Assembly: GCA_016839275.1 (NCBI GenBank)
Contig: JAEOUM010000025.1
Span: forward strand, 895 to 64,894
DNA: 64,000 nucleotides
Origin: Candidatus Thorarchaeota archaeon
GTDB lineage: Archaea; Asgardarchaeota; Thorarchaeia; Thorarchaeales; Thorarchaeaceae
Reading direction: 5' to 3'
Within the stretch, counting starts at the first letter, position 1. Every line of letters begins with the position of its first letter. Below are positions 1 through 64,000 of the stretch, one piece after another. The notes below the pieces were generated by a model. That model was not told where the DNA came from. It did no database searches and saw only the letters and a list, made by a program, of their open reading frames with translations. Both the position numbers and the translations under genes were made by a program.

Positions 1-543
1 TTCGGCATCTTCATCGGTCTCACGGCCATCATCGAGGAGCTTCTCCTGAGTTTGGGAATTCCGGTCGTCGCAGGTCTGGGAGCTCCTGTAATCGTGATGG
101 TTCTACTCTTGGTATCCGGCATCTTCGGGGCGGTCTTAGTACCATTAATCTCAGACAAGGTCGGAAAACGAAAGCCGTTTCTCATGGTCTCATTGGTTGT
201 TGGCATCATCGCGACCTTTATTCTAGGCACAACCAATATCACTGAGGTGAGCTACATGTCAGCAGCAATTCTCGGCTTCTTCCTGATAGCGGTCATGCCC
301 ATCGCTCTCTCCATGCTCGAGGAGTTCAAGAGTGTGGGACCGGAGTTGTCAGGGGCGAGCACGGGTCTTGCTTTCTGGTGGGGCAATCTCGGCGGGTTCC
401 TTGGCACCATTCTACTTGAAGCCCTGAGAGTGGGAACATCGTACTTCTACTCGATTATCTACCTCGTAGTAGTGATGGGGATTGCGACTGTATTGATACT
501 GACAATTCCTGAAACTGGCCAACAGCAGGAGGTCAAGCAGTAG
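1..543 (+). CDS. MFS-type transporter, C-terminal portion (5' end lies outside the window)
   Basis: Frame 1 is open from base 1. The product is a series of hydrophobic helices with a short basic loop (DKVGKRKPF), typical of the second half of MFS permeases. There is no start codon context in the window. Confidence 0.7.
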   Translation, partial: FGIFIGLTAIIEELLLSLGIPVVAGLGAPVIVMVLLLVSGIFGAVLVPLISDKVGKRKPFLMVSLVVGIIATFILGTTNITEVSYMSAAILGFFLIAVMPIALSMLEEFKSVGPELSGASTGLAFWWGNLGGFLGTILLEALRVGTSYFYSIIYLVVVMGIATVLILTIPETGQQQEVKQ

Positions 544-780
544 CAGAGGAACATTCCATCAAAGTATACATGACACAAGAGGATCACGCTATTCACAAGA
601 ATAATTAACTCTCCCATTATCAGTTGAAAAGCAAGAAGAAATTACAATATTCGAGCATTGTTGAATTGTTTCAAAGGCATTGAGACAAAATGACTTAGCT
701 AATCTAACCTAGTCAGACCGAAGTGGCGAGTATTCTGTTGGAATAATGATTTTCCAACCACGACACATATGTTGCTGATG

Positions 781-1407
781 CTAAATCAACGAGAGAAGAT
801 GAAGAGCCATTGCTATCTCAAATATAAGAAGGGCAAACGCAGCGACAGCCAAGAAGAGGTACACAGTTCTAAGGTTCGTGTAAGTATTGGATGCATTTGA
901 TTGGTTATTTTCAACCCATTCACGTTCCGTATTATACCTTGGTTTTTTATTCAGTCCTCTATAAGACTCGACGAATTCTTGGAATAGAAACGTATCACCA
1001 GGAAAGACATCAGCTCTCTTCAGTCTAATTCCAATATCTTGACTCAATCCCAATAATGCTTCCACTTTTGAAACATGAGCAACCATCATTCGAAACCGAT
1101 CTTGCTTCCGTTTTGCAACTTCTTTTCCTAACCAACAGAATGCAATTACCATGACTCCTAAAAACATTAGCGCAAATAGAAATCCCAATTGAGCCAAAAT
1201 ATCTGTTATTTGCCAAATTGACCCTATTGCCACAAAGCTCACAGAAATAAGAGCAGAAATGATTAGGAAGAAGAATTGTGCACCTTTCCACATCAGTTCT
1301 ATATAGGCATCACCAGCAGCCCTACGTTCTTTCCAGATTTCAATCAAGATATCTCTATCATCAAAAACGGATTTCTTAATCCTGTTCACTCTCCTATCCA
1401 CTCGCAA
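781..1407 (-). CDS. hypothetical membrane protein (orphan)
   Basis: 208-aa ORF with two central hydrophobic helices and one C-terminal helix. No recognisable motif. It lies between the MFS gene and a relic copy of that gene's 3' end. Confidence 0.5.
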   Translation of the reverse strand: MRVDRRVNRIKKSVFDDRDILIEIWKERRAAGDAYIELMWKGAQFFFLIISALISVSFVAIGSIWQITDILAQLGFLFALMFLGVMVIAFCWLGKEVAKRKQDRFRMMVAHVSKVEALLGLSQDIGIRLKRADVFPGDTFLFQEFVESYRGLNKKPRYNTEREWVENNQSNASNTYTNLRTVYLFLAVAAFALLIFEIAMALHLLSLI

Positions 1408-1587
1408 GGGACAAAAGAATCAATTCTTATTGTTAGTGTAAAAGTGTTTCCAATGGATGAACTTCATGACATGGACGAGGTTGTGGCAGTCAACAATTAT
1501 AGAGCCTGTAGGTCACTAAGTGGGTAGTATTAACCTGCATTACTCAAGATCCAACTATGAATTGGATGTTGCAGCCCATCCATAAAC

Positions 1588-1710
1588 CGTCTGAGAATAG
1601 TAATATCATACTTCTTCTCTATTGTCTACCTAGTAGTGGTGATGGTGATTGCGACTGTGCTTATCTTCACAATCCCTGAAACTGCAAAGCGAGACGAAAA
1701 CATACAGTAA
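1588..1710 (+). pseudogene. relic copy of the 3' end of the upstream MFS gene
   Basis: Translation RLRIVISYFFSIVYLVVVMVIATVLIFTIPETAKRDENIQ* aligns with the MFS C-terminus ALRVGTSYFYSIIYLVVVMGIATVLILTIPETGQQQEVKQ* (bases ~424-543). Nucleotide similarity is visible by eye (gtgattgcgactgt, attcctgaaactg). No upstream ORF continuation. Confidence 0.7.
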
Positions 1711-1728
1711 CTAAGTCAGTATCAGAGT

Positions 1729-2397
1729 TCAATCCGCAACTACACTACCAACTATAGTGAGTTGGATTAAGAGCAAGGTATCCACTCCGTGCCTATAGGT
1801 CCAGACGATACTTACGGGTACACCTGTGCTCAGAGAAACACTACCTGACCAGCCTCCACCATTATCAACAGGTCCCCACCAGCCATACTCAATAGTAAAC
1901 ATGTCATCATAGAAGATTGTGACGATGAAATCCCCATTGGGGGTGAAACCGGGACTGTCATCTGGAAAGAGCGTATCCAAGGTTGACCAGTCAACAACGG
2001 GGAGAATGCATCCTGAGACCATATCAGAGAGCGTCGCGTTCGCCCATTCGTCTGGTTCTGTCCCATTTGCGAATGAGCAACTCACCTTGTTGACATGGAT
2101 GATCTCACTGGAAAAGGAGGCCGCGTTATATACTGCATCGAGGGAGGGGAGGTTGTTCACAGTGGCAATTATCGAGGTGCCATTCAGAGGTAGCACCTGT
2201 TCAGAGCTGATACTACCCAAGGATGAATAGCCTGAAGCCAAGATGTCATACTGATAGGTGTGTCCAACTGCAACACCCCAGGAGAGGTCACTCAAATCCA
2301 CGGGCGTAGGTAGTAGAAAATAGATAACACCAACTGTGACAACGCCTATTAGACAGACTGCGACCGCAACCGCATAGATGCGCTTCATCATCCTCAC
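1729..2397 (-). CDS. hypothetical secreted or N-terminally anchored protein
   Basis: 222-aa ORF with an N-terminal hydrophobic segment (IYAVAVAVCLIGVVTVGVIYFLL) followed by a Ser/Gly/Trp-rich soluble domain. No known motif. Confidence 0.5.
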   Translation of the reverse strand: MRMMKRIYAVAVAVCLIGVVTVGVIYFLLPTPVDLSDLSWGVAVGHTYQYDILASGYSSLGSISSEQVLPLNGTSIIATVNNLPSLDAVYNAASFSSEIIHVNKVSCSFANGTEPDEWANATLSDMVSGCILPVVDWSTLDTLFPDDSPGFTPNGDFIVTIFYDDMFTIEYGWWGPVDNGGGWSGSVSLSTGVPVSIVWTYRHGVDTLLLIQLTIVGSVVAD

Positions 2398-2543
2398 ACA
2401 GACTGATTATGTTCAGATTGGGTCATTAGTCTATTCTTTTTGCTGTCACGTAGGCTTGATAACAGAGTTCATGAAAACATATGATGTATGATTCTCTTGT
2501 TTTGACTGCAAAGCATAAGTGAATCAATCGCTTCCTAATTCAT

Positions 2544-3050
2544 ATGGACACGATTACAATTCGTGAGGCACAGAGAAACGATATGCCTTCTATTGTTGAC
2601 GCCTGTCGAGCCTCCACCACTGAAGAAGAGATGGTTGGATTTACTGCACCGGAGTGGGGGACGTTTCGAGATATCAAGAAGTTGCGTGAAATATGGACAT
2701 CGGGAAACAGGCTGAAGGATGATTACGAGGTCATTGTGTCAGAAAGGGGAGGACAGATAGTTGGATTTCTTGTGTTTAAGAGAGAGCAAGAGTTCATGTA
2801 TATTGACCAAGTCAACATTAGGAAGTCTGAACAGGGAAAAGGTGTAGGAAGATCTTTTGTAGAGCATGTTGAGAGGCTGGCAATTGAGAGCGGGCTGACA
2901 CGTATTGAAACTGACACCACTGAGAATGCACAAGGCGTGCCGTGGAAGTCATATGACTTCTGGTTAAAGATGGGATTCAGAGATACAGGCGAACGTTTGA
3001 AGACAAAGTGGGACTTTAAGACAATCCCCTTTGTCAAGCGGCTCAGCTGA
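2544..3050 (+). CDS. GNAT family N-acetyltransferase
   Basis: Acetyl-CoA binding motif A: IRKSEQGKGVGRSFVEHVERLA (Q/R-x-x-G-x-G/A). Typical ~165-aa size. Confidence 0.8.
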   Translation: MDTITIREAQRNDMPSIVDACRASTTEEEMVGFTAPEWGTFRDIKKLREIWTSGNRLKDDYEVIVSERGGQIVGFLVFKREQEFMYIDQVNIRKSEQGKGVGRSFVEHVERLAIESGLTRIETDTTENAQGVPWKSYDFWLKMGFRDTGERLKTKWDFKTIPFVKRLS

Positions 3051-3136
3051 GCATTGAGTTTTATACTAGTGTCTTGGTTCCATAGACCAATAGGTTCTTC
3101 CCAGACCGGAATCAATGTATTAGAAGATGATTGGTC

Positions 3137-3784
3137 ATGAGCTGCAGACAATGCATAGGTATCGAAGAGCACTTCGATCAGAAAAAGGCCACTGAAGAAC
3201 TTCTGCAGTATCGGAACGAGGGTTCGGTGAAGACAACCCGGTTGTTGATTGATGCTTTGATGGCAGAAGGTATATCCGAGATGACACTGCTGGATATTGG
3301 AGGGGGAATAGGTGTTCTTCAGCATGAGCTGCTGAAAGCGGGAGTGAGTAGTTGCATCAATGTGGAAGCCTCGAAGGCATATATCGAAGCAATAAAGGAG
3401 GAAGCAGAACGTCAGGGACATGCAGACCGTATAAGTCATCTACATGGTGACTTCGTTGACTTAGCTGAAGGCCTCTCCGAGTGTGACATTGTAACATTGG
3501 ACAGAGTGATTTGTTGCTACCACGATGTAAAGGGACTTGTGGAGAAGTCCTCAGCGCTGGCTAGAAAAGTTTACTGCTTAGTATATCCTTTGGATCGTTG
3601 GTCTGTTAGAATAGGCGGCGTATGGGAGAATTTTACCTATCGTCTTCATCGAAGTCCTTTTCGTTTTTTTGTGCATCCGCCTGAGGTGGTTGAGGAAATC
3701 CTTCGTACAGAGGGCTTCGAGCAACGGTTCTATCAGGAAGAGGGTATGTGGCAAATTGTTGTCTACAAACGTGTTCAGTCATAG
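3137..3784 (+). CDS. class I SAM-dependent methyltransferase
   Basis: Motif I LLDIGGGIGVLQHELL followed by an acidic residue at the end of beta-2 (NVEAS). ATG at 3137 preferred over the TTG at 3131. Confidence 0.75.
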   Translation: MSCRQCIGIEEHFDQKKATEELLQYRNEGSVKTTRLLIDALMAEGISEMTLLDIGGGIGVLQHELLKAGVSSCINVEASKAYIEAIKEEAERQGHADRISHLHGDFVDLAEGLSECDIVTLDRVICCYHDVKGLVEKSSALARKVYCLVYPLDRWSVRIGGVWENFTYRLHRSPFRFFVHPPEVVEEILRTEGFEQRFYQEEGMWQIVVYKRVQS

Positions 3785-3837
3785 ATGAAATAAGAGTATA
3801 CAGACCTAATATGGTGACCTCAGAAGAAAGCCAGCGA

Positions 3838-4713
3838 CTATCTTACCTTTGAATAATAATTATAGAGAAACTCTCTTGCTCTGGGTATCTGCCAGTCAGC
3901 TGCAGGTTCATAGAACTCCGGTATCTCGATGTCGTCTGAGCCCTTACCCTCAGAGATTGCTCGTAAGACAGCATGTTTCAATTCCCGCAGGTGGTCTAAC
4001 TGCTCTTTGATGTGTTCAGGTTCCACGATCGCTCCATGACCAGGCACGACCAAATTGACATCCAGACTCAACATGTGCTCAAAAGCACGCAGCCACCCTT
4101 CAGGATCACCACAGGGCTCAGAGATGTAAGGCCACTGCCTAGTCGCCAGGTCATCACCCGCGAATAGGACCTTTTCGTTTGGAAAGTAAGCATACGACTC
4201 GCCAGCGCAGTGACCACCCGAGTGATAGAACTCAACCTGCAAGTCATTGTTGGAGATGGTTCGCTCTATCTCAAATCCAGCAGATGGCAGGATGATCTCT
4301 ATCTCATCGATATACTCAGCGAACTCTGGGTCTTCTTCCTTCCATCTGTCAAAGTCCTCCTGTTTCCAACCCTCTTTCATCTTCCTCTTCATTCTCTCAA
4401 TCGTGGCATCCGAGCTAAAGATCTCCACATCCTTGAAGATAGCAGAGCCATAGTGATGGTCGCCATGAAAGTGTGTGATGAAGAGATACTTCACAGGCAA
4501 CCCAAACTTGGCTTCGGCATGTTCTCTGAACTTCTTTGCCTGTCGTGGGTATATGAGAGTATCAATTACGATGATGAAATCATCTAGTGCAATAGCGCCA
4601 GCTGTCACGCTGAAGTAGTCTTCATAGGTTGCCACTATTGTGCGAAGAGTGATTTCGTCAATCGTAAAATCAATAGTAGGAGCGGTCATAATCTCACAGG
4701 TGGGTTCTGACAT
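3838..4713 (-). CDS. MBL-fold metallo-hydrolase
   Basis: H-x-H-x-D-H signature (THFHGDHHYG), plus downstream HSGGH and PGHG metal-ligand motifs. Confidence 0.8.
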   Translation of the reverse strand: MSEPTCEIMTAPTIDFTIDEITLRTIVATYEDYFSVTAGAIALDDFIIVIDTLIYPRQAKKFREHAEAKFGLPVKYLFITHFHGDHHYGSAIFKDVEIFSSDATIERMKRKMKEGWKQEDFDRWKEEDPEFAEYIDEIEIILPSAGFEIERTISNNDLQVEFYHSGGHCAGESYAYFPNEKVLFAGDDLATRQWPYISEPCGDPEGWLRAFEHMLSLDVNLVVPGHGAIVEPEHIKEQLDHLRELKHAVLRAISEGKGSDDIEIPEFYEPAADWQIPRAREFLYNYYSKVR

Positions 4714-4762
4714 CGGTACATTTGATTTTAGTTGTTAGCGCAGGATGAATCCCTCTAGATGC

Positions 4763-6277
4763 TCATTCCCTTCTCTTTTCAGAAGAGATCGCTTCCTCTC
4801 TCAGAAGTTGGTTCAGCTCCCGGATTCTATCATTGATCTTCTTTCTGAGCGTCTTAACACCCGCTGAGTCGGTAATACTCAGAGCATCTTGAAGTATCGC
4901 TTGTGCATCTTTGATTTGTCCGTGTTTCTGATAGAATTCAGCCTTGAGCAGAGCAGCATACATTCTGATACCAGGCAAGTCACGATCAATTGCATACTTC
5001 TCGAGTCTGGACAGCCATTTGCCAGGTGCTATACCCTTGATACTATCCATCGATTGACTGGCAAGGGCGATTTCTACTCGTGCCAAATCAAGAAGAACTC
5101 GGTTCTGATTGATACCTCGAGGACTACTTTCTGAAATCTCCTGAGCTTGTTCAAGGAAATCCAATGCGGTTAGAACATTTCCTCTTCTTAGCTCAATCAC
5201 ACCTAAAATGTTGTAATAGTCACCCAACCATACTTCTCTACCAGTCTTCATTATCAGTGAATGGGCAGTATTTAGATTGTGTTCGGCTTCCTCCAGTCTG
5301 TTCGATAGTGCTAATGCCCAAGCTTTCCTGAGATATAATACTGGAAACTCAAGATGTCCGACATACTCAAAACTCCGGTTAGCCCATTCAAGAGCCAGCT
5401 GGCCTTCGCCTAACATGGAATATATCCTAGAGAGTATAAGATATGGCGTGTCGCCACCACCCATTATCTTGATACCCTCAAGATGGCTTGAAATTGCTAA
5501 ATCGTATTCACCAGCTGTTTCAAATGAAAGGGCTGAATCGTTCAGGACTTCCGCTATAAAAAAGGGTACTTCTAGGTCCTGAGCCAAATCATAGAGTTCT
5601 TCATACCGTGCCAGAGACTCCTGAATATTGAATATCCTCAAGCTACTTGCCAAACAGCCGAGATTCATGTATTTGCACAATGAATCATCATACATTTCTG
5701 CAAGTTGCAGACCTCTTTGATAATCAGTAATTGCACCCTTCAAATCACCTTCACGGTCTTTTCCCCAACCTTCGAAACTACAAACCAGAGAGTCAAAACA
5801 TTTTAGAACAGGATTAGCTTGTACCAAAGCTTTCGCTTTTTCAAGTGGCTCGAAATAGCTTGGAATGTCTTCATGAAAGGGAGAATGAAAAAACGTATGA
5901 AGCAGGTGAAGCTCAGTTTCTATCCAATCATCTAGAGAGTTGTCCATCGCTTTTTCTATTGCTTCAACGACAGCATCATGGTACCGTACTTGATCACTCA
6001 AAGTTGAAGTGTGAGCATATCCCCAGGGTTTTATGATAAGCACACCTTTGTATTTCTCCTGAATCATCTTCATGTCCTCCGTCGATCTAGCCCACCAAGC
6101 CTGAACAGCTGCAAGATAGGACAGATTGACAGGGACATCATTCTCGAGAACGAAAGCAACCAATAGTTTCACAAAGTCATAATAGCTATTTGCCTCGTCC
6201 ATGAGAGAGTCCAGGATAGACTTGCTCCCTTCATCGATGAATGGATAATACTTTGTGATGGTCCCCATCGGTTTCAT
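4763..6277 (-). CDS. TPR-like repeat protein, tandem paralog B
   Basis: 504-aa helical-repeat protein. By alignment with the upstream paralog the true start may be the ATG at 6268 (MGTITKYYPFIDE). Shared blocks: EYDLAISS, LEWANRS, GVKTLRKK. Confidence 0.7.
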   Translation of the reverse strand: MKPMGTITKYYPFIDEGSKSILDSLMDEANSYYDFVKLLVAFVLENDVPVNLSYLAAVQAWWARSTEDMKMIQEKYKGVLIIKPWGYAHTSTLSDQVRYHDAVVEAIEKAMDNSLDDWIETELHLLHTFFHSPFHEDIPSYFEPLEKAKALVQANPVLKCFDSLVCSFEGWGKDREGDLKGAITDYQRGLQLAEMYDDSLCKYMNLGCLASSLRIFNIQESLARYEELYDLAQDLEVPFFIAEVLNDSALSFETAGEYDLAISSHLEGIKIMGGGDTPYLILSRIYSMLGEGQLALEWANRSFEYVGHLEFPVLYLRKAWALALSNRLEEAEHNLNTAHSLIMKTGREVWLGDYYNILGVIELRRGNVLTALDFLEQAQEISESSPRGINQNRVLLDLARVEIALASQSMDSIKGIAPGKWLSRLEKYAIDRDLPGIRMYAALLKAEFYQKHGQIKDAQAILQDALSITDSAGVKTLRKKINDRIRELNQLLREEAISSEKRRE

Positions 6278-7746
6278 GAAGCCATCTCCCCATCGTGTAA
6301 TTGATGCTCAATCTCCTGAAGTCGGGCAGTAATTCTCTTCCTCAAGGTCTTGACTCCGGGTGAATCAGATGATTCGAGAGCTCGTCGAAGCGTTTCATAC
6401 GCATCCTGGAGTTGGTCTTGGCTCTTGAAGACCTCGGACCTCATCAACGCCGCTTGCATGGCTATACCGGGCATGTTGTATGAGCGCGCATGGTTCTCAA
6501 GGATTGAAATCCACTTTCCTGATATAACTTCATTCCTATTCCGAGATCGTATGAGTAAAGCCAATTCCGCTTTTGCTAGAGCTATCAGGATTTCGTTAAG
6601 ATAGGTCAGTGTTTCCCGAGGATAGACTATCTCATATGCCTGTTCAAGAGTACTCATTGCATTAGTAAATTCACCAATAGCCAGATCAAGCAATCCCGAA
6701 ACGAAATGGTATCTTGCCAGATGAGCATCATCCCCGACTTGCAGTACTTTTTTACTAGCAGTATTCAAGAACATCTCAGCCTCATCAAGGCGGTCTAGGA
6801 TTATTAGCGCACGAGCTTTCCTGAGATAGCCCATATGATACTCCTTGTCTTCCAGAGAACGATTCGCCCACTCAAGGGATGCTTGACCATTGCCTATGAT
6901 TGCATAAAGTCTGGAGAGTACTCCAAAAATCATCTCATTACGAGTAGAGGGATATTCATTTAGGCATTCTAATTGGCTTGAAATAGCAAGATCATACTCC
7001 CCCAAGATTTCATAGGTCAACCCAACATAGTGCAAAGCTTCTCCTGTGAAAACCGGAGTTCCAAGATCTTGAGCAATCTGATAGGCTTGTTCAAATAGAT
7101 CAATGCTCTCTTGGGGAGTCCTATTCCTACTGCAATTTCCTAAGGAAACGATAGAAAAGAATTCATACACAGAATCATTTTTTGCTATTGCAAGTTCGTA
7201 GGCTTTGCGGTAACTAGTCATTGCATCAATGGCTTTTCCTTCCAAGGAAAACATATCACCTTCAATGAGATATACAATTGGCTCGAAGCACAATAAATCT
7301 GGTTCTTGATTCAGGATTGCCTTTGCAGTTGAGAGCAAATTCACTGCTTCGGGGCGATTTGATAAATTGAATGCATGCGCGAGAAGAAGCTCTACGATTT
7401 TCCAATTTTCTGTAGGAGGTTTCAGTGCTGAATTTATAGATTGCAGTAAAGCCTGACAAATTTCGACATTCCATCTCTCTTGTGTCCCCCAAATATAACC
7501 CCATGGCTTGATAGATGCGAGTGAGTTGTATTTTTCTAGAATAGCATTTCTGAGAGTTCCCTCTGGTGCATACCAGCATTGCGCCGCTGCAATATACACC
7601 AAATCATCTGAAACCTCTGTTTCAAGAACCAATTTAGCAAGACGTTGCACATTATCGTAATAGCTTCTCGAATCATTCATGAGAGAGCTCAGGATAGACT
7701 TGCTTTCCTCATTGATGAATGGGTAGTATTTTGTGATGGTCCCCAT
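6274..7746 (-). CDS. TPR-like repeat protein, tandem paralog A
   Basis: 490 aa. Starts MGTITKYYPFINEESKSIL and ends SPGVKTLRKRITARLQEIEHQL. Colinear similarity to the downstream gene. The stop overlaps the downstream ORF start (ATGA). Confidence 0.7.
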   Translation of the reverse strand: MGTITKYYPFINEESKSILSSLMNDSRSYYDNVQRLAKLVLETEVSDDLVYIAAAQCWYAPEGTLRNAILEKYNSLASIKPWGYIWGTQERWNVEICQALLQSINSALKPPTENWKIVELLLAHAFNLSNRPEAVNLLSTAKAILNQEPDLLCFEPIVYLIEGDMFSLEGKAIDAMTSYRKAYELAIAKNDSVYEFFSIVSLGNCSRNRTPQESIDLFEQAYQIAQDLGTPVFTGEALHYVGLTYEILGEYDLAISSQLECLNEYPSTRNEMIFGVLSRLYAIIGNGQASLEWANRSLEDKEYHMGYLRKARALIILDRLDEAEMFLNTASKKVLQVGDDAHLARYHFVSGLLDLAIGEFTNAMSTLEQAYEIVYPRETLTYLNEILIALAKAELALLIRSRNRNEVISGKWISILENHARSYNMPGIAMQAALMRSEVFKSQDQLQDAYETLRRALESSDSPGVKTLRKRITARLQEIEHQLHDGEMAS

Positions 7747-7843
7747 CGGTTTTTCCAGACTGCTCTCCCTCCAGAGTTTTCAGCCTTAAGATAGTGCATT
7801 AAATAGAGAGACAAAATATATATAGCGATATCGACTATACATT

Positions 7844-7864
7844 ATACGCGATACGCGATACGTA
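7844..7864. promoter_or_regulatory. three tandem heptads ATACGCG-ATACGCG-ATACGTA (candidate operator) downstream of an ATATATATA TATA-like box
   Basis: Read directly: ...aaaatatatatagcgatatcgactatacattATACGCGATACGCGATACGTAaaac. It lies ~29 nt upstream of the ATG at 7893. The 14-mer ATACGCGATACGTA recurs at 8303-8316. Confidence 0.45.
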
Positions 7865-7892
7865 AAACGTGTTGCAAAGCGAGGTTAGTAAG

Positions 7893-8276
7893 ATGGAAAG
7901 CGTTGTCGAACGTCAAAGTGAAAGAACTGAGTTAGATGCTGAAATGGACACTGCAGAGGAAGTACTTCTCACTGTGCCGAAACAGCAAGCAAAGAGAATA
8001 TATCGAGCTCCAGCAAGAAAGTTCCAATATGCTCAGCCTCTTGGTGGTCTAGTGGCTATTGTAACTCTTCTCATTATCCCAATGGTAACCATACCTGGTA
8101 TGATCATTGCTGTGCTACTTGCGGAGGTCTATCTCGTTGATTGGACCTATTCCAAGTTCAGTCAGCTACGCAATGCCAATTCATCCGTTTCGAGCGAGTC
8201 TTCTGAGAAGAGCCCCGAGGATGAGATTGACCGCAAGGTAGCAAGGACTGGTCCCAAGGATCAGTTTGTAAAATAG
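7893..8276 (+). CDS. hypothetical membrane protein
   Basis: ORF with an acidic N-terminus, two adjacent hydrophobic helices (LGGLVAIVTLLIIPMVTIPGMIIAVLLAEVYL) and a Ser-rich tail. ATG at 7893 is preceded by GAGGT. The GTG at 7869 is an alternative start. Confidence 0.5.
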   Translation: MESVVERQSERTELDAEMDTAEEVLLTVPKQQAKRIYRAPARKFQYAQPLGGLVAIVTLLIIPMVTIPGMIIAVLLAEVYLVDWTYSKFSQLRNANSSVSSESSEKSPEDEIDRKVARTGPKDQFVK

Positions 8277-8302
8277 AACTATGTGATGTAAGCGTAAGGA
8301 AG

Positions 8303-8316
8303 ATACGCGATACGTA
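8303..8316. promoter_or_regulatory. second copy of the ATACGCGATACGTA motif abutting a TTTTAAAT TATA-like box
   Basis: agATACGCGATACGTAgTTTTAAATggg. The TATA-like box is ~36-43 nt upstream of the ATG of the RHH gene at 8361. Confidence 0.45.
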
Positions 8317-8360
8317 GTTTTAAATGGGAATATCTAGCAATACAATTTGGGTCAGTTATA

Positions 8361-8687
8361 ATGTCTGAAAAGGAAGAGAAACCAAAGCGGACCTCTCTGC
8401 GGGATAGGGTCTTGCAGAACATCTCAGCAGAAGGATTTGAGGAGGAGGAGCGAGATATTCCCGTTGTAGCAAGGATGAACAAACGGGTTGTTGAGATTCT
8501 CGATTCGCTTGTGGCCATTGGTGTATTCAAGAGCCGATCTGAGGCTGCAGCAGCTCTTGTGGAAGGAGCGATATCATCGAGAGAAGACCTTTTCAATGAT
8601 ATCAAAAGACAAGCAGCCAATCTGAGTCAGCAACAAGATGCAGCAATGAAAGAGGCACAAGAAGCAGTCCTTGGAAAACTGAAGTGA
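8361..8687 (+). CDS. ribbon-helix-helix (CopG/Arc-like) DNA-binding protein
   Basis: IPVVARMNKRVVEILDSLVAIGVFKSRSEAAAALVEGAI fits the beta-strand/helix/helix RHH pattern, including the characteristic SRSE helix start. A paralog lies at 30518-30865. Confidence 0.7.
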   Translation: MSEKEEKPKRTSLRDRVLQNISAEGFEEEERDIPVVARMNKRVVEILDSLVAIGVFKSRSEAAAALVEGAISSREDLFNDIKRQAANLSQQQDAAMKEAQEAVLGKLK

Positions 8688-8761
8688 GATTGTAGCGAAT
8701 CTTGTGAATGCAATAACTCCTTAGATATCATGTCCCTAATAGTCCAAGGGTGTATCTATAA

Positions 8762-9055
8762 CTACGGTAGCTGACCTATGATCTTGAGTGTATCTTCAGC
8801 CTTTAGAGCAACCAGAGTTTCAGTCCTGTTGGTACCACCTTGTCCAAAGATGAACAGAGCCTTCATAGCGGCCTCAATAGAAGGACCCTCTACGACCGCA
8901 ACCCAGTCATATTTTCCAAAGGTGTAGTACAGACCCAGAAGCTTTGCACCCACTGACTGAATAATATCATTGGCCTGTTTCTGTCGTTTTCCTGCTTCCT
9001 TTATGGTCTTGACTCCTTTCTCAGTAAGATTACCAAGTATAATGAATATCGGCAT
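8762..9055 (-). CDS. GYD domain protein
   Basis: 97 aa with MPIFIILGNLTEKG...FGKYDWVAVVEGPS...TETL, the typical GYD-family layout and motif. Confidence 0.75.
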   Translation of the reverse strand: MPIFIILGNLTEKGVKTIKEAGKRQKQANDIIQSVGAKLLGLYYTFGKYDWVAVVEGPSIEAAMKALFIFGQGGTNRTETLVALKAEDTLKIIGQLP

Positions 9056-9232
9056 TTTCTCACCTCCCTTACAAGTTCACCAAAACATACCTATAGCTCT
9101 CATTTGATATTAAATCATGGGAGAGAGATCTAATCAGGTGGTCAATTCAAGACTAATAGCAGATCGCGAGGTCAGTTCCTGAATCACGAATAGGGGTAAG
9201 TTATATGAAGCGGGTCAATTCAATGTGATATC

Positions 9233-10489
9233 ATGAAACCCCAGGACCTTGGTGATGGTCTCGTAATACGGAACGCATCCAGAGAGGACATTCCAGCACT
9301 ACTGGAGCACTTCAAGATTGTCCACGGAGAAGGTGTAACAGACCAGCTTAGAGCGATGCTTGAGCGCTATCCCCGATTCAGCTGGGAGGACAGTTTCATC
9401 ATCGAGAATTCCAACTCGGGAGAGGTTGTATCCTGTGTGATCCTCTTGGAGAATGCATGGGTCCTCGATGAAATCCAAGTCCCATCTGTCGAGATGGAAG
9501 CAGTAGGAACCCTGAACTCTCATAGAAATAGAGGACATATTCGTTTGCTCAATGATAAGTTCGAGGAACGTGCAAGTCAACGTCATCCGATGATTCAGAC
9601 TATTGCAGGGATACCCCATTTCTACCGTAACTTCGGGTATGAGTATGCAGCGCACCTAGGTGGTGGCTACACCGTCAATCCCAGTCTCATACCAAGGCTG
9701 CCTGATGGAGAGGATGAACCAATCACCTTCAAACCTGTAAAATCTGAGAACTTCAAAGAGTTTCTCAGGTATCGAGAAGCGCATCTACCCAGGAGAACAT
9801 GGATACGAAAGATACGACCAGAAGATGCAGCATACCTCATTTATGAAACAACTTCTCCCAAGCAAGAGGCATTCTACTTCTACTTGGTGAAGGAGAAGCA
9901 AAAGACGGTAGGTGTGTTTTACCTTGCACGCTGGGAGAATAGGCTGGATGTCGTGGAGCTATACCTAGACAATCATAAATATGTGGATGCAGTCCTTCGC
10001 TTTGCACTTGCGAGGGCTCAGGAGTGGAACGATATTCCCGTTAGGGTAGCACAACCAAATCAGAAGCGAATCAGGGAATATTTGAGTGCAAGGACTCAGG
10101 TGTGGGAAATTGCACCATATGCCTGGTACATCAAGATCCCATCAGTACCACGCTTCATGGAGACCATTAGTCCTCTCTTCGCAGACCGCCTGAGGGACAC
10201 CGAGTTTCAACATTTTACTGGGGAATTAACAATCACGACCTACAAGGAAGGATTCTTGCTCACCTTTGAGAACGGCGCGTTCAAGGGAGTGACTGAGAAG
10301 GAGGAGAGGAATCCCAGAGACTATGACCTCAGAGTACCTTTGGGCTCCCTCACACGACTCCTGATGGGATACGAAACTCTTGATGAGCTTATGACCCATG
10401 AACCGGATGTACAGTGCGCTGCAACTTTGAAGCCATTCGTGAGAGTTCTCTTTCCAAAACTGGAGGCAGTAGTGGATCCCTACTACTGA
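9233..10489 (+). CDS. Eis-like GNAT acetyltransferase with C-terminal SCP2-like domain
   Basis: N-terminal GNAT core (VEMEAVGTLNSHRNRGHIRLLNDKFEERA). 418-aa three-domain size and a C-terminal LTRLLMGYETLDELM block, as in Eis-type enzymes. Confidence 0.6.
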   Translation: MKPQDLGDGLVIRNASREDIPALLEHFKIVHGEGVTDQLRAMLERYPRFSWEDSFIIENSNSGEVVSCVILLENAWVLDEIQVPSVEMEAVGTLNSHRNRGHIRLLNDKFEERASQRHPMIQTIAGIPHFYRNFGYEYAAHLGGGYTVNPSLIPRLPDGEDEPITFKPVKSENFKEFLRYREAHLPRRTWIRKIRPEDAAYLIYETTSPKQEAFYFYLVKEKQKTVGVFYLARWENRLDVVELYLDNHKYVDAVLRFALARAQEWNDIPVRVAQPNQKRIREYLSARTQVWEIAPYAWYIKIPSVPRFMETISPLFADRLRDTEFQHFTGELTITTYKEGFLLTFENGAFKGVTEKEERNPRDYDLRVPLGSLTRLLMGYETLDELMTHEPDVQCAATLKPFVRVLFPKLEAVVDPYY

Positions 10490-10609
10490 GATTTGTGTTC
10501 ATAATGCTTGAAATGTCTGGATATATGGAACACGTGTTCCAACTATCATAGGATTGCTGTGAAAAATGCGCAGTTAATATACCAACATACCTGACGAATC
10601 TAGGGAGTT

Positions 10610-12253
10610 ATGATGGAGAAGGCAACAATACAGAACCTTGTATCGAGGCGACATTACGCAGAACTAGAGAACTGCGCGGATGAGTACATCCAATCAGACG
10701 ATTGGACAGGGTTCATAAGCCAAGTCAAGCACACACGTTCTTCTGGCAAGGCTCGGGATGCTGTAGTGGCCCTCTTGGAGCTAGAGGCTGTGGCAGGTAC
10801 TGACTCTGATGTTTTCAAGGAGTTCTCGTCACTGGAAGGTACCTCATTACAACAAATCAGGGTGAGTGCTATTGAGCGAGCGATGGACCTTCTAAAGGAA
10901 CAGATTGAGAACAGACATACCTACTTCCTAGATGTAGAAACTATGGCAGAGACCCCATATGCTATCCTTGTCGGGAACATCATAGAGGCACGAAAACGCG
11001 AGCTTTCCCAATTGGAGGGGACTCCCTCACGGCTTGATGTGTTGGGAACCTTTTACGGGTTCACAATCCTCATGACCGATGGCTCTAAGCCCTATGATGC
11101 CTCTAGTACGAGCACGCAGAGGTATGGTCATCGTTACTACTATCGACAACGCAGATCTTGGCTTGATGAGAGCATAAATGATACTGCGGTCAATGCAATA
11201 AAGCAACTCACGGGAGACCTCGCACAACCAATAGAGATGGACAAGACATACCGGACTATTGGAAGCAGTTCCATCTTCAAGATGCGATGTCAGAAGGACA
11301 CTGCCGCCATTCTCGCAGATGCTGTCCGGCTTGCTCTTTACAAGGTCCCAGGCAATAGGGGAGCTGCAGCTCGTGCTCTGGGTCGAACCGAGGACGCACG
11401 TGCCCTAGAGTTTCTCCATCATCGTCTTGAAATGGAGCAGAATAGATATGTCAGAACCTCAATAGTAACTGCGCTTGGTAGAATAGGTCATGAGTCATCG
11501 ATTGACCCTCTAGAGAGTTTAGCTCAGCATCAGACTCGTCGCTACTCATCAAAGGAGTCCATTGCAGCAGTTAACGCTCTAGGGGATATTGACTCACCTC
11601 ATGTCAGAAGTGTTCTTCTTGGATTATTGAAGGATGGCAAGAATGAGGTGAAAGCATGCGCTATTCAAGCCATTTCACGACAGGGTTCGTCGGGACTGGT
11701 AGACATCATCAGTCCCTATCTCAAACATACTAGTAGACCTGTGGTGAGGTCAAGTGTCACTGCGTTGCTAGAGATAGGTGGTGAAGGAGAGGAAGCTGTC
11801 AAGCTTGCTGTGCCAATGATTCTGTCCCGCTTGGGAAATGATAGAGGCTCAAAGGAAGTACTCACAAAGATGCTTGAGATATCAGGAATTGGTAAAATGA
11901 GCTTGGTACAGGACTATTTCGCAAAGAAGATACACAAGCTCACTTCTAACGTGAAACGATGGCAAACAAGCGCTAGTAGAACCTCCTATTCCTATTACTG
12001 GAATCGCAGAGAAAGAAGAGCACGAATCGAACTCGAGTGGTGGCTCGATCTAGTATCAAGACGCCTCCATCCTCCGTTTTCAGAAGAATTGGTAAGATGC
12101 ACCAGATCATTGTTTTTGTCAGTGAACGACACAGGCGTGCTCTCCACAATACTCTCTAAGAGCCCTCTTGCTGAAGAGATAAGACTTCGAAGGTTTCAAT
12201 CAATTCATCGCAGACCATCTGGGTCACCCAATGAGCCAGACTACTTCGTCTAG
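10610..12253 (+). CDS. HEAT-repeat protein
   Basis: Repeated units of the PBS-lyase/HEAT type: AARALGRTEDARALEFL, VRTSIVTALGRIGHESSIDPL, AAVNALGDIDSPHVRSVL, VKACAIQAISRQGSSGLV, VRSSVTALLEIGGEG. Confidence 0.7.
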   Translation: MMEKATIQNLVSRRHYAELENCADEYIQSDDWTGFISQVKHTRSSGKARDAVVALLELEAVAGTDSDVFKEFSSLEGTSLQQIRVSAIERAMDLLKEQIENRHTYFLDVETMAETPYAILVGNIIEARKRELSQLEGTPSRLDVLGTFYGFTILMTDGSKPYDASSTSTQRYGHRYYYRQRRSWLDESINDTAVNAIKQLTGDLAQPIEMDKTYRTIGSSSIFKMRCQKDTAAILADAVRLALYKVPGNRGAAARALGRTEDARALEFLHHRLEMEQNRYVRTSIVTALGRIGHESSIDPLESLAQHQTRRYSSKESIAAVNALGDIDSPHVRSVLLGLLKDGKNEVKACAIQAISRQGSSGLVDIISPYLKHTSRPVVRSSVTALLEIGGEGEEAVKLAVPMILSRLGNDRGSKEVLTKMLEISGIGKMSLVQDYFAKKIHKLTSNVKRWQTSASRTSYSYYWNRRERRARIELEWWLDLVSRRLHPPFSEELVRCTRSLFLSVNDTGVLSTILSKSPLAEEIRLRRFQSIHRRPSGSPNEPDYFV

Positions 12254-12366
12254 GAACATATCCTCATCTCTTTGCAGAAGTGACAATCATCATGCCCACC
12301 TGTCTATACTGATAAGTAAGAAAAGGAGCGCAATGCAATAGGTATACTCGTTGGAGTTGTGGTATT

Positions 12367-12684
12367 GTGGTTAAAATAAGCCCCTTCGTCAAACTGCTCA
12401 GAGGCGAATATGAACTCACTGTAATCCTCCTGCTTGCCAGGCTCAAAGGAAGGGCAAGAGCAGATGAGATAATCAAGAAAGGTCTTGAAACAAAGACACT
12501 CCCTGCTCTGAATGGAGCCAGAGTTGCAGGTGTTCGAAAGTTTCTACTGGATAATGGACTCATTGAGATTGAAAAGGAGGGTAAGGAAATAATTCACATC
12601 CTCACAAAAAGAGGGCAGAAACTTGGTTCGCTCCTTAATTCAATCTCGGATTTTATCGTGAAAGATCTCAGGTGGGAACGCTAG
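12367..12684 (+). CDS. small winged-helix DNA-binding protein (putative)
   Basis: 105 aa. The pattern LLLARLKGRARADEIIKK...VRKFLLDNGLIEIEKEGKEIIHILTKRGQKL resembles a wHTH with a beta-hairpin wing. GTG start is uncertain. Confidence 0.45.
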   Translation: MVKISPFVKLLRGEYELTVILLLARLKGRARADEIIKKGLETKTLPALNGARVAGVRKFLLDNGLIEIEKEGKEIIHILTKRGQKLGSLLNSISDFIVKDLRWER

Positions 12685-12844
12685 AGTTCAAAGCGGAACA
12701 CAGAACATACCCATTGTATGTGTAAACAAGTCAACAAGCAAATTGATTAAACCGCGATGCATTATTTGTTCTCGTTTTCATTAGCGTAAGCTGTGCAAGG
12801 AGGGAAAACTGACGTTAACAATTCCACCAAGTTATTCATTTCCA

Positions 12845-13639
12845 TTGTTGGTGGTATTCCTTATCGTCTTGTCACTTTTCCTCTATGAACCCCTCCGAAA
12901 AAAAATACGACCGAAACATATTGCCATCCTTGCCCTTGTACCAATGCTTGTCTGCGTCCCGATATATATGATAAACAGCCAGGAGGTTTCAGCTTACTAC
13001 GAAGGAGATGTTGTGTTTAGGTGGAGAACATGGAATTTCACTATTGGTCCAAGCAACGTGGAAAGAATCGATAATGTGTCAAATATCCATTTCAAGGCAT
13101 ATGTGAACATCGTGTTTTCCTGTGAGAATAATGTGACTTTCTATCTCATTGATCGAAACATACCAGAGGTTCATCACCGAGAGGCTAATTACTCTGATGA
13201 ATCGATAGGATTCAGATTGCCATACCTATTCACAGAAACAGGAGTTCCAGCGCGATGGTCAGTCTGTTTGATGAATCCTAATCTCGATTTCGTAAATGTC
13301 AGCATTCAATCGATATGGCTTGAGGATAGCATCGAAATAGCATGGTGGAGTATCGAATACAATCTCTACTTGCCACTAGTACTTCTCTTTGGATTCTGGA
13401 TAGCATTAGGGACGCCTCTATTGGTTATTCATCGAAAGAGAGAGGAATCTCTGGAGTTCCAGATTGGGATTGTGCTCACTTTTCTTGGTACCACTCTGGG
13501 AATAGTCCTTTTCATCCTTATCCCATTCTTTCCGTCAGTTCTGTTCCCTTTAGCTGTATATTTGATATTTCTTCTAATTTTCTTCTTCAGAGGTGAGAAA
13601 AAGACAATACCTCAGAGCCCAACGGTAGATATCATATAG
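12845..13639 (+). CDS. hypothetical membrane protein
   Basis: Two N-terminal TM helices, a ~130-aa loop with N-x-S/T sequons, and three or four C-terminal TM helices. No known motif. Non-ATG start is uncertain. Confidence 0.45.
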   Translation: MLVVFLIVLSLFLYEPLRKKIRPKHIAILALVPMLVCVPIYMINSQEVSAYYEGDVVFRWRTWNFTIGPSNVERIDNVSNIHFKAYVNIVFSCENNVTFYLIDRNIPEVHHREANYSDESIGFRLPYLFTETGVPARWSVCLMNPNLDFVNVSIQSIWLEDSIEIAWWSIEYNLYLPLVLLFGFWIALGTPLLVIHRKREESLEFQIGIVLTFLGTTLGIVLFILIPFFPSVLFPLAVYLIFLLIFFFRGEKKTIPQSPTVDII

Positions 13640-13686
13640 ACATCATAGTGAAAATTCACTAGTATTGGTATAGCAATAAGACAATC

Positions 13687-14439
13687 CTATGGATGCACGA
13701 GCTCAGCCAAATAGACGGTTGTGAATAACAATAGGACTGCGACAACAAGCGTGAGAATGATATCAAGCATTCTATGCCCCGTCTTCAGGAAGGGTATGAA
13801 GAACGCAGAATCCTGCATGTATTCATTATAGGCCGTACCGTATTTTGCAGAGAGATGGTTCTCTTCCAAGACAGCCAATGCGATGTATGCAAAAAGAGTT
13901 CCAAACCATATCATAAAGGTCCATTCAGGACCTATCCAGCCAATGTCACCAAGGGTCTCTCTGAAACTTCTGCTTGTCAGATTTGTTATGAAGATGAGAA
14001 CTCCCAGATACTGAGGATGTCGCACAAGATGATAGGGACCGGAAGTAACCAGACCCTCGGGCTTTCTTATTCGCAGAAAGAGAACTGAGTAAAGGAGAAT
14101 GAGGATGCCGGTGATGGATAATATCACCTCAGGAATACGATTCCCTCCAAAGAGAAAGATATTCAGTGCTTCAAGGAAGTAGAGATTGCCTCTCTCAGTC
14201 ACTAGGGGCACCTCAACTGTCCCCAATGAGAAGAATATGACGACTAGGTAGAATAAGAATGGAAGTGTCATGAGCCCACCCCAGATGAACAGGGATGGAA
14301 CTGACTGAAAGAAGATCATCAACCATCCTGCAAAATCGAAAAATCTCTCTCGCAGGCTTTTCCTGCTCTTTTCCTCTGACGCAGTCAATTCGTTCTTGTC
14401 GTCTTCCCTTGTACTCAAACGAACTTCTTCAGTTGTCAT
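13687..14439 (-). CDS. isoprenylcysteine carboxyl methyltransferase (ICMT)/phospholipid methyltransferase family membrane protein
   Basis: GPYHLVRHPQYLGVLIF and the C-terminal LEENHLSAKYGTAYNEYM match the family signature (RHPxY ... EE..L...FG..Y..Y). Polytopic. Confidence 0.7.
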   Translation of the reverse strand: MTTEEVRLSTREDDKNELTASEEKSRKSLRERFFDFAGWLMIFFQSVPSLFIWGGLMTLPFLFYLVVIFFSLGTVEVPLVTERGNLYFLEALNIFLFGGNRIPEVILSITGILILLYSVLFLRIRKPEGLVTSGPYHLVRHPQYLGVLIFITNLTSRSFRETLGDIGWIGPEWTFMIWFGTLFAYIALAVLEENHLSAKYGTAYNEYMQDSAFFIPFLKTGHRMLDIILTLVVAVLLLFTTVYLAELVHP

Positions 14440-14587
14440 AAATTATTCACCAGGATATTCAGGCATCGAAATAGAAAAGACGTTGTCCTAGAAGCAATCA
14501 TGCGTTATGTTCTAGGTACCGAATGATATATCGGTGCGCTATCTAAGACTTTTCCAGAGGGAATTTGAAAAGATAGGATTGAGTCAC

Positions 14588-14941
14588 ATGGTAGAAGAGA
14601 GAAACAGTGATGATATCAATTCGGAGAATGACACCATTGAACAAATTGTTGTGCTCAACAACCTCATGGAAGAGCTGATGAGAGATGCATCAGCGCTGTC
14701 AAAAGATCTTATGGATGGCATAGGAGCAGTAGGGGGAGCAGCTGCAATAATGCTCACGGTGGTAATTATAGAGATAGTCTTTCTACTTGTTAATCTCTGG
14801 AGAGGAACACTTTTCATCGCTGCAAGCCTGCTTGTTATGATTCCATTACTCATCTTTGGGATTAGGATGCTACTGAAGTTCTTTGAACTACGAAGAAAAT
14901 ACGCAAGAATCTACGAGATAAACAAGGAACTTGAGAAGTGA
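14588..14941 (+). CDS. hypothetical membrane protein
   Basis: Acidic N-terminal helix followed by two TM helices and a basic tail. The stop overlaps the GTG start of the next gene. The GTG at 14534 is an alternative start. Confidence 0.45.
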   Translation: MVEERNSDDINSENDTIEQIVVLNNLMEELMRDASALSKDLMDGIGAVGGAAAIMLTVVIIEIVFLLVNLWRGTLFIAASLLVMIPLLIFGIRMLLKFFELRRKYARIYEINKELEK

Positions 14942-15249
14942 GTCCATTGTCTAGTCCGAGAGAGCCTGTTGACATTTCGTTCGACATCTTGAGTGCGATA
15001 GATGAAAATGAGAAAACAACTCGGTGGGATCTTACAAAAATTCTTGGAAATACTCGTCAGGTGTATCATTGGATTGATGATTTTCTTGTGAAGGAGAAGT
15101 TTCTGGTGGAAGAGAAGCGGGGAACTACTTCTCTCTATTCTTTGACTGACAATGGTAGACTATTGCTTACACTGCTTAGGAAAGGAGTTATCATAAAGTC
15201 AATACTGAGATTGAGTGGAAGGAGACTACGACGAGAATACAGCTCATGA
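14938..15249 (+). CDS. small winged-helix DNA-binding protein (putative)
   Basis: WDLTKILGNTRQVYHWIDDFLVKEKFLVEEKRGTTSLYSLTDNGRLLLTLL resembles a wHTH. Similar layout to the 12367-12684 product. Confidence 0.45.
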   Translation: MSPLSSPREPVDISFDILSAIDENEKTTRWDLTKILGNTRQVYHWIDDFLVKEKFLVEEKRGTTSLYSLTDNGRLLLTLLRKGVIIKSILRLSGRRLRREYSS

Positions 15250-15319
15250 GTACATCGAAGGTACATTGGGTAATCCATAAAACGCATCAGTTGATACATC
15301 CAAAAATCTCTACTAGTAT

Positions 15320-16168
15320 TTGAGATTCCAATGTGTAAAGGTGACGTTAGTGACTGTGCAACTTGACCAAGAAGCTGTCAGAGAGTTTCAGCAGAAGGTC
15401 ATGGAATGGTGGAGTGAGAATACAAGAGACCTCCCGTGGAGAAACAATCCAAGTCCCTACGAGGTCCTAGTCTCAGAAGTCATGCTGCAACAGACACAGG
15501 TCAATAGAGTAATTCCCAAGTATCTGCAGTTTCTGAGAGAATTTCCGACAGTAGAAGCCTTGGCTGTAGCAGAAATCAGACATCTTCTGACCGTATGGAG
15601 TGGGCTTGGGTACAACCGCAGAGCCCTGTGGCTACGAGAGGCAGCAAACCAGATCGTTGAGAGAGGTAAGTTCCCCCAAGAGGCTCAGGAACTGCGAGAG
15701 CTTAAGGGCATTGGACAATACACATCTCAATCCATCCTCATCTTTGCATTCAATAAAGACCTAGCAGCAGTCGATACTAATATTCGCAGAGTCATGATCG
15801 CCTCCGGTTTTGCTGCCGAAGAGATGACAGAGTGTGAGCTTCAGGAGGTGGCGGACATTCTCCTTCTGAGAGGTCGGTCGAGTGATTGGCACAATGCCTT
15901 GATGGACTACGGCTCTGAGGTGCTTTCATCAAATTTGACAGGTATTGCTCCAACATCAAAACAGCCGGTATTCAAGGGCTCAACACGACAGATTCGTGGA
16001 GCCATTATCCGGATTTTGACAGGGGTAGAATCGATGACCGCAGAGAAATTGCATTCTCAACTAGGTCTTGACTGCAAGAAGGATACGATGATTTCGGTAC
16101 TTGACCAGCTAGTATCCGAAAATCTCGTGGAGTCCCAGAGTTGTGGTGAGTATCGGATTCCTACGTGA
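15320..16168 (+). CDS. MutY-like HhH-GPD DNA glycosylase lacking the Fe-S cluster loop, with a C-terminal wHTH-like domain
   Basis: RDLPWR...PYEVLVSEVMLQQTQVNRVIPKY...WSGLGYNRRA...LKGIGQYTSQSI...VDTNIRRV match the MutY/adenine glycosylase blocks, including catalytic Glu and Asp positions. There is no Cys-x6-Cys-x2-Cys-x5-Cys. The start codon is uncertain. Confidence 0.65.
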   Translation: MRFQCVKVTLVTVQLDQEAVREFQQKVMEWWSENTRDLPWRNNPSPYEVLVSEVMLQQTQVNRVIPKYLQFLREFPTVEALAVAEIRHLLTVWSGLGYNRRALWLREAANQIVERGKFPQEAQELRELKGIGQYTSQSILIFAFNKDLAAVDTNIRRVMIASGFAAEEMTECELQEVADILLLRGRSSDWHNALMDYGSEVLSSNLTGIAPTSKQPVFKGSTRQIRGAIIRILTGVESMTAEKLHSQLGLDCKKDTMISVLDQLVSENLVESQSCGEYRIPT

Positions 16169-16176
16169 AAATTCCA

Positions 16177-17502
16177 TCAAACCTCTAACTCATCCAACTC
16201 ACGCCTTACAAACTCAAGGGTTTTGTGAATTGACTCCAAACCACCTAGATCTTGAGCTCGTAGGCTTTCTCGATACAGGGAGGTGTTTTGGAATTGATCA
16301 CCCTGCAATCCCTTCATACCGCAATAGGTGATGTGCAGTATTGCCTTCAGATACCCAATAATGAAGGACTCGATCTCTTCAGGTGTTCGTTGGTCAGCAT
16401 CCTCTCTTATTGCCAGAGGGTTACCAATTAATCGAGGTGAGATATGCCCAAGAAGAACTGGATTCTTCTGACCACTAGCAATGGCTCGGATATCAGGTTC
16501 AACGCGCTTCACAAAATCGAGATATGCAGACATTCCTTCGTCAGGGCTTTTTTTGTATTCCTTCAAGACCCCTTCAATCTCTGGAATCATCTTCGTTGCA
16601 AGATTAATAGCGAATGCTTGTAGCTCGGATTCGGACAGTTGCGAACCCTCTATTACTGAGGATGCAACAGCATCTTTGATTCCGGCTAGATTTTTCTCTC
16701 CATGCACAAAGATAATTCCCTTTTGCCCAACATCTCTCCCGTGGTCGTGGTCATCGATGAAGGATGAAGAGACCTCCCATCCAGTCAAGGCAAAAAATGA
16801 AGAGACCTCTTCCTTGGAAACACCCCATTTGAAGTGCCTTGTATAAGGCCCCCACTCTAGATCCGCAAGAGCGGGAACGCAGACATCAACAAAGAGATGG
16901 CTATCAGGCGTACTCATCTCAGATATCTCTCTTAGAAGTGAGATGACTGTTTCCCGGTCAATATAGTAGACGAGTCCTTCCAAAATCCAGAAGGTGGGGG
17001 TCTCTGAAGAGAAGCCACTTTCCAAGAGTTCTGATGTCCATGTTGGGTCTGAAAGATCAATAGGTACACGAACGAGAGAACAGAGAGGTTTCTCATTATG
17101 AAGCACCTCGTTCTTATAATGGATGATGATGGGCAGGTCCAGCTCGAATATTGAATGTGAACCCTTCTGCACAGGTTTGAAGCGATAGGCACGGGTATCC
17201 AGTCCCGCTCCGAGAAGAACTATCTGGGACTTCTTATGAACAGAACACCAAGGGATTAGTAGCTCATTCTCGACATAGTAGGAACGCACGATTGAACTAT
17301 CGCCCATTCCAGCCACACGTTTGTGTTTTTTGAAGTACTCATCCATGTTTCCAGCAAGACGTTCTGCTAATGGATCAGTAAGAAGGGGATTGGTCACCTT
17401 ACTCTCTACAGCGCGATAGTATGCATTAAGTCGAGCTGTAAAGGGCACAGCTGCGCTCACATCATCGAGCTCTTCTTGTTTCGAGCGCCGTTTCTTGGTC
17501 AT
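16177..17502 (-). CDS. SAM-dependent methyltransferase of the leucine carboxyl methyltransferase (LCMT/TIGR00027-like) family with an extra C-terminal domain
   Basis: N-terminal half has RAVESK...DPLAERL and VLLGAGLDTRAYRF, characteristic of this family. The C-terminal ~150 aa are unassigned. Confidence 0.6.
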   Translation of the reverse strand: MTKKRRSKQEELDDVSAAVPFTARLNAYYRAVESKVTNPLLTDPLAERLAGNMDEYFKKHKRVAGMGDSSIVRSYYVENELLIPWCSVHKKSQIVLLGAGLDTRAYRFKPVQKGSHSIFELDLPIIIHYKNEVLHNEKPLCSLVRVPIDLSDPTWTSELLESGFSSETPTFWILEGLVYYIDRETVISLLREISEMSTPDSHLFVDVCVPALADLEWGPYTRHFKWGVSKEEVSSFFALTGWEVSSSFIDDHDHGRDVGQKGIIFVHGEKNLAGIKDAVASSVIEGSQLSESELQAFAINLATKMIPEIEGVLKEYKKSPDEGMSAYLDFVKRVEPDIRAIASGQKNPVLLGHISPRLIGNPLAIREDADQRTPEEIESFIIGYLKAILHITYCGMKGLQGDQFQNTSLYRESLRAQDLGGLESIHKTLEFVRRELDELEV

Positions 17503-17574
17503 GTGACCACTCTCCTTTTCGAGCCATATCTATCGCTCGTGGGTGCGGTGTTCCTACTCGGATTCCTGATAGAT

Positions 17575-18372
17575 TTAATCGCTCCAGCCCTTCAGAGCAA
17601 CTTTAACAGAACGACGCATCTCCGCAGAGAATGCCGAACCAGTCTTCCGAAGGTAGATGCCTTGCCCTATGTTTTGAGCACCATCAAAAAAGCTATTTGG
17701 TTGTCCATAGTGGCTCATGAGCATGGTTTCAAAATCCTTGTTATCAACACTTGAATACTTGTCTTTAAAGTATACAAAGTGTGGGGGAAATCGAGGTGTC
17801 TTCTCACGGTCATCCCGATCTTCTCGCAAAGGATACCCAAAGCATAGAAGGGCAATGGGAAACACCCACCGAGGTAGATCAAACATCTCACGATGAGTTT
17901 CTATGTTCTCCATTACGTCTCCGATATAGCACGAGCCAATCCCTATGGACTCAGCGGCAATCACTGCGTTCTGAGCGGCTACTAGTGCATCGCAACTTGC
18001 AAGTAACAGGTCGGACTCCCGAGGTGTGACATAATCGAGACCTCGTTCTCGGCAAACATCTGGCACGCCTGAATACTCGAAGAAGTTGTACCACCTCTGC
18101 AGGTCTGCTAGGAATAATAGCACCAAAGGCGCCTTTGCAATGAAGGGCTGATTATCGCAAGTTGTGACCAACTTATCCTTCTTTTTTTGGTCTGCCACCT
18201 CGATGACTGAGTAATGCATCATATTCCCAGCTGTGGGTGCACGGAACATACCGTGTAGAATCTGTTCTTTGTGTGCCTTAGAGATAGGGCGTGAGTCATA
18301 CCCCCTCAGGGATCTCCGATTATCAAGCACGTGCAAGGTGTCGTTCATGAGAATCGCTGATGTAGAACTCAC
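17575..18372 (-). CDS. nitroreductase family protein
   Basis: RRSLRGYDSRPISKAHKEQILHGMFRAPTAGNMM is the typical N-terminal FMN-binding block (RRS.R.F ... AP[ST].N). Confidence 0.7.
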   Translation of the reverse strand: MSSTSAILMNDTLHVLDNRRSLRGYDSRPISKAHKEQILHGMFRAPTAGNMMHYSVIEVADQKKKDKLVTTCDNQPFIAKAPLVLLFLADLQRWYNFFEYSGVPDVCRERGLDYVTPRESDLLLASCDALVAAQNAVIAAESIGIGSCYIGDVMENIETHREMFDLPRWVFPIALLCFGYPLREDRDDREKTPRFPPHFVYFKDKYSSVDNKDFETMLMSHYGQPNSFFDGAQNIGQGIYLRKTGSAFSAEMRRSVKVALKGWSD

Positions 18373-18457
18373 ATAAATGGCAATCCCTTGGATGGAAGAC
18401 CTTATATGTATTCAAAATGTAATATGTAACATTATTACAAAGTTTGGGTGGATGTGA

Positions 18458-19003
18458 GTGAGCGGGACTGAAGAATGTGTTCGAGCTGTCGCGGATGCGA
18501 TTCTGCGGGGTCATCTACTTAGACTTGATGAGCCCCTGTGCTACCCAGGAATCGCGATTGTCCCTATCACAAGAGAGAGAAGTCAACAACAGGTCACGCG
18601 GTACCTTCGCATTCCAAGATCAACTCTAACGGAAAACATCCACAATGTCATTGTCGGAAGTATTCCTATGGATGCATGCGGAGTGTTCATACTGGACTCA
18701 CTCGGGGACATCATTACCTTCAAGATGCACCGAGAAGTCTACACATTCTGGGAACGTATCAGCTTTGTTGAGAAGATAGTTGCCGAAAACTATCGAAACA
18801 CTAGAAAACCTTTGAGCAAAAATGGTGCAATGGGCAGGGTTGTAGCCTTTCTTGTGCGGCTCAGGAATGAGGGATCAGAGGGTGTTCTACGAGATGAGAA
18901 GGACTATTTCGCGGTTTCATTGACGGATGCAGCAAGAGAAGGTGTCATTGGAAATCATCTTGAGTCCACTGCTGCCATCTTGTATAGCTCATCAAACAGG
19001 TAG
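18458..19003 (+). CDS. hypothetical protein
   Basis: 181-aa ORF (GTG start) with no motif I can name. The coding call rests on length and the absence of a better ORF on the other strand. Confidence 0.35.
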   Translation: MSGTEECVRAVADAILRGHLLRLDEPLCYPGIAIVPITRERSQQQVTRYLRIPRSTLTENIHNVIVGSIPMDACGVFILDSLGDIITFKMHREVYTFWERISFVEKIVAENYRNTRKPLSKNGAMGRVVAFLVRLRNEGSEGVLRDEKDYFAVSLTDAAREGVIGNHLESTAAILYSSSNR

Positions 19004-19096
19004 ATGCTGCGCGTTAATTACTCATTATAAGCTACGTTGAAGAGAAGACATATACTATTCTTGTGTTGTCGTTTTAGTGGTGTAGCTATCTTGTCA

Positions 19097-19348
19097 ATGC
19101 CAAATTTCAACTCCTTTGAAAGTGATGAGACAAGTCCGGAATATGACGCAATGAAGATGAGGAACGACTGCAGAAACACAGGAATCTATTGTGTTGTTTC
19201 ATTAGGCTTACTCATTGCTGCTGGTGCTATTACTAGCCCCGCAGTTGCAGATGCACTTCCCGGCGGTCCTGCCACTGTGTTAGTCTTAGGCATTCTCATC
19301 ATTATCTCAGTTCTGCTCCTATGCTACTGGCAGCGACCTAGAAGATAG
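19097..19348 (+). CDS. small hypothetical membrane protein
   Basis: Two predicted TM helices (IYCVVSLGLLIAAGAI; ATVLVLGILIIISVLLLCYW). ATG at 19097 preferred over the TTG at 19037. Confidence 0.35.
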   Translation: MPNFNSFESDETSPEYDAMKMRNDCRNTGIYCVVSLGLLIAAGAITSPAVADALPGGPATVLVLGILIIISVLLLCYWQRPRR

Positions 19349-19520
19349 AACACAAGAAACACATTACCTGAATTCAGTCAATCCCAGCCTCATCACACAT
19401 ACCGTACAAGCTCGAGTATTGCAATCATTCATGCTAGAATGTCTCATTTGCAGCACAAAATCAAATGACTCGAAAGTATATAATGCGCGGTAGTAGACCT
19501 AATCATAGAAGGTGTGACCA

Positions 19521-20276
19521 TTGGAGATACTCTATCTTATCCCTGGAGAAGGAATGCCTGAAGACGAGATTAAACGACGCGAAGATGTCACGAATTCGCT
19601 TGCCCGTCCTGGAACGAAAGTCACCGTCGAAGAAGTAGGCAAGGGGCCTCTCTCAATAGAGTCAGCCATTGAAGAATGCATGTCCATTGGGCCAATGCTA
19701 GAACGTCTCTATCAAATTCGAAAAACAAAAAGATTTGATGCAATTATCATTGGATGCGCAGGAGACCCCGGACTGCGTGCAGCAAGGGAGCTCATGGATG
19801 TACCCATAATCGGACCAGCAGAATCATCGTACTATTTTGCTTGTATGATTGCGGATCGGTTCAGTGTCATCTCGCCAATGCAAGCAGGAGTTGCCTCTGC
19901 TGATGAACTTGTAGCGCGGACCAGAGAAATGGGACTGGCAAGCCGACTCGCCTCTGTCGAGTTCGTGGAGATGCCTATCACAGATATGTGGGAAGATGAT
20001 CCTAGTATGGTAATCAAGCAAACAACAACCGCTATCGAGAAGGCTATGGGTAAGGGAGCAGGTTGTGTTGTTCTTGGTTGTATGTCAATGGCATTTCGAA
20101 CTGCAAACACATCATGGGATACTGTTGGCATTCCTGTCATCAATCCCCTGAAAGTCGCACTCAAGACTGCTGAGAGTTTTGTTGAAATTGGCGCAAAACA
20201 TAGTCGCATCACTTATCCTGCAGCAGACTTTGAGAAACTTGCAGGGACTGTCTTCAAGCAATGGGAGGGAGAATGA
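19521..20276 (+). CDS. Asp/Glu/hydantoin racemase family protein
   Basis: The two conserved Cys blocks of the family, IIIGCAGDPGL and VVLGCMSMAF, plus VPIIGPAESS. TTG start. Confidence 0.7.
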   Translation: MEILYLIPGEGMPEDEIKRREDVTNSLARPGTKVTVEEVGKGPLSIESAIEECMSIGPMLERLYQIRKTKRFDAIIIGCAGDPGLRAARELMDVPIIGPAESSYYFACMIADRFSVISPMQAGVASADELVARTREMGLASRLASVEFVEMPITDMWEDDPSMVIKQTTTAIEKAMGKGAGCVVLGCMSMAFRTANTSWDTVGIPVINPLKVALKTAESFVEIGAKHSRITYPAADFEKLAGTVFKQWEGE

Positions 20277-20277
20277 A

Positions 20278-20703
20278 ATGGGAAAGAGGCTCTATTGGGC
20301 AAATGCGTTATTCTCAGAGGCGGACAGAAAGTTCAATGAGGATTCTGTTGCCAGAGTTCGTGCGGCAGGCTATTCTGTCTTTCTTCCGCAGGAAGCCTTC
20401 AGTGGAGATGCAGATCCCACGAATGAAGAGATTTTCAGAGTCGATACAGATGAGCTTCAGTCATGCGATGCAGTGGTTGCTTGTTTGGACCAGTTTCCGA
20501 TAGACAGTGGAGTCGCCTGTGAAATTGGCGTGGCGTATGGTGCGAATATCCCAGTAATAGGTCTCTATACAGATATCAGAAGTAAGAGAGTGGGACCTGG
20601 AAGGATGTACAAGAACCAATATGTGCTTGGAGCGATTGAGGCCAATGGCGAAATTGTATCTAGCGTGGAGGATCTTTTGGAAACATTACCAAAGTACCTT
20701 TGA
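20278..20703 (+). CDS. nucleoside 2-deoxyribosyltransferase-like protein
   Basis: LYWANALFSEADRKFN and DSGVACEIGVAYGANIPVIG match the family layout (YLAGPLF...; catalytic Glu block). The start is 1 nt after the racemase stop. Confidence 0.65.
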   Translation: MGKRLYWANALFSEADRKFNEDSVARVRAAGYSVFLPQEAFSGDADPTNEEIFRVDTDELQSCDAVVACLDQFPIDSGVACEIGVAYGANIPVIGLYTDIRSKRVGPGRMYKNQYVLGAIEANGEIVSSVEDLLETLPKYL

Positions 20704-20709
20704 GAGCAT

Positions 20710-20937
20710 CTAATTTAATCGTGATATGGCCATCTTCAATCGCTGCTTGAATCCTTCAGAATCGTCACTGTCAAGTTTCTTGCGTACCAATTTCCAAACT
20801 GCAGCGCTATTTGGATAATCAACACTCAACATGTCATGAATGATCTCATCAATCTGGTCTCTATTCTCTTTGGTGACCTCTATGTTGAGCTCGGTAAACA
20901 GTTCTGTCATTCTAGAATTCTTGAAATAGTGAGTCAT
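20710..20937 (-). CDS. small conserved hypothetical protein (family copy 1)
   Basis: 75 aa. Clear similarity to the 31942-32163 product (YF....LF...IEVT.EN...ID..IH.....Y.N..A.WK..). Confidence 0.5.
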   Translation of the reverse strand: MTHYFKNSRMTELFTELNIEVTKENRDQIDEIIHDMLSVDYPNSAAVWKLVRKKLDSDDSEGFKQRLKMAISRLN

Positions 20938-21016
20938 CGGTACCTGAAATTGATATTGAAATCCTATATATTTCCAACGTATGGAAATATGAAAGAATCA
21001 TCAAATGGACAGCAGA

Positions 21017-23359
21017 TCACCATCTTCCGTGATGACAGTGACAATGCTTCATGTGTTTATACTCATGAATCACAATAGCTCCATGAACATACCCAATCGG
21101 ATCGAATCCTGCCTCATACGAAACTTCACCACTTGGGTCAAAGATGCGTATCTGGAAGATGTCTTTTGCGCAACGACCTCTGTTGTCCCAGACATCAACT
21201 CGAACTACATAACCATCGTCAATGGATTGCACCTTACAGTTGTGTAGTTTAATCAGCATGACAGTACAATTGGCCTCGAAGTAGGCGTGGTTTCCATCTA
21301 TCACGACTTCCAAGATATCCGTACTTATGATCGTGTAAATCCACTTACCAATCTTAATGGAGTACAGGAATACTCCAGAGATATCACCATCAGACTTGAG
21401 TCTCACAACAAAGGCAAAATGACCCTTTCTCCCATCAGAATCTCTAATCCAGCCGCCTCCTGTGATCCAACCGGGTGTGGGCTCGCCGGTGATTGTAATG
21501 CTTGCTGATTCCACAGTCATCTCTTGGTCAAGCTCTCCTCTGTCGAGGTCTCCGTTGTAAGCAGTGACAACGATTGTATGCTCGCCTTCTGATGCAGGAA
21601 CCGCATAATCGCCTGCAGTTGTAGCGATAAGCTCTCCATCAATCTCCACAATTAGGACGACAGTGTCGCTTTCGGGGTCAATCACTGTAACCGTCCAAAA
21701 GCCAGGATCCGAAACGGTCGTTCCACCTGAATGGACTATTGTTATTTGAGGGGCAGTGGTGTCATCATCAACTATTGTGACAGTTTCTGAGAGTGTGCTG
21801 AATTCTTGATCTTCCACACCTACTTCTAGGTCCGCATTCGTTGCATTCACCCTAATTGTATGAAGACCCAGAGTGTTTGGAACTGGATAGTCACCAGAAG
21901 CCGCACCAACTAACACTCCATCAATCTCAACACTGACTGCAGAAATACCACTCTCTGGATCTGAAACCGTGACAGTCCAATAACCTGGACTTCCATCTGT
22001 TGTATCACCTGTGTAGATTATCGTGATGATTGGACCTGTGATATCGGTATCAATTATTATCATAGCAGAACTCATGGATTCAATATTACCTGCGGTATCA
22101 TTGGAGTAATAGTACACGTAATTGATACCATCTGCGGAAATTGTGAATGGTCCTGTATAGAGCATCCAGTTCTTTCCGTCACGACTATACATGGTCGAAT
22201 GAACTGAGAAGTCATCAATCGCTGAAAGAGTCACAACTACATCCGAGATGTACCAACCATTATCTCCTAAAATTCCATCAGCTAGGAATGTTGTCGTGGG
22301 AGGGGTTGTATCATCAATTACATCCTGAACCTCAATATTCACAGTAGCCTCAGCACTGGTTTCGACACCATCAGACACTCGATAGGTAAAGGAATCAAAA
22401 CCATACCAATCAGAAAATGGAGTATAGACAAGTTCTTCGTCTGATAGAACATTGACCGTGCCAAAAGACGGAGAAGACAAAACTATGAGGTATAGGGAGT
22501 CGCCATCCACATCATAATCATTGCTCAAAAGATCTGATGTCAAGATAGATAGAGATGTGTCTTCATCCATGACAAAGTTATCATCCAATGCAACTGGAGC
22601 GTCATTCACAGCATTGACTGTAATTGTCACAGTGGCTATGTTACCATAGACGAAGGAATCGAATGCGCGATATTCAAAGTGGTCAATCCCATTCCAATCA
22701 TGATCTGGCACATAGATAATGTCCCCTTCAAGGAAGAAGGTGATGGAACCGTGTTCAGGTGGTGTATAAAGCTCCGCGGTAACAAAATCGTACTTATCAA
22801 CGTCATAGTCGTTTAAGAGGACACCAGGAGTAACATCCAGAACAGTATCCTCATCAGTTTCATAGGCATCATCGACTGCAACGGGAGGGTCATTCACAAG
22901 ATTGACTGTGATGGTGACTATCGCAGGGTTACTGTCAGATTCACCATCATTGGCACGATATGTGAAGGAATCTTCACCGAAGAAATCTAGCTCAGGAGTA
23001 TAGCTGAAAGAACCGTCTGATGAGAGAATAAGCGAACCATTGGAAGGCATTGTGTCAATCACTGCAGTGAGAGCGTCGCCATCCACATCATGGTCATTAT
23101 ATAGAACTCCAGGTGCATCTACAAATAGTAGAGTTTCTTCATCGGTGAAGTAACTATCATCTTCAGCCTCTGGTGGTGCGCCTGTTGGCGCAGGTGTGAC
23201 TAGTAGTTGAAATTGGTTGTGTAAGGAAGGAGTTACACTGTGAGTAAGAAGTGTGTCATTACCCAATGAATCGTGTACCACTTGTGGTGCTACGTTCAAA
23301 AGAGCTACAATGAATGCAAACGATATTGCAAGCAAATAGGCTTTCCTCTTCATGAGCAT
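21017..23359 (-). CDS. secreted surface protein with cadherin-like/Ig-like tandem domains and a His/Cys-rich C-terminus
   Basis: Signal-like N-terminus. Three repeats of the V[NL]D[AP]PVA.DD......ED..L...LL.NDYDVDGD type, one GWY...V.L.A.D...AGN-type Ig-like domain, two ~90-aa repeats, a TGGGWI-containing beta domain, and the terminal KHMKHCHCHHGRW. Confidence 0.7.
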   Translation of the reverse strand: MLMKRKAYLLAISFAFIVALLNVAPQVVHDSLGNDTLLTHSVTPSLHNQFQLLVTPAPTGAPPEAEDDSYFTDEETLLFVDAPGVLYNDHDVDGDALTAVIDTMPSNGSLILSSDGSFSYTPELDFFGEDSFTYRANDGESDSNPAIVTITVNLVNDPPVAVDDAYETDEDTVLDVTPGVLLNDYDVDKYDFVTAELYTPPEHGSITFFLEGDIIYVPDHDWNGIDHFEYRAFDSFVYGNIATVTITVNAVNDAPVALDDNFVMDEDTSLSILTSDLLSNDYDVDGDSLYLIVLSSPSFGTVNVLSDEELVYTPFSDWYGFDSFTYRVSDGVETSAEATVNIEVQDVIDDTTPPTTTFLADGILGDNGWYISDVVVTLSAIDDFSVHSTMYSRDGKNWMLYTGPFTISADGINYVYYYSNDTAGNIESMSSAMIIIDTDITGPIITIIYTGDTTDGSPGYWTVTVSDPESGISAVSVEIDGVLVGAASGDYPVPNTLGLHTIRVNATNADLEVGVEDQEFSTLSETVTIVDDDTTAPQITIVHSGGTTVSDPGFWTVTVIDPESDTVVLIVEIDGELIATTAGDYAVPASEGEHTIVVTAYNGDLDRGELDQEMTVESASITITGEPTPGWITGGGWIRDSDGRKGHFAFVVRLKSDGDISGVFLYSIKIGKWIYTIISTDILEVVIDGNHAYFEANCTVMLIKLHNCKVQSIDDGYVVRVDVWDNRGRCAKDIFQIRIFDPSGEVSYEAGFDPIGYVHGAIVIHEYKHMKHCHCHHGRW
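21500..22054 (-). repeat. two intragenic ~90-aa domain repeats
   Basis: DITGPIITIIYTGDTTDGSPGYWTVTVSDPESGISAVSVEIDGVLVGAASGDYPVP aligns with DTTAPQITIVHSGGTTVSDPGFWTVTVIDPESDTVVLIVEIDGELIATTAGDYAVP. Confidence 0.65.
22319..23164 (-). repeat. three intragenic cadherin-like domain repeats
   Basis: Protein residues ~66-347: DDSYFTDEETLL..., VAVDDAYETDEDTVLDV..., VALDDNFVMDEDTSLSI..., each ending in TITVN.VND.P or an equivalent. Confidence 0.6.
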
Positions 23360-23559
23360 GACTGTCCTCTCCCAGTTGCGACGTATGTAATGAAGGCAAG
23401 CTCATTCAATGAGATTCGAAACGAATCGAGAATGGATATGCTTTGACCAAACCCGCACAACTTTGCATGCAGTAGACAGAAGAGGCTTATAAAACCTCAT
23501 TTTCGCACGGAACATTAGATTCCGTAATGGAAAATTATGGCAATTGCGCATTTTGAAAC

Positions 23560-24018
23560 TCATTTCAAGAATTTTTCAGGGTCAACACGAACTGTCACAA
23601 CTTCTCCGGTGGCGCATTCAATATCACCAGAATAGAGCGAACAAGTCACCGTAATCCGTCGCTCTCCAGATTCCTTTACTCGGGCTCTGAGTGTGACCGG
23701 TCTATCCATGGGTGTCGGTCGAATGAATTTGACTGAGAGCGAAGCGGTCACATGCATGAAGTGATAATCAGAACTGGAATTCTTATGCGCTGCAGCGTTC
23801 GCAGTTCCCGTGCCATGGCAGTCGATTATTGTTGCAATTATGCCGCCGTTGAGAACGCCGGGGAATGCAAGATGATGTTCCTTAGGCATCCAAGTGGCAA
23901 CAGCCTCATCATCTTTCCAATAGCTTTTCAACTGGAGACCATGCACATTGTTCTTTCCACAGCCCCAACAAAAGGTAGCAAACTCAGGCCACTTATCTTG
24001 AATAGTGTCTTCAGGCAT
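23560..24018 (-). CDS. PaaI-type hotdog-fold thioesterase with N-terminal zinc-ribbon-like motif
   Basis: CWGCGKNNVHGLQLK followed by GVLNGGIIATIIDCHG, the typical PaaI/4HBT substrate-binding block. Confidence 0.7.
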   Translation of the reverse strand: MPEDTIQDKWPEFATFCWGCGKNNVHGLQLKSYWKDDEAVATWMPKEHHLAFPGVLNGGIIATIIDCHGTGTANAAAHKNSSSDYHFMHVTASLSVKFIRPTPMDRPVTLRARVKESGERRITVTCSLYSGDIECATGEVVTVRVDPEKFLK

Positions 24019-24114
24019 ACTTTCCGTATCCCAAATACATCATGTAAAGATTCCTCAATATGCACGGATAGAGGACTAGACTCATAACTAGGGAGTTGGA
24101 GTTATCGAATAACC

Positions 24115-24966
24115 ATGTTGCTCATCCTGAACTTTGTGATTTCAGCAATCATAATTGCTATCGCCGCATATCCCTTTGTCAAGTCTTCAAGATTGCCAAA
24201 GAATCGACCATCTACCTATCTCAAGACTCCATCCGTAGATAATGGTCGAGAAGTCATTGTCCTTGCTGGGGATAGCCTGACCCATGGGCTGATTGGATTT
24301 GGCTATGTCAATATGGTACATGAAGAATTAGATCAGACAAGATTCAGACTGATTAATGCTGGTGTGAATGCACATCTTGTATGGAATCTATCAGAACGAC
24401 TTGAAGAGATTATAGCCTGCAGACCATCGATCATTACAATTCTGATTGGAACCAATGATGCGAATGCTGCAACATCTGAGAAAGAATGCAAAGCATATAT
24501 GAAGAACTTGAAACTGCCTTGTCTTCCAGACCTTGCTTGGTTTCAAGAAATATTACAGTCAGTTATCAACAGACTGCAAAACGAGACCTCCGCGTCTATT
24601 GCTATTCTGTCTATACCGACTATAGGCGAGGTCCCGGATCATCCTGCATTCAAACTGAGTCTAGATTATGGAAGAGTGATAAAGGAAATCGCAATAAAAT
24701 CAAGAGTGACCTATCTTCCATTACAAGAACAGATGCTGGCATATCTTGAGGGAAATCCAGGTTCTCCGAAATACCCGTTGGAGAGAGGGAGAGTTCAGAT
24801 GTTGTTGTCGATATTCAAGCATTATCTCTTTAGAACGAGCTGGGATAAAATAGGTGAAGACTCAGGATTCATACTTCACTCAGATTATCTCCATCTGAAC
24901 AGCATCAGTGCAAGGATGGCGGCGGACCTGATTATTCAATTCATCAAATCTACTCAATCTTTCTGA
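24115..24966 (+). CDS. SGNH/GDSL hydrolase-type esterase with N-terminal membrane anchor
   Basis: Block I VLAGDSLTHG, block III GTNDA, and a C-terminal D..HLN block. N-terminal TM helix. Confidence 0.7.
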   Translation: MLLILNFVISAIIIAIAAYPFVKSSRLPKNRPSTYLKTPSVDNGREVIVLAGDSLTHGLIGFGYVNMVHEELDQTRFRLINAGVNAHLVWNLSERLEEIIACRPSIITILIGTNDANAATSEKECKAYMKNLKLPCLPDLAWFQEILQSVINRLQNETSASIAILSIPTIGEVPDHPAFKLSLDYGRVIKEIAIKSRVTYLPLQEQMLAYLEGNPGSPKYPLERGRVQMLLSIFKHYLFRTSWDKIGEDSGFILHSDYLHLNSISARMAADLIIQFIKSTQSF

Positions 24967-24991
24967 AATGTGCAAGCATTTTTTCTAAGAC

Positions 24992-25209
24992 TTAACATGA
25001 CGAGTATAATTGTAGTGTATCTATATACCAAGTAAGTTCTGGCATATTATTGTGGTTCATATCATAGATTCCAGCAATACCCGTGAGGGGGATGAACATG
25101 GCTGATATCAAAATCAGGACTTTCATCACCGCATACGTTCTTTTTCTTATCAGAACTTCACTTCATTCAGGTCCCTTAGTTTTCCACCACTAATCCTCTA
25201 GATCGATTT
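24992..25209 (-). pseudogene. corA: decayed CorA-type Mg2+/Co2+ channel fragment
   Basis: Minus-strand translation ...AVMKVLILISAMFIPLTGIAGIYDMNHNNMPELTW... matches the CorA TM1/pore region (consensus MK.LT..ATIF.PLTFIAGIYGMNF..MPEL.W). GMN is mutated to DMN, the second TM helix is missing, and in-frame stops lie upstream. The ORF is below the 60-aa track cutoff. Confidence 0.75.
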
Positions 25210-25806
25210 CTATCTCAATTCACCAGAAGCGCCGCTAGCTATGCGGAGAGATCCAAGTACAAGGAATGTAATGGCTAGCAATATTTTCAAGGTATAAAGA
25301 CCGAGAGAAGGAAATATTGCAGCAACAAATCCAAAGAGCAACACAAGTCCTCCCCCAACGATATTGGCAATTCGCATTCCTGATTTTAAACCAGATTCAC
25401 TGTATCCAATGACTATCCTTGCTATACCAACCAGCATTATTGCAAATGTTAGTAATGTAATCAAGATAGTAACGGTGAGTGAACTGAACAGTATTGCAGC
25501 AAGAGCAAGAACAATTGCACCAATGCCGCTGACCACTTTCACTGTTCTTGCGGTTTTGCTCATCTCTTTCATGAGTGCACCCTTACCGAGTCTTGTGAAT
25601 CCAATGACCAGAAGACCAAGTGCTAAGAGAAAGATCAAAGTCGCTTCAACGATGACTGTGTTGAGGATAATCCATGTTCCAACAAAAATGATCACAAAAC
25701 CAATTACAATATCGAAACCTCTCACCCATGGTGGATATTCTTGTAGCGCCATAATATTATCACATTGATTTTGAGTGTAAAGAGGATTTCGCATCTTTCG
25801 ACGCAT
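25210..25806 (-). CDS. HdeD/DUF308-like polytopic membrane protein
   Basis: Six evenly spaced hydrophobic helices with repeated G..L.I.G/L..G blocks. The true start may be the internal ATG at 25752 (MALQEYPPW). Confidence 0.45.
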   Translation of the reverse strand: MRRKMRNPLYTQNQCDNIMALQEYPPWVRGFDIVIGFVIIFVGTWIILNTVIVEATLIFLLALGLLVIGFTRLGKGALMKEMSKTARTVKVVSGIGAIVLALAAILFSSLTVTILITLLTFAIMLVGIARIVIGYSESGLKSGMRIANIVGGGLVLLFGFVAAIFPSLGLYTLKILLAITFLVLGSLRIASGASGELR

Positions 25807-25878
25807 TGCTTTTTGAAGATCCCAAAGTCGACTGTCGTATGCTTTTTAATTGAGTTACACATTAAGCCGTGCAGAAAA

Positions 25879-28407
25879 ATGGAGAGTATTGATGAAAGGT
25901 TCTGGAGTGTCGATCAAGACATACTACTCCAGCAACTCGGAACTGGTTATGATGGTCTGACGTCTATCGAAGCAGAAAAGAAACTAGATATCTATGGACC
26001 AAATAGCATCAAGGCCCAGAGAAGTACAAGTAGTCTCTCGTTGTTGGTTAGCCAATTTACAAGCCCGATAATCATCATCTTACTCGCTTCAGCTCTCTTA
26101 GCGTTTGTAACAAGCGATAGCATTGATGGATTGATTATCACTTCTATCGTCTTACTAAGCAGCCTTGTTGGTTTTTGGCAGGAGTGGATGTCTACCAATG
26201 CTGTGGAAAAACTTGTATCGATGATAAAAGTTACAGCGGAAGTCCACCGTGATGGAATGAATTTTCAAATTCCATTGGAGGAAGTAGTACCTGGCGACAT
26301 TGTCCTTCTTAATGCGGGGGACATCGTGCCAGGAGACTGTGTCATACTAGAATCCAAGGATCTATTTGTCAATGAAGCAGCACTGACTGGAGAAACATTA
26401 CCAGCTGAGAAAGTAGCGGGAGTTGTAGGTGCTGACGCACAATTAAGCAAACGTACGAATACAGTCTTCATGGGGACTAGCGTGAACAGCGGAACAGCTA
26501 AAGTTGTTGTAGTTCGCACAGCTTTAAGGACTGAATTAGGCAAGATTTCTGTAAGACTGCATGTAAAAGAACCGAAGACTGAGTTCGAACGCGGTATGGA
26601 TAGATTCGGCTCATTGTTAATGCAACTGACCTTGCTCTTCGTCCTGGTAGTGTTTGCGTTTAATGTCTATTTTCAGAGACCGATACTTGACTCGTTCCTC
26701 TTTGCCCTGGCTCTAGCTGTTGGTATAACACCAGAACTCCTTCCTGCAATCACAAGCATTACCCTTGCTCAAGGCGCAAGACAGATGGCAGAGAAAAAGG
26801 TCATCATCAGGAAACTTACTGCGATTGAAAACTTTGGAAGTATGAACATCCTATGTTCTGATAAAACTGGCACAATCACAGAGGGTGAAATGCGAGTCCA
26901 TTCCACGATTGGACCAGAGGGCACTAACAGCGAGAAAGTACTGCAGTATGCGTACTTGAATGCAGTCTTTCAGGGGGGTTATGAAAACCCAATTGACACA
27001 GCCATTATCAATCACATTTCATTCGATCTTGATAGATACATAAAGGTCGATGAAATTCCTTACGATTTCGTTCGGAAACGATTGAGTATTCTAGTCGCAG
27101 AAGGAACAAGTAGACTCATGATTTCAAAGGGTGCAGTACTCAATTTGATTGAAGTGTGCTCATCTGTCGAACTTGAAAATGGTGCAACAGTGGATATAGA
27201 AGAATTTAGAGAAACTATCAGTAGTCAGTACAATAAATTGAGTGAACAAGGATTTAGAACACTCGGTGTCGCCTACAAACCTGTAGATACATCCTCAATA
27301 AACAGAAGCATGGAGAAAAACATGCAGTTTATAGGATTTGTAGTGCTTTCTGATCCATTAAAACGCGAAGCCAAAGCAACAATCGAGACTCTGAATTCCT
27401 TGAATGTCGATTTTAAAATCATTACAGGTGATAACAGGTTAATCGCTGCATCTGTCGGAACTCAGCTAGGAAGGAAAGACGCAAAGATCATCGTAGGTTC
27501 TGAAATGAGAGAGATGAGTGATGATGCGTTAATCAGCCAAGCAGTACAAACTGATATTTTTGCAGAGATTGAACCATATCAGAAAGAGCGTATCATACTT
27601 GCACTTAGGAAAGCAGGGCATGTCGTAGGCTACATGGGTGATGGAATAAATGATGCATCAGCAATACATGCCGCAGATATCGGAATCTCAGTTGATAGTG
27701 CTGTTGATGTAGCCAAGGAGTCCGCTGAAATCGTTCTCCTAGAAAAGGATCTTGGGGTTTTGGCGGAGGGCATCTCAATAGGAAGAAAATCATTTGCTAA
27801 CACTATCAAATACATCTCAGTGACAATAAGCGCGAATTTTGGAAATATGATTAGTATGGCAGGCGCATCGCTCTTGCTGTGGTTTCTCCCCTTGCTACCA
27901 AAACAGATACTGGCTATCAATTTCTTAACAGATTTCCCAGCAACCACAATCTCAACAGATAGTGTAGATGCTGAACTCATCGAGCATCCTAGAAGATGGA
28001 ACACAGGTTACATCAGAAGATTCATGGTCGTATTTGGTATTCAGAGTACTCTCTTTGATTTCATGACCTTTGGTGTACTCTTGCTCATTTTGAATTCTAC
28101 AGTGGACCAATTTCGAACTGGATGGTTTATCCTCTCAATAGTAACTGAAATTGCAGTAATGTTAGTAATCAGAACTCGTCAAAACTTCCTCAAGAGCAGA
28201 CCAAGCAAGTACCTGATCCTATCCTCACTAATCGTGCTAGTCCTAGCAATATTATTGCCCATTACACCTCTTGCAGAATTGCTAGGTATTGTGATGTTAC
28301 CGATATGGACTGATATCAGTTTGGTAGGACTTGTCGTAGCCTACATCGTCACGGCTGAATTAACAAAGATGCTTTTCTATAGACCCGATACAACGAAGAA
28401 AATGTAG
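25879..28407 (+). CDS. mgtA: magnesium-transporting P-type ATPase (MgtA-like)
   Basis: Phosphorylation site CSDKTGTITEG, ITGDN, and the hinge MGDGINDASAIHAADIGISVD. The N-terminal GLTSIEAEKKLDIYGPN is typical of the MgtA subgroup. Start at MESIDERF; the upstream 38 codons of the ORF overlap the divergent gene's promoter. Confidence 0.8.
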   Translation: MESIDERFWSVDQDILLQQLGTGYDGLTSIEAEKKLDIYGPNSIKAQRSTSSLSLLVSQFTSPIIIILLASALLAFVTSDSIDGLIITSIVLLSSLVGFWQEWMSTNAVEKLVSMIKVTAEVHRDGMNFQIPLEEVVPGDIVLLNAGDIVPGDCVILESKDLFVNEAALTGETLPAEKVAGVVGADAQLSKRTNTVFMGTSVNSGTAKVVVVRTALRTELGKISVRLHVKEPKTEFERGMDRFGSLLMQLTLLFVLVVFAFNVYFQRPILDSFLFALALAVGITPELLPAITSITLAQGARQMAEKKVIIRKLTAIENFGSMNILCSDKTGTITEGEMRVHSTIGPEGTNSEKVLQYAYLNAVFQGGYENPIDTAIINHISFDLDRYIKVDEIPYDFVRKRLSILVAEGTSRLMISKGAVLNLIEVCSSVELENGATVDIEEFRETISSQYNKLSEQGFRTLGVAYKPVDTSSINRSMEKNMQFIGFVVLSDPLKREAKATIETLNSLNVDFKIITGDNRLIAASVGTQLGRKDAKIIVGSEMREMSDDALISQAVQTDIFAEIEPYQKERIILALRKAGHVVGYMGDGINDASAIHAADIGISVDSAVDVAKESAEIVLLEKDLGVLAEGISIGRKSFANTIKYISVTISANFGNMISMAGASLLLWFLPLLPKQILAINFLTDFPATTISTDSVDAELIEHPRRWNTGYIRRFMVVFGIQSTLFDFMTFGVLLLILNSTVDQFRTGWFILSIVTEIAVMLVIRTRQNFLKSRPSKYLILSSLIVLVLAILLPITPLAELLGIVMLPIWTDISLVGLVVAYIVTAELTKMLFYRPDTTKKM

Positions 28408-28445
28408 ACGAATCAGTTATTCTGTATCTCTGGAAGTACTACTTA

Positions 28446-29003
28446 CTAATCAGGTATTGAACCAGGATTGTCTTTTCGGAGATCTTGCCAGTAGTAGATA
28501 ACAGGTGCGCTTCTATCAAATCCAACAGACTCGTAGGCACATCGTGCAGGGATGTGAGGATCATCAAGACCGGTCTCTACAATTGCGACCTTGATATCCT
28601 GTGCCCTCAGGTACTGCAAGACATGTCGATACATGAACTTCCCCCAACCTCTACCAGCATATTTGGGAAGAACACCGTTGTTGTCAAGCAAACCATAGCC
28701 TATCTCCTTATTGATCTTGAAAGTCACGAAACCAATGATTCCCCCTTTGTTCTCAAGAACCCAGACCCACTCTGGATGTTCTGCGAAGAGTTCGCGGTTC
28801 TGAGCAGCCTTACGTTCCTCCCACGACACTTCAGGATTTCTTATTGCGTTGTAGACATCTTCACCCTGCATAGCCACCCAGCTCTCGTGAATCGCTTTGT
28901 AGCAGATAACTGTGATTCTATCAATCTGAGGCAAATCCTCCTGTCGAGCATATCGCAGGATGGTTCCATCTCGTTCTGCAATTTGAAATTCATTCGTCTT
29001 CAT
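28446..29003 (-). CDS. GNAT family N-acetyltransferase
   Basis: GVLPKYAGRGWGKFMYRHVLQYLRAQ (motif A). ATG at 29003 preferred over the TTG at 29018. Confidence 0.75.
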   Translation of the reverse strand: MKTNEFQIAERDGTILRYARQEDLPQIDRITVICYKAIHESWVAMQGEDVYNAIRNPEVSWEERKAAQNRELFAEHPEWVWVLENKGGIIGFVTFKINKEIGYGLLDNNGVLPKYAGRGWGKFMYRHVLQYLRAQDIKVAIVETGLDDPHIPARCAYESVGFDRSAPVIYYWQDLRKDNPGSIPD

Positions 29004-29106
29004 CGCTCTGTCTCGCAAGAACTCCGCATAAGGGAAAGAAGAAAAAGATATGTCCTCTAACGAAGAGGTTATGTATAGAGTGAACTATTGTTAATATTGA
29101 TTGAAA

Positions 29107-29502
29107 ATGAATAAAGATGAAAGTGAATGGAAACTCACTCTAAGTCCTGAGCAGTTCAAAGTCCTTCGCCAGTGCGGTACAGAACCTCCGTTCACGGGAA
29201 AGTATGTCCATCACAAGGAGAATGGTGTGTATGTCTGTGCTGGATGTGGGAATGAACTCTTCTCATCCAATACAAAATATGAGTCGGGAAGTGGTTGGCC
29301 AAGTTTCTGGGACCAACTATCTGATGATAGTGTTGAGAGAAAGATCGACAAGAGTCATGGGATGACACGTATTGAAATCGTGTGCAAGAAATGTGGAGGT
29401 CATCTTGGCCATGTCTTTGATGATGGTCCAAATCCAACGGGTCTACGATACTGTATAAATTCCCTCTCGCTGGATTTCAAGAAAACTGAAGAAGATACCT
29501 AG
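29107..29502 (+). CDS. msrB: peptide-methionine (R)-S-oxide reductase
   Basis: [10 protein letters not shown], two CxxC pairs ([21 protein letters not shown]), GWPSFW, and the catalytic RYCINS. Confidence 0.9.
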
Positions 29503-29576
29503 GCAGGGAAATGGCAGACGTCAGTACCTTTTTTTCCACAATACAATCCTCACTTTGTCTATGACATGTGATTACC

Positions 29577-30425
29577 ATGACAGTACCGTGGGAAAATGAA
29601 AGACATCTGGTGGAAGCAACAAAAGAACCAATCACAAAGAAGAGGTTAGTTGAAGATCTGCATAGAGCAGGAATTGAATCCGGTGATACGGTTCTTGTAC
29701 ATACTTCAATGCGTAGCATCGGCTGGATAGTGGGTGGCGCAGTGACTGCAATAGCGGCGTTAATGGACGCTGTAACCAAGGAGGGTACACTTGTCATGCC
29801 TACTCAGTCCACAGAAAATGGCGAACCATCCAGATGGCAACGCCCTGCGGTTCCCGAGAATTGGTGGGAAACAATCCGGGAAGAGATGCCACCATATGAT
29901 CCAGAGATAACACCTACAAGGAAAATGGGAATCATTGCAGAAACATTCAGAAAGTACCCAAGAGTATTTCGAAGCCCTCATCCTCAAGCATCATTTGGAG
30001 CGTGGGGTAAAATGGCACAATATGTAGTCGAGAAGCATCCAGTAGATGATGTTTTTGGAGATAACAGTCCTCTTGGAAGACTCTATGATCTAGATGCGAA
30101 GATACTACTGATTGGTATTGGTCTGAATGCAAATACCTCTCTGCATCATGCTGAGTTTAGGGCTAAATTACCAAATATGCCAAGAGAACACCTTGGAGTT
30201 GCAGTTCTAGATAATGGAAGGCGGGTCTGGAAAACATGGGAGCAGATTGAGTATAATGACGATGATTTTCCAAAGATAGCAGCGGACTTTGAAGAAAGGA
30301 CAGGTCGCACCCCAGTCTTTATTGGACAGGCTGAGAGCCATCTCTTTCCAATGAGAGATTTGACAGATTTTGGCGTAAAATGGTTACAGAAGAATCGTGT
30401 TTATGAACAAGTAAATGATTCGTAG
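29577..30425 (+). CDS. aminoglycoside 3-N-acetyltransferase (AAC(3)) family protein
   Basis: LVEDLHRAGIESGDTVLVHTSMRSIGWIVGG...GTLVMPT and NTSLHHAE match AAC(3)/YokD-family blocks. Confidence 0.7.
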   Translation: MTVPWENERHLVEATKEPITKKRLVEDLHRAGIESGDTVLVHTSMRSIGWIVGGAVTAIAALMDAVTKEGTLVMPTQSTENGEPSRWQRPAVPENWWETIREEMPPYDPEITPTRKMGIIAETFRKYPRVFRSPHPQASFGAWGKMAQYVVEKHPVDDVFGDNSPLGRLYDLDAKILLIGIGLNANTSLHHAEFRAKLPNMPREHLGVAVLDNGRRVWKTWEQIEYNDDDFPKIAADFEERTGRTPVFIGQAESHLFPMRDLTDFGVKWLQKNRVYEQVNDS

Positions 30426-30517
30426 AATATTCTAGCTTTGGAAAATATTCTTCCTTACAAGAAGTTAGGTACCTGTTCAATCTAACAGACTAGTGTCAGA
30501 TTGAGTCTATCGTGATT

Positions 30518-30865
30518 TCACTCACGTTCGGACTTGATTGCTTCAAAGGCTAGATGTTTGGCAGATTCTCGTTTCTTGCTAATGTCCCTTGCCTGATCCC
30601 GAATCTCTTCGAAAAGAGACTTGCGGGCATATACGGTCCTTTCGACAAAGGCGGCTACTGCTTCTGAGCGACTCTTGAAGATCTCGAGCTCAACAAGAGC
30701 GTCAAGTATCTCCACAATGTCCGCACTCATTCGTGTCATTACAGAAATCTCGCGATTCAGTTGCCCAATATCGCCTCGCTCAATTCGTCCCAACAATTCG
30801 TCCCTGAGGCTGGTCCTCTCGGTTGTTTCTTCTGTTCCTGCTTTCTGTTTTGACGTGCGTCTCAC
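30518..30865 (-). CDS. ribbon-helix-helix DNA-binding protein (paralog of 8361-8687)
   Basis: TSLRDELL...ISVMTRMSADIVEILDALVELEIFKSRSEAVAAFVERTV is colinear with the 8361 product (TSLRDRVL...IPVVARMNKRVVEILDSLVAIGVFKSRSEAAAALVEGAI). Confidence 0.7.
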   Translation of the reverse strand: MRRTSKQKAGTEETTERTSLRDELLGRIERGDIGQLNREISVMTRMSADIVEILDALVELEIFKSRSEAVAAFVERTVYARKSLFEEIRDQARDISKKRESAKHLAFEAIKSERE

Positions 30866-31034
30866 CCCATGTTTTCACTAGGTGCAATTAAACTTCCAAT
30901 TTTGCGCTATTTAAAGTTTCATGTATTGGCTGATATATAATATTGTTACAAATTTGTTGCTGTAGACATTTACAGTGGATAGTGTATTAAAAACTGGCCC
31001 CATAATGGAAAGAAATGGAATGGGGTGATAAAGA

Positions 31035-31811
31035 CTAGTCGACATTCTCTTGAGATTCGATCTTCTTGCGAATCCTCTCGACTGCAGTAGAGAATCGTTC
31101 TGCCGCTCTTGATAGTTCTTCTAGAACCTCTGGAGAAGGATCACTCATGATCACTACTGGAAGACTCTGGAGAGTATCAAATAGGCCCAGGAGAGGTGGA
31201 GGAAGAGCGTCAAGTCGTTCAAAGATTAGAGGTAATGGTCCGGGGAAAGGAGAAAACCCTTGCACAATCTTTTCACGAAGCTCGCCACTACTGTCAATCT
31301 CGGTTTCAAGAAACTGCAATCCCTTATCTGTGAGCTCGTATCGACGAGTCTTCTCATCAGTATCAGCGAGTTCTCGAGTCAATCCATCTTGAAGGAGACT
31401 CTTCAGTAATGGATAGATAGAACCCGGTTTTGGTTTCCATCTGCCAGCTGTTTCCTCTTCGATAGCTGATGTCAACTCAGCTCCAGACATTGGGTGTTCC
31501 TTGAGAATATGCAGTACCCTGTATCGCAGGAAGCCCTTGGGAACAATGGCAGTATGCTGTATCCACTTCTGTACAATACTGGGTTGTCCAACATGGTCCC
31601 TGAATTTGGCTAATCGCTCCTCTGAGAGATAGTATTTGTTGCCGACCTGTATTATAGGGTTTATATCAGGGGGCACTGGAGGTTTCACATGTCGAAACAT
31701 TTCAGGGATGCCTAGTTCTTTCAGGCTTATTGCCTTCTCAGGCGTAGTCGCACCTCGTTCTCGAAATGTATCTACTAACCTGCGAAAGGGACTGAACATA
31801 ATCTCTTGCAT
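31035..31811 (-). CDS. PadR-family transcriptional regulator with N- and C-terminal extensions
   Basis: RYRVLHILKEHPMSGAELTSAIEEETAGRWKPKPGSIYPLLKSLLQDGL...RRYELTDKG is the canonical PadR wHTH. Confidence 0.75.
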   Translation of the reverse strand: MQEIMFSPFRRLVDTFRERGATTPEKAISLKELGIPEMFRHVKPPVPPDINPIIQVGNKYYLSEERLAKFRDHVGQPSIVQKWIQHTAIVPKGFLRYRVLHILKEHPMSGAELTSAIEEETAGRWKPKPGSIYPLLKSLLQDGLTRELADTDEKTRRYELTDKGLQFLETEIDSSGELREKIVQGFSPFPGPLPLIFERLDALPPPLLGLFDTLQSLPVVIMSDPSPEVLEELSRAAERFSTAVERIRKKIESQENVD

Positions 31812-31941
31812 TGTCGAACTAGCCTTTATCTTATTCGAAATATCATATATGATACAAAAATATCAAATTTGATATATAAGGCAAGTGAAAGATTCAATTC
31901 TGTACGAAAAGCACGATCTGGAATCTAGAGAGATAGACCGA

Positions 31942-32163
31942 CTAAGCTAGAGCCTTGTCAAGGTCTGCGAGGAATTTCTCTTCATCTTCAGCCATCCTAC
32001 TCTTTATTGCCTTCCAAGCCGCAGAGCAGTTTTTGTAGGGGACGTTCATGAGTTTGTGAATCTTCTTATCAATCTCTTGTTTGTTTTCAGATGTGACTTC
32101 AACTCCAATCTGTTCGAATACCAGTTTCAAATGCCTAAAATAACATGTCAAGAGTGCCACCAT
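31942..32163 (-). CDS. small conserved hypothetical protein (family copy 2)
   Basis: 73 aa. CYFRHLKLVFEQIGVEVTSENKQEIDKKIHKLMNVPYKNCSAAWKAIK aligns with the 20710-20937 product. Confidence 0.5.
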   Translation of the reverse strand: MVALLTCYFRHLKLVFEQIGVEVTSENKQEIDKKIHKLMNVPYKNCSAAWKAIKSRMAEDEEKFLADLDKALA

Positions 32164-32250
32164 TCAAATCAAGATTGAGAATATCCTTTGAATCTTTTGA
32201 CAAGGAGGTAGCAAGTACTAAATTGGATATCTAACATATGACTAGATACA

Positions 32251-32625
32251 ATGTCGCCTATAATCGGAATTGGTGGAATATTCTTCAAGTCAAAGAATCC
32301 AAAGGATCTTCAGAAATGGTACGTCGAGAACTTAGGGCTGCAGCCAGACGATGAGGGATATATTATCTTTCGACCACATAGTCATGATGAACCGGGATAT
32401 ACCATATGGGCACCTTTTCCATCGAATACAAAGTACTTTGAACCAAGTAGTGCCTCGTTTATGAGCAACTTTAGAGTCACAGAGTTGGACTCATTTGTTG
32501 AAAAACTCAGGCAGAGAGGCGTCACAGTTCACGAGAGTATCGAAGTGACGCCAGAGGGAAAGTTCACCTGGATTATGGACCCAGAAGGGAACCGTGTTGA
32601 ACTATGGGAGCCCCCTCGGACTTAG
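32251..32625 (+). CDS. VOC (glyoxalase/bleomycin-resistance) family protein
   Basis: GIGGIFFKSKNPKDLQKWYVENLGL ... DPEGNRVELWEP, the typical paired beta-alpha-beta-beta-beta module ends. Confidence 0.7.
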   Translation: MSPIIGIGGIFFKSKNPKDLQKWYVENLGLQPDDEGYIIFRPHSHDEPGYTIWAPFPSNTKYFEPSSASFMSNFRVTELDSFVEKLRQRGVTVHESIEVTPEGKFTWIMDPEGNRVELWEPPRT

Positions 32626-32667
32626 TCCGTAACGAATCTTATTTATAGTTAATTTTCATATCTGGTC

Positions 32668-33681
32668 GTGGGGATTCATTTGCATTATAGACGAGTTGGA
32701 AAAAGCGGATTGAAGATCAGTGAGATTTCTCTAGGTTCTTGGTTGACCTACGGAGGAACTGTCGAAAATCAAGTTGCTAAAGAATGTATGAACACAGCAG
32801 TGGAACAGGGTATCAACTTCGTTGACTGTGCGGAGATCTATGCCGGAGGTAAGGCAGAGGAGGTCATAGGGGAATGGCTTGCTGAAGAGACCGTCAATAG
32901 AAAGGACCTTGTCATCTCCAGCAAGGTGTTCTGGCCTACTAGTCAAGACATCAATGACTGGGGAAATAGCAGACGGAATATTACCAATGCTATTGAAGGC
33001 ACGCTCAACCGTCTCAATATTGATTATTTAGACCTCTACTACCTTCACAGATACGATCATACTACACCAGTCAGAGAAACAGTGGAAACCCTTGATGGCC
33101 TAATAAGAGCAGGTGATGTTCGTTATTGGGGCACATCTGTCTGGACTGCGGCTCAGCTTGAGCGGGTTCAGGCTGTAGCAAAGGAAATTCATGCTCACAG
33201 ACCAATTGTTGAACAGCCGATGTACAACATGTTCTCGAGGCACATCGAAGTCGAAATCATGCACGTTGGCAAGACCCATGGTATGGGCTTTACTGTATGG
33301 AGTCCTCTAGCACAAGGTCTTCTCACTGGAAAGTACAACGATGGCATTCCAGAGGGAAGTAGGGGCTCAAAATCCGATATGGTGAAAACCCTACTTACAG
33401 AGGAGAACCTGTCGAAGGTGAGGAAACTTGGAGATATTGCAAAATCCTTGGATATCACAACAAGTCAGTTAGCTTTGGCATGGATCCTCAGACGACCTGA
33501 GATATCAGCTGCGATTGTAGGAGCAACGAGACCACAGCATGTTATTGAGAGCGCGGGTGCATCCGATGTAGAGCTATCAGCAGAGGCCCTTGAACAGATA
33601 GAAGGGGTGTTGGACAATAGGCCCCAATGGCCACCGACCTATGAGCCTAACATCTACTTTGAGGATAAAATGAGAGGGTGA
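32668..33681 (+). CDS. aldo/keto reductase
   Basis: YRRVGKSGLKISEISLGSW, DCAEIYAGGKAEEVIG, YLDLYYLHRYD and the GTSVW blocks of the AKR (Kv-beta-like) family. GTG start. Confidence 0.8.
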   Translation: MGIHLHYRRVGKSGLKISEISLGSWLTYGGTVENQVAKECMNTAVEQGINFVDCAEIYAGGKAEEVIGEWLAEETVNRKDLVISSKVFWPTSQDINDWGNSRRNITNAIEGTLNRLNIDYLDLYYLHRYDHTTPVRETVETLDGLIRAGDVRYWGTSVWTAAQLERVQAVAKEIHAHRPIVEQPMYNMFSRHIEVEIMHVGKTHGMGFTVWSPLAQGLLTGKYNDGIPEGSRGSKSDMVKTLLTEENLSKVRKLGDIAKSLDITTSQLALAWILRRPEISAAIVGATRPQHVIESAGASDVELSAEALEQIEGVLDNRPQWPPTYEPNIYFEDKMRG

Positions 33682-33770
33682 ATCCGCTATACATTACCGC
33701 AGGGAAAATGAGAAACCATTGACAGAGTCATACCCAAGAAGTAATTTATCATGAGAATCGTAGAGAGGTT

Positions 33771-34235
33771 GTGAGAATAGTGAGTATATCTGATGAACTA
33801 AAAAGCTGGTCATGGATTTTAAAAATCTGGGTAAGCCTGTACCCTGTACTTGTAATTCTAGGGATAATTGTAGGGACTTTATTCAGTCCTAGTTATTACT
33901 GGTTAGTGACAATCATCGTTGTTCCACTCGCGGTCATTCCTATAACTTACAGAAATCTTGTCGGAGGGGGATGTAGTCTCAGATTCCAGATTTGTGCCTT
34001 AGTCAAGGGTATGCTCGCTGGTTCTGTACTTCTAGTCTTAGCCCTTGCTGCAGATACCATCGTCTGGCAGGTTATTGGTCCATCTGTTGGATGGAGCCCA
34101 ATGACATTCAGCATGTTCCAAGAGATTTACCTCATCTGGCTCCTCAGTGGAACCATTGGAGGATTTGGCGCTCGAATAGTCGAAGTCAGAGCTCAAACGC
34201 GACCTACTGAAATCAGAATTGTTGGGTTCGAATAG
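33771..34235 (+). CDS. hypothetical membrane protein
   Basis: Four predicted TM helices. No motif. GTG start. Confidence 0.4.
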   Translation: MRIVSISDELKSWSWILKIWVSLYPVLVILGIIVGTLFSPSYYWLVTIIVVPLAVIPITYRNLVGGGCSLRFQICALVKGMLAGSVLLVLALAADTIVWQVIGPSVGWSPMTFSMFQEIYLIWLLSGTIGGFGARIVEVRAQTRPTEIRIVGFE

Positions 34236-34300
34236 CAAAAGTCAGAAAATAAAAGGGCTCGCCATACTACTACCAAGTCCCCAAAACAGAGGAGTTGTAA

Positions 34301-35482
34301 ATGGCAGAACCGAGCTCTGAGCAGATTCGATGGAACCAACTTCGAAAACAGTATCTTCTTGATGAGAGAGGCATTGATTTCTATGAGTTGATTAAGTCGC
34401 AGCTGGGACTTCATTCCACAGATTATTGGACTCCCTATTTCTCTGTATGGGCAAGGATAGGTAATTTTGATGCGGAGAAAATGTTCAACTCGATCAACAA
34501 CGGGAAGAAAATAGTCAGAACTCATGCATTTAGGACGACATTACATGTTATTCACGTGGATAATTTGCCCCTAATACTCAGTGCTACTGGACCAGCTTTG
34601 TTTAAGGCGTCAAGAACGGACAAGTTCAGAAAAGTGAATCTATTAAGCGATCAAGAAGTCGAGCATCTATTAAATCGCGTTAAGTCAACACTGCAAAATG
34701 GCCCGTTACAAATGAGTGAGTTGAAGCGAGCGGCTCCTGACGCAGAAGTGCATATGCGCTCTGCCTTGGTGATGCTTATGGCTAGAGGCGAGGTGGTCAG
34801 AGCAAAAGCAAGTCATGCTCGAAATAATCTAACTTCCTACGCCTTGATGGACGAATGGGTTGATGGTTTTCGTATGAAGCATTTGGATGAAGAAGAAGCC
34901 ATCAATGAACTGATAAAACAGCATATTGAGTTATTCGGGCCAGTATCTATTGACGACATAGCATGGTGGTTAAGAGTTACTAAAACCACTGTGAAGAACT
35001 CACTAGAGAAGATTGGTGAGTCGGTGGTCAATATAGAATTACAGAAACAGGGGAGATACATGATGCAATCTGATTATGAGATTGCAGCATCTCTAGAGGC
35101 ACCCGACAAGGACTTGGTCTGGTTTCTCCCTTACGAGGACCATTTTCTCAAAGCACTCATCGACAGAACTAGTTTCATCAGAGAAGATATCCAATCCTAT
35201 CTATTTCCTGCAGATAGAAGACACTTCTGGCCTTCAAATCCTGATGCACCACGGGTAATGCCAAGCCCTGGATTGCGTGCAACAGGAGAAGTTCGACCCT
35301 CAATCTGGTTAAATGGAGAGGTCGTAGGAAGATGGGAAATCGACGACGGGGAAGAACAAAAGAAGATAGTCATAAGCATCTATAGAAAGGGGGCTAGGAA
35401 TCATCAGGAGAGTATAGAGCAGTCAAGAGAGAAGCTTGAGAACTTCGTAAATGATTCTTTGCAGCCAATATCAGGTGGATAA
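34301..35482 (+). CDS. YcaQ/AlkZ-like winged-helix DNA-binding (putative crosslink glycosylase) family protein
   Basis: The N-terminal QLGLHSTDYW...IVRTHAFRTTLHVIHVDNLPL and the C-terminal IWLNGEVVGRWEID resemble the family blocks (lQaQd...mRgTlHlv..dD; v.G.W). Confidence 0.55.
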   Translation: MAEPSSEQIRWNQLRKQYLLDERGIDFYELIKSQLGLHSTDYWTPYFSVWARIGNFDAEKMFNSINNGKKIVRTHAFRTTLHVIHVDNLPLILSATGPALFKASRTDKFRKVNLLSDQEVEHLLNRVKSTLQNGPLQMSELKRAAPDAEVHMRSALVMLMARGEVVRAKASHARNNLTSYALMDEWVDGFRMKHLDEEEAINELIKQHIELFGPVSIDDIAWWLRVTKTTVKNSLEKIGESVVNIELQKQGRYMMQSDYEIAASLEAPDKDLVWFLPYEDHFLKALIDRTSFIREDIQSYLFPADRRHFWPSNPDAPRVMPSPGLRATGEVRPSIWLNGEVVGRWEIDDGEEQKKIVISIYRKGARNHQESIEQSREKLENFVNDSLQPISGG

Positions 35483-35633
35483 CGACAAGCCTCAAGCCAA
35501 GGAAATCAAAGGCTTTTTCCTGTCAAAGAGAGAACTCACCACCATGGTCAGATATTTTGCTAGTGATATGTAGATAATACGACACGGAACGCAAATATAC
35601 TGATTTGTCTATGAAAAAATATACCATCCGGAG

Positions 35634-35852
35634 ATGAAAAGAATGGGAAAGGGTTTAGCTATACTTGGACTCCTACTAATCATTGTAGGAATCTTACCTC
35701 TTATCCTACCAATGGTAGGATACGCGGCATATGCCAGTTACTTCTATTTGGGAATCTACACACTCCCACTAGCAGGGTACGATTTCTCTGAACTCATGCT
35801 CATACTGCTAGGACTCGGTGTTGTTCTCCTCATCGTAGGAGCTGTGAAATAG
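35634..35852 (+). CDS. small hypothetical membrane protein
   Basis: 72 aa with two or three hydrophobic helices. Followed by a hairpin terminator. Confidence 0.4.
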   Translation: MKRMGKGLAILGLLLIIVGILPLILPMVGYAAYASYFYLGIYTLPLAGYDFSELMLILLGLGVVLLIVGAVK

Positions 35853-35878
35853 TCCGCGCATACAAAGAAAGAGAAAAA

Positions 35879-35912
35879 GCGGGGGAGTTTATGCTCCCCT
35901 CCAATATTTTTT
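35879..35912. terminator. bidirectional hairpin plus T-tract between convergent genes
   Basis: GGGGAGtttatgCTCCCC followed by ccaatatttttt on the + strand, and by gcttttt on the - strand. Confidence 0.55.
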
Positions 35913-35922
35913 CCGAAATGTT

Positions 35923-36282
35923 CTATTTGATTCCTATCCTAGTGGCGATTTTTACAATGAGAAAGACCACAAATGCCACAATTATGAATGTGATCAAGCT
36001 ATTTATGATAGGTCCTGCTGCGAGTTCATAGTTTACATCAGTCCCACCAATACCAGGCAATACAAACTGAATCAAAGGCATGATGAGGCTATTTACAAGG
36101 GCCTGTATGATGGCACCAATGTAGATACCTAGAATGAATGCAACAGCCAATCCCAGAACCTTATACTGGGATATAAAATCAATGAACTCATTGACAAGTC
36201 CTTTCGGCGGAGTCGGTGCAGGTGCGGGAGTTAGTAGTTTTCGTATCTCTCTCAATTCTTCAAGCATTTCGTCATTTGACAT
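35923..36282 (-). CDS. mscL: large-conductance mechanosensitive channel
   Basis: LVNEFIDFISQYKVLGLAVAFILGIYIGAIIQALVNSLIMPLI matches the MscL TM1 region (F..F...GNV.DLAVG.IIG.AF..IV.SLV.D.IMP). Start taken at MSNDEML; the longer ORF to 36423 overlaps the next gene. Confidence 0.8.
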   Translation of the reverse strand: MSNDEMLEELREIRKLLTPAPAPTPPKGLVNEFIDFISQYKVLGLAVAFILGIYIGAIIQALVNSLIMPLIQFVLPGIGGTDVNYELAAGPIINSLITFIIVAFVVFLIVKIATRIGIK

Positions 36283-36388
36283 TCTAACAACCTCAAGCAA
36301 AACGGTAGAATAACATTGAAGTATCTGGAATAATACTTTTGCGTTGAAACAGCTAGAGTAATATTGGAGAAGGACCCAAGCACTATGT

Positions 36389-37018
36389 ATGTCATTCTGG
36401 TTCATTCTCTCAGTCATTGGCATTGTTGTAGTGGTACCGATACACTTCGTTTCGGTGAATCATATTGATCTTGAGGAGAAATTTGGAAAAGAGAGAGGAG
36501 CCAGAATAGGAGCGATTCTAGGCATGATTTCAGGATGGGGAATCTTCCTTTTCCTTTTTGGTCTCTGGTTTTCACCACAACCACAATTCATCATTCCAAT
36601 CATGTCAGAGATTCTACTGATTATCCCCATCTTTGGGCTTATGACACTTCAAATTCCTGTTTTTCACCTAATTCTGTTTGTTATCATTACCATTCCTGGA
36701 GCGTGGCTTGGAATACGAGGAGTCACGGATATTGGCCTCGAAGCATCTGAAACTCACAAATCTACACAGATTATTAACACAGGGATCTATTCGCATATTC
36801 GACATCCACAGTATCTTGGAGCGATGCTATCTCACATCGGAATTACATTCCTTGTGTCGGGATTCTACTCGCTCATTGTTACACCACTTGTAGTCGTAAT
36901 TAACTGGCTCCTCTGTTGGAAAGAGGAAAAAGAACTGGTGAGAGAGTTTGGCGAAACCTATTCACAGTATAGGAAACAAGTGCCTATGTTTCTTCCAAGA
37001 TTAAGAAGACATGAGTAA
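36389..37018 (+). CDS. ICMT/PEMT-family membrane methyltransferase
   Basis: GIYSHIRHPQYLGAMLSHIG and WKEEKELVREFGETYSQYRKQVP. Second member of this family in the window. Confidence 0.7.
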   Translation: MSFWFILSVIGIVVVVPIHFVSVNHIDLEEKFGKERGARIGAILGMISGWGIFLFLFGLWFSPQPQFIIPIMSEILLIIPIFGLMTLQIPVFHLILFVIITIPGAWLGIRGVTDIGLEASETHKSTQIINTGIYSHIRHPQYLGAMLSHIGITFLVSGFYSLIVTPLVVVINWLLCWKEEKELVREFGETYSQYRKQVPMFLPRLRRHE

Positions 37019-37206
37019 TACGGAGTGTCTTCTATTTTGTAATCTCATCTTCAATACAATTGCATGATAGAGTATTCCAAACAAACAACAGTAATAACTC
37101 AAGGAAGAGCAAAGAATACTACTCCAATTAGCGTAACAAGCAGTTGTAGAGTTATGAGGCTGAATACTTCATAGTCCCCCTTTGAAAAACTGATGAGGCT
37201 GATGAG

Positions 37207-40200
37207 ATGCGCGCCAGAAAAATTGTACTTGTATCATTCATTATCGTTCCAATTCTTTTGGGTCTAGTTATAACACCACAGACATATCCAAGAAATTCCA
37301 TCTCAAATGATTCACCTAGTGATTCATTATACTCATTGGTAGAAGAAGGAAAGGAATTCAATTCAAAAGCAGGATTTTCGCTTTCACAGGACACTCAAAC
37401 CGGCATTCTGAATCCTGCGAGAATGGTTCAGAGAGGTCATCAAGACACCAGTCTACTTAGAGCAAGAACCGATTCCGGGAAGAACACTCAACAGAATATC
37501 ACCATTGATGAAGCAAATCATTGGACTGCTTCCAGAACAGAGGTTGAAGTTACCAATCTAAGAAAGCTATATGCAGTTAATGGAACTTTTGATGATGAAG
37601 TGGATCCCTGGACAAGCTCAACGTATGACCCAAGTGGGGGAAAACAAACTCAGACTGCGGTATGGAATTCAACGGAAGGATATGTCACAGTAGCGAATAT
37701 TGGAGAATTCAAAGATAGGAACCCACCTCAGGATGATACGTACACGCATCATTATACATCCGAAATAGTATGGTCGCAGACTGTAACCAACTCTCCACTT
37801 TCAAATAACTTCAGTCTAAGTTTCAGGTACAGATATGTTTCAGGTCCAGTTGATCCAGCACCATACGATTTTAGTGGTGATGTGGAACTTCGAATCTATG
37901 TTCACACCGACACCTACTACATGAGTATCGCTACAGGAGATTTGCGAGGTGTCTGGTATTCAATTACTGATTACCCTATAGAGCTCACTGGAGCTCCTGC
38001 AAGTTTCACGGTTGGAATAGGAATTTACATTGAATATGCAGATCTTGTCCTCACAGAAAATGGAGACTATGATGATGATGGATTTCCTGACGGTCTTATC
38101 AATGCACAAAAAATCGAAGTGAATCTTGACGATTTCGAATTCAAAAGCCAGACCCCTGTCCCATATTCAAATGTTGAACTTACATTCAATGCTGAAGGAT
38201 TAACTAGTTTAATTACAGGTCCTACGGGCGGAATCGGGACATCAACGATCTCAAACTCAACACCTTGGAATGTCAGTCCTCTTCAAATAGAAGTAACAGC
38301 AAATACTTCCGTATCGTTTGAATATTCTGTAACGACATACTTCCAGCGAGATATTAATTCCTCTTGGACTACAGATTTGTCAAAACAGGGAGTATCATAC
38401 ACTATAGATTCAGGTCAGAGCTCAGATCTAGTGATGTATACCTATGTATCAACTTCAACCGAATATCAGAATCTTACACTTACGATTGAATATCCTTCAG
38501 ATTGGGAAAACATCACGATTTTAGACCCACTTAACAACGATATCACGGGGTTATGTTCTGCTGCAACAGGTAGTATTTATGTTCCAAACAGTCTTTTTAC
38601 TAGAGTAGGATGGTGGAAGATAACATACCAAGCGTTCAACTATGCCAAGATCATCTCCATTCAAATGCAGGACAGTTTTTCAGGAAATTGGACAGAAAAT
38701 TCCCTCTTCAGAACAGGCAATATCACGCGAACTCAGGTAGAGATAGGTACAGCAAGCGTTACTCCAGAAGCAGGCGCACCAGTTGACATTGAATGGATTA
38801 GACCTAACGGCGCAGTATGGGCTTCCGATTCTATTTCGAGCATCATTGGGGGACAAGTTAACAGCTCATCTTGGGTATTAGGTGGAACGAACACATCAGC
38901 AGGCGAATGGGTTGTAGAGGTGTTCTGGAATAATGGCACGGAACTTGCCTATGGACATGCATTGTTTGATCTTTACCATCAGGCGTCTGTTACCGTAAGC
39001 TATCCAATAATAGAGGCAGATTACGGACAAATCATCTCAAATCTGATTACTTTCAAGGATGCAGATACAGGAGAGTATCTCTTGGATGACAGCGTATCAA
39101 TCGTTGCTAACTGGTCCAGTACGATTGTCACATTTACTCAAAATTATGCGAAGAATTGGTGGGAAGCAGACTTTGATACCACGCTACTTGGCAATGGAAG
39201 ATTTGTCGTAGACGTCAATGCATCAATGCCATACTTTGACATGGTCGCTTCTCAATTTACTGTCATCTCACTTTTTGAAACATCATTGGAAATTCTAAAT
39301 GCGGGCTCAGCTCCAATTGAAAATGGGCTCAATGAGATTTTCACAGTCTTACTAAGCTATGAACTCCTGAACGGAACTGGCGTAGCAGGTGCAGTCCCTA
39401 CTATTTCTCATTCTGGTCAGGAAAATAGTCTTGCATGGAGTAATTTTGTAGATAATAATAACGGATTCTATGCAATCGATATTCGGTGTAATATTTCTGG
39501 TATTTATGAAATTGCCATCACCTTATCAAAACCATTCCATTACAATACATCTGATTCCTTTACATTACTCATCAGAATCGTTGATACTACAGTACAGGGC
39601 TCGAGCCCCTTTGAGGCCCTCCTCATTGGTAGATCATATACCTTCATCTTTAGTTACATCTTTGAGTCCAACAGCAGCTATATTCATGGTGCAACCATAC
39701 TTGCATTTGGAGATGGAGCAGGTTGGATAACCTACACCGAGCTCGAATCAGGACAATACATTGTGAATCTTACTCCTCTGGAAATTGGAGAGCATTATAC
39801 CATACTGACCTTTGAGAAAGATGGTTTTGAAACAGCATCATACAGGTTGACCTTCAGTGTAGAGAGAGTGCCAATCAGTGTTGAAGTCTTGCAGGGACTG
39901 AGTGCTCCTGAGTTGAGCCAAAGTACGATTCTTGTTAGAATATCTGAAACAGACACAGACCAACCCGTGAGTGGATTGGAGGTATACTGTTACATCATTG
40001 ATCCAAACGGAGCTTCAGGTAGTTCAATAATTATGGATGAAACAAGTACGAGCGGAGTCTACAGCGCGGTCATAATTATGCCAGCAGCAGAAGGTGTCTA
40101 CCAACTGCAAATCACATGTGAAGCAGAAAACTATGCTCTAGAATCCTCATTCATTGTTCAACTTCAACCTGGAAGGGACTTCATGACGATGCTTTGGGTT

Positions 40201-40992
40201 GCAACAACCCGCTATTACCCGTTCATGCTAATTCTTACTGCAGTGTGTGTTGGATTAGTGTATCGAAGATCAAAGAGAAAACAACGGATTCGAGAGAATA
40301 AAGATGCCCTTGCAGTGAAGAGACGATTTGATGATGTGAAAAGTCTTCTAGGCGTGATTGTCCTTCATAAAGACAGCGGATTGCCCGTGTATTCTAAGAT
40401 TCTCAGGGAGGGTCTCGAAGAAACTGTGATATCAGCCTTCATCACAGCAATCACAAGTTTCCGTGGCGAGTTTGATATTGAGTCAAGCTCTGAGGAGTGG
40501 GGACTTATTCCAATCTCAGACATTGTTAGAGTAATCTCTACGAATAAATTGGTCTGCGCGTTCATCACAACTGGAAATCCCTCACCCGAGCAACGCGAGA
40601 AAATGATACAATTCGCAAAGAAGGTAGGTTTCATTTTTGATGAAACGATGAGTGATGTTCCGATAGTGGTTCTTGACCAGCGTACAAGAAAGCAGTTTGA
40701 TACATTATTTGAGGACATTCTTGATGGGGCTCTGCTTAGAACATACATGCTAGATGACGAAAAGAAAATACCCACGAATACCTGTGCTAATGAGAGAATT
40801 GCTAGAAAGCAGGGTGTGCAATTCAAACTCGATGAACTTGCATTTGAATTAGCCACATGTGGTCTAGAAGAGGGAAGAGTATACAAGGCGATAATGACCG
40901 CTCTTGAGAATCATTTCCTTGTCACCAGTGACGAGTCGCCATTCGCCTCAGAGATAATTCGAGCCCCTGAGTCGGTTCCTGATGAAACCTAG
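37207..40992 (+). CDS. giant single-pass surface protein with a cytoplasmic Roadblock/longin-like C-terminal domain (putative)
   Basis: N-terminal anchor IVLVSFIIVPILLGLVI. ~970-aa Ser/Thr/Asn-rich ectodomain with more than 20 N-x-S/T sequons. TM helix YYPFMLILTAVCVGLVY followed by RRSKRKQR. ~240-aa cytoplasmic region starting LLGVIVLHKDSGLPVYSKIL...VISAFITAITSFRGEF. Confidence 0.7.
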   Translation: MRARKIVLVSFIIVPILLGLVITPQTYPRNSISNDSPSDSLYSLVEEGKEFNSKAGFSLSQDTQTGILNPARMVQRGHQDTSLLRARTDSGKNTQQNITIDEANHWTASRTEVEVTNLRKLYAVNGTFDDEVDPWTSSTYDPSGGKQTQTAVWNSTEGYVTVANIGEFKDRNPPQDDTYTHHYTSEIVWSQTVTNSPLSNNFSLSFRYRYVSGPVDPAPYDFSGDVELRIYVHTDTYYMSIATGDLRGVWYSITDYPIELTGAPASFTVGIGIYIEYADLVLTENGDYDDDGFPDGLINAQKIEVNLDDFEFKSQTPVPYSNVELTFNAEGLTSLITGPTGGIGTSTISNSTPWNVSPLQIEVTANTSVSFEYSVTTYFQRDINSSWTTDLSKQGVSYTIDSGQSSDLVMYTYVSTSTEYQNLTLTIEYPSDWENITILDPLNNDITGLCSAATGSIYVPNSLFTRVGWWKITYQAFNYAKIISIQMQDSFSGNWTENSLFRTGNITRTQVEIGTASVTPEAGAPVDIEWIRPNGAVWASDSISSIIGGQVNSSSWVLGGTNTSAGEWVVEVFWNNGTELAYGHALFDLYHQASVTVSYPIIEADYGQIISNLITFKDADTGEYLLDDSVSIVANWSSTIVTFTQNYAKNWWEADFDTTLLGNGRFVVDVNASMPYFDMVASQFTVISLFETSLEILNAGSAPIENGLNEIFTVLLSYELLNGTGVAGAVPTISHSGQENSLAWSNFVDNNNGFYAIDIRCNISGIYEIAITLSKPFHYNTSDSFTLLIRIVDTTVQGSSPFEALLIGRSYTFIFSYIFESNSSYIHGATILAFGDGAGWITYTELESGQYIVNLTPLEIGEHYTILTFEKDGFETASYRLTFSVERVPISVEVLQGLSAPELSQSTILVRISETDTDQPVSGLEVYCYIIDPNGASGSSIIMDETSTSGVYSAVIIMPAAEGVYQLQITCEAENYALESSFIVQLQPGRDFMTMLWVATTRYYPFMLILTAVCVGLVYRRSKRKQRIRENKDALAVKRRFDDVKSLLGVIVLHKDSGLPVYSKILREGLEETVISAFITAITSFRGEFDIESSSEEWGLIPISDIVRVISTNKLVCAFITTGNPSPEQREKMIQFAKKVGFIFDETMSDVPIVVLDQRTRKQFDTLFEDILDGALLRTYMLDDEKKIPTNTCANERIARKQGVQFKLDELAFELATCGLEEGRVYKAIMTALENHFLVTSDESPFASEIIRAPESVPDET

Positions 40993-41005
40993 AAAAAGAG
41001 AAGCA

Positions 41006-41028
41006 GGTGAGAGGAACTTCCTCTCACC
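41006..41028. terminator. perfect hairpin between convergent genes
   Basis: GGTGAGAGGAAcTTCCTCTCACC. On the minus strand it is followed by tgcttctcttttt. Confidence 0.5.
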
Positions 41029-41037
41029 AAGTATATT

Positions 41038-41841
41038 CTACTCAAGTTTGCGAACTAAGTAGTAGTCAATCCAGTTCTTTTTCCGGATGAAGGGCACTAT
41101 CAAAATGAGTAGTGCAACAACGACTGCAACGATAATAGCAGTATTGAAGATGAGAGGGATTGCCATCCATTTTGAAGCAATTCCTGTTGAAGCCCAGATC
41201 ACAACAAGACCATAGGCGATATCTCTTCTCAGCACAATCATCAGAGTAGAAATGAGAAGTGCAACAACAAGGACCAAGGCGGTCCAGATTTGTTGTACAT
41301 CCACAGCAATTGTTAGGTTTGCATTTAGAACTGCTGCAGTGTTTGCGATGGTAGCCAATGAGATCCATCCTAAGTAAACACTGGTTGGTAGATGGATACC
41401 CAATTTCTGTCCGAGAGGAACCTCTTTGATTCCTATCTCAAGACGGACATAGGTCAGCAGTAAAATCACTAGGAATCCTACGATTAGTAGCTCGCTCCAT
41501 ACTAAGAGTGGAGTATTGCCATAAGAATAGTGGAATAGAATCAACCAAGCCACATTCAAGACTGCGCCAATTAGATACAGATACCCAATTTTACCTAGAT
41601 ACTCTGCATTCATTTGATTCTTCCTTGCCTGATAGACCATAAAGACAAAGAGTAGGACGTAGATTACACCCCAGATTGCGAAGACGTAACCTGGCGGGGT
41701 GAAAAAGTTGGGGAATGCGTCAGCAACCGTTCCAGTGTTCACTCCGTTGAATGGTAGAATATTTGCAAGTGCGTTCATCACAATAGTGAACACTACTGCG
41801 AAGATGTTTATGATTTGGAATTTCTTATAATTATCTGTCAT
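41038..41841 (-). CDS. polytopic membrane protein, TspO/MBR-like (tentative)
   Basis: FTPPGYVFAIWGVIYVLLFVFMVYQ resembles the ftPAgyaFsIWgvIY block of long 'tryptophan-rich sensory protein'-annotated families. Seven or eight TM helices. Confidence 0.45.
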   Translation of the reverse strand: MTDNYKKFQIINIFAVVFTIVMNALANILPFNGVNTGTVADAFPNFFTPPGYVFAIWGVIYVLLFVFMVYQARKNQMNAEYLGKIGYLYLIGAVLNVAWLILFHYSYGNTPLLVWSELLIVGFLVILLLTYVRLEIGIKEVPLGQKLGIHLPTSVYLGWISLATIANTAAVLNANLTIAVDVQQIWTALVLVVALLISTLMIVLRRDIAYGLVVIWASTGIASKWMAIPLIFNTAIIVAVVVALLILIVPFIRKKNWIDYYLVRKLE

Positions 41842-41906
41842 GAAAACTCCCAAAAATCTTAACGATAATTAATATTTAAAGGTTGCTACAAATCACTTTC
41901 TTGTTC

Positions 41907-42920
41907 CTAGCGTCTTCGAAACAGAGCATAGCCAGCAATTATGACAACACCTACAATAGTAACGGGCATAATGACTTCATTCAGAGTGATCTGTTCTGTT
42001 GTTCCTGTGGTAGTGGTGGTGCTGGAAGTAGTTGTGCTTGAGGGTGTGGTTGCTAGATCTGGAGCATTCCAACCAGCTAGATTTGCTACCAACCACCAAA
42101 AAGCTCTGCCTTTCTGTTCACAACTTGTAAAGGTAGTATGTCCAGCTTCATCACCATTGAAATCAGGATGCTCGATTGGGATCTGGAGCGTATCTTCGCC
42201 TATGCTATAATCATAGGTACTGTGATCGCCATTACTCCAACAATCAAGATCTGCAAAATCAAATAGGATTTTATCATTGTCCAGACAATATTGGCGTATC
42301 TGTTCATTTCGTAACCAGCGATTATAACCACTGCTCCCACCAGCCTGTGCATTACCAGTCATATAGATGAATGTGATACCAGGATTGGGAGTTTCAAGAG
42401 CGGTCATTGCATCAAGATAGTCTTGAACATCTTGCTCTGAGTAATAATCAACTTGCGTGCACCAAGACCAGAGAGAAGCAGTAAGTGTGGGATTACTATC
42501 AATTGTATCTTGTGTCAGCTCTAGAGCACTTGCTCCCTGCCAATAAAGATCAGGAGTAATGTAGCTCTCTGGAGGATTTCCATCGAGAATACAGAGGGCA
42601 TCACTGTCAGTCGGCAGTATAAGATACCCTATAGAAACATCGAAGGTCAAATTAACTGATTCTAGTCGAGAGAGACCTGTTGTGATTTGTCCACCGTGAC
42701 TCGTATGAGCGTAGTGGATGCGAATGTCATCCTGAGCTGATTCAATCCATTCCCCGGGAATCAGACTCAAATCGATACAATTATGGTCGATTATCAACCC
42801 ACCTGACCAAGAGGCAATTCTGCCATTATCTTCGATTGGTGAGCAACTAGTAATCAAAGAACTCAGTGATAGTAAAGTCAAACTCACTATGACTGTTAGT
42901 AGAATTCTGCGGCGTGACAC
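41907..42920 (-). CDS. secreted protein with Thr/Ser-rich stalk and C-terminal TM anchor
   Basis: Lipobox-like signal peptide (LSLSSLITSCSP), ~270-aa globular part, TTPSSTTTSSTTTTTGTTE linker, then the hydrophobic VTIVGVVIIAGYALF and the terminal RRR. Confidence 0.55.
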   Translation of the reverse strand: MSRRRILLTVIVSLTLLSLSSLITSCSPIEDNGRIASWSGGLIIDHNCIDLSLIPGEWIESAQDDIRIHYAHTSHGGQITTGLSRLESVNLTFDVSIGYLILPTDSDALCILDGNPPESYITPDLYWQGASALELTQDTIDSNPTLTASLWSWCTQVDYYSEQDVQDYLDAMTALETPNPGITFIYMTGNAQAGGSSGYNRWLRNEQIRQYCLDNDKILFDFADLDCWSNGDHSTYDYSIGEDTLQIPIEHPDFNGDEAGHTTFTSCEQKGRAFWWLVANLAGWNAPDLATTPSSTTTSSTTTTTGTTEQITLNEVIMPVTIVGVVIIAGYALFRRR

Positions 42921-43059
42921 GGCTTTTGGCTCCTAACCTATCTCTCACCAGAAAAGAACGTTGAAATGTTTTTCTCATAGGAATAACTCTCGTTGGTCTG
43001 GTCCGTTCAAAAACACATAAGACGGATACTGGGGCACAAAACAATCGGAGAGATTCTCA

Positions 43060-43845
43060 ATGTTCATTTCTTGTTCAATATTGGGAGGGATCAAGTCATC
43101 ATCCGCACCCGAGGTGCTCCTCACAAACCTGATTCGAACTATAGTTCGAGTAAAGGATGCAGGGTATGATACTGTAGAGCTATATTATGGCAATCTGCCC
43201 AATTGGGTTGGGGATACGATTCAAGCAGCTCTTGATGACCTCAAACTCAAGGCCTATTCAATCCACCTGCCAAAATTCCTCACCTTGTTTGACGAGAAAG
43301 ACTTTGATGAAACTGTAACCTCTGCTTTCTCATTCATAAGAGCTTGTGAGTTGAAGGTGGCAGTTCTTCATCTTCCAGATCAGGATCAACTTGCAGGTCC
43401 ACAATGGAAGCGGAGATTTGAGGTGCTGCTGAAAGCTGCAGAAGAGTCAGGATGTATGTTGACTCTTGAGAACGTTCCATATATTGAGAATGTGGACCAG
43501 TTCATTCTCAATGAGATAGGAAAGAACAGTAACAGACCACTTGGAATCACAATTGATATGGAGTTCATGTACATTAACGGTTCTAACATTGAGTGGATGA
43601 TTGATGCCTTCGGTGGCAAGATTGGCAATGTCCACTTCAGGGATAGTGATGGTAGTCTACTAGGTGAGGATGGATATAGGCAATATATAGTTCCAGGAGA
43701 GGGAAGGATAGATTTGCATCAAGTGGTGAAAAAACTTCATACTTCAGGATACAGGGGACCTTTAACAATTGAGGTTTCACATAGACAGAAGAGAAATATC
43801 ATTGACGCCAAGAAATTTGCTGAAGACTGTCTTGCAAACTTATAA
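43060..43845 (+). CDS. sugar phosphate isomerase/epimerase (xylose isomerase-like TIM barrel) family protein
   Basis: Size and blocks (VELYYG..., LHLP, LTLENVPY, HFRDSDG, PGEGRIDL) fit the AP endonuclease 2/xylose isomerase-like barrel. Confidence 0.6.
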   Translation: MFISCSILGGIKSSSAPEVLLTNLIRTIVRVKDAGYDTVELYYGNLPNWVGDTIQAALDDLKLKAYSIHLPKFLTLFDEKDFDETVTSAFSFIRACELKVAVLHLPDQDQLAGPQWKRRFEVLLKAAEESGCMLTLENVPYIENVDQFILNEIGKNSNRPLGITIDMEFMYINGSNIEWMIDAFGGKIGNVHFRDSDGSLLGEDGYRQYIVPGEGRIDLHQVVKKLHTSGYRGPLTIEVSHRQKRNIIDAKKFAEDCLANL

Positions 43846-43859
43846 TCGGCGTGGTTCAT

Positions 43860-44393
43860 TCAAAACGATTTTCGGGAGTTTTCCCAATCCTTACGGATTG
43901 CAGTCAGATGCCCTGTATGATAGTTTAGATGAGTGAAGGTATCTGCTAACACTTCTCTCACAGTCTTTCCAATAAAGAATGAGGGGATTTTTTCTCCTTC
44001 TATTCGATACTCCAATTCTTCTTCAGATGCAGTTTCAATCCACTTGAGAAGATCATGTTCACTTGAGTCATAATATTCCTGAATCTGTGTGAGGGGTGTA
44101 CCAGCCCATTCTCCTGAAGTCCCCGGAGTGTAGAGACTGAAGAGTTCTTTATTCTTCGGAGAGCCCTTTTTGATTAACATATTCAAAGAAAAGTCATAGA
44201 CTGCTGCTTGATGTGCAAGAACCCAGCCAAGTGAGGACATTCCGGATCGTGGACGATAGGCAAGATCATTGCACTCAGCCTCTGTGATTAAGCGTATCTC
44301 CATTTCTCGCCACTGACGCGTTGACCTGGCTGAAAGTCGGAAGAATTCTACATCCATCAAATCTGTTTTCCTCTGTGTGTAGCTGTATATCAA
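43860..44393 (-). CDS. DinB-family protein
   Basis: LGWVLAHQAAVYDF and THLNYHTGHLTAIRK are typical DinB four-helix-bundle His motifs. Confidence 0.6.
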   Translation of the reverse strand: MIYSYTQRKTDLMDVEFFRLSARSTRQWREMEIRLITEAECNDLAYRPRSGMSSLGWVLAHQAAVYDFSLNMLIKKGSPKNKELFSLYTPGTSGEWAGTPLTQIQEYYDSSEHDLLKWIETASEEELEYRIEGEKIPSFFIGKTVREVLADTFTHLNYHTGHLTAIRKDWENSRKSF

Positions 44394-44511
44394 AAAAGAA
44401 AATGTTTCTTGCGCTTTTAATTTTCATATTCACGTAATCGTGTCAACTGCAGAGAAGAAAAAAGGAGGCGAGAGTGAAATATCGCGCCCTCGCAATATTT
44501 TTGGAGTGTAA

Positions 44512-44835
44512 TCAGTGCTTGTGTGTTTCTTCTTGAGGAATCCTTGTAAGCTCAAACATGACTGGATTAAACCCGTCTGGACACGCATGTGTAGATACGC
44601 ATTGATTCTTCAGCCATGGAAACCTTGCATTATACATCATCGCATAGACCTTGGGCATCATGGAGTACATCGCGCTGATGCAGAGTGTTCCCTTCACCTC
44701 ATCCCCAGTAAAGGTGATTTCGTCACCGACCTTATGCCCTGCTGCGCATGTTCCTTCTTGTTTTATCACTCGACAAAGAATCTGCCAAGGCTCATCACGA
44801 ATACAATTACTATCTGTCATGAGCAATTCTATCAA
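44512..44835 (-). CDS. small Cys-rich protein, TIGR04076-like
   Basis: CAAGHKVGDEITFTG...LCISAMYSMMPKVYAMMY...ACPDGFNPVMFELTRI resembles the TIGR04076 family layout. Confidence 0.5.
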   Translation of the reverse strand: MIELLMTDSNCIRDEPWQILCRVIKQEGTCAAGHKVGDEITFTGDEVKGTLCISAMYSMMPKVYAMMYNARFPWLKNQCVSTHACPDGFNPVMFELTRIPQEETHKH

Positions 44836-44852
44836 TGAATAGCTTTGTTAAT

Positions 44853-46283
44853 TTACCGAATGTCAGAATCAGGTTCATCATCAAGACTGGAGTTACGTGT
44901 CGTATCGTCAGATGGAGGGCAAGTTCTACTATCAACTACATCGAAGAGTTGTACTTCATCGGGCTCAAACAATACACGATCTTCAGGTAATTCACCTGCC
45001 GCGCGAAGGCTTCGTTTTACAGACATGGGTCCAATCATCTCTAGTACCATTGTTGACAAAGCAACAACTCCAAGGATAAGCATCCCCATAATCTGAGCAT
45101 CTCCGCCCAATGCGACAAAGGTTTCTTCAATAATAAACGAGAGACCCAGTGCAACACCAGCTTGGCATAGAAGACATCCGCCAAGATGCTTTTGAATGGC
45201 GGGTGATTCGTTGACAATGCGAGCTCCAAACGCGGCTCCGAAGTATTTTGCAATAGTTCTCCCGCCAAGATAAAGTGCGGCAGTAAGAGCAATCAAGAGA
45301 ATAGTCTCAGATGTTGAAAGAAGCTGGGCCATCCGCCCGCCTACCATAACAAAGAAGATCATAACGACGGGAGCCATCACACGTTCAAGTAGCTCAGGAA
45401 CCTGTTCCTTATCACGATTGATACGCGATTTTACAATGTAACCGAATACCATTGCTGCAAAGATGTCGCTAATTCGTATGTAGAAACCGAGAGAGTCAAG
45501 ATATGTATTGATGAACTCGATAACTCCAATTAAAAGAATAACCATTCCAATCTCAAGTTCTAGAAGTTTTCCTCTGTCTTTCTCTTTGTTAAGTGGAAAA
45601 ATGAAGATTAGTCCAAATATGATGCCAAATACTATAGAACCAAAGATACCAATCACCGGCTCTATTAGTACAGAGGGAATGGTGAGAGAATCAGGAAGGT
45701 ATACCCATAAAGCAAAAGCAATAGCTGAGTTAGTAAGAATGACTGCAGCTATGTCATCTGCAGCAAGTACAAACATGAGAGAGGATGTCACAGGACCTTC
45801 ACAATCACACTCCCAAACGACATCAGCGGTAGCAGCTGGTGCAGTAGCACTTGCAACAGCACCAAAAAGAATAGCTGTTGGTAGAGCAAAGGGAAAAGCA
45901 ACCAAGGACAGTAGCACATATGTTAGAATCGTTACGACGATAAATGCTGCCATTGCTTCCAAGATTACAATAACAACAAGTCTTCGTATTCTGCCACCTT
46001 CAAGATTTGGACTCCTTAATTCATGACCGATATTGTAACCTATTAGACCCAAAGCTAGAGCCACAAAGAACCGGAGATCGTGGATGCTTTGTTCAGTCAA
46101 TATACTTGTCAATCCAAGAACAACGCCGGCTAGCATAAATCCAAGTGTCTGAGGAATTCCAAGCTTCTTTAGAACAGAAGCGCCAATATACGCTAGGACA
46201 AGCGCCGCCCCGATTGTCAATAAGAAGAGTTCCAATACGCCAGCTCCTGTGTTTTGTATAGATGCGCATCGATTAAAACTCAA
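44853..46283 (-). CDS. cation:proton antiporter (CPA/Kef-type)
   Basis: ~11 TM helices. The N-terminal LKKLGIPQTLGFMLAGVVLG is typical of the Na+/H+ exchanger family. Acidic soluble tail. Confidence 0.65.
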   Translation of the reverse strand: MSFNRCASIQNTGAGVLELFLLTIGAALVLAYIGASVLKKLGIPQTLGFMLAGVVLGLTSILTEQSIHDLRFFVALALGLIGYNIGHELRSPNLEGGRIRRLVVIVILEAMAAFIVVTILTYVLLSLVAFPFALPTAILFGAVASATAPAATADVVWECDCEGPVTSSLMFVLAADDIAAVILTNSAIAFALWVYLPDSLTIPSVLIEPVIGIFGSIVFGIIFGLIFIFPLNKEKDRGKLLELEIGMVILLIGVIEFINTYLDSLGFYIRISDIFAAMVFGYIVKSRINRDKEQVPELLERVMAPVVMIFFVMVGGRMAQLLSTSETILLIALTAALYLGGRTIAKYFGAAFGARIVNESPAIQKHLGGCLLCQAGVALGLSFIIEETFVALGGDAQIMGMLILGVVALSTMVLEMIGPMSVKRSLRAAGELPEDRVLFEPDEVQLFDVVDSRTCPPSDDTTRNSSLDDEPDSDIR

Positions 46284-46408
46284 AGGAGCTTTTTGAACAT
46301 ATTGATAGTAATTACTACTGTGATATCAGTCTAAGCTTTGATATCTTCGTTTGGAAAAGAGAAAACCTGGGCATAGATTCCTCAGAAAACGTTCGAAGAA
46401 ATGAGATG

Positions 46409-47098
46409 TCAGCTGATACTTCCATAATAGTCACAGATGTCACTGAGAAAACAGATATCACACTGAGGTCTTTGTGCTTTACAGATTTCACGCCCATGGC
46501 GTACAAGATTGTTGTTCAAGGAGTGTATGCAGTTCTTCGGAACAACCTGTTCTAGAAGCTCGTGAGCCCGTTCTCGTGACACATTCTGACCTATGATTCC
46601 CAATCGTTTTGTGACTCGCCAGACGTGTGTATCAACAGGCAGAGTTGGTCTTCCAAAAGAGAACAGCAACACAATTGCTGCAGTCTTCGGACCAACGCCA
46701 TGCAATGATGTAAGCCAAGCCTTTGCCTCTTCGAGTGGCATGTCTTCGAGAAGTGCAAGGTCTAGTTTTCCAACTCGTTCATTTATTTCTCGAAGTGCCC
46801 TTTGTATTCTCTTAGCTTTTAGATTGAACATTCCAGATGATCTGATTACTTCAGCTAGTTCATCATGGGGAGCTTCAAGGACTTGTTCCCATGAAGTGTA
46901 TTTTTTTATTAGACTATCATAAGCTTTAGACATATTGGTATCAGAGGTGTGTTGACTCAATATAGTCATCACTAGCTCATCAATTGGGGGGAGTTTCCGT
47001 TCGCTCACTGTTTTGCCATATTTACGAACTAGAACTGCACAGGCTTTCTCAGCCTTTTGTTTTGATAGCGCCATCATACTGGGTTTAAGAAAAGACAT
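46409..47098 (-). CDS. nth: endonuclease III
   Basis: HhH-GPD block LHGVGPKTAAIVLLFSFGRPTLPVDTHVWRV and the Fe-S cluster motif CKAQRPQCDICFLSDIC (C-x6-C-x2-C-x5-C). Confidence 0.85.
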   Translation of the reverse strand: MSFLKPSMMALSKQKAEKACAVLVRKYGKTVSERKLPPIDELVMTILSQHTSDTNMSKAYDSLIKKYTSWEQVLEAPHDELAEVIRSSGMFNLKAKRIQRALREINERVGKLDLALLEDMPLEEAKAWLTSLHGVGPKTAAIVLLFSFGRPTLPVDTHVWRVTKRLGIIGQNVSRERAHELLEQVVPKNCIHSLNNNLVRHGREICKAQRPQCDICFLSDICDYYGSIS

Positions 47099-47189
47099 CT
47101 GTCCTTATCTAGAAAGTGGTGTAGATAAGATGCATTTGTCCTTGCGATAGTCTTTTGTTTCACTATACCGATGGCTTGAAAGAGTAAAG

Positions 47190-47606
47190 ATGAAAGTCGG
47201 TATTATCTACGAGAGTACAAGGGGTCGAACAAAGGCTATGGCAGAGGCGATACAAGAAGGTATTACATCTGCAGGAACCGAATGTGATGTGATTGATGCA
47301 AAAGATTTCAGCAGTATCGATGATTTCTGTGCCTTGGCAATTGGAAGCTCTACAAGAATGAAGAAAGTGCTCCCGATGGTAAAACGCGTTCTTGCGGAAA
47401 TGCCAAATTTGAATGGTTTGCCTACTGCAGCTTTTGGTTCATATGGGTGGAGTGGGGAAGCCCCAGATGAGATTGCTGCTAAACTAAAAGAACTTGGCGG
47501 AATCTTGGTTATCGACCAGCCAATCAAAGCAAAGGACTATCCCGGAGAACAAATACTAGCCGAATGTCGTAGTTTAGGAGAGAAACTTGCTCGTAGCTGC
47601 GAGTAG
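47190..47606 (+). CDS. flavodoxin
   Basis: MKVGIIYESTRGRTKAMAEAI (FMN phosphate loop S/T-x-T-G-x-T) and FGSYGWSGEA. Confidence 0.75.
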   Translation: MKVGIIYESTRGRTKAMAEAIQEGITSAGTECDVIDAKDFSSIDDFCALAIGSSTRMKKVLPMVKRVLAEMPNLNGLPTAAFGSYGWSGEAPDEIAAKLKELGGILVIDQPIKAKDYPGEQILAECRSLGEKLARSCE

Positions 47607-47701
47607 TATGCTGAGGACAAACTAATAGACACCAAAAATTGTACTCTTCAAAACTCTTATCATGAGGCCCTTGAAAATTCAAAAATGCCGGTGGTAATTA
47701 T

Positions 47702-49630
47702 ATGGGTCATATTAGTAGACTCACAGGGTATGCCATGAGGAGGAAGAGACTCTTCTTTGGCTTTCTCACTGCATCGGCAATTGGTACTGCATTCAATCTC
47801 TTCACACCACTTGTAATGATTGAAATAGTCGATCTGGTCATTCTAGGTAATCAACTTGATTTGCTCATCCCATATACAGTACTCTTCGTGGGATTGGGTG
47901 TTTTTTACGCGATATTTGATATGCTCGGACGTTATGGATCTGCGGTCTCATCGCAGTTTGTAATCTATTCTCTACGTGAGGAACTCTATGAGAGTTTGAT
48001 GGAAAAAGACCTCGCATTTTATGACCAGAATGAAACAGGGCAATTACTTGCACGTGTGACAACAGATGTCAGTACAATGAGGGAATTCCTCTATTGGGGA
48101 TATCGTGTCTTATTCATTGGAGCGGCGCAATTGATTGGAACCTATATTGTGATGTGGAGTGTGAGTGTTTCACTGACAATGTACATGTTTTTGCTAATAC
48201 CAGTTATTTTCGTATTCATCTATGTCTTTGCGAAAAAGGTTAGACCAGTCTTTCTTAGCGCCCGAAATCAGTATGGTGTACTCAGCTCAGTATTAGCAGA
48301 GAACGTTGTTGGACACAAGGTTGTACGAGCATATGCGTCTGAAGATAGAGAGGCAGACAGAGTTGAGAGAGAAAACAGGGGATTTCTTGATCGAAGAGTA
48401 CAAGCAAGTAAACTAGAAGCATTCTTTCAACCCATGTTACCATCCTTATTTGGAATAGCAATTGGGTTTCTGATATATATCGGAGGATATGCGATTATTG
48501 AATCATTAGATCTGACTCTTGGTGAGTTTGTTGGATTCATCTCCCTTGTAGGAATGCTTGTGCTACCAGCGCGTTTCTTAAGTTGGGGGGTTGGTATGTA
48601 TCAGAGAGCATCAGCCTCCGGGGACCGTACATTCTACATACTCGATTCTATTGATGAAGTGATGGATCCAGAGAACCCAGTGGATGCCTCAGGATTTGTA
48701 GGAGCTGTCGACTTTCATAATGTATCATTCAGCTATAGAGGCGGCAGTTACATCTTGCGTGATGTTTCCCTCCATATTCGACCGGGACAGATTGTGGCGC
48801 TTTTAGGAGGGACTGGTTCAGGAAAGACGAGTCTTGTGAATTTGATTCCACGGTTCTATGATATTGATGATAATAGTACAGTCGTATACGAAGGTAGAAC
48901 CTATCGAGTGAGTGAAAAGGGAATTGTACTCATCGATGGTGAAGAATACAAAGTCGTAGACGGTTATGTCGATATTAAGGGAAATATTCTGGAAGTACGA
49001 GCTCCAGGAAAGATATGCATAGATGGAATAGATATCAGGCAATACAGACTCAACGACCTCAGAAAACGTATTGGTATGGTCCACCAAGATCCATTCTTGT
49101 TCTCAACCACGATTCGTGAAAATATTGCATTTGGTCGTACAGAGGCATCCCTCGAGGAGGTAATGGATGCCGCAAAAGCCGCTATGATTCATGATTTTAT
49201 TATGACCCTCGAGATGGGATATGATACGGAGATTGGAGAAAGGGGTGTTACTCTAAGTGGAGGACAGAAGCAGAGGTTAGCTATTGCACGAGCTCTATTG
49301 GCAAATCCCCGAATTCTAATACTTGACGACTCCACAAGTTCAGTTGATGCCAAGACCGAGATGCTCATACAGAAGGCTCTTGAAAACTTGATGACTGGCA
49401 GAACGACATTCATCATTACACATAGATTGAGCACGGTGCGCAACGCAGATCTAATAGTAATCATGGAGCGGGGGCAAATTGCTGAGAAAGGTAGTCATGA
49501 GGAACTTATAGCAAGTGAGGGAATATACAACAACATCCACCAGACTCTCACAGAAATGGAACTAGCGGCTAGTGTGTCAATAGATCCGTTTGTTGTTACC
49601 AAGGCATCTGGAGGCGATAATGATGAGTAG
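47702..49630 (+). CDS. ABC exporter fused permease/ATPase subunit (with an atypical NBD insertion)
   Basis: Six-TM domain, Walker A GGTGSGKTS, signature LSGGQKQR, Walker B ILILDDSTS, H-loop ITHR. ~46 extra residues lie between Walker A and the Q-loop. Confidence 0.85.
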   Translation: MGHISRLTGYAMRRKRLFFGFLTASAIGTAFNLFTPLVMIEIVDLVILGNQLDLLIPYTVLFVGLGVFYAIFDMLGRYGSAVSSQFVIYSLREELYESLMEKDLAFYDQNETGQLLARVTTDVSTMREFLYWGYRVLFIGAAQLIGTYIVMWSVSVSLTMYMFLLIPVIFVFIYVFAKKVRPVFLSARNQYGVLSSVLAENVVGHKVVRAYASEDREADRVERENRGFLDRRVQASKLEAFFQPMLPSLFGIAIGFLIYIGGYAIIESLDLTLGEFVGFISLVGMLVLPARFLSWGVGMYQRASASGDRTFYILDSIDEVMDPENPVDASGFVGAVDFHNVSFSYRGGSYILRDVSLHIRPGQIVALLGGTGSGKTSLVNLIPRFYDIDDNSTVVYEGRTYRVSEKGIVLIDGEEYKVVDGYVDIKGNILEVRAPGKICIDGIDIRQYRLNDLRKRIGMVHQDPFLFSTTIRENIAFGRTEASLEEVMDAAKAAMIHDFIMTLEMGYDTEIGERGVTLSGGQKQRLAIARALLANPRILILDDSTSSVDAKTEMLIQKALENLMTGRTTFIITHRLSTVRNADLIVIMERGQIAEKGSHEELIASEGIYNNIHQTLTEMELAASVSIDPFVVTKASGGDNDE

Positions 49631-51458
49631 AACCCTCGATGGTGCAGATGATCCAGATGCAAGAACGTATGAATATTCAGATTCTACTCTCTTAATCCGT
49701 ATGGTCAAGTACCTTCTTGCCTATAGAAGGTTGTTTGCGGCAGTCATCGTAGTTACAGCTGTGACAATCATTCTGAGTGTCTGGTCACCGTTTGTACTCA
49801 AGCAAGCCATAGATGTTGATTTTGTCAATCTTGACTTGCAATCACTTATCCTTACAGCTACTTTGTATGTGCTATTACAAGTCTTCACTTGGATATCGCT
49901 CTATGGCAGCGGGTACCTAATGGCATTCATGGGACAGAAAGCTGTCTATGATATCAGACAGGAATTATACAATCATCTGCAGGAAATGTCAGAGGAGTTC
50001 CATGATCACTCGTCAAGTGGCAGAATTATATCAAGACTCACCAATGATGTAGATAGAATGAGCGAGCTCTTGGGTGGGGAACTCATCAATACCTTTGCGC
50101 AAATCTTTGTTGTCTTCGCTATCGGATGGGCAATGTTTGTGGCCGACTTCCGGCTTGCAGTAGTCTCACTGATGATAATACCAATTCTCCTCATCACAAC
50201 GATTTATTTCCGAAAGAAGATGAGAGAAGCCTATCGACGAACAAGAAAAACGATATCGAATGTTACATCTAATCTTGCTGAGAGCATATCAGGTGCAAAG
50301 GTCACTAAGAGCTTCGCAAGAGAGAGAACGAGTGCTGAAATCTTCGCGAGATATAATGAGTCAGACTATCAATCCAATGTCGAAGCAGGTAGAGCTCAAG
50401 CAGCATTTTTCCCTGTTATACGATTCATCAGTGGACTTGGCACAGCCATAATATTGCTCTTTGGAGGCTGGTTTATCCTTGATTCGAGCTTTCTCTACAT
50501 TAACCCAATTCTGACTCCTATTGTCACCATCGGGACTGTTGTAATGTTCGTTCAATTTAGTGACCGTTTCTTCAGACCAGTCCTTACAATTGCTAACTTC
50601 TATACTGCTGTTCAGAGTGCTTTTGCTGGAGGAGAAAGAGTCTTCTCGATTTTGGATACAGAGTCATCAGTCCAGGATTCTTCTGACGCACTCACAATGC
50701 CGGAGGTAAAGGGACATGTCCTATTTGATAATGTGACATTTGGATATGGCGAAGGACCTGTTGTATTGGAAAACTTCAACCTAGAGATAGAACCTGGAGA
50801 AACTATTGCAATCGTAGGTGATACTGGAGCAGGAAAAACAACAATTGTGAATCTATTGAACAGATTCTATGATGTGCGTAGTGGTTCTATAAAGATTGAT
50901 GGAATCGATATCAAATCTGTCACACAGCGTTCGCTCCATTCGCGGATTGGTCTTGTTCTTCAAGATGCGTTTCTATTCATAGGTACGGTCAAAGAGAATA
51001 TACGATATGGAAATCCAAATGCTACAGATGATGAAATTGTAGCAGCCCTTGATGCTATAGGAGCAAGAAGGATTATTGTGAATCTTGAAAAGGGGCTCGA
51101 TACCGAAGTAGGCGAACGTGGCGCAGGACTCTCCGAAGGTGAGAGACAACTAGTGAGCTTTGCCAGAGCTCTTCTTGCTGATCCCAAAATCCTCATACTT
51201 GATGAGGCAACAAGTTCCATTGACATCTATACTGAGTATGCAATCCAGAAGGGTTTGAAAGTCCTCTTGAAGGGACGAACATCCATAGTCATAGCCCATA
51301 GGTTATCGACCATTGTAAATGCGGATAGAATCGTAGTATTGGAGCATGGAAAAATCGTTGAGTCTGGAAAACATGCAGAACTGATGCAACTCAAAGGAAA
51401 GTATCATTCACTCTATGACTTGCAAATTCGCCCGCGGGCTATACAACGGAGCCTCTAA
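49620..51458 (+). CDS. ABC exporter fused permease/ATPase subunit (partner)
   Basis: Walker A GDTGAGKTT, signature LSEGERQL, Walker B ILILDEATS, H-loop IAHR. The start ATG overlaps the upstream stop by 11 nt. Confidence 0.85.
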   Translation: MMSRTLDGADDPDARTYEYSDSTLLIRMVKYLLAYRRLFAAVIVVTAVTIILSVWSPFVLKQAIDVDFVNLDLQSLILTATLYVLLQVFTWISLYGSGYLMAFMGQKAVYDIRQELYNHLQEMSEEFHDHSSSGRIISRLTNDVDRMSELLGGELINTFAQIFVVFAIGWAMFVADFRLAVVSLMIIPILLITTIYFRKKMREAYRRTRKTISNVTSNLAESISGAKVTKSFARERTSAEIFARYNESDYQSNVEAGRAQAAFFPVIRFISGLGTAIILLFGGWFILDSSFLYINPILTPIVTIGTVVMFVQFSDRFFRPVLTIANFYTAVQSAFAGGERVFSILDTESSVQDSSDALTMPEVKGHVLFDNVTFGYGEGPVVLENFNLEIEPGETIAIVGDTGAGKTTIVNLLNRFYDVRSGSIKIDGIDIKSVTQRSLHSRIGLVLQDAFLFIGTVKENIRYGNPNATDDEIVAALDAIGARRIIVNLEKGLDTEVGERGAGLSEGERQLVSFARALLADPKILILDEATSSIDIYTEYAIQKGLKVLLKGRTSIVIAHRLSTIVNADRIVVLEHGKIVESGKHAELMQLKGKYHSLYDLQIRPRAIQRSL

Positions 51459-51527
51459 TCGTAGGCTATGTTGATATTTTTAGTCGAAGAAAACAAGCAT
51501 CGCCAATTGATATCCAAAAGTGAGAAA

Positions 51528-51549
51528 GACAGGGTAGTCACACCCTGTC
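51528..51549. terminator. hairpin between convergent genes
   Basis: GACAGGGTagtcacACCCTGTC (8-bp stem). Confidence 0.45.
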
Positions 51550-51579
51550 ACTCAGTACTCATTGCAATGTATCAAACTT

Positions 51580-52347
51580 CTAGTCATCCCAATCAAAGTC
51601 ATCCACGTTATCATATGGAAATTCTTTCATAGTCTGCTTCATGGATTTAAGTGACTTCAAGCCTTTTAGACCCTTCATCGCCTCAGTCACTGATTCTGTG
51701 ACAATCTGACCAATGTCCATGAAACTGTCCAAGCCATGAACTCCACCCTTGCCAACGATGATTTGTTTGCCATTCTTTCCTGTAACGACAACTCCAGACT
51801 TACTGACCGAAACTAAGTTATCATCGCCCAAGACGAAGACCTGCTTTCCATATGTGAAGACTAGTCCTCTCTTCTCACTCAAGACAAGTATGAGTTTAAT
51901 CTCCTCAGAATCTCTGCCAAGGAAGATTTGTGATGGTTCTCTCTGGTCAATCTTAGTCTGCGAATGATCACCATTCAGTTGGTCCTTCATTGCTGACTCA
52001 ATTTCTGCCATAAATGATTGAGTGTTCTGAAATCCTTGTTTCTGAAGATCTGACGCATCTGGACTCTTTGATATGTTCTCCAGAGAGACGACTCCTATGT
52101 AGAACTGGACACCTTGCAGAGAGCCAGATATCGATTCACCCATTGCACCAACCTTGGTTTCAGCAATGGCATCGACAGCAAACTGAGAGGGCCCTACAAA
52201 TGCAGCACCAACTCGTACGTCATCCTCGAGAAGGTAGACCCATACACAGCCAGCCTCCATCTTTACAAAGGCCTTCTCGTGGGAGATTAGCTCATGGTTT
52301 TCAGTAGTGACCATGATGGTAGTATCAGGTGTCAATTTTCTCATCAC
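51580..52347 (-). CDS. hypothetical protein ending in an acidic DDFDWDD tail
   Basis: 255-aa soluble ORF with no motif I can name. It lies 12 nt downstream of the ArsR-like gene, whose product ends DDLDWED. Confidence 0.55.
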   Translation of the reverse strand: MMRKLTPDTTIMVTTENHELISHEKAFVKMEAGCVWVYLLEDDVRVGAAFVGPSQFAVDAIAETKVGAMGESISGSLQGVQFYIGVVSLENISKSPDASDLQKQGFQNTQSFMAEIESAMKDQLNGDHSQTKIDQREPSQIFLGRDSEEIKLILVLSEKRGLVFTYGKQVFVLGDDNLVSVSKSGVVVTGKNGKQIIVGKGGVHGLDSFMDIGQIVTESVTEAMKGLKGLKSLKSMKQTMKEFPYDNVDDFDWDD

Positions 52348-52359
52348 ATTCTTCCTCCT

Positions 52360-53289
52360 TTAGTCCTCCCAGTCCAAATCGTCAATATCATCCTCATCCT
52401 CATCCTCGTCTTCAGCCTCTTCAAGTGCATCCTGTGCCTCTTCAATCTTATCAGCTACCTCTTCAATCTGGTCCTGAGCTCTTTCAATCTGCTCTGCAAC
52501 TCTTTCAAGATGCTCAGCTGCAGCTTCAAGATCTTCCTCATCCTCAATCACAACAGTGTCACCCTCATCATCAGAAGACTCATCGAACTCAATATCAACT
52601 CTGGTTTCGCCATTGTTTCCAGTCTGTTCTCTCTGTCGCTCAACCCTGTGAGTAAGCCATTGGGCTAGACGATATGCCAGACGACCTTCAACCGTGACAT
52701 AGTATGTTCCTCGTACCTCTCCCTTTACTACATATCCAGCTTCGACAAGGGGATTCAGATGGTGTGTGAGAGAGCTGCCTGTCTTCTCCGTGAAGCTCTC
52801 AATCTCATTGAAGGTCTTCCCCCCACTCTTGAGATAATCCAGAATACCTAGACGCTCTTCACTTCCTAGAGGCGCAACTATCTTTGCTATTCGTTCGGGA
52901 GTAATTGCCTCAATATCCTTCCTTCTTGCAGCCTTCCCTCTTCTACCGCTTGTGCGAATACGAACACCAGGTATCTTGAAGCCTTTAGCAATACCATCGA
53001 AGTCCTTGATGGACGTTTCAATTGAACGACCAAGATCATCCATCATGTCCTCAAGACTATCTGTGATTCCAGCAATGTCAATTTTCATAGGTCTTACTGG
53101 TCGCACGGGGCGGGGTTCTCTTGGAGGCCGTGGAGGTCGTGGAATCTTACTATCTTTCAATGCACTAGCTCTCCTTCGAAGAATTTCTTCTTTCTCTCGC
53201 TTTGCATCCTCGACCTCTCGTCGGAGCTCTTCCTTAAGCTTTCGAACTTCTTCAAGTTCCTTCTTGATATCATCGATGTGTTCGGTCAA
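52360..53289 (-). CDS. ArsR-type wHTH protein with N-terminal coiled coil, proline-rich segment and long acidic C-terminal coiled coil
   Basis: The core RLGILDYLKSGGKTFNEIESFTEKTGSSLTHHLNPLVEAGYV is an ArsR/SmtB-type HTH. Flanked by KELEEVRKLKEELRREVEDAKREKEE, PRPPRPPREPRPVRPVRP and EDEDEDEDDIDDLDWED. Confidence 0.65.
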   Translation of the reverse strand: MTEHIDDIKKELEEVRKLKEELRREVEDAKREKEEILRRRASALKDSKIPRPPRPPREPRPVRPVRPMKIDIAGITDSLEDMMDDLGRSIETSIKDFDGIAKGFKIPGVRIRTSGRRGKAARRKDIEAITPERIAKIVAPLGSEERLGILDYLKSGGKTFNEIESFTEKTGSSLTHHLNPLVEAGYVVKGEVRGTYYVTVEGRLAYRLAQWLTHRVERQREQTGNNGETRVDIEFDESSDDEGDTVVIEDEEDLEAAAEHLERVAEQIERAQDQIEEVADKIEEAQDALEEAEDEDEDEDDIDDLDWED

Positions 53290-53322
53290 TGTATTTCAAC
53301 AACTGTACATTATTACAGTTTG

Positions 53323-53330
53323 TATATAAA
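53323..53330 (-). promoter_or_regulatory. TATA-like box for the ArsR-like operon
   Basis: tatataaa (TTTATATA on the coding strand), ~34-41 nt upstream of the ATG at 53289. Confidence 0.4.
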
Positions 53331-53726
53331 TGTATCTAATTACAGTAAGAGGGTTGATGCCGACTCGTTGTCAGTGATAGATCATTACCCACTGGGAGCA
53401 GACATGGAATCTTTAATCGTACTGAGAATCGAAATCATAGTGATGAAGCAGAAAACACCAAACAAACTCTACTCTCTGTGACGCAAATAATTGAATCTCT
53501 AAGACAGCCAAGAACTAGTTGAGATGCCCACGAAATTAGAATTCTACATGGTTTATGACGTCAAATGAGGACTCTGTTGGAACCCATCAAACAAGCCTGC
53601 TGAGGCATTCTATGCGACATATGCTTATTAACAAGATGACTAAGAAAAGCTTCACCTTTGCTTGGGGGTGCGGAAACAACTTGTTGCCAGCCTTTCCACG
53701 CAGGAAACCACATTAGGGGTAAAAAA

Positions 53727-53960
53727 ATGTCAAAGAAAGCAAAACCAGCGGCTAAGCCAGCTAAGAAAGCAGCAGCTAAGGCACCAAAGTATACCTTCTA
53801 TGTTAAGAAGGCAATACAAGACTTTGCCAGAGACAACGACATGATGGTCGGAAGTGATGCATACGATGCATTCAACATGGCCGTCAACCACATGCTGCTC
53901 GATGCTGCAGGACGCTGTAAGGATAACAAGCGAAAGACCCTGAAGGCTTACGACTTCTAG
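53727..53960 (+). CDS. histone-fold (DUF1931-like) protein with Lys/Ala/Pro-rich N-terminal tail
   Basis: The tail MSKKAKPAAKPAKKAAAKAPK is followed by YVKKAIQDFARDNDMMVGSDAYDAFNMAVNHMLLDAAGRCKDNKRKTLKAYDF, which fits the helix-loop-long helix-loop-helix histone-fold pattern ending in RKT.k..D. A GGGGT Shine-Dalgarno-like element lies 7 nt upstream of the ATG. Confidence 0.6.
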   Translation: MSKKAKPAAKPAKKAAAKAPKYTFYVKKAIQDFARDNDMMVGSDAYDAFNMAVNHMLLDAAGRCKDNKRKTLKAYDF

Positions 53961-53984
53961 GTCACTAGTATCAGGAAACCGGTA

Positions 53985-54026
53985 GGGCAGTCACTGACTG
54001 CCCACCTTCGTTTCTCCACTTCTTTT
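53985..54026 (+). terminator. hairpin plus T-rich tract after the histone-fold gene
   Basis: GGGCAGTCAcTGACTGCCC followed by accttcgtttctccacttctttt. Confidence 0.55.
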
Positions 54027-54066
54027 ATCGTTCATCCAATGCTTGGAAGATGAGCCTTATTACTGA

Positions 54067-54375
54067 ATGAGTGGACATTCATCCGACAATAGTATGAATC
54101 AAATTTGGGAACATCCAGAGCATCCACGGGGATATTATGCCTGCTTATTGATGATGCTTCTTCCTATATTGACCATTCTCATGCTCCCGGTAGTCACAAT
54201 GGGAATTGACCAACTACCTTACGCCCTCTTAATGAGCACCTTTGTGATTCTACCTCTTCTGAGCTGTGGTCGTCAGTTAAAGGGAAGACCACTCTTTCAG
54301 TCCTCATACCACGGAACGCCCTTTATAGAAGAGGTCATGGATATCTCAGAGGATGCGAGAGTATCTGAAGGGTAA
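54067..54375 (+). CDS. hypothetical membrane protein
   Basis: 102 aa with two TM helices. No motif. Confidence 0.35.
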   Translation: MSGHSSDNSMNQIWEHPEHPRGYYACLLMMLLPILTILMLPVVTMGIDQLPYALLMSTFVILPLLSCGRQLKGRPLFQSSYHGTPFIEEVMDISEDARVSEG

Positions 54376-54449
54376 TCGAAATCGCACTTTCATATATCTC
54401 TCGAATCAATTATATCCAACTTCTGCAGGGATTATGCGGAGGAGATGTT

Positions 54450-54872
54450 TTGTCACAAATCAAGAATTCAAGTCCGACTGAAACAGGGAAAGTATTAGGA
54501 AGTATCTATGGATCCTTGATAATCATCTTTGCTGTCCTGTTCTTCCTATCAACAGTTTTCTCATCGCTTGCTACCGATGCTGCATTGCGTAGCTTCTTTC
54601 TCTTCTTGATTGTAGGTGGTTTCATCATTCTAATAGGTGCAGAGCTTGCAAGAGTCCTCTTCAAATCTGGTGTCACAATCGTGGGCTTCTTTGGATTTCT
54701 TGCACTCAATCTGCTCATGGTAGTGTTTGGTCTTGCAGTCTTCGTTGACATTGTTGTACCAACTGTCATGGACACTACAATCCAGATGGTGATCTATCTG
54801 CTTCTGGCATCAGTGGCATGGTATGCGATACTTATCCTGTGGATGGCAATGGAGTGGAGAAAGAAGAAGTAA
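54450..54872 (+). CDS. hypothetical membrane protein
   Basis: 140 aa with four TM helices and a basic C-terminus (WRKKK). TTG start. Confidence 0.4.
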   Translation: MSQIKNSSPTETGKVLGSIYGSLIIIFAVLFFLSTVFSSLATDAALRSFFLFLIVGGFIILIGAELARVLFKSGVTIVGFFGFLALNLLMVVFGLAVFVDIVVPTVMDTTIQMVIYLLLASVAWYAILILWMAMEWRKKK

Positions 54873-55062
54873 GCACATGCAATAGGTAAAAGGGCTCTTC
54901 TATACGTCCAAGTAGGAGTAATGTGCATTATCACATTTTGGAGCAGCATAATCCAGATACTGTACAGAGAGCATCTCTGTCATAGGCAGTCATTACTTGT
55001 GTGTAAATTGATTCACAATCGATAAAAGAGAAAGCTTTTGCAGCAGGACCTGAGGCGTGAGA

Positions 55063-55785
55063 ATGGAGTTCTCCAATGTCTATGAAGATGCAACTCGGGC
55101 GGATGCATATTCGCGACTTGAGTTTCCTGGGACATACTACTTGGCATTCAGGGACTTACCCACCATTATCTCGAAGCATGTCAAAGGAAGAAGGGCTATG
55201 GACTTTGGATGCGGTTCTGGACGCTCAACCAGATTCTTGCAAAGACTTGGGTTCCAAGCGGTTGGGATTGACATTTCTGATGAGATGGTAAAGCGAGCAC
55301 AAGAGTTCGATCCAGAAGGTATCTATCAAGTCATCAAAGAGGGCGACTTTAGATCATTTGAACCGGGAACATTCAATCTCATCTTGTCTGCATTTCCCTT
55401 TGATAACATACCTACAATGGAAAAGAAAGTCACGAATCTAAGAGGATTAAAAGACCTTCTCAGAGATGATGGTGTTCTGATCAATCTTGTATCATCACCA
55501 GAGATTTACACACATGAATGGACATCATTCTCCACAAAGGACTTTGTTGAGAACAAAGGTGCAACAACCGGTGATATCGTACGAATCATTCAGCTGGATA
55601 TTGATGACAGGAGACCTGTAAGCGATATTCTCTGGACAGCTGAGTCATATCAAGAAACATATCGAAATGCTCAGTTTAAGATTGCTCATATCTACAAGCC
55701 TCTAGCAAGAGAAGATGAGCCATACAAGTGGGTTAATGAAACTAGAATAGCACCTTGGACTATCTATGTGCTTCACAAAGAGTGA
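55063..55785 (+). CDS. class I SAM-dependent methyltransferase
   Basis: Motif I AMDFGCGSGRSTRFL, motif II GIDISDEMV, and the post-II block FNLILSAF. Confidence 0.75.
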   Translation: MEFSNVYEDATRADAYSRLEFPGTYYLAFRDLPTIISKHVKGRRAMDFGCGSGRSTRFLQRLGFQAVGIDISDEMVKRAQEFDPEGIYQVIKEGDFRSFEPGTFNLILSAFPFDNIPTMEKKVTNLRGLKDLLRDDGVLINLVSSPEIYTHEWTSFSTKDFVENKGATTGDIVRIIQLDIDDRRPVSDILWTAESYQETYRNAQFKIAHIYKPLAREDEPYKWVNETRIAPWTIYVLHKE

Positions 55786-55825
55786 CCGAGGATTAACGAA
55801 ACCTGTTTCTATCCCACATCATTCT

Positions 55826-57061
55826 TTATCCAGTTATTTCATCAAAATGGACTCCATTCTTTCCCTGTCTAGTTTTGAAGGCTATTAGGAATAGGAGAGC
55901 ACCTGCAAGGTTCATGATAGCTTTGACGTAGAATGGGATGTTCTCTCCAAGTAGTAGAGAGAACGAGATGAGAGCAGGTCCAAGCATTCCTAATAGTGAT
56001 GTAGTCATTGAGTAGATACCCAGTGCAGATGCACGCTTCTCTTTTGGATATCTCTCAGCAACTACAAGTGGCGGCACAGATACATCAACCATGTCCAGAC
56101 CAGCCCATATTGAATAGAGTATGATCATCTCGTATGGTTGAATACCAAATGGAAAGAGCGTGACAGTAATGGCAAGTAGTGTCCATCCTCCAAATATGGC
56201 AGCTCGCGTACCTATTCTATCTACTAGACCTCCTGATACTAGTGCTGCAAATGCTATTACGAGTGTTGAGATAGAAATCATAATCCCATATAGGTCCAAG
56301 TTTGACCTGCCTACGAAAATCGGTACATACCATGATAGACCACTACTAGAAATTCCATCGAGTGCAAATGCTGTAATGAAGAGAAGAAGGAACCAATCAA
56401 ATCGAACTTTTACAGGTATCAATCGGTCTTCCTGTTTTTCTATGTTGCCAGAATGGGTTTCGCGCAGACCAATCGAAAACAAAAGAAATACAGAGATCAA
56501 ACCAAGGAATCCAAGAGTGAGAGCAAGCCAGAATTGATCGTTGAGATAAAGTGATGTGCCTACAAGAACTAGGGCAGCAGGAGGGATAGAGGGAATGACT
56601 CTCGTTGTAATCATATATGAGAGCCCTCTCCGTCGCTCAGGACTACTCTCAACCAATAACATAGATGACGCCGGTCTCTGAAAGCCACTTCCAGCAGACA
56701 AACACATGTAGCCAGCTGCCGACAACAACCCAGTCAGAAAGGGTGCAGTTAACTCAAAGATCAGAGATGCTAGAATAACTAGTATTCCGATTGAATAAAT
56801 CACATATCCAAGACTGATGATTGGCTTGCGTCCGAACCTATCTGCGGCTCTGCCACCTATAAGCGATGTTAATGCTCGAGAAATCGCAATTGCTGTAAAT
56901 ATCATGCCGATGAGGAAAGGAGCAATTCCAACATCCGCGAAAAAGTATGGCATGAACATAATCCACAATGAGTTTGCAGAAACTGTGATTGTATTTCCCA
57001 CAGACATGACTAAGACATTTCTACGAACGGACCCGTACTCTTCTTCCACGGAAGCCCCCAC
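55826..57061 (-). CDS. MFS transporter
   Basis: 12 predicted TM helices. The GGRAADRFGRKP loop between TM2 and TM3 is the MFS signature (G-x-x-x-D-R-x-G-R-[RK]). Confidence 0.8.
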   Translation of the reverse strand: MGASVEEEYGSVRRNVLVMSVGNTITVSANSLWIMFMPYFFADVGIAPFLIGMIFTAIAISRALTSLIGGRAADRFGRKPIISLGYVIYSIGILVILASLIFELTAPFLTGLLSAAGYMCLSAGSGFQRPASSMLLVESSPERRRGLSYMITTRVIPSIPPAALVLVGTSLYLNDQFWLALTLGFLGLISVFLLFSIGLRETHSGNIEKQEDRLIPVKVRFDWFLLLFITAFALDGISSSGLSWYVPIFVGRSNLDLYGIMISISTLVIAFAALVSGGLVDRIGTRAAIFGGWTLLAITVTLFPFGIQPYEMIILYSIWAGLDMVDVSVPPLVVAERYPKEKRASALGIYSMTTSLLGMLGPALISFSLLLGENIPFYVKAIMNLAGALLFLIAFKTRQGKNGVHFDEITG

Positions 57062-57266
57062 ACTTTTCTTGACAATAAGTACTCACATTAATTAATTGAG
57101 TGGGTTGTCGTTTTATCTTGCATCCTATCTAACGCCTTCTTCCATAATCATATCGGAAAAGACTGTGGAAATATCACCATCAACTACAAAATCAGACAAA
57201 GAATAGATTGGTAGTACTCACTAACTTCTAGCACTCTTTCCACTGCCTATCTTGTTAGAGTATCTT

Positions 57267-58055
57267 CTATTTCGAGGTTTCTACGAGCCAAAGAGATACT
57301 TTCAGAAGAAGACCCCATTCGGAGTCAGGATCAGTGTAATAGTCAAAATCGTCGTCCCCGTCACGTGCACTCCCCTCCTCATATTCTGGATGTGGGTATG
57401 AGAGAAAGACAGTGCCATTTCCATACCTGCAGGCTATCATGGCTGGTTCATTGTTCTGAGTATAGAGAACAATAGGGATCACAGTTGACATATAGGTTGC
57501 ATTGCTTGAGTAAAAGTAGCCAGAGTTCCAGTATAACAATTCATAGGTTGAGGGCTCAGCAGATAAATCTGGCCCTGTCGAATTGGTATTTACAATCATT
57601 GGAATAAGCTTAGTATCAGAACCGTTCACAGCACCACTTGTGTAGCCTTTGAAAAGTCCAAGGTAGCTCTCGGTTCCAAATACAGAGCCCCCGCAGATAC
57701 CAAAGTACGATCCACCTTCTGCAATGAAATTCAGGACAGCATTCCTGCCTTCGGTCCCAAGGAAAGTTGAATAATCAAAAGCACCTCCGCCAGGAAACGC
57801 AACAATGTCATAATCATCAAGCACGCCTTGTTGAATGTCAGTGGAATTCACATAGTTAGCCTCCGCATTCATCCAACGAAACATGTTTAGTAATGCGACG
57901 GAACTGCTCAGAAGAGAACCTCTTCCATTATAGACAGCAACACGGACTCCTTCCATTCCTGTTGGAAATCTGATAGTAAGAGCCAGAGAACCAACGACAA
58001 GTAGAGCCACAATTAGTATTACAGCCCCTTTTTTCTTTGAAGAATCTAGTGTCAT
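57267..58055 (-). CDS. membrane-anchored class I glutamine-amidotransferase-like (BPL_N-type) domain protein
   Basis: N-terminal TM helix, then VAVYNGRGS...DYDIVAFPGGGAFDYS...GGSYFGICGGS, as in the biotin-protein-ligase N-terminal/GATase-like domain. Confidence 0.5.
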   Translation of the reverse strand: MTLDSSKKKGAVILIVALLVVGSLALTIRFPTGMEGVRVAVYNGRGSLLSSSVALLNMFRWMNAEANYVNSTDIQQGVLDDYDIVAFPGGGAFDYSTFLGTEGRNAVLNFIAEGGSYFGICGGSVFGTESYLGLFKGYTSGAVNGSDTKLIPMIVNTNSTGPDLSAEPSTYELLYWNSGYFYSSNATYMSTVIPIVLYTQNNEPAMIACRYGNGTVFLSYPHPEYEEGSARDGDDDFDYYTDPDSEWGLLLKVSLWLVETSK

Positions 58056-58421
58056 TTCAAATAGCTCCGCCTAACCAGCTGCACCTTTCATCCACCAAAG
58101 ATGCGCTTTGTATGCTATAGGATTCATTGTCAATAATCTGTTATAATAGGACAATGTTCAACGCAAGAATATCATATTTTCAGAAACATGAGAACTCGCA
58201 ATATGGTCTGTGGAGGCAAAATGTACTCCGTATCTTGAGGAGGAAATGAGGAAATATTTCCACTTAATCCATCAAACTAAGCAATTTGGAGATCTGCCAG
58301 CTTGCCAATAAATTAGAATGGCCAATTTTGGTAATATCACTCTCTGTTTCCACGAAGCTTATATGGCATAATCATAGCGACTAGCTCCTAACACAATTCT
58401 GGCAAGACGAGAGTCTGATTC

Positions 58422-59336
58422 ATGGACGAGACAGACCTGCTGCTTTCTCTGAAACTACTGGTGAATTCGCGAACTTCACTCAACGACCTGGCTAAAGCCT
58501 TTGGGATGTCGATTAACGCAATCCATAAGCGAATAAGGGTTCTGACTGATCTGGGTGTGATTCGCGAATTCACAGCGCGACTGGGTCCGATGGCTCTCGG
58601 TGCAACAACTGTACTAGTGGTTGGTCGATCTGAGCTTCGAGCGGATGATGCACTCTTTGAGAAAATTGCTCAGACACAGTTGATCTATTGGCTAGGAATG
58701 GGAGCCGAAAAAAGGGTCTATATTGGCGCATACTTAAGAGATATATCTGACCTCGACTCACTGACGCGTTTTGCAAAAGATAGACTGGGGATAGATGACC
58801 CGAGAGTACTGATACACGCACCATCTCCACCAAGACTGCGTAAGGATCCACTATTGAACTTAAAATCACTAGACTACAGAATAATCTATGCACTTCATCA
58901 CGACTCTAGGAAGACAATCCCTGTTCTAGCAGACGAACTCGGTATTTCTGCCAAAACAATAAGAAGACACCTCAGAAATCTTGTCGAGAAGCAACTGGTC
59001 GAACTCTCCCTCAAATGGTTCCCAGATGCGGCTAATGATATCATCAGTTTAGCTGAATGCAATATTACATCGACTACTGATTCAGAAAAAGCTTTGAAAC
59101 CCTTGAGAAAGAAGTACTCGCCCAACTGGATGTTTGAGCATCGATTCACAAATCAGCCAGGCTTTTGCCTTGCTTGGCTCTGGACTCCCACAATGAAGGA
59201 GTTCCAAGGAGTGTATGACAGCATGAGAGCGGAACCCATCTTCGATTCAATCAACATCGAGATCCTTCATCATGGCGTCCTCTTCGATACGTGGAGAGAT
59301 TCTCTCCTTAAGGAGAGAGCAATGCAGCAGCCCTGA
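58422..59336 (+). CDS. Lrp/AsnC-type regulator with two tandem HTH-plus-effector units
   Basis: Two AsnC-type HTH blocks: TSLNDLAKAFGMSINAIHKRIRVLTDLGVI and KTIPVLADELGISAKTIRRHLRNLVEKQLV. Each is followed by a ~80-aa alpha/beta segment. Confidence 0.6.
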   Translation: MDETDLLLSLKLLVNSRTSLNDLAKAFGMSINAIHKRIRVLTDLGVIREFTARLGPMALGATTVLVVGRSELRADDALFEKIAQTQLIYWLGMGAEKRVYIGAYLRDISDLDSLTRFAKDRLGIDDPRVLIHAPSPPRLRKDPLLNLKSLDYRIIYALHHDSRKTIPVLADELGISAKTIRRHLRNLVEKQLVELSLKWFPDAANDIISLAECNITSTTDSEKALKPLRKKYSPNWMFEHRFTNQPGFCLAWLWTPTMKEFQGVYDSMRAEPIFDSINIEILHHGVLFDTWRDSLLKERAMQQP

Positions 59337-59506
59337 ACAGGTTTTCTAAGCGCGGAATCTGTATTGTCCGTTTCTGAACCATCAGGTTAAGATTGGGGAT
59401 AGATAAACCTTCAAGCCTGTCGGGGTATGAACCAGTTGGCTAACGTGATATTATACAGATTCGGGACTCTACATCACTCACACAATAAAGTGTGGTGTTG
59501 CTAAAA

Positions 59507-59749
59507 ATGCAAATCGTAAGAAATCCTGATGAAAACACATCCAAGTGGCCTTATGCTTGGAGTCTGGCACTTTTTGCTCTTGAACTGGGCATGAGTGCGC
59601 TGGTAATGGTTGACGCATGCGTTGCACTTGCTACCGGATCGGCTATCTTGTTTGTTGGGGAGGACCCATTGTTCAAAATCTGGATAGCATTCATCCTTAT
59701 TTTGCTCTCCAGTCTCCAATTGAGCGTAGCTCAGTCCAAGAAAGTATAA
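59507..59749 (+). CDS. possible small membrane protein (weak call)
   Basis: 80-aa ORF with two hydrophobic helices. It competes with an antisense ORF that is a read-through of the etfA relic. No motif. Confidence 0.25.
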   Translation: MQIVRNPDENTSKWPYAWSLALFALELGMSALVMVDACVALATGSAILFVGEDPLFKIWIAFILILLSSLQLSVAQSKKV

Positions 59750-59887
59750 GGCTCCCAGAAGGAGGCGAACCTGATATGGCTCCACCTCCTGCATCTTTTT
59801 GAAAAGAAGGTTCCAAAATTTGGCGCTTCTTTGAAGCCTTAGGGAATCATGCCTGCTCATGTAAATGGTCGAGCAGGTCAATTCTTT

Positions 59888-60016
59888 ATTTGAGTCTAGT
59901 ATTCGGTTGACTTCTGCGTTAACCTCAAGCAAGACAGTAAAGATGTCGCCCACGATGCCAAAGTCTGCAACAGAGCAAATGGGAGCATCGGGATTCTTGT
60001 TGATGGCTAACACATA
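59888..60016 (-). pseudogene. relic copy of the 3' end of etfA
   Basis: Minus-strand translation YVLAINKNPDAPICSVADFGIVGDIFTVLLEVNAEVNRILDSN aligns with the EtfA C-terminus FVVAINKDPDAPIFSVADFGIVGDIFTVLPEVIAEVKRVLDSR*. The stop codon is lost and no upstream EtfA-like sequence is present. Confidence 0.75.
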
Positions 60017-60171
60017 GAGAAGCAAATCTCGATAGCAGTAAGATATGCATGTGACCACTAAATATATATCGCCTTACATACTATATCGTATCACGTAATA
60101 TTCTGTGCATTCTCATGCGATGGGTATCCATCGACTTAGCACGGATGAATGTTCCATAGGAGCGGAATATC

Positions 60172-61584
60172 GTGGAGGAGAGTAAAGATGAGCCAAAAAT
60201 CAGTCGATTTTGTATCACAAAGACCTGGTTGATAATATGGGTAATCGCTTCGAGCATTGTTATTCTTTTTTGTTACTTAGTTCGTCCATTTGTTGGCTAT
60301 GAAGATGAGTTCTCAGTTCTTGTTAATGCGATAAATGTAATATCATATGTCTTGATAATTGGCATTCCTGTGTTCTTATCAGCAAGCATTGTTTTTGGGA
60401 CATCCGCTGCAAAAACGCATATTCTGGCACTGCTAAAATCTGGAAGGAGTTCCATAGAGGTTATTCTTCGATGTTTGCTTGAAACCTATGCCCTTGTATT
60501 GATGTTCAGTGTCATAGTCACGAGTGTCCTGTTTTTGGAACCTTATCTATCGAGAACTTCATTCTATCATCCTAGAGGCACGGGCTTTCTCGTCTATCTT
60601 CCTTCAGTTCTAGTAGCGACATTTGTTGTTTCGTTGCTTCTGGCAACAATTGGCGTATTCTTTGTGATGATTTCAGACGATGTAATAATTTCTACAACTA
60701 TGGGGTGTGCAGTGACATTTGGGCTAGCAACCATGGTAGGCTATAGTCCCGGAGCTATCTGGGCATCAGTGACACGGGGCATAGCAATGCTGAGTCCTTC
60801 CAGTATTGTACGAGTCTTTGCAGGGTCTATTTCTGGCTACAGTCCTGCACACGGAACAAGTTTCGCATCCTATTTTGGATTCGATGCAACGTTGGACTCG
60901 ATTTTGCTGTCGCTCGCAGTGCTTGCACTCATTTCTCTTACAGGGCTCCTTGTCAGTATCAAGTTTTTCAAGATCAACACACTTCACTGGTCGAAGATGG
61001 CAGAAGTACACACGAGAGCTGGAGTCTGGGAGTCTGAACTAGAACGTCAAGGAGTCCATACAAGAATAAGACGCAGTCTAAGAATACGCAGAGCAGCTCT
61101 CACGGTTCTTGTCATAATTGTCTTGACCATAGGGGCATCCGGAACAGCTGCATACTCATCTATGGTCATTGAACAGACAACTATTGTCTTTTACCAGAGT
61201 CCTGCAGGAGGGGAACAGATTAACCTCGGTGATTGGTATATCTTCTCATGCATTGTCCAGCCTTCACGTTACGGACAACGAAATTTTCTGCATTATGATT
61301 GCATAGTCGAAGACTGGGGAAACGCTCCTGAAGAGGTGAGTGTCTATTACTCGATGCTAAACATGTCCTCATCCGATTTTCAGATGTTAAATGAAACCGG
61401 TCGAAGATTATTGTGTGACTACGACAATAGGACAGAGGGCAACTGGGGAGGTATGGGTGGCTCCTGGGATCTTGGATTTGACTCTGGGGCGTTTACTTTC
61501 GTGATGAAGATTTTTGCAGCAGAGAATGAAACACTGTCAGGATTCATGTATTTTTGGATACAACTTCTTCAGGAGCCGTGGTAA
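60172..61584 (+). CDS. hypothetical polytopic membrane protein (orphan)
   Basis: 470 aa: about seven TM helices, a basic loop (RIRRSLRIRR), one more TM helix and a ~150-aa Trp/Tyr-rich C-terminal domain. No motif. GTG start. Confidence 0.5.
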   Translation: MEESKDEPKISRFCITKTWLIIWVIASSIVILFCYLVRPFVGYEDEFSVLVNAINVISYVLIIGIPVFLSASIVFGTSAAKTHILALLKSGRSSIEVILRCLLETYALVLMFSVIVTSVLFLEPYLSRTSFYHPRGTGFLVYLPSVLVATFVVSLLLATIGVFFVMISDDVIISTTMGCAVTFGLATMVGYSPGAIWASVTRGIAMLSPSSIVRVFAGSISGYSPAHGTSFASYFGFDATLDSILLSLAVLALISLTGLLVSIKFFKINTLHWSKMAEVHTRAGVWESELERQGVHTRIRRSLRIRRAALTVLVIIVLTIGASGTAAYSSMVIEQTTIVFYQSPAGGEQINLGDWYIFSCIVQPSRYGQRNFLHYDCIVEDWGNAPEEVSVYYSMLNMSSSDFQMLNETGRRLLCDYDNRTEGNWGGMGGSWDLGFDSGAFTFVMKIFAAENETLSGFMYFWIQLLQEPW

Positions 61585-61648
61585 GTCAATTCATTTCTTG
61601 CAAAAGAGGAGAGTTTGCCCGGTCCGAAGAACCGGGCAATTCAACAGA

Positions 61649-62848
61649 CTATCGTGAATCTAATACTCGTTTAACTTCTGCAATGACTTCAGGGAGCACC
61701 GTGAAGATATCTCCCACAATTCCAAAGTCTGCTACTGAGAAAATAGGAGCATCTGGATCTTTGTTGATTGCTACCACAAAATCACTGGAAGACATTCCCG
61801 CCAAGTGTTGAATCTGGCCAGATATCCCAAGTGCAATGTAGAGCTTTGGACAGACTGTTCTGCCTGATTGCCCCACCTGCTGTGAGGGAGGGAGCCAACC
61901 TAGATCAACGATGGGACGTGAACCCCCGATAGCAGCATCAAGCAGTTTTGCAAGTTGCTTGGGTAGTTCAAGGTTAGCAGGGTCTTTGATACCTCTACCA
62001 CTGCAGACGATGACATCAGCCTCCTCTACCGACTTCATTCCTTCGACAGCTTCACTGACCTTCTCGAGAACTCTTGTTCGAACCTGAACAGGGCTCACCT
62101 CGATGTTTACCTTCTCAATCTCTCCAGGACGGGAGGAGTCAGGCTCTCCAGGTTTGAAGACATTAGGTCTGACTGTTGCCATCTGAGGGCGAGTGTATGG
62201 AGAGATAATCTCAGCCATTATGTTACCACCAAAAGCAGGTCTAGTCTGTATGAGTTGACGAGCCTCATCGATTTCAAGACCAGTACAGTCAGCAGTGAGA
62301 CCAAGTCCCAGCCGAGCCGCAATACGAGGCGCGAGGTCGCGACCGTTGTTAGTTGCTCCATAGAGCACAACAGACGGTTTTCTGGAGGCAATGAGCGAGG
62401 TCATAGCGATAGTATAAGCATCAGTTGTGTAATCCGCGAATATTTTCGCATCAACTACAAGCACTCTATCTGCACCATGATGAATAAGGGTCTGAGCATG
62501 ATTCTCAATATTATTGCCGATGAGAACAGCAGTGAGCTTCTCACCCAGCGTATCAGCAAGCTCTCTTCCTTTAGTTACTAGTTCAAGAGCAACACTTCTC
62601 AATCTTCCATCTGATGTTTCGCAGAATGTCCAGACATCCTTGTACTTTGCAATTTCCGCAGAGTCAATTTTCTTTCGTTCGATTTTAATCGCATCAACAG
62701 GACAGACTTCCTCGCAGGACCCACAGAGAACGCATTTGTCGAGGTCGAACTTGACCTTATCACCATCTTTCTCAATAGCATCAAAGTTACAGGCTTTTGG
62801 GCAAAGCATACAGCCTGTGCAGGTATCTCTATCATAGAGTAGACCCAT
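61649..62848 (-). CDS. etfA: electron transfer flavoprotein alpha subunit with N-terminal 2x[4Fe-4S] ferredoxin domain
   Basis: CTGCMLCPKACNFDAI and CVLCGSCEEVCPVDAI (two CxxCxxCxxxCP motifs), then an EtfA body with the FAD-binding C-terminus GISGQIQHLAGM...VAINKDPDAPIF. Confidence 0.85.
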   Translation of the reverse strand: MGLLYDRDTCTGCMLCPKACNFDAIEKDGDKVKFDLDKCVLCGSCEEVCPVDAIKIERKKIDSAEIAKYKDVWTFCETSDGRLRSVALELVTKGRELADTLGEKLTAVLIGNNIENHAQTLIHHGADRVLVVDAKIFADYTTDAYTIAMTSLIASRKPSVVLYGATNNGRDLAPRIAARLGLGLTADCTGLEIDEARQLIQTRPAFGGNIMAEIISPYTRPQMATVRPNVFKPGEPDSSRPGEIEKVNIEVSPVQVRTRVLEKVSEAVEGMKSVEEADVIVCSGRGIKDPANLELPKQLAKLLDAAIGGSRPIVDLGWLPPSQQVGQSGRTVCPKLYIALGISGQIQHLAGMSSSDFVVAINKDPDAPIFSVADFGIVGDIFTVLPEVIAEVKRVLDSR

Positions 62849-62850
62849 GT

Positions 62851-63642
62851 TTAGATTGCCCCCTTCTTGGTAAGGAACTCTACAAGCTGCTTTGCAGCCG
62901 CTGCAGGATTCTCTGCATCAATCTTTATACCACCCTTCTTTTTCTCAGGTGGAAACACTTTGCGAACCTGTGTTGGCGATCCCTTCAAGCCCAGTCGGTC
63001 AGGATCAGTACCTAGCTTCTCGATATTCACTTCTTCGAAGGGCTTTTGCTTAGCTTTCATAATTCCCATGATGTTTGGAAGGCGTGGTTCATTCAGTCCC
63101 TTCGTTGCAGTTAGTAGGACAGGAAGCTTAGCCCTTACAACCTCGTATCCCTCATCTGTTTCCCTGTGAGTAATTACTTGTTTGCCATCTTCACTTATAT
63201 CGATCTTTCGGACATAGCAGATCTGAGGGACACTCAGAAGTTCGGCGAGCTCAGGACCGACTTGGGCTGTATCACCGTCAATCGCTTGCTTTCCACAGAT
63301 AACAAGATCAAATTCCATCGTCTTGATGTATTCCGCTAAGGTTAGTGCAGTTGCCCAAGTGTCAGCACCAGCAAAGGCTCTATCAGTCAAATGAACAGCC
63401 TTATCACCGCCCATGGCTAGCGCTTTGAGAAGCGCATCCTTTGCCTGTGGTGGGCCCATCGTTACAATGGTGACCTCGCCACCATGTTTCTCTTTTAATT
63501 GGATTGCAGCCTCGACAGCCAGCTCGTCGAACGGATTTAATATACTGGGCACACCATCACGAATCAGTGTACCGGTCTCTTCATTCATCCGAACCTCGGT
63601 GACCTCGGGGACTTGCTTTACAGGAACTACTATTTTGACCAA
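62851..63642 (-). CDS. etfB: electron transfer flavoprotein beta subunit
   Basis: MVKIVVPVKQVPE...NPFDELAVEAAIQLKE...VICGKQAIDGDTAQVGP are the canonical EtfB/FixA blocks. The stop is 2 nt before the etfA start. Confidence 0.85.
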   Translation of the reverse strand: MVKIVVPVKQVPEVTEVRMNEETGTLIRDGVPSILNPFDELAVEAAIQLKEKHGGEVTIVTMGPPQAKDALLKALAMGGDKAVHLTDRAFAGADTWATALTLAEYIKTMEFDLVICGKQAIDGDTAQVGPELAELLSVPQICYVRKIDISEDGKQVITHRETDEGYEVVRAKLPVLLTATKGLNEPRLPNIMGIMKAKQKPFEEVNIEKLGTDPDRLGLKGSPTQVRKVFPPEKKKGGIKIDAENPAAAAKQLVEFLTKKGAI

Positions 63643-63732
63643 AGTTACACCCCAGATTAGGAAGTAAGGTAGCGAATTCTGAGAGTGAGTGCATTATAAG
63701 CAAATCGTACGAGGAAAAGCTGCAGTTCTTCC

Positions 63733-64000
63733 CTAAGTTTTCTCTTTTTTCTGCTTCTTTGTTCGTTTCGGTGCGGGTAATGGAGCAGCAAGTTGTGGTT
63801 CCTCTTTAAAGATCATTGTAGAATCTGGAGAGAAAGAGGGATTTTCTGTTAGAAGACGCATGACCATCTCTTCTCCAGTATCCCGGGCGTTTCTGAATTG
63901 AAACTCTAGGATTGGACTGTACAATAGCATCGGGATAATGATAATCATCATCACATATCTGAATGGCCATAGGTAATAGTCGAATGAAGGATTGATCAAG
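63733..64000 (-). CDS. hypothetical membrane protein with Lys-rich C-terminal tail (5' end may lie outside the window)
   Basis: The ORF runs to the window edge. One TM helix (VMMIIIIPMLLYSPIL). The tail is PAPKRTKKQKKEKT. Confidence 0.3.
   Translation of the reverse strand, partial: LINPSFDYYLWPFRYVMMIIIIPMLLYSPILEFQFRNARDTGEEMVMRLLTENPSFSPDSTMIFKEEPQLAAPLPAPKRTKKQKKEKT

Follow-up and report, generated by a model that had tools for sequence, protein, structure and literature searches.

A Thorarchaeota Surface Glycoprotein Family with a Predicted Longin/Roadblock-Type Cytoplasmic Tail

Introduction

The genomes of Asgard archaea contain dozens of small GTPase genes, as well as genes for many longin and Roadblock proteins. 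In archaea and bacteria, surface proteins made of Ig repeats normally stop a few residues past their membrane anchor. The conservon of Streptomyces combines a membrane sensor (CvnA), a Roadblock protein (CvnB), a DUF742 protein with a putative helix-turn-helix (CvnC) and a GTPase (CvnD). Known members of the Roadblock/LC7 family are either small and soluble or fused to GTPases (PMC10933270). Rab-like GTPases from Asgard archaea have been described as devoid of the C-terminal lipidation extension, which leaves their route to the membrane open, and TRAPPC3-like proteins are encoded by Thorarchaeota (PMC10933270). One principle for bringing such proteins to a membrane is provided by Ragulator, where Roadblock-fold modules dock GTPases which themselves lack a lipid anchor (PMC5696360).

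The gene described here lies in a 64,000-nucleotide stretch of DNA from a Candidatus Thorarchaeota archaeon, referred to in its entirety as the window. Its product is probably a cell-surface glycoprotein in which a membrane-spanning helix is followed by a long, folded tail. The initial annotation did not know this architecture as a described one, and indeed no published account of it was found in the searchable literature. The best reading is that the architecture is new and that its component folds are known.

Gene Layout and Membrane Topology

The open reading frame list and the translation identify a real gene with an ATG start, whose boundaries and length coincide exactly with those previously annotated. 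Its features, all on the forward strand, are the following (residue numbers refer to the protein):

37207..40992, +, whole gene, surface glycoprotein with cytoplasmic tail; 1261 aa, stop codon at 40990-40992
37207..37278, +, N-terminal signal peptide or signal anchor; MRARK and hydrophobic residues 6-22
37279..40212, +, ectodomain, S/T/N-rich and acidic, with probable repeated beta-sandwich modules; residues 25-1002, 23 N-x-S/T sequons
40213..40263, +, transmembrane helix YYPFMLILTAVCVGLVY, from hydropathy and conservation; residues 1003-1019
40264..40344, +, basic stop-transfer and juxtamembrane helix (AlphaFold2 H2-27); residues 1020-1046
40345..40719, +, longin/Roadblock-like alpha/beta module, predicted with AlphaFold2 and Foldseek; residues 1047-1171
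40741..40929, +, winged-helix-like domain, predicted with AlphaFold2; residues ~1179-1241 (tail ~160-222)
40930..40989, +, acidic C-terminal end, probably disordered; residues 1242-1261

All elements of the layout first proposed were found, namely the N-terminal hydrophobic segment, the sequon-rich ectodomain, the transmembrane helix with RRSKRKQR directly after it, and the long tail. In the N-terminal segment, MRARK is followed by a hydrophobic stretch of 17-20 residues (19-mer average ≤2.75, Kyte-Doolittle), and a likewise basic and hydrophobic N-terminus occurs in 92 of 115 full-length relatives. No obvious A-x-A cleavage site was detected at the N-terminus, and the earlier description of a single-pass protein is right only if this segment is cleaved off as a signal peptide.

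The ectodomain (residues ~25-1002, ~980 aa) is composed of 11.1% S, 10.0% T, 6.1% N and 4.1% K+R. It carries 23 N-x-S/T sequons, none of them beyond residue 854; composition-preserving shuffles have 12.0 +/- 2.9. Across the 115 full-length relatives the density is 2.5 sequons per 100 aa in the ectodomains and 0 in the tails, with a median enrichment over shuffles of z 5.2 and z>2 in 99%. Because of these densities and this enrichment, the sequence features of the protein exceed chance. A Pfam match to MG2 in the query ectodomain is weak (E 0.057), and the ectodomains of homologs match Big_1 (best E 2.8e-14), MG2, MG4, Filamin, Invasin_D3, CarboxypepD_reg and YtkA. The syntenic ortholog P0042 has 1850 aa, its ~590 extra residues being internal repeats, which are visible from a double alignment to this protein. 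Taken by its sequence features, the ectodomain is long, fast-evolving and putatively N-glycosylated, and probably consists of Ig-like beta-sandwich repeats that differ in number between proteins.

The transmembrane helix and the trailing Y-R-R-S/x-x-R-K-R-R are kept in relatives. The following juxtamembrane helix ends in an invariant K-x-R-F-D-D motif (K19, R21, F22, D23 and D24 in tail numbering), and the whole tail comprises 242 aa (residues 1020-1261) with 14% K+R. An N-terminal export signal, a single C-terminal transmembrane helix, a positive-inside flank and sequons confined to the outer part are all present, which supports the prediction of a type I (N-out, C-in) archaeal surface glycoprotein. 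Hydropathy, the positive-inside flank and the distribution of sequons likewise uphold the topology first suggested, with a glycosylated ectodomain outside and the C-terminal region in the cytoplasm.

Predicted Structure of the Tail

The AlphaFold2 model of the tail (pLDDT 78.7, pTM 0.76) consists of a helix, a beta-beta-alpha-beta-beta-beta-alpha-alpha unit and a small winged-helix-like domain. The elements assigned are, in tail numbering, H2-27, E28-35, E41-46, H53-70, E88-92, E96-102, H108-125 and H139-152, and pLDDT falls to 54-67 at residues 50-80. The alternation of strands and helices that had been read by eye is thereby reproduced. The model follows the alpha-beta-beta-alpha-beta-beta-beta(-alpha) sandwich order of Roadblock proteins (H-E-E-H-E-E-E-H) and also the longin order, beta-beta-alpha-beta-beta-beta-alpha-alpha, ending after the second C-terminal helix. 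Motifs invariant in the module are G..H..G.P.YS, F..A..FR.E, PISDI and AFI.

When the tail was compared with the PDB using Foldseek, the best 50 matches were all longin or Roadblock proteins, with weak E-values of 0.005-0.05, none reaching 0.001 or lower, and probabilities mostly of 0.9-1.0. They include COPI zeta/delta, AP sigma/mu, Sec22b, VAMP7 and a TRAPP core subunit, as well as LAMTOR, MglB, dynein LC7, Prometheoarchaeum Roadblock2/3, Mon1-Ccz1 and Gtr1-Gtr2. The top TM-scores, normalised by target length, belong to the TRAPP core subunit 7b6d_H (0.62) and the longin domains of VAMP7 (0.61) and Sec22b (0.60). MglB, LC7, LAMTOR and the Asgard Roadblock2/3 proteins follow with 0.50-0.57 (probability 0.93-1.0, E 0.005-0.04). 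These models support a longin/Roadblock-type fold for the first half of the tail.

Searches of the tail against Pfam, NCBIfam and PDB sequences and profiles returned nothing significant. The query tail had no match to Roadblock/LC7 (Pfam PF03259) at E<=10, nor any above the gathering score of the Longin, Sybindin, Sedlin_N and Clat_adaptor_s models. Among 40 diverse members of the tail family the best Robl_LC7 score, from a distant member, was 16.4 bits (E 0.0077), where the cut-off is 23, MAPKK1_Int was likewise matched weakly by distant members (E 0.12-0.13), and two soluble relatives, P0245 and P0253, scored 14.7 and 13.9 bits with Sybindin (E 0.03-0.06, cut-off 25). With hhalign, the soluble-relative set reached 48% probability against TRAPPC1/Bet5/TRAPPC4, and the tail profile 0.3% against the Sybindin alignment. 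A further hhalign comparison, with DYNLRB1, gave 23% over 30 columns, pairing the juxtamembrane helix and first hairpin with Roadblock helix 1 and strands 1-2. The assignment to Roadblock or longin proteins made in the initial annotation thus has support at the level of the fold and none at that of Pfam membership, since the Robl_LC7 and Longin/Sybindin scores lie below family thresholds. The faint sequence echoes of Robl_LC7, MAPKK1_Int, Sybindin and TRAPPC1/Bet5 agree weakly with the same superfold.

The second domain of the tail had no place in the earlier description. Modelled alone with AlphaFold2, it gave a pLDDT of 82.9 and the order H-(E)-H-H-E (H46-53, a bridge at 60, H62-71, H76-88, E92-94), which fits the wHTH order H1-S1-H2-H3-S2-S3. 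The best Foldseek E-value was a sub-significant 0.32, and many of the entries listed contain winged helices (RPC39, RRE, MarR/AdcR, MntR, Z-alpha). As the assignment draws on the order of secondary structure and on these sub-significant matches, the domain is best called winged-helix-like. Cys 1193 and Cys 1218 are invariant within the Thorarchaeota subfamily. The linker and winged-helix region is acidic, with a net charge of -7 in the query and a median of -11 in 32 relatives, and by net charge it does not form a basic DNA-binding surface. The C-terminal end varies in length and sequence between relatives, and pLDDT is <50 at tail residues 229-242. An amphipathic motif, F-[ILV]-x-[DE]-V-E-x-L-L, is conserved at the C-terminus of some paralogs.

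Family, Conservation and Gene Neighbourhood

The tail family, for which Pfam and NCBIfam hold no model, comprises 364 cluster representatives, and all named members are from Asgard archaea. Full-length homologs number 80 (1150-2170 aa) and are mostly from Thorarchaeota. A survey of domain architecture among homologs returned the same layout in all 120 examined proteins of at least 900 aa with a full tail, with an ectodomain of Ig-like repeats preceding the transmembrane helix and the tail at the C-terminus. Shorter entries are taken as contig-end fragments, because their start falls within the ectodomain or transmembrane region. Some relatives carry source names such as 'COG1470 family protein' or 'collagen binding domain-containing protein'. 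Several paralogs occur per genome. Small soluble proteins from Lokiarchaeia bear the same module and are homologous to the tail (hhalign 98.7%); these stand-alone relatives measure 142-171 aa and end just past the last helix. The size of the family, its paralogs and its soluble relatives are additions to what had been annotated.

Identity in the tail is 76-85% among close relatives, compared with 45% to the ortholog in the ectodomain, and of 106 comparisons between the two parts, 93% showed higher conservation in the tail. Around 35 residues are invariant across both tail domains. The tail is consequently the best-conserved part of the protein and not the poorly conserved linker that had been considered as an alternative, and its slow evolution points to a conserved intracellular partner.

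Neither the 64-kb window nor the surroundings of 66 family loci, searched to 8 kb on each side, contain a small GTPase gene, and no Roadblock or longin gene adjoins the gene in the window or in the 66 related loci. An adjacent small GTPase gene, as in MglA/MglB or conservon operons, is thus a feature of neither. The sole GTPase-like gene seen is at locus L008, on the opposite strand and 3.7 kb away from a soluble relative. ESCRT genes were not found near family loci. Coupling to a small GTPase or the cytoskeleton, as first proposed, is kept as an inference, since small GTPase genes are absent from all 66 loci (8 kb each side).

Proposed Role and Alternative Explanations

We consider it an even chance that the protein works at the cell surface as a receptor or adhesin, with its tail serving as a docking platform anchored to the membrane. 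The N-terminal signal would export the ectodomain, which may serve as adhesin or receptor, while the transmembrane helix would anchor the protein and the compact tail would stay in the cytoplasm. There, the tail may tether a conserved partner in the cytoplasm to the membrane underneath the surface protein. By analogy with characterised longin/Roadblock modules, the partner could be a small GTPase or another longin/Roadblock/TRAPP-type subunit, and the platform may act as a dimer, as is usual for these folds. The arrangement would resemble the way in which Ragulator and TRAPP place GTPases on membranes, with the platform fused to a transmembrane protein instead of lipid-attached. A more specific version, which we regard as unlikely, is that the tail brings Asgard Rab-, Rag- or Arf-like GTPases that have no lipid anchor to the plasma membrane, or regulates them there, perhaps together with TRAPPC3-like proteins. 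Contact outside would then be linked to membrane remodelling or the cytoskeleton, in a prokaryotic forerunner of Ragulator/TRAPP-like receptor-coupled platforms.

It is doubtful, though to be taken seriously, that the tail is a structural or oligomerisation module only, with dimers beneath the membrane clustering or spacing surface proteins in an envelope scaffold that plays no part in GTPase function or signalling. In solved complexes, Roadblock and longin domains are obligate dimers, of which the Foldseek matches include many, several paralogs occur per genome with no conserved neighbouring partner gene, and Asgard cells have no ordered S-layer and numerous complex surface proteins (PMC9834061). 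However, plain clustering needs no ~35 invariant residues over two domains, it leaves the extra winged-helix-like domain unexplained, and stand-alone soluble copies of the module suggest a function separable from envelope scaffolding. There is a slim chance that modelling has produced a spurious longin/Roadblock assignment and that the tail has another alpha/beta fold (GAF, PAS or profilin-like), given that every Foldseek E-value exceeds 0.001, confidence drops at tail residues 50-80 and sequence methods gave no significance. Yet GAF, PAS and profilin proteins are missing from the best 50 structural matches, the order of secondary structure is exactly that of longin/Roadblock proteins, and the weak Pfam echoes, which come from three independent subfamilies, point to Robl_LC7, MAPKK1_Int and Sybindin alone.

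The tail might otherwise be a sorting or cargo signal read by Asgard ESCRT or coat-like machinery for delivery, recycling or packing into protrusions or vesicles. Longin folds are central to coat adaptors, AP sigma/mu and COPI zeta/delta being among the top Foldseek matches, winged-helix domains serve as protein-protein modules in ESCRT-II, and the amphipathic motif of some paralogs lies at the C-terminus. This explanation is improbable nonetheless: in eukaryotes the longin fold belongs to the adaptor and not to the cargo, Pfam gave no ESCRT or coat family match, and ESCRT genes are absent nearby. Lastly, if the protein were a one-component transcription regulator tethered to the membrane, similar to ToxR/CadC, it would sense a signal through its ectodomain and bind DNA through the winged helix, possibly after proteolytic release. 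The predicted helix-turn-helix and wing, with MarR/AdcR, MntR, Z-alpha and RPC39 winged helices among the weak Foldseek matches, are consistent with such a protein, but the acidity of the linker and winged-helix region, a predicted recognition helix that is not basic, the lack of any matched DNA-binding Pfam family and the non-significance of those structural matches make it very improbable.

If it acts as a docking platform, this large, conserved surface glycoprotein family would offer a concrete, testable route for GTPase machinery onto the membrane, and could tie that machinery to cell-cell or cell-substrate contact, as several eukaryogenesis scenarios need. An unannotated domain family is also defined, with a predicted longin/Roadblock-type fold in Thorarchaeota that Pfam, NCBIfam and PDB sequence libraries have missed. 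Should the tail be only a structural anchor, the result would still usefully annotate a major family of Thorarchaeota envelope proteins.

Comparison with Known Systems

Like the predicted tail, Ragulator (LAMTOR1-5) with the Rag GTPases places Roadblock-fold modules at the cytosolic face of a membrane, and LAMTOR chains are among the Foldseek matches. It is, however, lysosomal, anchored by lipidated LAMTOR1 and not fused to a transmembrane glycoprotein, and it has no detectable sequence relationship to the tail. The TRAPP core longins (TRAPPC1/Bet5, TRAPPC4, TRAPPC2; Sybindin, Sedlin) share the beta-beta-alpha-beta-beta-beta-alpha-alpha order and, through 7b6d_H, the best TM-score, but they are soluble and all scores to them lie under family thresholds. 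Roadblock/LC7 proteins (MglB, dynein LC7 and Prometheoarchaeum Roadblock2/3, PDB 9jq8 and 9jue) have the same alpha/beta sandwich, whereas the tail, like longins, adds one more helix at the C-terminal side and remains below the Robl_LC7 cut-off.

The longin SNAREs (Sec22b, VAMP7, Ykt6) and the SRP receptor alpha (SRX domain) are, as this protein is predicted to be, membrane-attached with a cytosolic longin-type domain. They differ in being tail-anchored or peripheral, with the longin domain N-terminal and no ectodomain, and a SNARE motif is absent in this protein. The conservon is comparable in that it unites a membrane sensor, a Roadblock module, a putative helix-turn-helix module and a small GTPase, although as four separate proteins from one operon, in contrast with the locus described here, which has no adjacent GTPase gene and no Pfam match to DUF742 in its protein family. 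Ig-repeat surface proteins (COG1470-type, Big_1, MG2, CarboxypepD_reg and invasin-like) resemble this one in their richness in sequons, in the C-terminal transmembrane anchor and in having the kind of beta-sandwich repeats that is predicted for its ectodomain; what sets it apart from them is the predicted folded, two-domain tail of 242 aa that follows the anchor.

Gene, ortholog and locus

The open reading frame at 37207-40992 starts with ATG and encodes a surface protein of 1261 amino acids, in a window with a G+C content of about 43%. The initial annotation had listed for it an N-terminal anchor, a long Ser/Thr/Asn-rich ectodomain, one transmembrane helix, a basic stop-transfer sequence and a cytoplasmic region, and all of the listed features have been recovered from the reading frame, its translation, hydropathy and composition. 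The features discussed below are as follows.

Window features and the ortholog locus
21017-23359, reverse strand: 780-aa predicted surface protein
35923-36423, reverse strand: MscL-like ORF
36389-37018, forward strand: ICMT/PEMT-family membrane methyltransferase
37207-40992, forward strand: 1261-aa surface glycoprotein
41038-41853, reverse strand: TspO/MBR-like membrane protein
41907-42920, reverse strand: 337-aa ORF
L001 10001-15553: P0042, 1850 aa, ortholog of 37207-40992

The gene order around the window protein is repeated around P0042 on a 612-kb contig, which identifies the latter as its ortholog. In BLASTP alignments, residues 1 to ~976 of the window protein share 45% identity with P0042, and residues 753 to at least 1240 share 66% identity with P0042 residues 1341-1830. 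The window protein is 589 amino acids shorter, with no counterpart of P0042 residues ~780-1340. These alignments indicate that it is complete and that its internal repeats are shorter by about 590 residues in total. Truncation or an artefact of gene calling was considered and rejected, as the alignment runs from residue 1 to the end. Lengths across the family range from 1149 to at least 2342 amino acids, which indicates that the number of ectodomain repeats is highly variable.

The neighbouring genes are housekeeping genes unrelated to this one, encoding MscL, the ICMT/PEMT-type methyltransferase, the TspO-like protein, AP endonuclease 2, DinB_2, an Na/H exchanger, endonuclease III, flavodoxin and ABC transporters. 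The methyltransferase (PEMT E 4.6e-9, ICMT E 4.1e-7) lies directly upstream on the same strand, ending 189 bp before the gene, and occupies the same position at the ortholog locus (L001 9250-9888). Eukaryotic ICMT methylates prenylated GTPases; the tail of the window protein has no CaaX box, which makes a link with the methyltransferase speculative. As listed, the MscL-like and methyltransferase ORFs overlap by 35 nt at their 5' ends, and the true start codon of one of them is probably further downstream. Downstream of the gene, on the opposite strand, the TspO/MBR-like protein (E 2.9e-5) is followed by the 337-aa ORF without a Pfam match, for which a 336-aa ORF stands in the same position at the ortholog locus (L001 15561-16571). 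The 780-aa surface protein carries three Big_9/cadherin-like repeats (E 1.5e-54) and is unrelated to the family of the window protein.

Ectodomain and topology

The protein begins with MRARK and a strongly hydrophobic stretch, followed by an ectodomain (residues ~25-1002) that is acidic, rich in Ser, Thr and Asn, and poor in Lys and Arg. Its 23 N-x-S/T sequons compare with 12.0 +/- 2.9 in composition-matched shuffles, and none lies beyond residue 854. The transmembrane segment YYPFMLILTAVCVGLVY (residues 1003-1019) and the sequence RRSKRKQR are followed by a K/R/E-rich region of 242 amino acids. In 115 full-length relatives, sequons occur at 2.5 per 100 amino acids in ectodomains and at 0 in tails, their enrichment over shuffles having a median z of 5.2 and exceeding 2 in 99%, and a basic and hydrophobic N-terminus is present in 92 of the 115. 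Because the sequon distribution and the N-terminal pattern hold family-wide, the ectodomain is predicted to lie outside the cell and the C-terminal region inside. The window protein may cross the membrane once only or, if the N-terminal segment is uncleaved, have an anchor at each end. Big_1, MG2/MG4, Filamin, Invasin_D3, CarboxypepD_reg and YtkA matches have been detected by Pfam in the ectodomains of relatives, the query's own ectodomain giving only a weak MG2 match.

Fold of the tail

Neither the whole protein nor the tail gave anything usable in Pfam and NCBIfam scans, and phmmer and profile hmmsearch against PDB sequences (tail, both halves and soluble relatives) returned nothing. An AlphaFold2 model of the tail (residues 1020-1261, numbered here from 1), built with a 20-sequence alignment, reached a pLDDT of 78.7 and a pTM of 0.76. 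Its elements are H2-27, E28-35, E41-46, H53-70, E88-92, E96-102, H108-125 and H139-152, followed in the C-terminal part by E160-163, H173-181, H189-197, H203-215 and E219-221. A Foldseek search of the PDB with this model gave nothing below E 0.001; the best 50 matches (E 0.005-0.05, probability mostly 0.9-1.0) were all longin or Roadblock proteins, with no GAF, PAS or profilin protein among them, in agreement with the fold that the initial annotation had proposed from the strand and helix pattern.

Foldseek matches of the tail model in the PDB
COPI zeta, COPI delta, AP sigma, AP mu
Sec22b and VAMP7 longin domains (TM-score by target 0.60-0.61)
TRAPP core subunit (TM-score by target 0.62)
LAMTOR subunits, MglB, dynein LC7
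Roadblock2 and Roadblock3 of Prometheoarchaeum
Mon1-Ccz1, Fuzzy-Inturned, Gtr1-Gtr2, SEA-complex chain

At the sequence level, the evidence on longin versus Roadblock is sub-threshold and points both ways. Member-by-member Pfam scans (40 N-terminal modules, 32 C-terminal domains) gave sub-threshold matches only, among them Robl_LC7 in one distant member (E 0.0077, 16.4 bits against a cut-off of 23), and MAPKK1_Int (LAMTOR3) in two others (E 0.12 and 0.13). Two soluble relatives gave weak Sybindin matches (E 0.033 and 0.059). With small hand-built hhalign reference sets, whose DYNLRB1 and TRAPPC1/Bet5/TRAPPC4 sequences were checked against the PDB, the tail matched human DYNLRB1 at 23% probability, its juxtamembrane helix and first hairpin aligning with helix 1 and strands 1-2; the soluble-relative profile matched the Sybindin set (TRAPPC1/Bet5/TRAPPC4) at 48%, and the tail profile did not match it (0.3%), scores which are too weak for a choice between the two folds. 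No canonical Roadblock genes were found in ~880 kb of Thorarchaeota DNA with DYNLRB1 as query. The helix order of the module resembles that of longins at the C-terminal end, and its N-terminal helix resembles that of Roadblock proteins; it is filed here in the longin/Roadblock superfold, and in neither of the two Pfam families.

A separate model of the C-terminal domain, built with 32 sequences (pLDDT 82.9), shows helices and strands in the order H-(E)-H-H-E, as is typical of winged helices. Foldseek found no significant match to it (best E 0.32); winged helices are present in many of the non-significant matches listed (RPC39, MarR/AdcR, Z-alpha, and the peptide-recognition domains of NisB, MccB and TigE). 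Cysteines 1193 and 1218 are invariant in the aligned Thorarchaeota proteins, not in the wider 32-sequence alignment.

Conservation and distribution

A tail-only search found 26 close relatives, mostly contig-end fragments and from Thorarchaeota or Promethearchaeota where named, and a whole-protein search found 80 relatives of ~1150-2170 aa, mainly from Thorarchaeota, a few bearing source names such as 'COG1470 family protein' or 'collagen binding domain-containing protein'. The alignment of 20 tails has 35 invariant positions, with the motifs K-x-R-F-D-D, G..H..G.P.YS, F..A..FR.E, PISDI, AFI and G-x-E-E and two cysteines among them. The tail and its relatives are without Pfam or NCBIfam annotation. 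When 1.84 billion cluster representatives were scanned with a tail profile in HMMER, 364 matches were obtained at E<=1e-3 and 115 at E<=1e-30. The full tail is present in 172 sequences of the set examined, 120 of them at least 900 aa long, in which it lies at the extreme C-terminus (a median of 12 residues from the end); the shorter entries begin within the ectodomain or transmembrane helix, and are thus fragments. In 93% of 106 comparisons, conservation was higher in the tail than in the ectodomain. Scanning the species genomes of GTDB gave 66 loci, nearly all in Thorarchaeota with some in Hermodarchaeota and 'Promethearchaeota', with up to three loci per MAG and tandem or nearby paralogs at some; more distant members occur in Sifarchaeia, Lokiarchaeota and Promethearchaeota. 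The architecture is constant across this large family, whose named members are all Asgard: a surface glycoprotein whose folded and conserved cytoplasmic tail combines a longin/Roadblock-type module with a winged-helix-like domain.

Variation at the tail end has also been observed. In some paralogs (P0018-P0021, P0065, P0122, P0123, P0137) the acidic C-terminal end is longer and carries a conserved amphipathic motif, F-[ILV]-x-[DE]-V-E-x-L-L-x-x-x-K, which looks like a short linear interaction motif and is absent from the window protein. The most divergent subfamily (P0226, P0227, P0231, P0235, P0237, P0238) has tails of ~320 aa, with ~80-100 extra residues beyond the first winged-helix-like domain that, judged by sequence pattern, look like a second winged helix in tandem.

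Soluble relatives

Searches with the N-terminal-module profile also found small proteins from Asgard archaea, 142-171 aa in length, among them P0245 and, from Lokiarchaeia, P0250. Their homology with the tail module is clear (hhalign 98.7%, E 4.7e-16). Their sequences lack hydrophobic segments, and the proteins appear to be soluble. They terminate directly after the helix matching H139-152, which gives the minimal domain the longin order beta-beta-alpha-beta-beta-beta-alpha-alpha. P0244/P0261, 219 aa in both cluster members on two contigs, seems to combine the module and the winged-helix-like domain without a transmembrane helix or ectodomain, and may represent the entire tail in soluble form.

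P0250 adjoins a 334-aa protein with a RING/PHD-like zinc finger (Lokiarchaeia contig L005 6001-11331; also L006 and L007). About 2 kb beyond at L005 lies a four-gene cluster, including a 356-aa protein that weakly matches the tail module (E 8e-4 against a small local database) and a 236-aa P-loop protein, rejected as a GTPase as it is RecA/KaiC-like. L008 encodes, at 1572-2273 on the reverse strand, a 233-aa small GTPase that is Arf/Ras/Gtr1-like and has a C-terminal extension rich in Cys. The gene for P0253, a soluble module protein, is 3.7 kb away on the opposite strand. No other GTPase was seen near a relative, and chance could account for the position of this one.

Possible function of the tail

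We infer that the tail would serve as a docking site at the membrane for a partner in the cytoplasm that is itself conserved. Judged from other proteins of this superfold, the partner could be a small GTPase, as the initial annotation had suggested, or a longin, Roadblock or TRAPP-type subunit. Asgard Rab-like GTPases have no lipidated C-terminal extension, and all TRAPP and Ragulator core folds are present in Asgard genomes (PMC10933270), which makes a transmembrane-anchored platform attractive. Counting against docking, no small GTPase genes were found in the 64-kb window or within +/-8 kb of the 66 family loci, and, apart from ortholog synteny, which involves unrelated housekeeping genes, gene-neighbourhood analysis found no conserved neighbours of any sort.

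The main rival to docking is a purely structural tail with a clustering role. A tail acting as a cargo signal is less likely, as is a membrane-tethered transcription factor. The winged-helix-like order would suit the last of these; the C-terminal region is acidic, however, with a net charge of -7 in the window protein and a median of -11 in relatives, which counts against DNA binding, a role set aside on this ground, and for a protein-binding role. The docking proposal concerns a family that is large, conserved and directly testable.

Comparison with known Roadblock and longin proteins

The literature covered comprised structures of Asgard GTPases, Roadblock and longin proteins, structure-based surveys of eukaryote-like Asgard proteins, and work on Lokiarchaeum cell architecture. 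No description of a transmembrane-anchored Roadblock or longin in Asgard was found in the searchable, incomplete literature, where the Roadblock and longin proteins described are either soluble or fused to GTPases. The folds of the tail are known, and the architecture in which they occur here appears to be new.

Follow-up and report, generated by a model that had tools for sequence, protein, structure and literature searches.

An acidic, tryptophan-containing C-terminal tail shared by two adjacent Thorarchaeota gene products as a candidate docking peptide for a common partner

Two neighbouring genes of a Thorarchaeota genome, A and B, encode a winged-helix protein and a beta-rich protein that finish in almost the same short acidic peptide, PHI-D-x-PHI-D-W-x-D, in which PHI is a hydrophobic residue. 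The genes lie in a window of 64,000 nucleotides, the whole stretch of DNA that was analysed and to which all coordinates refer. We propose, with a probability of about 0.5, that A and B form a module carrying a shared, disordered docking peptide for one receptor surface. Complex formation between A and B and the docking itself are what we infer, and both proteins would then be clients or regulators of one partner, as a sequence-only reading of the same stretch had suggested. The genes and tails are as follows.

51580-52347, minus strand: gene B, 255 aa, GTG start, an ORF for an uncharacterised, beta-rich protein
51583..51609, minus strand: B tail NVDDFDWDD-COOH, same motif PHI-D-x-PHI-D-W-x-D
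52353..52358, minus strand: AGGAGG, Shine-Dalgarno-like, between A and B (sequence reading)
52360-53289, minus strand: gene A, 309 aa, TTG start (ORF)
52363..52389, minus strand: A tail DIDDLDWED-COOH, instance of PHI-D-x-PHI-D-W-x-D

The near-identity of the two ends (...DEDDIDDLDWED in A, ...YDNVDDFDWDD in B) extends to their families: the pattern [LIVMF]D.[LIVMF]DW.[DEN]$ is present in 119/120 A homologues and in 119/120 B homologues. Near-fixed positions of the A tail are D(-6), D(-3) and W(-2) (D120, D120 and W119, n=120), and the B tail reads V120, D119, D113, F119, D120, W120, x, D116 by position (n=120). In B the tail is kept down to ~35% identity, with 1-4 extra acidic residues behind it in some relatives, which makes a fixed-register carboxylate clamp unlikely. 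PDB sequence searches with both tail peptides gave no match.

D-rich ends are to be expected of the low-complexity, acidic C-terminal region of A, so the resemblance might be a matter of chance or composition and have no function. The surroundings of the tail speak against this. Between positions -70 and -8, the residues of A are 50% D/E, whereas those of B are 15% K/R and 8% D/E (120 homologues each); a tail that stays the same behind an acidic stretch in A and a basic one in B is a motif in its own right, which composition does not account for. Both tails are predicted to be disordered (AF2, pLDDT ~54 in A and ~51 in B), and disorder combined with opposite contexts fits a portable docking peptide. 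The columns of the acidic region that precedes the tail in A are weakly conserved by comparison in the homologue alignment, and a motif that stays fixed while this region drifts is one under selection. Nor are acidic W-containing ends common. Of the window's stop-to-stop ORFs with 60 aa or more (289), A and B alone have one, and of the mechanical ORFs with 80 aa or more in 29 related Asgard loci (429), A/B homologues alone, under a relaxed rule too. A DNA scan that took a single genome for each species sampled the field and was no census; every real-ORF match among the Asgard matches listed was A or B, with room left for a third tail-bearing family. With the W, both hydrophobic and the D positions fixed in each family, a basic segment ahead of the B tail, and such ends absent from all other ORFs of the window and the 29 loci, chance resemblance is effectively refuted.

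In nearly all members the motif stands at the C-terminus or at most 4 residues from it, as C-degrons do, and a common tag on co-expressed proteins would allow coordinated turnover. A stability or degradation signal through which one protease or adaptor turns over both proteins jointly is nevertheless very unlikely: none of the archaeal proteases and adaptors known to us recognises acidic-W ends, and the motif strings retrieved only irrelevant matches from the literature. A degron adaptor would moreover be the common partner itself, which makes this a special case of the docking reading.

The full motif PHI-D-x-PHI-D-W-[EDK]-D-COOH is found on both proteins in Thorarchaeota and in the closely related Hermod- and Sif-archaea. 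The A tail varies more than the B tail: some lineages have ...EEEDW-COOH ends, a Bathyarchaeota A protein (locus L126) has the acidic-aromatic end ...EEEFW-COOH, and in one Thor lineage (L004, L088) the end of A is acidic without W while B keeps its motif. A and B may therefore use the tail differently. Outside the archaea, the mutually unrelated Hsp15-like and Obg proteins of Bacteroidales share ...FD.FDWD[DE]-COOH; these look-alike tails sit on nucleic-acid-binding proteins (S4-domain Hsp15, Obg). Convergent origin of short acidic-W peptides is possible, as cases from Bacteroidales and phages show.

That the two genes are co-directional and 12 nt apart is borne out by the ORFs, and the gap holds the AGGAGG. 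B homologues begin one codon later, at ATG 52344 (254 aa), the probable true start, with which the gap would become 15 nt. A TTG start for A is supported by its N-terminus, which fits the consensus of the homologues, M.D.IDDIKKELEE. No record matched the exact sequence of the B protein of the window, and homologues were taken instead: 209 close ones for B, with 79 representatives (50% clustering) whose range extends to Bathyarchaeota and Hodarchaeota, and 336 for A, labelled Thorarchaeota for the most part. A and B are neighbours in every locus examined, from Thor through Bathyarchaeota, at distances from a ~13-nt overlap to a gap of at most ~15 nt, consistent with co-transcription and translational coupling. 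Tail-less pairs in Bathyarchaeota, at 25-30% identity, are still adjacent, from which it follows that the pair predates the tail. A fusion of A and B is not seen among the 79 B representatives (the longest has at most 268 aa), and a haloarchaeal HVO_A0261-type fusion, sought by tblastn of B against plasmids, gave no match. Synteny and tail conservation in orthologues, on which the sequence-only reading had staked its case, are both observed; with acidic W-containing ends uncommon in the window and the related loci, none of the three outcomes that it had named as refuting occurred. Its description of the pair as otherwise unrelated neighbours has to be replaced: on sequence grounds, A-B is an ancient archaeal two-gene module, co-translated, that acquired its tail later.

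Ahead of its tail, protein A has these segments.

53158..53283, minus strand: A aa 3-44, extended charged helix at the N-terminus (AF2 helix, pLDDT 75-88)
53089..53142, minus strand: A aa 50-67, proline/arginine-rich linker PRPPRPPREPRPVRPVRP (sequence reading)
53005..53070, minus strand: A aa 74-95, GITDSLEDMMDDLGRSIETSIK, an amphipathic helix that is conserved (homologue conservation, AF2)
52615..52935, minus strand: A aa 119-225, winged helix-turn-helix domain (Pfam HTH_5 and HTH_20, AF2)
52390..52614, minus strand: A aa 226-300, acidic region (composition; long acidic helix aa 251-293, AF2)

The architecture first read from the letters, an ArsR-type wHTH with an N-terminal helix, a Pro/Arg run and an acidic tail, agrees with the HTH_5 match (PF01022, aa 144-187, E 1.5e-6, 28.4 bits, cutoff 22) and with the AF2 model, in which the domain has helices and a beta-wing (pLDDT 66-86). 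Its recognition helix is GSSLTHHLNPL. NCBIfam HTH_metalloreg stays below cutoff (25 vs 55 bits), NCBIfam and PADLOC otherwise return generic wHTH (Csa3-like) matches only, and a PDB profile search finds 4ggg ('Repressor protein', E 0.0015). A has zero cysteines, which means that the usual ArsR/SmtB metal sites are absent, and no metal-site pattern was recognised in its sequence; at most, A would be a non-metal-sensing member of the ArsR superfamily.

The N-terminal helix, invariant at I8, E11, L12, L18, L22 and E25 in homologues and kept in distant Bathyarchaeota ones, is probably a coiled-coil oligomerisation element. The linker behind it is predicted to be disordered (AF2, pLDDT ~40). All Thor/Hermod A homologues examined have a version of it that is Pro-rich and for the most part basic, and the Pro-rich linker is missing in Bathyarchaeota L126 and L127 and in an unassigned distant locus (L005). 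A coupling of linker and tails was considered and rejected, for L126 has an acidic-aromatic tail and no linker. In the helix of aa 74-95, T76, S78, L79, E80, M82, M83, L86, G87, I90 and E91 are invariant, and the pattern is still recognisable in tail-less distant homologues; AF2 gives it as an isolated helix at low confidence, and it is a candidate contact with B. The acidic C-terminal region has a length of ~84 aa.

The region upstream of A bears on what A might do.

53302..53319, unstranded: perfect palindrome ACTGTA-N6-TACAGT, between the A TATA box and the start codon
53323..53330, minus strand: TTTATATA, probable TATA box of the A-B operon (sequence reading)
53329..53346, unstranded: second palindrome (AATGTATCTAATTACAGT, imperfect), directly upstream of the TATA box, its position conserved across loci

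TGTA-N(5-10)-TACA occurs at most 60 nt upstream of A in 22/26 loci, Bathyarchaeota L126 among them, and TTTATAT(A/G) is kept between both palindromes in most loci. Such conserved TGTA-N6-TACA palindromes around the TATA box suggest that A autoregulates, the perfect palindrome being its putative operator. A would accordingly be pictured as a sequence-specific ArsR-type winged-helix protein that oligomerises, probably via the N-terminal helix, and probably represses its own operon by binding the two palindromes. An operator common to A and the divergent histone gene was considered and rejected, the A-type palindrome being missing from the histone promoter.

Protein B lacks a recognisable motif, as had been claimed: there is no family match in Pfam, NCBIfam or PADLOC, Pfam over 63 family members gives scattered single-member noise only, and the family profile finds nothing below E 0.5 in the PDB. 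Its AF2 model (pLDDT 86.8, pTM 0.78) has no match in PDB and BFVD with Foldseek (best E 0.03-0.04, TM at most 0.28). Three parts can be told apart in it.

52096..52335, minus strand: B aa 5-84, N-terminal all-beta domain (AF2 strands, pLDDT 83-98)
51736..51933, minus strand: B aa 139-204, beta-hairpin stack (AF2 strands, pLDDT 84-97)
51640..51732, minus strand: B aa 206-236, lysine-rich helices (...AMKGLKGLKSLKSMKQTMK), just ahead of the tail (AF2)

One patch of residues (G47, G52, D59, I61, T64, G67, A68, G70) is invariant family-wide and comprises the sole columns conserved at 90% or more in 63 divergent members, so it is likely a functional or ligand site. A beta-rich fold without known relative, with this one invariant surface patch, makes it possible that B, as the co-translated partner of A, is a sensing or modulating subunit.

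The lysine-rich helices of B (pLDDT 53-84 by 10-residue block) raise a second possibility for the tails, one in which a third protein is unnecessary. On the model of the acidic tails of SSB and T7 gp2.5, each tail could be an autoinhibitory nucleic-acid mimic that folds onto basic DNA-binding surfaces within the A-B complex, namely the winged helix of A, its RRGKAARRK linker or the lysine-rich helices of B, and so gates DNA binding. In its favour, A is a DNA binder whose linker is basic, B has a lysine-rich helix directly before its tail, gp2.5 is a precedent with an acidic tail and a terminal aromatic, and the Bacteroidales look-alikes are on nucleic-acid-binding proteins. We nonetheless consider it unlikely. 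Neither AF2 monomer shows confident intramolecular docking of its tail, two strictly conserved hydrophobics and a W suggest a shaped pocket in place of pure charge mimicry, and the stricter motif in B, which is without known DNA-binding domain, would be left unexplained.

For the docking peptide that we favour, a shallow pocket would take up the tail W together with both hydrophobic residues, the aspartates would meet a basic rim, and A and B would engage, or compete for, one receptor surface through the tail. Most likely, we infer, that receptor is a basic nucleic-acid-binding surface, with the product of the adjoining histone gene as first candidate.

53727..53960, plus strand: H, 77-aa alpha3-truncated histone-fold protein with a Lys-rich N-terminal tail, divergent from A

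The divergent, tailed histone-fold gene reported beside the operon is confirmed. H scores below cutoff against Pfam Histone (E 3.9e-4). Its phmmer alignment to HLp (PDB 9QT0, E 7e-4, aa 16-77 vs 4-65) spans the full length and closes at ...KAYDF vs ...RPTDF with a truncated alpha3 in both. The alpha3-truncated family has a shortened alpha2 and an alpha3 cut to 3-4 residues (PMC11390915, PMC12701072), and HLp is a tetrameric alpha3 histone that wraps DNA (PMC12701072). By its end-to-end alignment, H is assigned to the alpha3-truncated prokaryotic histones. It directly adjoins A in 24/25 evaluable loci (L078 is the exception). The two genes are divergent in most loci and co-directional in L079, L084, L086, L093 and L107; H is not adjacent in Bathyarchaeota L126 and L127, though the A protein of L126 has an acidic-aromatic end. 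The histone link, in view of which a chromatin or nucleoid-associated role had been called conceivable, gains support from this conserved adjacency, orientation flip included. No conserved RNA structure was found in the ~100-nt leader of H (3 pairs, zero covariation).

Much of eukaryotic regulation is organised by short linear docking motifs common to unrelated proteins, while to our knowledge few are documented in archaea (PIP boxes, MIM2, HbYX, CdvA tail). The A/B motif is sharply defined and strongly conserved, and its carriers lie in Asgard archaea, almost always beside a tailed alpha3 histone. It is a long shot, although one worth stating, that Thorarchaeota possess a eukaryote-style acidic-tryptophan docking code, in which a sequence-specific transcription factor and the product of its partner gene would both bear the C-terminal peptide of WASP-type 'A' motifs or acidic activation domains and connect by it to a hub, be it the adjoining tailed alpha3 histone or an actin-related or transcription-machinery protein. 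If true, motif-mediated regulation of chromatin or cytoskeleton would be older than eukaryotes, and the Bacteroidales Hsp15/Obg tails, which suggest that the principle may also operate in bacteria, would point to a broader class of prokaryotic docking peptides that has gone unrecognised. The tail peptide can serve as bait for the candidate hub protein, the palindrome provides a testable putative operator for A, and two uncharacterised archaeal families receive a first working role. New here are the TATA-flanking palindromes, the conserved A-histone adjacency and the Bacteroidales look-alike tails.

Several known systems resemble parts of this arrangement. With an HTH_5 match above cutoff and conserved palindromes that overlap its own promoter, A is like the autoregulated ArsR/SmtB repressors; it differs from them in having no cysteine, no recognisable metal site and an obligate pairing with B, and adds a long N-terminal coiled coil, a Pro-rich linker, an acidic C-terminal helix and the docking tail. 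H is like HLp and HTkC (face-to-face type) in its full-length alignment to HLp and common ...KR.T...DF terminus. Unlike them it carries a variable-length Lys/Ala/Pro-rich N-terminal tail, and it is fixedly linked to a wHTH and B-type pair, a gene neighbourhood unmentioned in the recent papers on archaeal and Asgard histones that were checked.

Among the short peptides with which the tails had been compared at the outset, SSB acidic tips are the closer analogues; HbYX and MIM fail on sequence. The termini are W-E-D and W-D-D, with no penultimate Tyr as in HbYX. MIM1 is a Leu/Arg-rich amphipathic helix and MIM2 a proline-rich pattern, and the tails have no Arg/Lys-Leu helix pattern and are predicted to be disordered. 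A PIP-box reading was likewise rejected on sequence. Kinesin light-chain TPR domains bind tryptophan-acidic cargo motifs, [LM]-x-W-[DE] in an acidic context, and the mutually unrelated cargoes share this motif as a short docking peptide. L-D-W-E of A literally fits it and F-D-W-D of B nearly does; the kinesin system is, however, a eukaryotic motor with internal motifs, whereas the A/B motif is C-terminal and no TPR receptor is linked to it.

The SSB/T7 type offers a closer parallel. In phage T7 the unrelated gp2.5 and gp4 of one genome share such a tail for one receptor, and tails of this type also compete with DNA for the binding cleft of the protein that carries them. Through its acidic tail, whose terminal Phe is essential, gp2.5 contacts a basic patch of the polymerase (PMC12339929), and SSB-Ct/T7-type tails in general have an essential terminal aromatic and bind a basic patch of the partner (PMC12339929, its references 41, 42). 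Like SSB-Ct and gp2.5, A is a nucleic-acid-binding protein with a disordered acidic tail and a near-terminal aromatic; B carries an SSB-Ct-like tail but no known nucleic-acid-binding domain. E. coli SSB-Ct and T7 gp2.5/gp4 belong to replication and have F as the very last residue, in contrast with A/B, which have no replication genes nearby.

The other parallel is with the acidic 'A' motif of the WASP family, and it brings in a further alternative, that of a eukaryote-like effector motif, of acidic activation-domain or WASP 'A' type, which recruits the transcription machinery (TBP, TFB, RNA polymerase) or an actin-related protein. WASP ends ...DEDDEWDD and N-WASP ...DFEDDDEWED (PMC6624021), so that DWED and DWDD nearly copy EWED of N-WASP and EWDD of WASP; the common elements are an acidic run, a W two from the C-terminus and then [DE]D (...DDIDDLDWED and ...VDDFDWDD here). 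In WASP-family acidic domains the W is typically terminal or near-terminal, often with an upstream F/Y, and some members end in W itself (PMC3298513), like the ...EEEDW variants of A. Their W inserts into shallow pockets of ARPC1 and Arp3 (PMC10944109). An acidic/aromatic effector would suit a transcription factor with a proline-rich stretch and sequence-specific DNA binding such as A, and the Asgard host lineage possesses actin, profilin and gelsolin homologues (PMC7444086). Against this, neither A nor B has a WH2 match in Pfam at E up to 1, no C-helix was identified, and in A, unlike in WASP VCA, a winged helix lies between the Pro-rich and acidic regions. The Arp2/3 complex is not known in Thorarchaeota, only a distant ARPC4-like protein being reported, from some Heimdallarchaeota (PMC7444086), and the literature gives no support to Arp2/3 as the receptor here. 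One palindrome stands between TATA box and start codon, a position that speaks for repression and not activation, and the likeness of the peptides may be convergent. Taken with the points in its favour, these make such an effector improbable. The carriers are also unlike WASP, being a wHTH DNA binder and a beta-rich protein, and the D-x-PHI-D-W register is far more rigid in A/B than in WASP proteins. By the sequence of the peptides themselves, WASP-type acidic motifs and tails of the SSB/T7 gp2.5 type appear closer analogues of the A/B tail than HbYX or MIM.

Two adjacent minus-strand genes, the ArsR-type winged-helix gene A and gene B directly downstream of it, encode proteins that finish on nearly the same acidic, tryptophan-containing peptide: DIDDLDWED in A and NVDDFDWDD in B. 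The reading favoured here, at roughly even odds, is that A and B form a co-translated module of regulator and partner in which the common tail is a docking peptide, through which the two proteins would bind, or compete for, the same receptor surface. The features concerned are as follows.

51580-52347, minus strand: gene B, 255 aa, GTG start
52360-53289, minus strand: gene A, 309 aa, TTG start
53302-53319: perfect palindrome ACTGTA-N6-TACAGT, directly upstream of the A start
53323-53330: TTTATATA box, bracketed by two TGTA-N6-TACA palindromes
53329-53346: second, imperfect palindrome copy, upstream of A
53727-53960, plus strand: alpha3-truncated histone gene, divergent to A

Both ORFs are present as the sequence-only reading had them, co-directional and 12 nt apart, with AGGAGG inside the gap; B homologues start at the codon that follows (ATG at 52344, 254 aa), and with that start the gap would be 15 nt. 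The organism names attached to homologues put the window in Thorarchaeota, an Asgard lineage. An A-type HTH_5 gene stands immediately upstream of B, with an overlap or a gap of at most ~15 nt, in every locus inspected: Thor L001, L003 and L004, L005, Bathyarchaeota L126 and L127, and 20-odd further Asgard loci. The synteny is kept from Thor to Bathyarchaeota. L005, a distant metagenome locus without taxonomic assignment, is tail-less yet carries the pair, and because an A-type gene also adjoins B in distant loci of this kind, the pair predates the tail. Between A and B, which are in the same frame, lie only TAA and four codons (RRKN; window 52345-52362), and read-through of the single A stop would give an A-B fusion, probably incidental since spacing and frame vary at other loci. 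Two ABC exporter genes (window 47702-51458) are convergent to the pair, likewise in L001, L003 and L004 (in the last, the exporter region runs off the contig end), and in L127 another small HTH_5 gene and two ABC-2 transporter pairs come next, all co-directional with the pair; these transporters may be coincidence, or a hint at what the module regulates.

A chance resemblance between the two tails is hardly credible. Of the window's 289 stop-to-stop ORFs (60 aa or longer), A and B alone have an acidic C-terminus containing a tryptophan; of the 429 mechanical ORFs (80 aa or longer) from 29 related Asgard loci, A and B homologues alone pass even a relaxed rule (at least five D/E in the last 12 residues plus an aromatic residue in the last four). 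The near-identity first seen in one pair holds across both families, the pattern [LIVMF]D.[LIVMF]DW.[DEN]$ being matched by 119 of 120 homologues of A and by 119 of 120 of B. In A, L/I/V/M occupies position -7, D position -6 (all 120), L/M/F/I position -4, D position -3 (all 120) and W position -2 (119); the B columns read V (120), D (119), F (119), D (120) and W (120). Over the 60 residues preceding the tail, D/E make up 50% in A and 8% in B, where K/R make up 15%; the acidic region of A upstream of the motif is poorly conserved, and the motif is fixed. Since the same motif sits after an acidic segment in A and a basic one in B, the tail is a discrete unit in two opposite charge contexts, and its sharing is more than chance or composition. 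An autoinhibitor acting within the module as a DNA mimic is possible but doubtful: in the AF2 models both tails are predicted disordered, with no confident intramolecular docking (mean pLDDT 86.8 for B, ~51 in its tail; 65.9 for A, ~54 in its tail).

Searched exhaustively, 1.84 billion cluster representatives yield 79 of the B family, in which the motif is kept down to ~35% identity, sometimes followed by 1-4 extra acidic residues (e.g. ...DWDDDE); the shortest and most distant members (~200 aa; Bathyarchaeota and Hodarchaeota) lack it. The A tail varies more than that of B: A ends in PHI-D-x-PHI-D-W-x-D (PHI, hydrophobic) in the window clade, in ...EEEDW-COOH or ...DEEDEW-COOH in a second Thor/Hermod clade and in ...DDEEEFW-COOH in L126. 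What these endings share is an acidic run with a tryptophan among the last three or four residues. In one Thor lineage (L004, L088) A ends in ...DDDVEDEPE, with no W, and its B retains ...DDLDELDWDD. Several tail-less B homologues of other archaea (P0266, P0276, P0278, P0292, P0296, P0310 and others) have Cys-, His- or Trp-rich ends, such as ...HCCH, ...FYCC, ...DHCCL and ...HDYW, and the B-family C-terminus looks like a hotspot where lineages acquire short tags of their own. As a reading of the tail on A and B, a shared degron is very unlikely.

The back-translated tail pattern, scanned over one genome per species (GTDB), returns at least 119 loci, a sample and not a census. Among the matches listed, all those in Asgard genomes that lie at the end of a real ORF belong to A or B homologues. 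Beyond Asgard genomes the tail recurs in Bacteroidales (at least ~24 loci) and, among the matches listed, in similar form on a few small bacterial and phage proteins. Also among these matches are Hsp15-like S4-domain proteins of Bacteroidales, 134-170 aa long, with the ending ...GRPTKKERRDLEQF...FD.FDWD[DE]-COOH (L007, L009, L014, L015, L024, L034, L042, L052, L056, L057, L063, L073, L090, L102, L108, L109, L113, L115, L120, L123, L125), and two Paludibacteraceae Obg GTPases (L098, L122) end in ...NFDEFDWDD. Because these unrelated proteins share it in another lineage, nearly the same peptide is, judged by sequence, recruited independently in Bacteroidales. Hsp15 and Obg both bind the 50S subunit, which fits a portable docking tag; no literature on their shared tail was found. 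Three related viral contigs (IMG/VR; L129, L135, L143) encode small proteins of 64-78 aa that end in ...FD.EFDKVDWED, each with a hydrophobic segment that may be membrane-spanning.

Protein A has the architecture proposed from sequence, an ArsR-type winged helix between an N-terminal helix with PRPPRPPREPRPVRPVRP and an acidic helical tail:

aa 3-44: N-terminal helix
aa 50-67: PRPPRPPREPRPVRPVRP
aa 144-187: ArsR HTH_5 domain, above the Pfam cutoff
aa 251-293: helix within the acidic C-terminal region

With no cysteine in its sequence, this ArsR-superfamily protein is not a classical metal sensor. An amphipathic helix (aa 74-95), conserved also in tail-less distant homologues, is a candidate contact for B. 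In 22 of 26 loci, L126 among them, the 60 nt upstream of A contain a TGTA-N(5-10)-TACA element, and in two of the other four the ORF calls look over-extended. Archaeal repressors usually have their operator between TATA box and start codon; because the palindrome has this layout, A likely autoregulates through a putative TGTA-N6-TACA operator. A near-perfect copy, GCTGTAGACATTTACAGT (one mismatch; 30959-30976, intergenic), precedes a minus-strand ORF of 115 aa (30518-30865; no Pfam match), itself a short way downstream of a PadR-family gene (31035-31811). The copy may mark another target of A, with ~2 sites of at most two mismatches expected by chance in the window. A 285-aa ORF (29568-30425) matches Pfam Antibiotic_NAT (aminoglycoside 3-N-acetyltransferase; E 4e-89) in this Asgard genome.

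Protein B, in which no motif had been recognised, has no match in Pfam, NCBIfam or PADLOC. Its confident AF2 model (pTM 0.78) runs from an N-terminal all-beta domain through two helices and a beta-hairpin stack to lysine-rich helices, and matches no structure in PDB or BFVD (TM <= 0.28). Residues invariant throughout the family are confined to a cluster at aa 47-70 (G47, G52, D59, I61, T64, G67, A68, G70), which suggests a functional site there.

The histone matches HLp (PDB 9QT0, E 7e-4) from end to end; HLp is a tetrameric, DNA-wrapping histone with a truncated alpha3 (PMC12701072), of a family defined in PMC11390915. The window protein carries an extra Lys/Ala/Pro-rich N-terminal tail, whose length ranges from none to ~20 residues across lineages (homologues in L001-L121). 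Of 25 evaluable loci, 24 have the histone gene directly beside A (L078 is the sole exception), divergent in the window and ~19 others and co-directional (histone, A, B) in L079, L084, L086, L093 and L107, which form one Thor/Hermod clade. That the adjacency survives inversion argues for a functional connection. The histone gene is not adjacent at the Bathyarchaeota A-B loci, and the A-type palindrome was not found in its promoter. A conserved promoter-like box, ACATATGCTTATTAA, ~95-100 nt before the histone ATG, implies a long leader, in which RNAalifold finds no conserved structure. No description of the histone-A-B neighbourhood, the tail motif or the B family was found in the literature.

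What stands of the common docking peptide in the sequence-only reading is a portable C-terminal motif, under selection, on the products of two adjacent genes, docking itself being the proposal. The tryptophan and two hydrophobic residues would enter a pocket, with the aspartates on its basic rim, allowing A and B to engage, or compete for, a single receptor surface; the leading candidate would be a basic DNA-binding surface, that of the adjacent alpha3 histone first.

By sequence, the closest known element is the WASP-family acidic motif: N-WASP ends in ...DFEDDDEWED and WASP in ...DEDDEWDD (PMC6624021), W at or near the terminus is common, often preceded by an F or Y (PMC3298513), and the W inserts into ARPC1 and Arp3 pockets (PMC10944109). 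A and B nevertheless fall outside that family: neither has a detectable WH2 domain, no C helix was identified, and Thorarchaeota are not known to have an Arp2/3 complex (PMC7444086). A eukaryote-like effector of the activation-domain or WASP-A type, for which this likeness speaks, is unlikely. The HbYX and MIM analogues raised earlier do not fit the tail sequence; the SSB acidic tip, named with them, proves closest by logic, together with T7 gp2.5/gp4, as disordered acidic tails that carry an essential terminal aromatic residue and bind a basic patch on a partner (PMC12339929). The device, an acidic-aromatic C-terminal docking tail, is known in kind; what is new is its carrier, a module of Asgard genes not described before and linked to that of an alpha3 histone.

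Follow-up and report, generated by a model that had tools for sequence, protein, structure and literature searches.

Face-to-face (FtF) histones were described in 2024-2025, and the category is formally defined by a torus-shaped homotetramer (Schwab et al., 2024, PMC11390915). Two of these proteins have been solved experimentally: HLp of Leptospira perolatii (PDB 9QT0, 9QT1, and 9QT2; bioRxiv 10.1101/2025.05.08.652872 / PMC12701072) and HTkC of Thermococcus kodakarensis (PDB 9F2C and 9T30; PMC11390915; bioRxiv 10.64898/2025.12.06.692711). The FtF signature in Haloferax D4GZE0 includes R41, N45, R47, T49, and D54 as well as the end of the chain at residue 55, the carboxylate of which is bound by R41 of the opposing dimer (Schwab et al., 2024, PMC11390915). 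In the numbering of the FtF HMM, the signature corresponds to R48, N52, R54, T56, and D61, and the DNA-binding lysine of α1 is K16 (PMC11390915).

Archaeal FtF histones "generally lack tails" (Schwab et al., 2024, PMC11390915). In the length table of the same study, most of the proteins are 55 aa long, but about 14 entries have 70-90 aa, including two with 77 aa; therefore, such proteins were present in that dataset, though they were not discussed (PMC11390915). Two groups of tailed histones have already been published. The first group comprises bacterial FtF histones (Haliangium D0LYZ1, Leptospirales) with positive, non-conserved, disordered N-terminal tails (PMC11390915). The second group comprises Asgard nucleosomal histones, namely Heimdall LC_3 HA and Loki HLoB / Hod HMpB, in which the N-terminal tails are disordered and lysine-rich (>30% Lys), measure 16-32 aa, and have a pI of ~10.5 (PMC6136690; PMC10919886; bioRxiv 10.64898/2026.07.02.735847). 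In the passages searched of the last of these sources, tails on FtF histones are not described and Thorarchaeota are not treated. In eukaryotes, histone tails play a central part in chromatin regulation, and Asgard tails have been used in arguments on the origin of the nucleosome. So far, the discussion of tails has concerned the nucleosomal-type Asgard histones, the archaeal FtF family being called essentially tail-less.

Lys/Ala/Pro-rich, Arg-poor, and acid-free segments with AKKA/PAKK/KPAA-like words are found in the H1 C-terminal domain, the mycobacterial HupB tail, and chlamydial Hc1. These are disordered DNA-condensing segments of ~100 aa, located C-terminally on unrelated folds (winged helix, HU). 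Core-histone tails are Gly/Arg-rich, unlike the H1-like composition of the long tails analyzed here. The likeness of the latter to the H1, HupB, and Hc1 segments is compositional only and does not imply homology.

The window analyzed in this study is a 64,000-nt stretch of DNA from Candidatus Thorarchaeota archaeon (GCA_016839275.1, JAEOUM010000025.1:895-64894). It contains a gene whose product, with a probability of roughly 0.75, would form a DNA-wrapping FtF tetramer, the four disordered +8 tails of which would add DNA binding, compaction, or bridging. What is new is a predicted Asgard FtF histone with a long, H1-like, and length-variable tail, and not a new class of proteins.

Coding region, translation start, and flanking elements

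The ORF at positions 53727-53960 of the plus strand (77 codons, from ATG to TAG) encodes a 77-aa product, MSKKAKPAAKPAKKAAAKAPK-YTFYVKKAIQDFARDNDMMVGSDAYDAFNMAVNHMLLDAAGRCKDNKRKTLKAYDF (Table 1). Its N-terminal tail, residues 1-21, consists of 8 Lys, 8 Ala, 3 Pro, 1 Met, and 1 Ser; neither acidic residues nor Arg were found there. Net charge is +8 for the tail versus +1 for residues 22-77, giving +9 for the monomer. AlphaFold2 pLDDT is below 50 at residues 1-15. The genome (2.58 Mb) was scanned for acid-free 21-aa windows with K≥6, A≥5, P≥2, and K+A+P≥16, using 10,363 mechanically defined ORFs of at least 50 aa. The tail analyzed here was the only such window, and therefore it is not a compositional by-product.

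Table 1. Features of the histone gene and its flanks, in coordinates of the window.
Feature	Position	Strand	Basis
Promoter-like block TTCTATGCGACATATGCTTATTAAC, candidate archaeal BRE/TATA	53608..53632	+	near-invariant in 22 orthologous loci
Predicted 5'-leader hairpin, GGGGG-rich 5' arm and pyrimidine-rich 3' arm	53657..53704	+	single-sequence folds
Shine-Dalgarno-like AGGGGT	53715..53720	+	6 nt 5' of ATG, conserved in orthologues
Start codon ATG	53727	+	ORF reading
N-terminal tail coding region, residues 1-21 (MSKKAKPAAKPAKKAAAKAPK)	53727..53789	+	composition, pLDDT, orthologue indels
Predicted α3-truncated (FtF-type) histone fold, residues 22-77	53790..53957	+	AlphaFold2, Foldseek, profile vs PDB
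Stop codon TAG	53958..53960	+	ORF reading
3' stem-loop, inner stem GGGCAGUC/GACUGCCC at 53985-54003, outer stem GGAAAC/GUUUCU	53974..54015	+	conserved, compensatory changes
TTTT run in T-rich tract, candidate archaeal termination signal	54023..54026	+	downstream of stem-loop

In-frame starts in the window are limited to the ATG at 53727, a TTG located 23 codons upstream, and the methionines M39/M40. No ATG, GTG, or TTG occurs between codon 1 and codon 39, and a start at M39 would delete the invariant α1 helix. The upstream TTG (53658) was rejected, because the conserved Shine-Dalgarno-like element would then lie within the extended ORF, and stops or frame-shifting indels occur in this region in relatives. 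Thus, stops 1-5 codons 5' of the equivalent ATG were found for 4 orthologous genes in the 6 loci checked (including L006, L008, and L010), and non-triplet indels are present upstream of the ATG in the alignment of orthologues. In ~30 orthologous loci, the 15 nt or so preceding the corresponding ATG contain GGGGT, GAGGT, GGTGG, or GAGG.

Alternatively, translation might begin downstream, with the Lys/Ala/Pro stretch lying outside the protein and the ORF extended only because the leader is rich in A. In archaea, AT-rich sequence upstream of a gene has been argued to be a trivial source of tails (Hocher and Warnecke, PMC10919886), and the database entry for HLp had a mis-called longer N-terminus. 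This alternative is nonetheless hardly credible here, given the loss of α1 with M39, the lack of intermediate starts, and the Shine-Dalgarno-like element directly 5' of codon 1. The frame of the tail also remains open through many whole-codon indels in more than 100 sequence clusters, while both ends of the tail, the MSKK(A)K... start and the ...(A)PKYTF junction, are kept among orthologues. Moreover, the tail codons, at 47.6% GC, are as GC-rich as the core (46.8%) and richer than the window as a whole (43.6% on average). The tail thus almost certainly belongs to the translated protein, because no alternative in-frame start is usable, orthologues keep the Shine-Dalgarno-like element, and relatives have upstream stops.

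The promoter-like block is located 95-119 nt upstream of the start codon, and in the 22 loci the intergenic sequence flanking it diverges. This block is a plausible BRE/TATA promoter element; the 5' leader would then be ~70-75 nt long. Downstream of the gene, the inner stem contains 8 bp, including 6 G-C pairs, and the two-tier hairpin recurs in nearly all orthologous 3' regions examined. In 28 loci, 7 consensus pairs were found for the inner stem, 5 of them with compensatory double changes; one pair changes from CG to UA in 10 sequences. T-runs of 4-7, about 50-67 nt past the stop codon, are present in most orthologues and may act as archaeal termination signals. With these elements, the gene looks like a self-contained and strongly signaled unit.

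Of the 22 orthologous 5' leaders folded, nearly all were predicted to have a comparable long hairpin at the same place. The z-scores range from -1.5 to -3.7 for most orthologues, but the leader of the gene analyzed here has a z-score of +0.26 and is no more stable than shuffled sequence. No consensus structure was obtained with RNAalifold for the MAFFT alignment of the 5' leaders, and no Rfam match was found in the region 53290-54100. The leader hairpin shared among orthologues is treated here as a lead only.

An earlier sequence-only reading of this DNA had reported the composition of the tail, the length of the product, an own Shine-Dalgarno-like element, and a strong hairpin terminator. The tail sequence proved to be exactly as quoted and the product 77 aa long, the element recurs among orthologues, and the conserved G-C-rich hairpin is indeed followed by a T-rich tract. 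The same reading would have had to be given up if the true start lay downstream of the tail, a position disfavored by the distribution of start codons given above.

Histone fold and family placement

In the AlphaFold2 model, built with the family alignment as input, residues 27-36 form α1, residues 43-66 form a 24-residue α2, and residues 74-76 form a one-turn α3 of 3 residues. The mean pLDDT is 79, with values of 77-95 in the fold. α3-truncated histones are recognized by an α3 of 3-4 residues and an α2 shorter than that of nucleosomal histones, both of which were found in the model.

Matches to Pfam histone models were sub-threshold only: PF00125 had an E-value of 3.9e-4 (21.1 bits vs the cutoff of 26.4) and PF00808 an E-value of 0.12 (13.1 bits vs 21.4). 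No Pfam model for the H1 globular domain, H1-like proteins, or Hc1 matched at E≤1. In NCBIfam, no matching model was found, including archaea_histone (NF043032). As a positive control, the other histone of this genome (contig C72) matches the latter model with an E-value of 1.8e-24 (85.9 bits). Because matches in Pfam and NCBIfam are sub-threshold or absent, the family was assigned by profile searches of the PDB and by fold searches.

A single-sequence search of the PDB found 9QT0 (E=6.8e-4) and 9F2C (E=0.28). With a profile built from 92 relatives, the E-values were 8.8e-9 for HLp (9QT0) and 2e-7 for HTkC (9F2C), versus 0.03 for NF-YB and 0.47 for the bacterial-dimer histone HBb. In the Foldseek search against the PDB, HLp came first (TM 0.87-0.89, rmsd 1.3-1.4 Å), followed by HTkC (TM 0.84) and then HBb (TM 0.78-0.84). 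The remaining matches among the 50 listed are longer histone folds with TM ≤0.52. Thus, by both sequence and structure, the protein is closer to the solved FtF histones than to bacterial-dimer or nucleosomal histones.

The FtF signature is represented in this protein by R63, N67, R69, T71, D76, and the C-terminal F77, with spacing identical to that in D4GZE0. All six residues are invariant across the 92 relatives of the family alignment, and all complete family members stop one residue past the signature Asp. R63 corresponds to R45 of HTkC, which is needed for tetramerization according to SEC-MALS. In HMMER alignments, K27, K28, R35, K70, and T71 map to residues contacting the DNA backbone in the HLp and HTkC co-crystals. 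The α1 lysines expected for the FtF family are also present: among the 92 relatives, K27 does not vary, and the conservation of K28 is 90% or higher. K27/K28 are aligned with the DNA-contacting K7/S8 of HTkC and A13/S14 of HLp. In place of R22, the minor-groove "sprocket" Arg of HTkC, the protein has Met, as does HLp. Judged from the sequence and the predicted structure, the protein is an α3-truncated FtF histone.

Of the two solved proteins, HLp is the best match both by sequence and by structure. It shares with the protein analyzed here the short α2, the one-turn α3, the R..N.R.T....D-x C-terminus, Met rather than Arg at the L1 sprocket position, and a short basic disordered N-terminus. Nevertheless, HLp is bacterial, is only 28-30% identical, has T rather than K in the RxT motif, and has ~6 disordered N-terminal residues versus the 21-residue Lys/Ala/Pro tail. 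Its tetramer and DNA complex were solved experimentally, whereas for the Thorarchaeota protein both are deduced. HTkC is an archaeal FtF histone that has the tetramerization Arg, the RKT motif, and DNA-contacting lysines at the start of α1, and it shares its genome with nucleosomal histones, as is the case here. On the other hand, HTkC is a tail-less protein of 59 aa, its L1 loop is 2 residues longer and carries the minor-groove arginine, and it has His at the position of the motif Asp, which is kept here as D76.

Two other assignments were considered. The first one, a DUF1931/Aq_328-type histone-fold protein that does not bind DNA and has a role outside chromatin, is already contradicted and is extremely improbable. 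Indeed, several family members are labeled "DUF1931 domain-containing protein" by NCBI, and the PDB entry 9QT0 bears the DUF1931 label as well; the 9QT0 protein, however, is the DNA-wrapping FtF histone HLp. In Pfam, no DUF1931 match was found at E≤1, and neither Aq_328 nor Thermus 1WWI appears among the PDB sequence matches or the 50 Foldseek matches listed. The name DUF1931 proper refers to a pseudodimer of two histone folds that lacks DNA-binding residues (PMC11390915; bioRxiv 10.1101/2025.05.08.652872), but the protein analyzed here has one 56-residue fold and keeps both the RKTxxxxD motif and the α1 lysines.

The second assignment, a canonical nucleosomal (HMfB-type) archaeal histone that carries a tail and forms hypernucleosomes like the tailed Heimdall/Loki histones, is very improbable. 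The weak PF00125 and PF00808 matches and the JGI annotation of relatives as "histone H3/H4" would agree with it. However, α3 is a single turn, the chain ends one residue past the Asp of RxTxxxxD, the archaea_histone model matches the other histone of the genome and not this protein, and all the best structural matches are α3-truncated histones.

With regard to the fold, the sequence-only reading held in part. The helix-loop-helix pattern that it had noticed in the ~55-aa segment is borne out by the three helices of the model, and its exclusion of the canonical HMfB type agrees with the 3-residue α3, the PF00808 score below the cutoff, and the lack of a match to NF043032. The profile and structure searches that it proposed returned histone folds only. 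Its suggestion of a DUF1931/Aq_328-type fold, on the contrary, has to be abandoned. Its general idea of a nucleoid protein that combines a minimal histone fold with a basic, H1-like tail and has its own expression unit is supported.

Distribution and evolution of the tail

A word-indexed search found 163 clusters of related sequences, with the fold 62-93% identical to the query; the named clusters are nearly all from Thorarchaeota MAGs. Matches at E≤1e-3 were found in 150 of the 301 Asgard species genomes sampled, including 72 of the 77 genomes of the window's own family. Thus, this histone family is near-universal in the Thorarchaeota family sampled.

The tail, measured as the residues before YTF, has a length of 5-25 aa over 120 clusters and of 5-22 aa within the window's own GTDB genus. 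The series includes tails of 5 aa (MAKPK), 8-12 aa (MSKKKAKAPK, the mode), and 15-25 aa (MSKKAKPAAKPAKK...). Accordingly, the tail analyzed here is no isolated oddity: within one lineage of Thorarchaeota paralogues, it falls at the long extreme of a continuous range of 5-25 aa. The phylogenetic distribution of the tail, a check suggested by the earlier reading, turned out to be variable in length and clustered on the phylogeny. On a tree of the 56-residue fold, which has few columns and an unresolved backbone, the length class changes 3-4 times, versus ~30 times with shuffled labels. A well-supported clade with short tails is nested among long-tail sequences; therefore, tails shrink as well as grow.

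Long tails contain 41% Lys, 32% Ala, 14% Pro, and 7% Ser, and no Arg was found in them. Tail length and the net charge of the fold are negatively correlated (Spearman rho = -0.77, a raw value that ignores kinship). As tails lengthen, the charge of the fold decreases from +4.6 to +1.4, and the charge of the tail increases from +2 to +8. Charge thus seems to shift from fold to tail.

Capture of an upstream start is considered an easy origin of archaeal tails (Hocher and Warnecke, PMC10919886). The tails described here did not arise in this way but grew by in-frame low-complexity expansion, because the MSKK start and the Shine-Dalgarno-like element are fixed and the variation is internal.

A second FtF gene was found in most genomes of the same genus. 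It encodes a tail-less protein of 56 aa (MSFVVKKAIQDYAKKKN...) with a net charge of +5 to +6 and is preceded by a strong GGAGG element. In the window's genome, this paralogue was not found even at E≤10; its absence is uninformative because the MAG is only 84% complete. The same MAG encodes one nucleosomal histone.

Outside Thorarchaeota, Lys/Ala/Pro tails were found on FtF-type histones of Kariarchaeaceae/Heimdallarchaeota, for example MARKKKAAAKKPAKKASKKSE- (77 aa), and tails of ~10 residues were found in histones of the Loki group. For a Kariarchaeaceae MAG, a 2026 preprint reports nucleosomal histones as absent and α3-truncated histones as abundant (bioRxiv 10.64898/2026.07.02.735847). Thus, a second and structurally different type of Asgard histone also grows lysine-rich tails, in Thorarchaeota and independently in Kariarchaeaceae, and these tails expand and contract quickly through in-frame low-complexity indels. 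The tailed bacterial FtF histones share with the protein analyzed here the FtF fold and the tail, but here the tail is a lineage-wide and length-variable trait of an Asgard paralogue. The tailed Asgard nucleosomal histones belong to the same phylum and have similar tails; however, they have a hypernucleosome-type fold with a full α3, unlike the α3-truncated FtF fold, and no evidence was found for a common origin of the tails. The tails described here have no direct bearing on the homology of eukaryotic tails.

Possible role of the tail and gene neighborhood

By homology with HLp and HTkC, two monomers would form a histone-fold dimer, and two dimers would form a flat ring-shaped tetramer. In this tetramer, R63 would bridge to the C-terminal carboxylate of F77 in the opposing dimer, and N67 would pair with R69. 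DNA would be wrapped round the rim, with contacts made by the N-terminal end of α1 (K27 and K28), R35, and the L2 loop (K70 and T71). Both tetramer formation and DNA wrapping are thus proposed from the homologues HLp and HTkC, with which the protein shares 28-31% identity.

The disordered tail begins directly before the predicted DNA-contacting end of α1. The four tails of a tetramer, with a total charge of +32, would most likely bind wrapped or neighboring DNA; they would raise affinity and promote compaction or bridging, like the H1 C-terminal domain or the HupB tail. This role is suggested by the composition, position, and charge of the tail. In-frame low-complexity indels between the fixed MSKK and PKYTF have made the tail grow and shrink.

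Rather than being a constitutive DNA clamp, the tail could also be mainly a regulatory platform, as in eukaryotic and Lokiarchaeial histones, the lysines of which are reversibly acetylated or methylated, tuning the compaction of chromatin. According to a 2026 preprint, acetylation and methylation occur on the lysine-rich tails of nucleosomal histones from Loki and Hod, including Loki HLoB (e.g., AKKKTPAKK), and Asgard GNAT and Sir2 enzymes act on the Loki HLoB tails in vitro (bioRxiv 10.64898/2026.07.02.735847). A tail with 8 Lys and no Arg also suits charge switching by acetylation. However, the modification data come from other Asgard classes and from histones of the nucleosomal type, no gene for a writer or eraser was found linked to the histone at this locus, and the rapid turnover of tail length fits bulk charge better than position-specific marks. 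Regulation as the main role of the tail is unlikely, though modification of the tail is compatible with the DNA-wrapping tetramer.

A broader reading of the DNA-wrapping tetramer is a "core plus linker" particle in Thorarchaeota, in which the fold would have lost most of its positive charge during the expansion of the H1-like tail, and DNA affinity, bridging, and fiber formation would be set largely by the fast-evolving, acetylation-switchable tail, balanced against the tail-less FtF paralogue, possibly within mixed tetramers. This reading is speculative and quite unlikely. Tails of 5-25 aa on a near-constant fold, together with the tail-less paralogue, represent a natural allelic series for the contribution of the tail.

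The histone gene is divergent from an ArsR-like ORF (52360-53289, minus strand). The 437-nt spacer noted earlier between the two holds if the latter ORF starts at TTG. The ArsR-like gene, the gene behind it for a 255-aa protein, and two genes for ABC exporters are syntenic with the histone gene in most of the Thorarchaeota-family loci examined. The divergent ArsR-like pairing is absent at the Heimdall and Loki FtF histone loci, and hence the synteny may be inherited gene order only. In many loci, both the ArsR-like protein and the 255-aa protein end in an acidic Trp-containing peptide (...LDWED). As a speculation, these neighbors could dock on the basic histone, like the acidic-aromatic motifs of eukaryotic histone chaperones.

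Tailed and tail-less FtF histones

Tails rich in Lys, Ala and Pro were also found on face-to-face (FtF) type histones of another Asgard class, Kariarchaeaceae/Heimdallarchaeota (loci L045, L047-L050), with examples such as MARKKKAAAKKPAKKASKKSE- and MAKKAAAKKPAKKSGGE-. Thus, tails on Asgard FtF histones are recurrent, which runs against the description of archaeal FtF histones as generally tail-less (Schwab et al. 2024, PMC11390915). The exhaustive profile search additionally revealed a separate group of FtF-like folds (proteins P0171, P0176, P0208, P0237, P0239, P0258, and others) that share the motif WLIVAKAVR..LKN....MHCGSDALPALNAK...NGRKTLKACDF and carry Ala/Pro/Thr/Lys-rich N-terminal extensions of 40-115 residues.

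Most of the same-genus genomes contain a second FtF paralogue, a tail-less protein of 56 aa (MSFVVKKAIQDYAKKKN...) with a net charge of +5 to +6. Its genes were found at loci L041-L044 in the genomes G120, G103, G191, and G188; no such gene was found in the 84% complete genome to which the window belongs. FtF histones with and without a tail thus occur side by side, making mixed tetramers of the two possible.

Cys64 of the tailed histone is shared by 90% or more of the family members, and a few have Thr instead. Because this residue is located near the predicted dimer-dimer interface, it could make the formation of tetramers sensitive to redox state or metals.

Features of the histone locus, in window positions
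Feature	Position	Strand	Description
ArsR-like gene and the gene for a 255-aa protein behind it	51580-53289	minus	Divergent from histone gene
Promoter-like block TTCTATGCGACATATGCTTATTAAC	53608-53632		~95-119 nt upstream of histone ATG; near-invariant
Predicted leader hairpin	53657-53704		3' of promoter-like block
Cys64 codon	53916-53918		Directly after tetramerisation Arg (R63-C64)
3' stem-loop	53974-54015 (inner stem 53985-54003)		Downstream of histone gene; structure conserved in 28 orthologous loci
T-run	54023-54026		After 3' stem-loop
Class-I SAM-dependent methyltransferase gene	55057-55785	plus	1.1 kb downstream of histone gene, same strand

Conserved elements flanking the histone gene

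A long hairpin with GGGGGAG and CTCC-like arms is predicted in the histone leader of nearly all orthologues; this 5' leader region had no match in Rfam. Since the pyrimidine arm is similar to an anti-Shine-Dalgarno sequence, it is conceivable that this arm could instead pair with the real Shine-Dalgarno element.

Immediately 3' of the stop codon lies a conserved CTAGTAT-like motif. Among the 28 orthologous loci, the 3' stem-loop shows compensatory changes in five of its seven pairs, and one pair is changed from CG to UA in 10 sequences. Its conservation and its 3' position in a histone mRNA recall the eukaryotic histone stem-loop, a likeness that does not imply relatedness.

Neighbouring genes

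The ArsR-like and 255-aa proteins end in ...DDIDDLDWED and ...DDFDWDD, respectively, and this acidic, Trp-containing C-terminus is conserved. In most of the Thorarchaeota-family loci examined, the two genes keep synteny with the histone gene; the pair was not found at the Heimdall or Loki FtF loci. Synteny of the methyltransferase gene with the histone gene was observed in one close relative (L005) but not in L007. A PRPPRPPREPRPVRPVRP stretch is also present within the ArsR-like protein.
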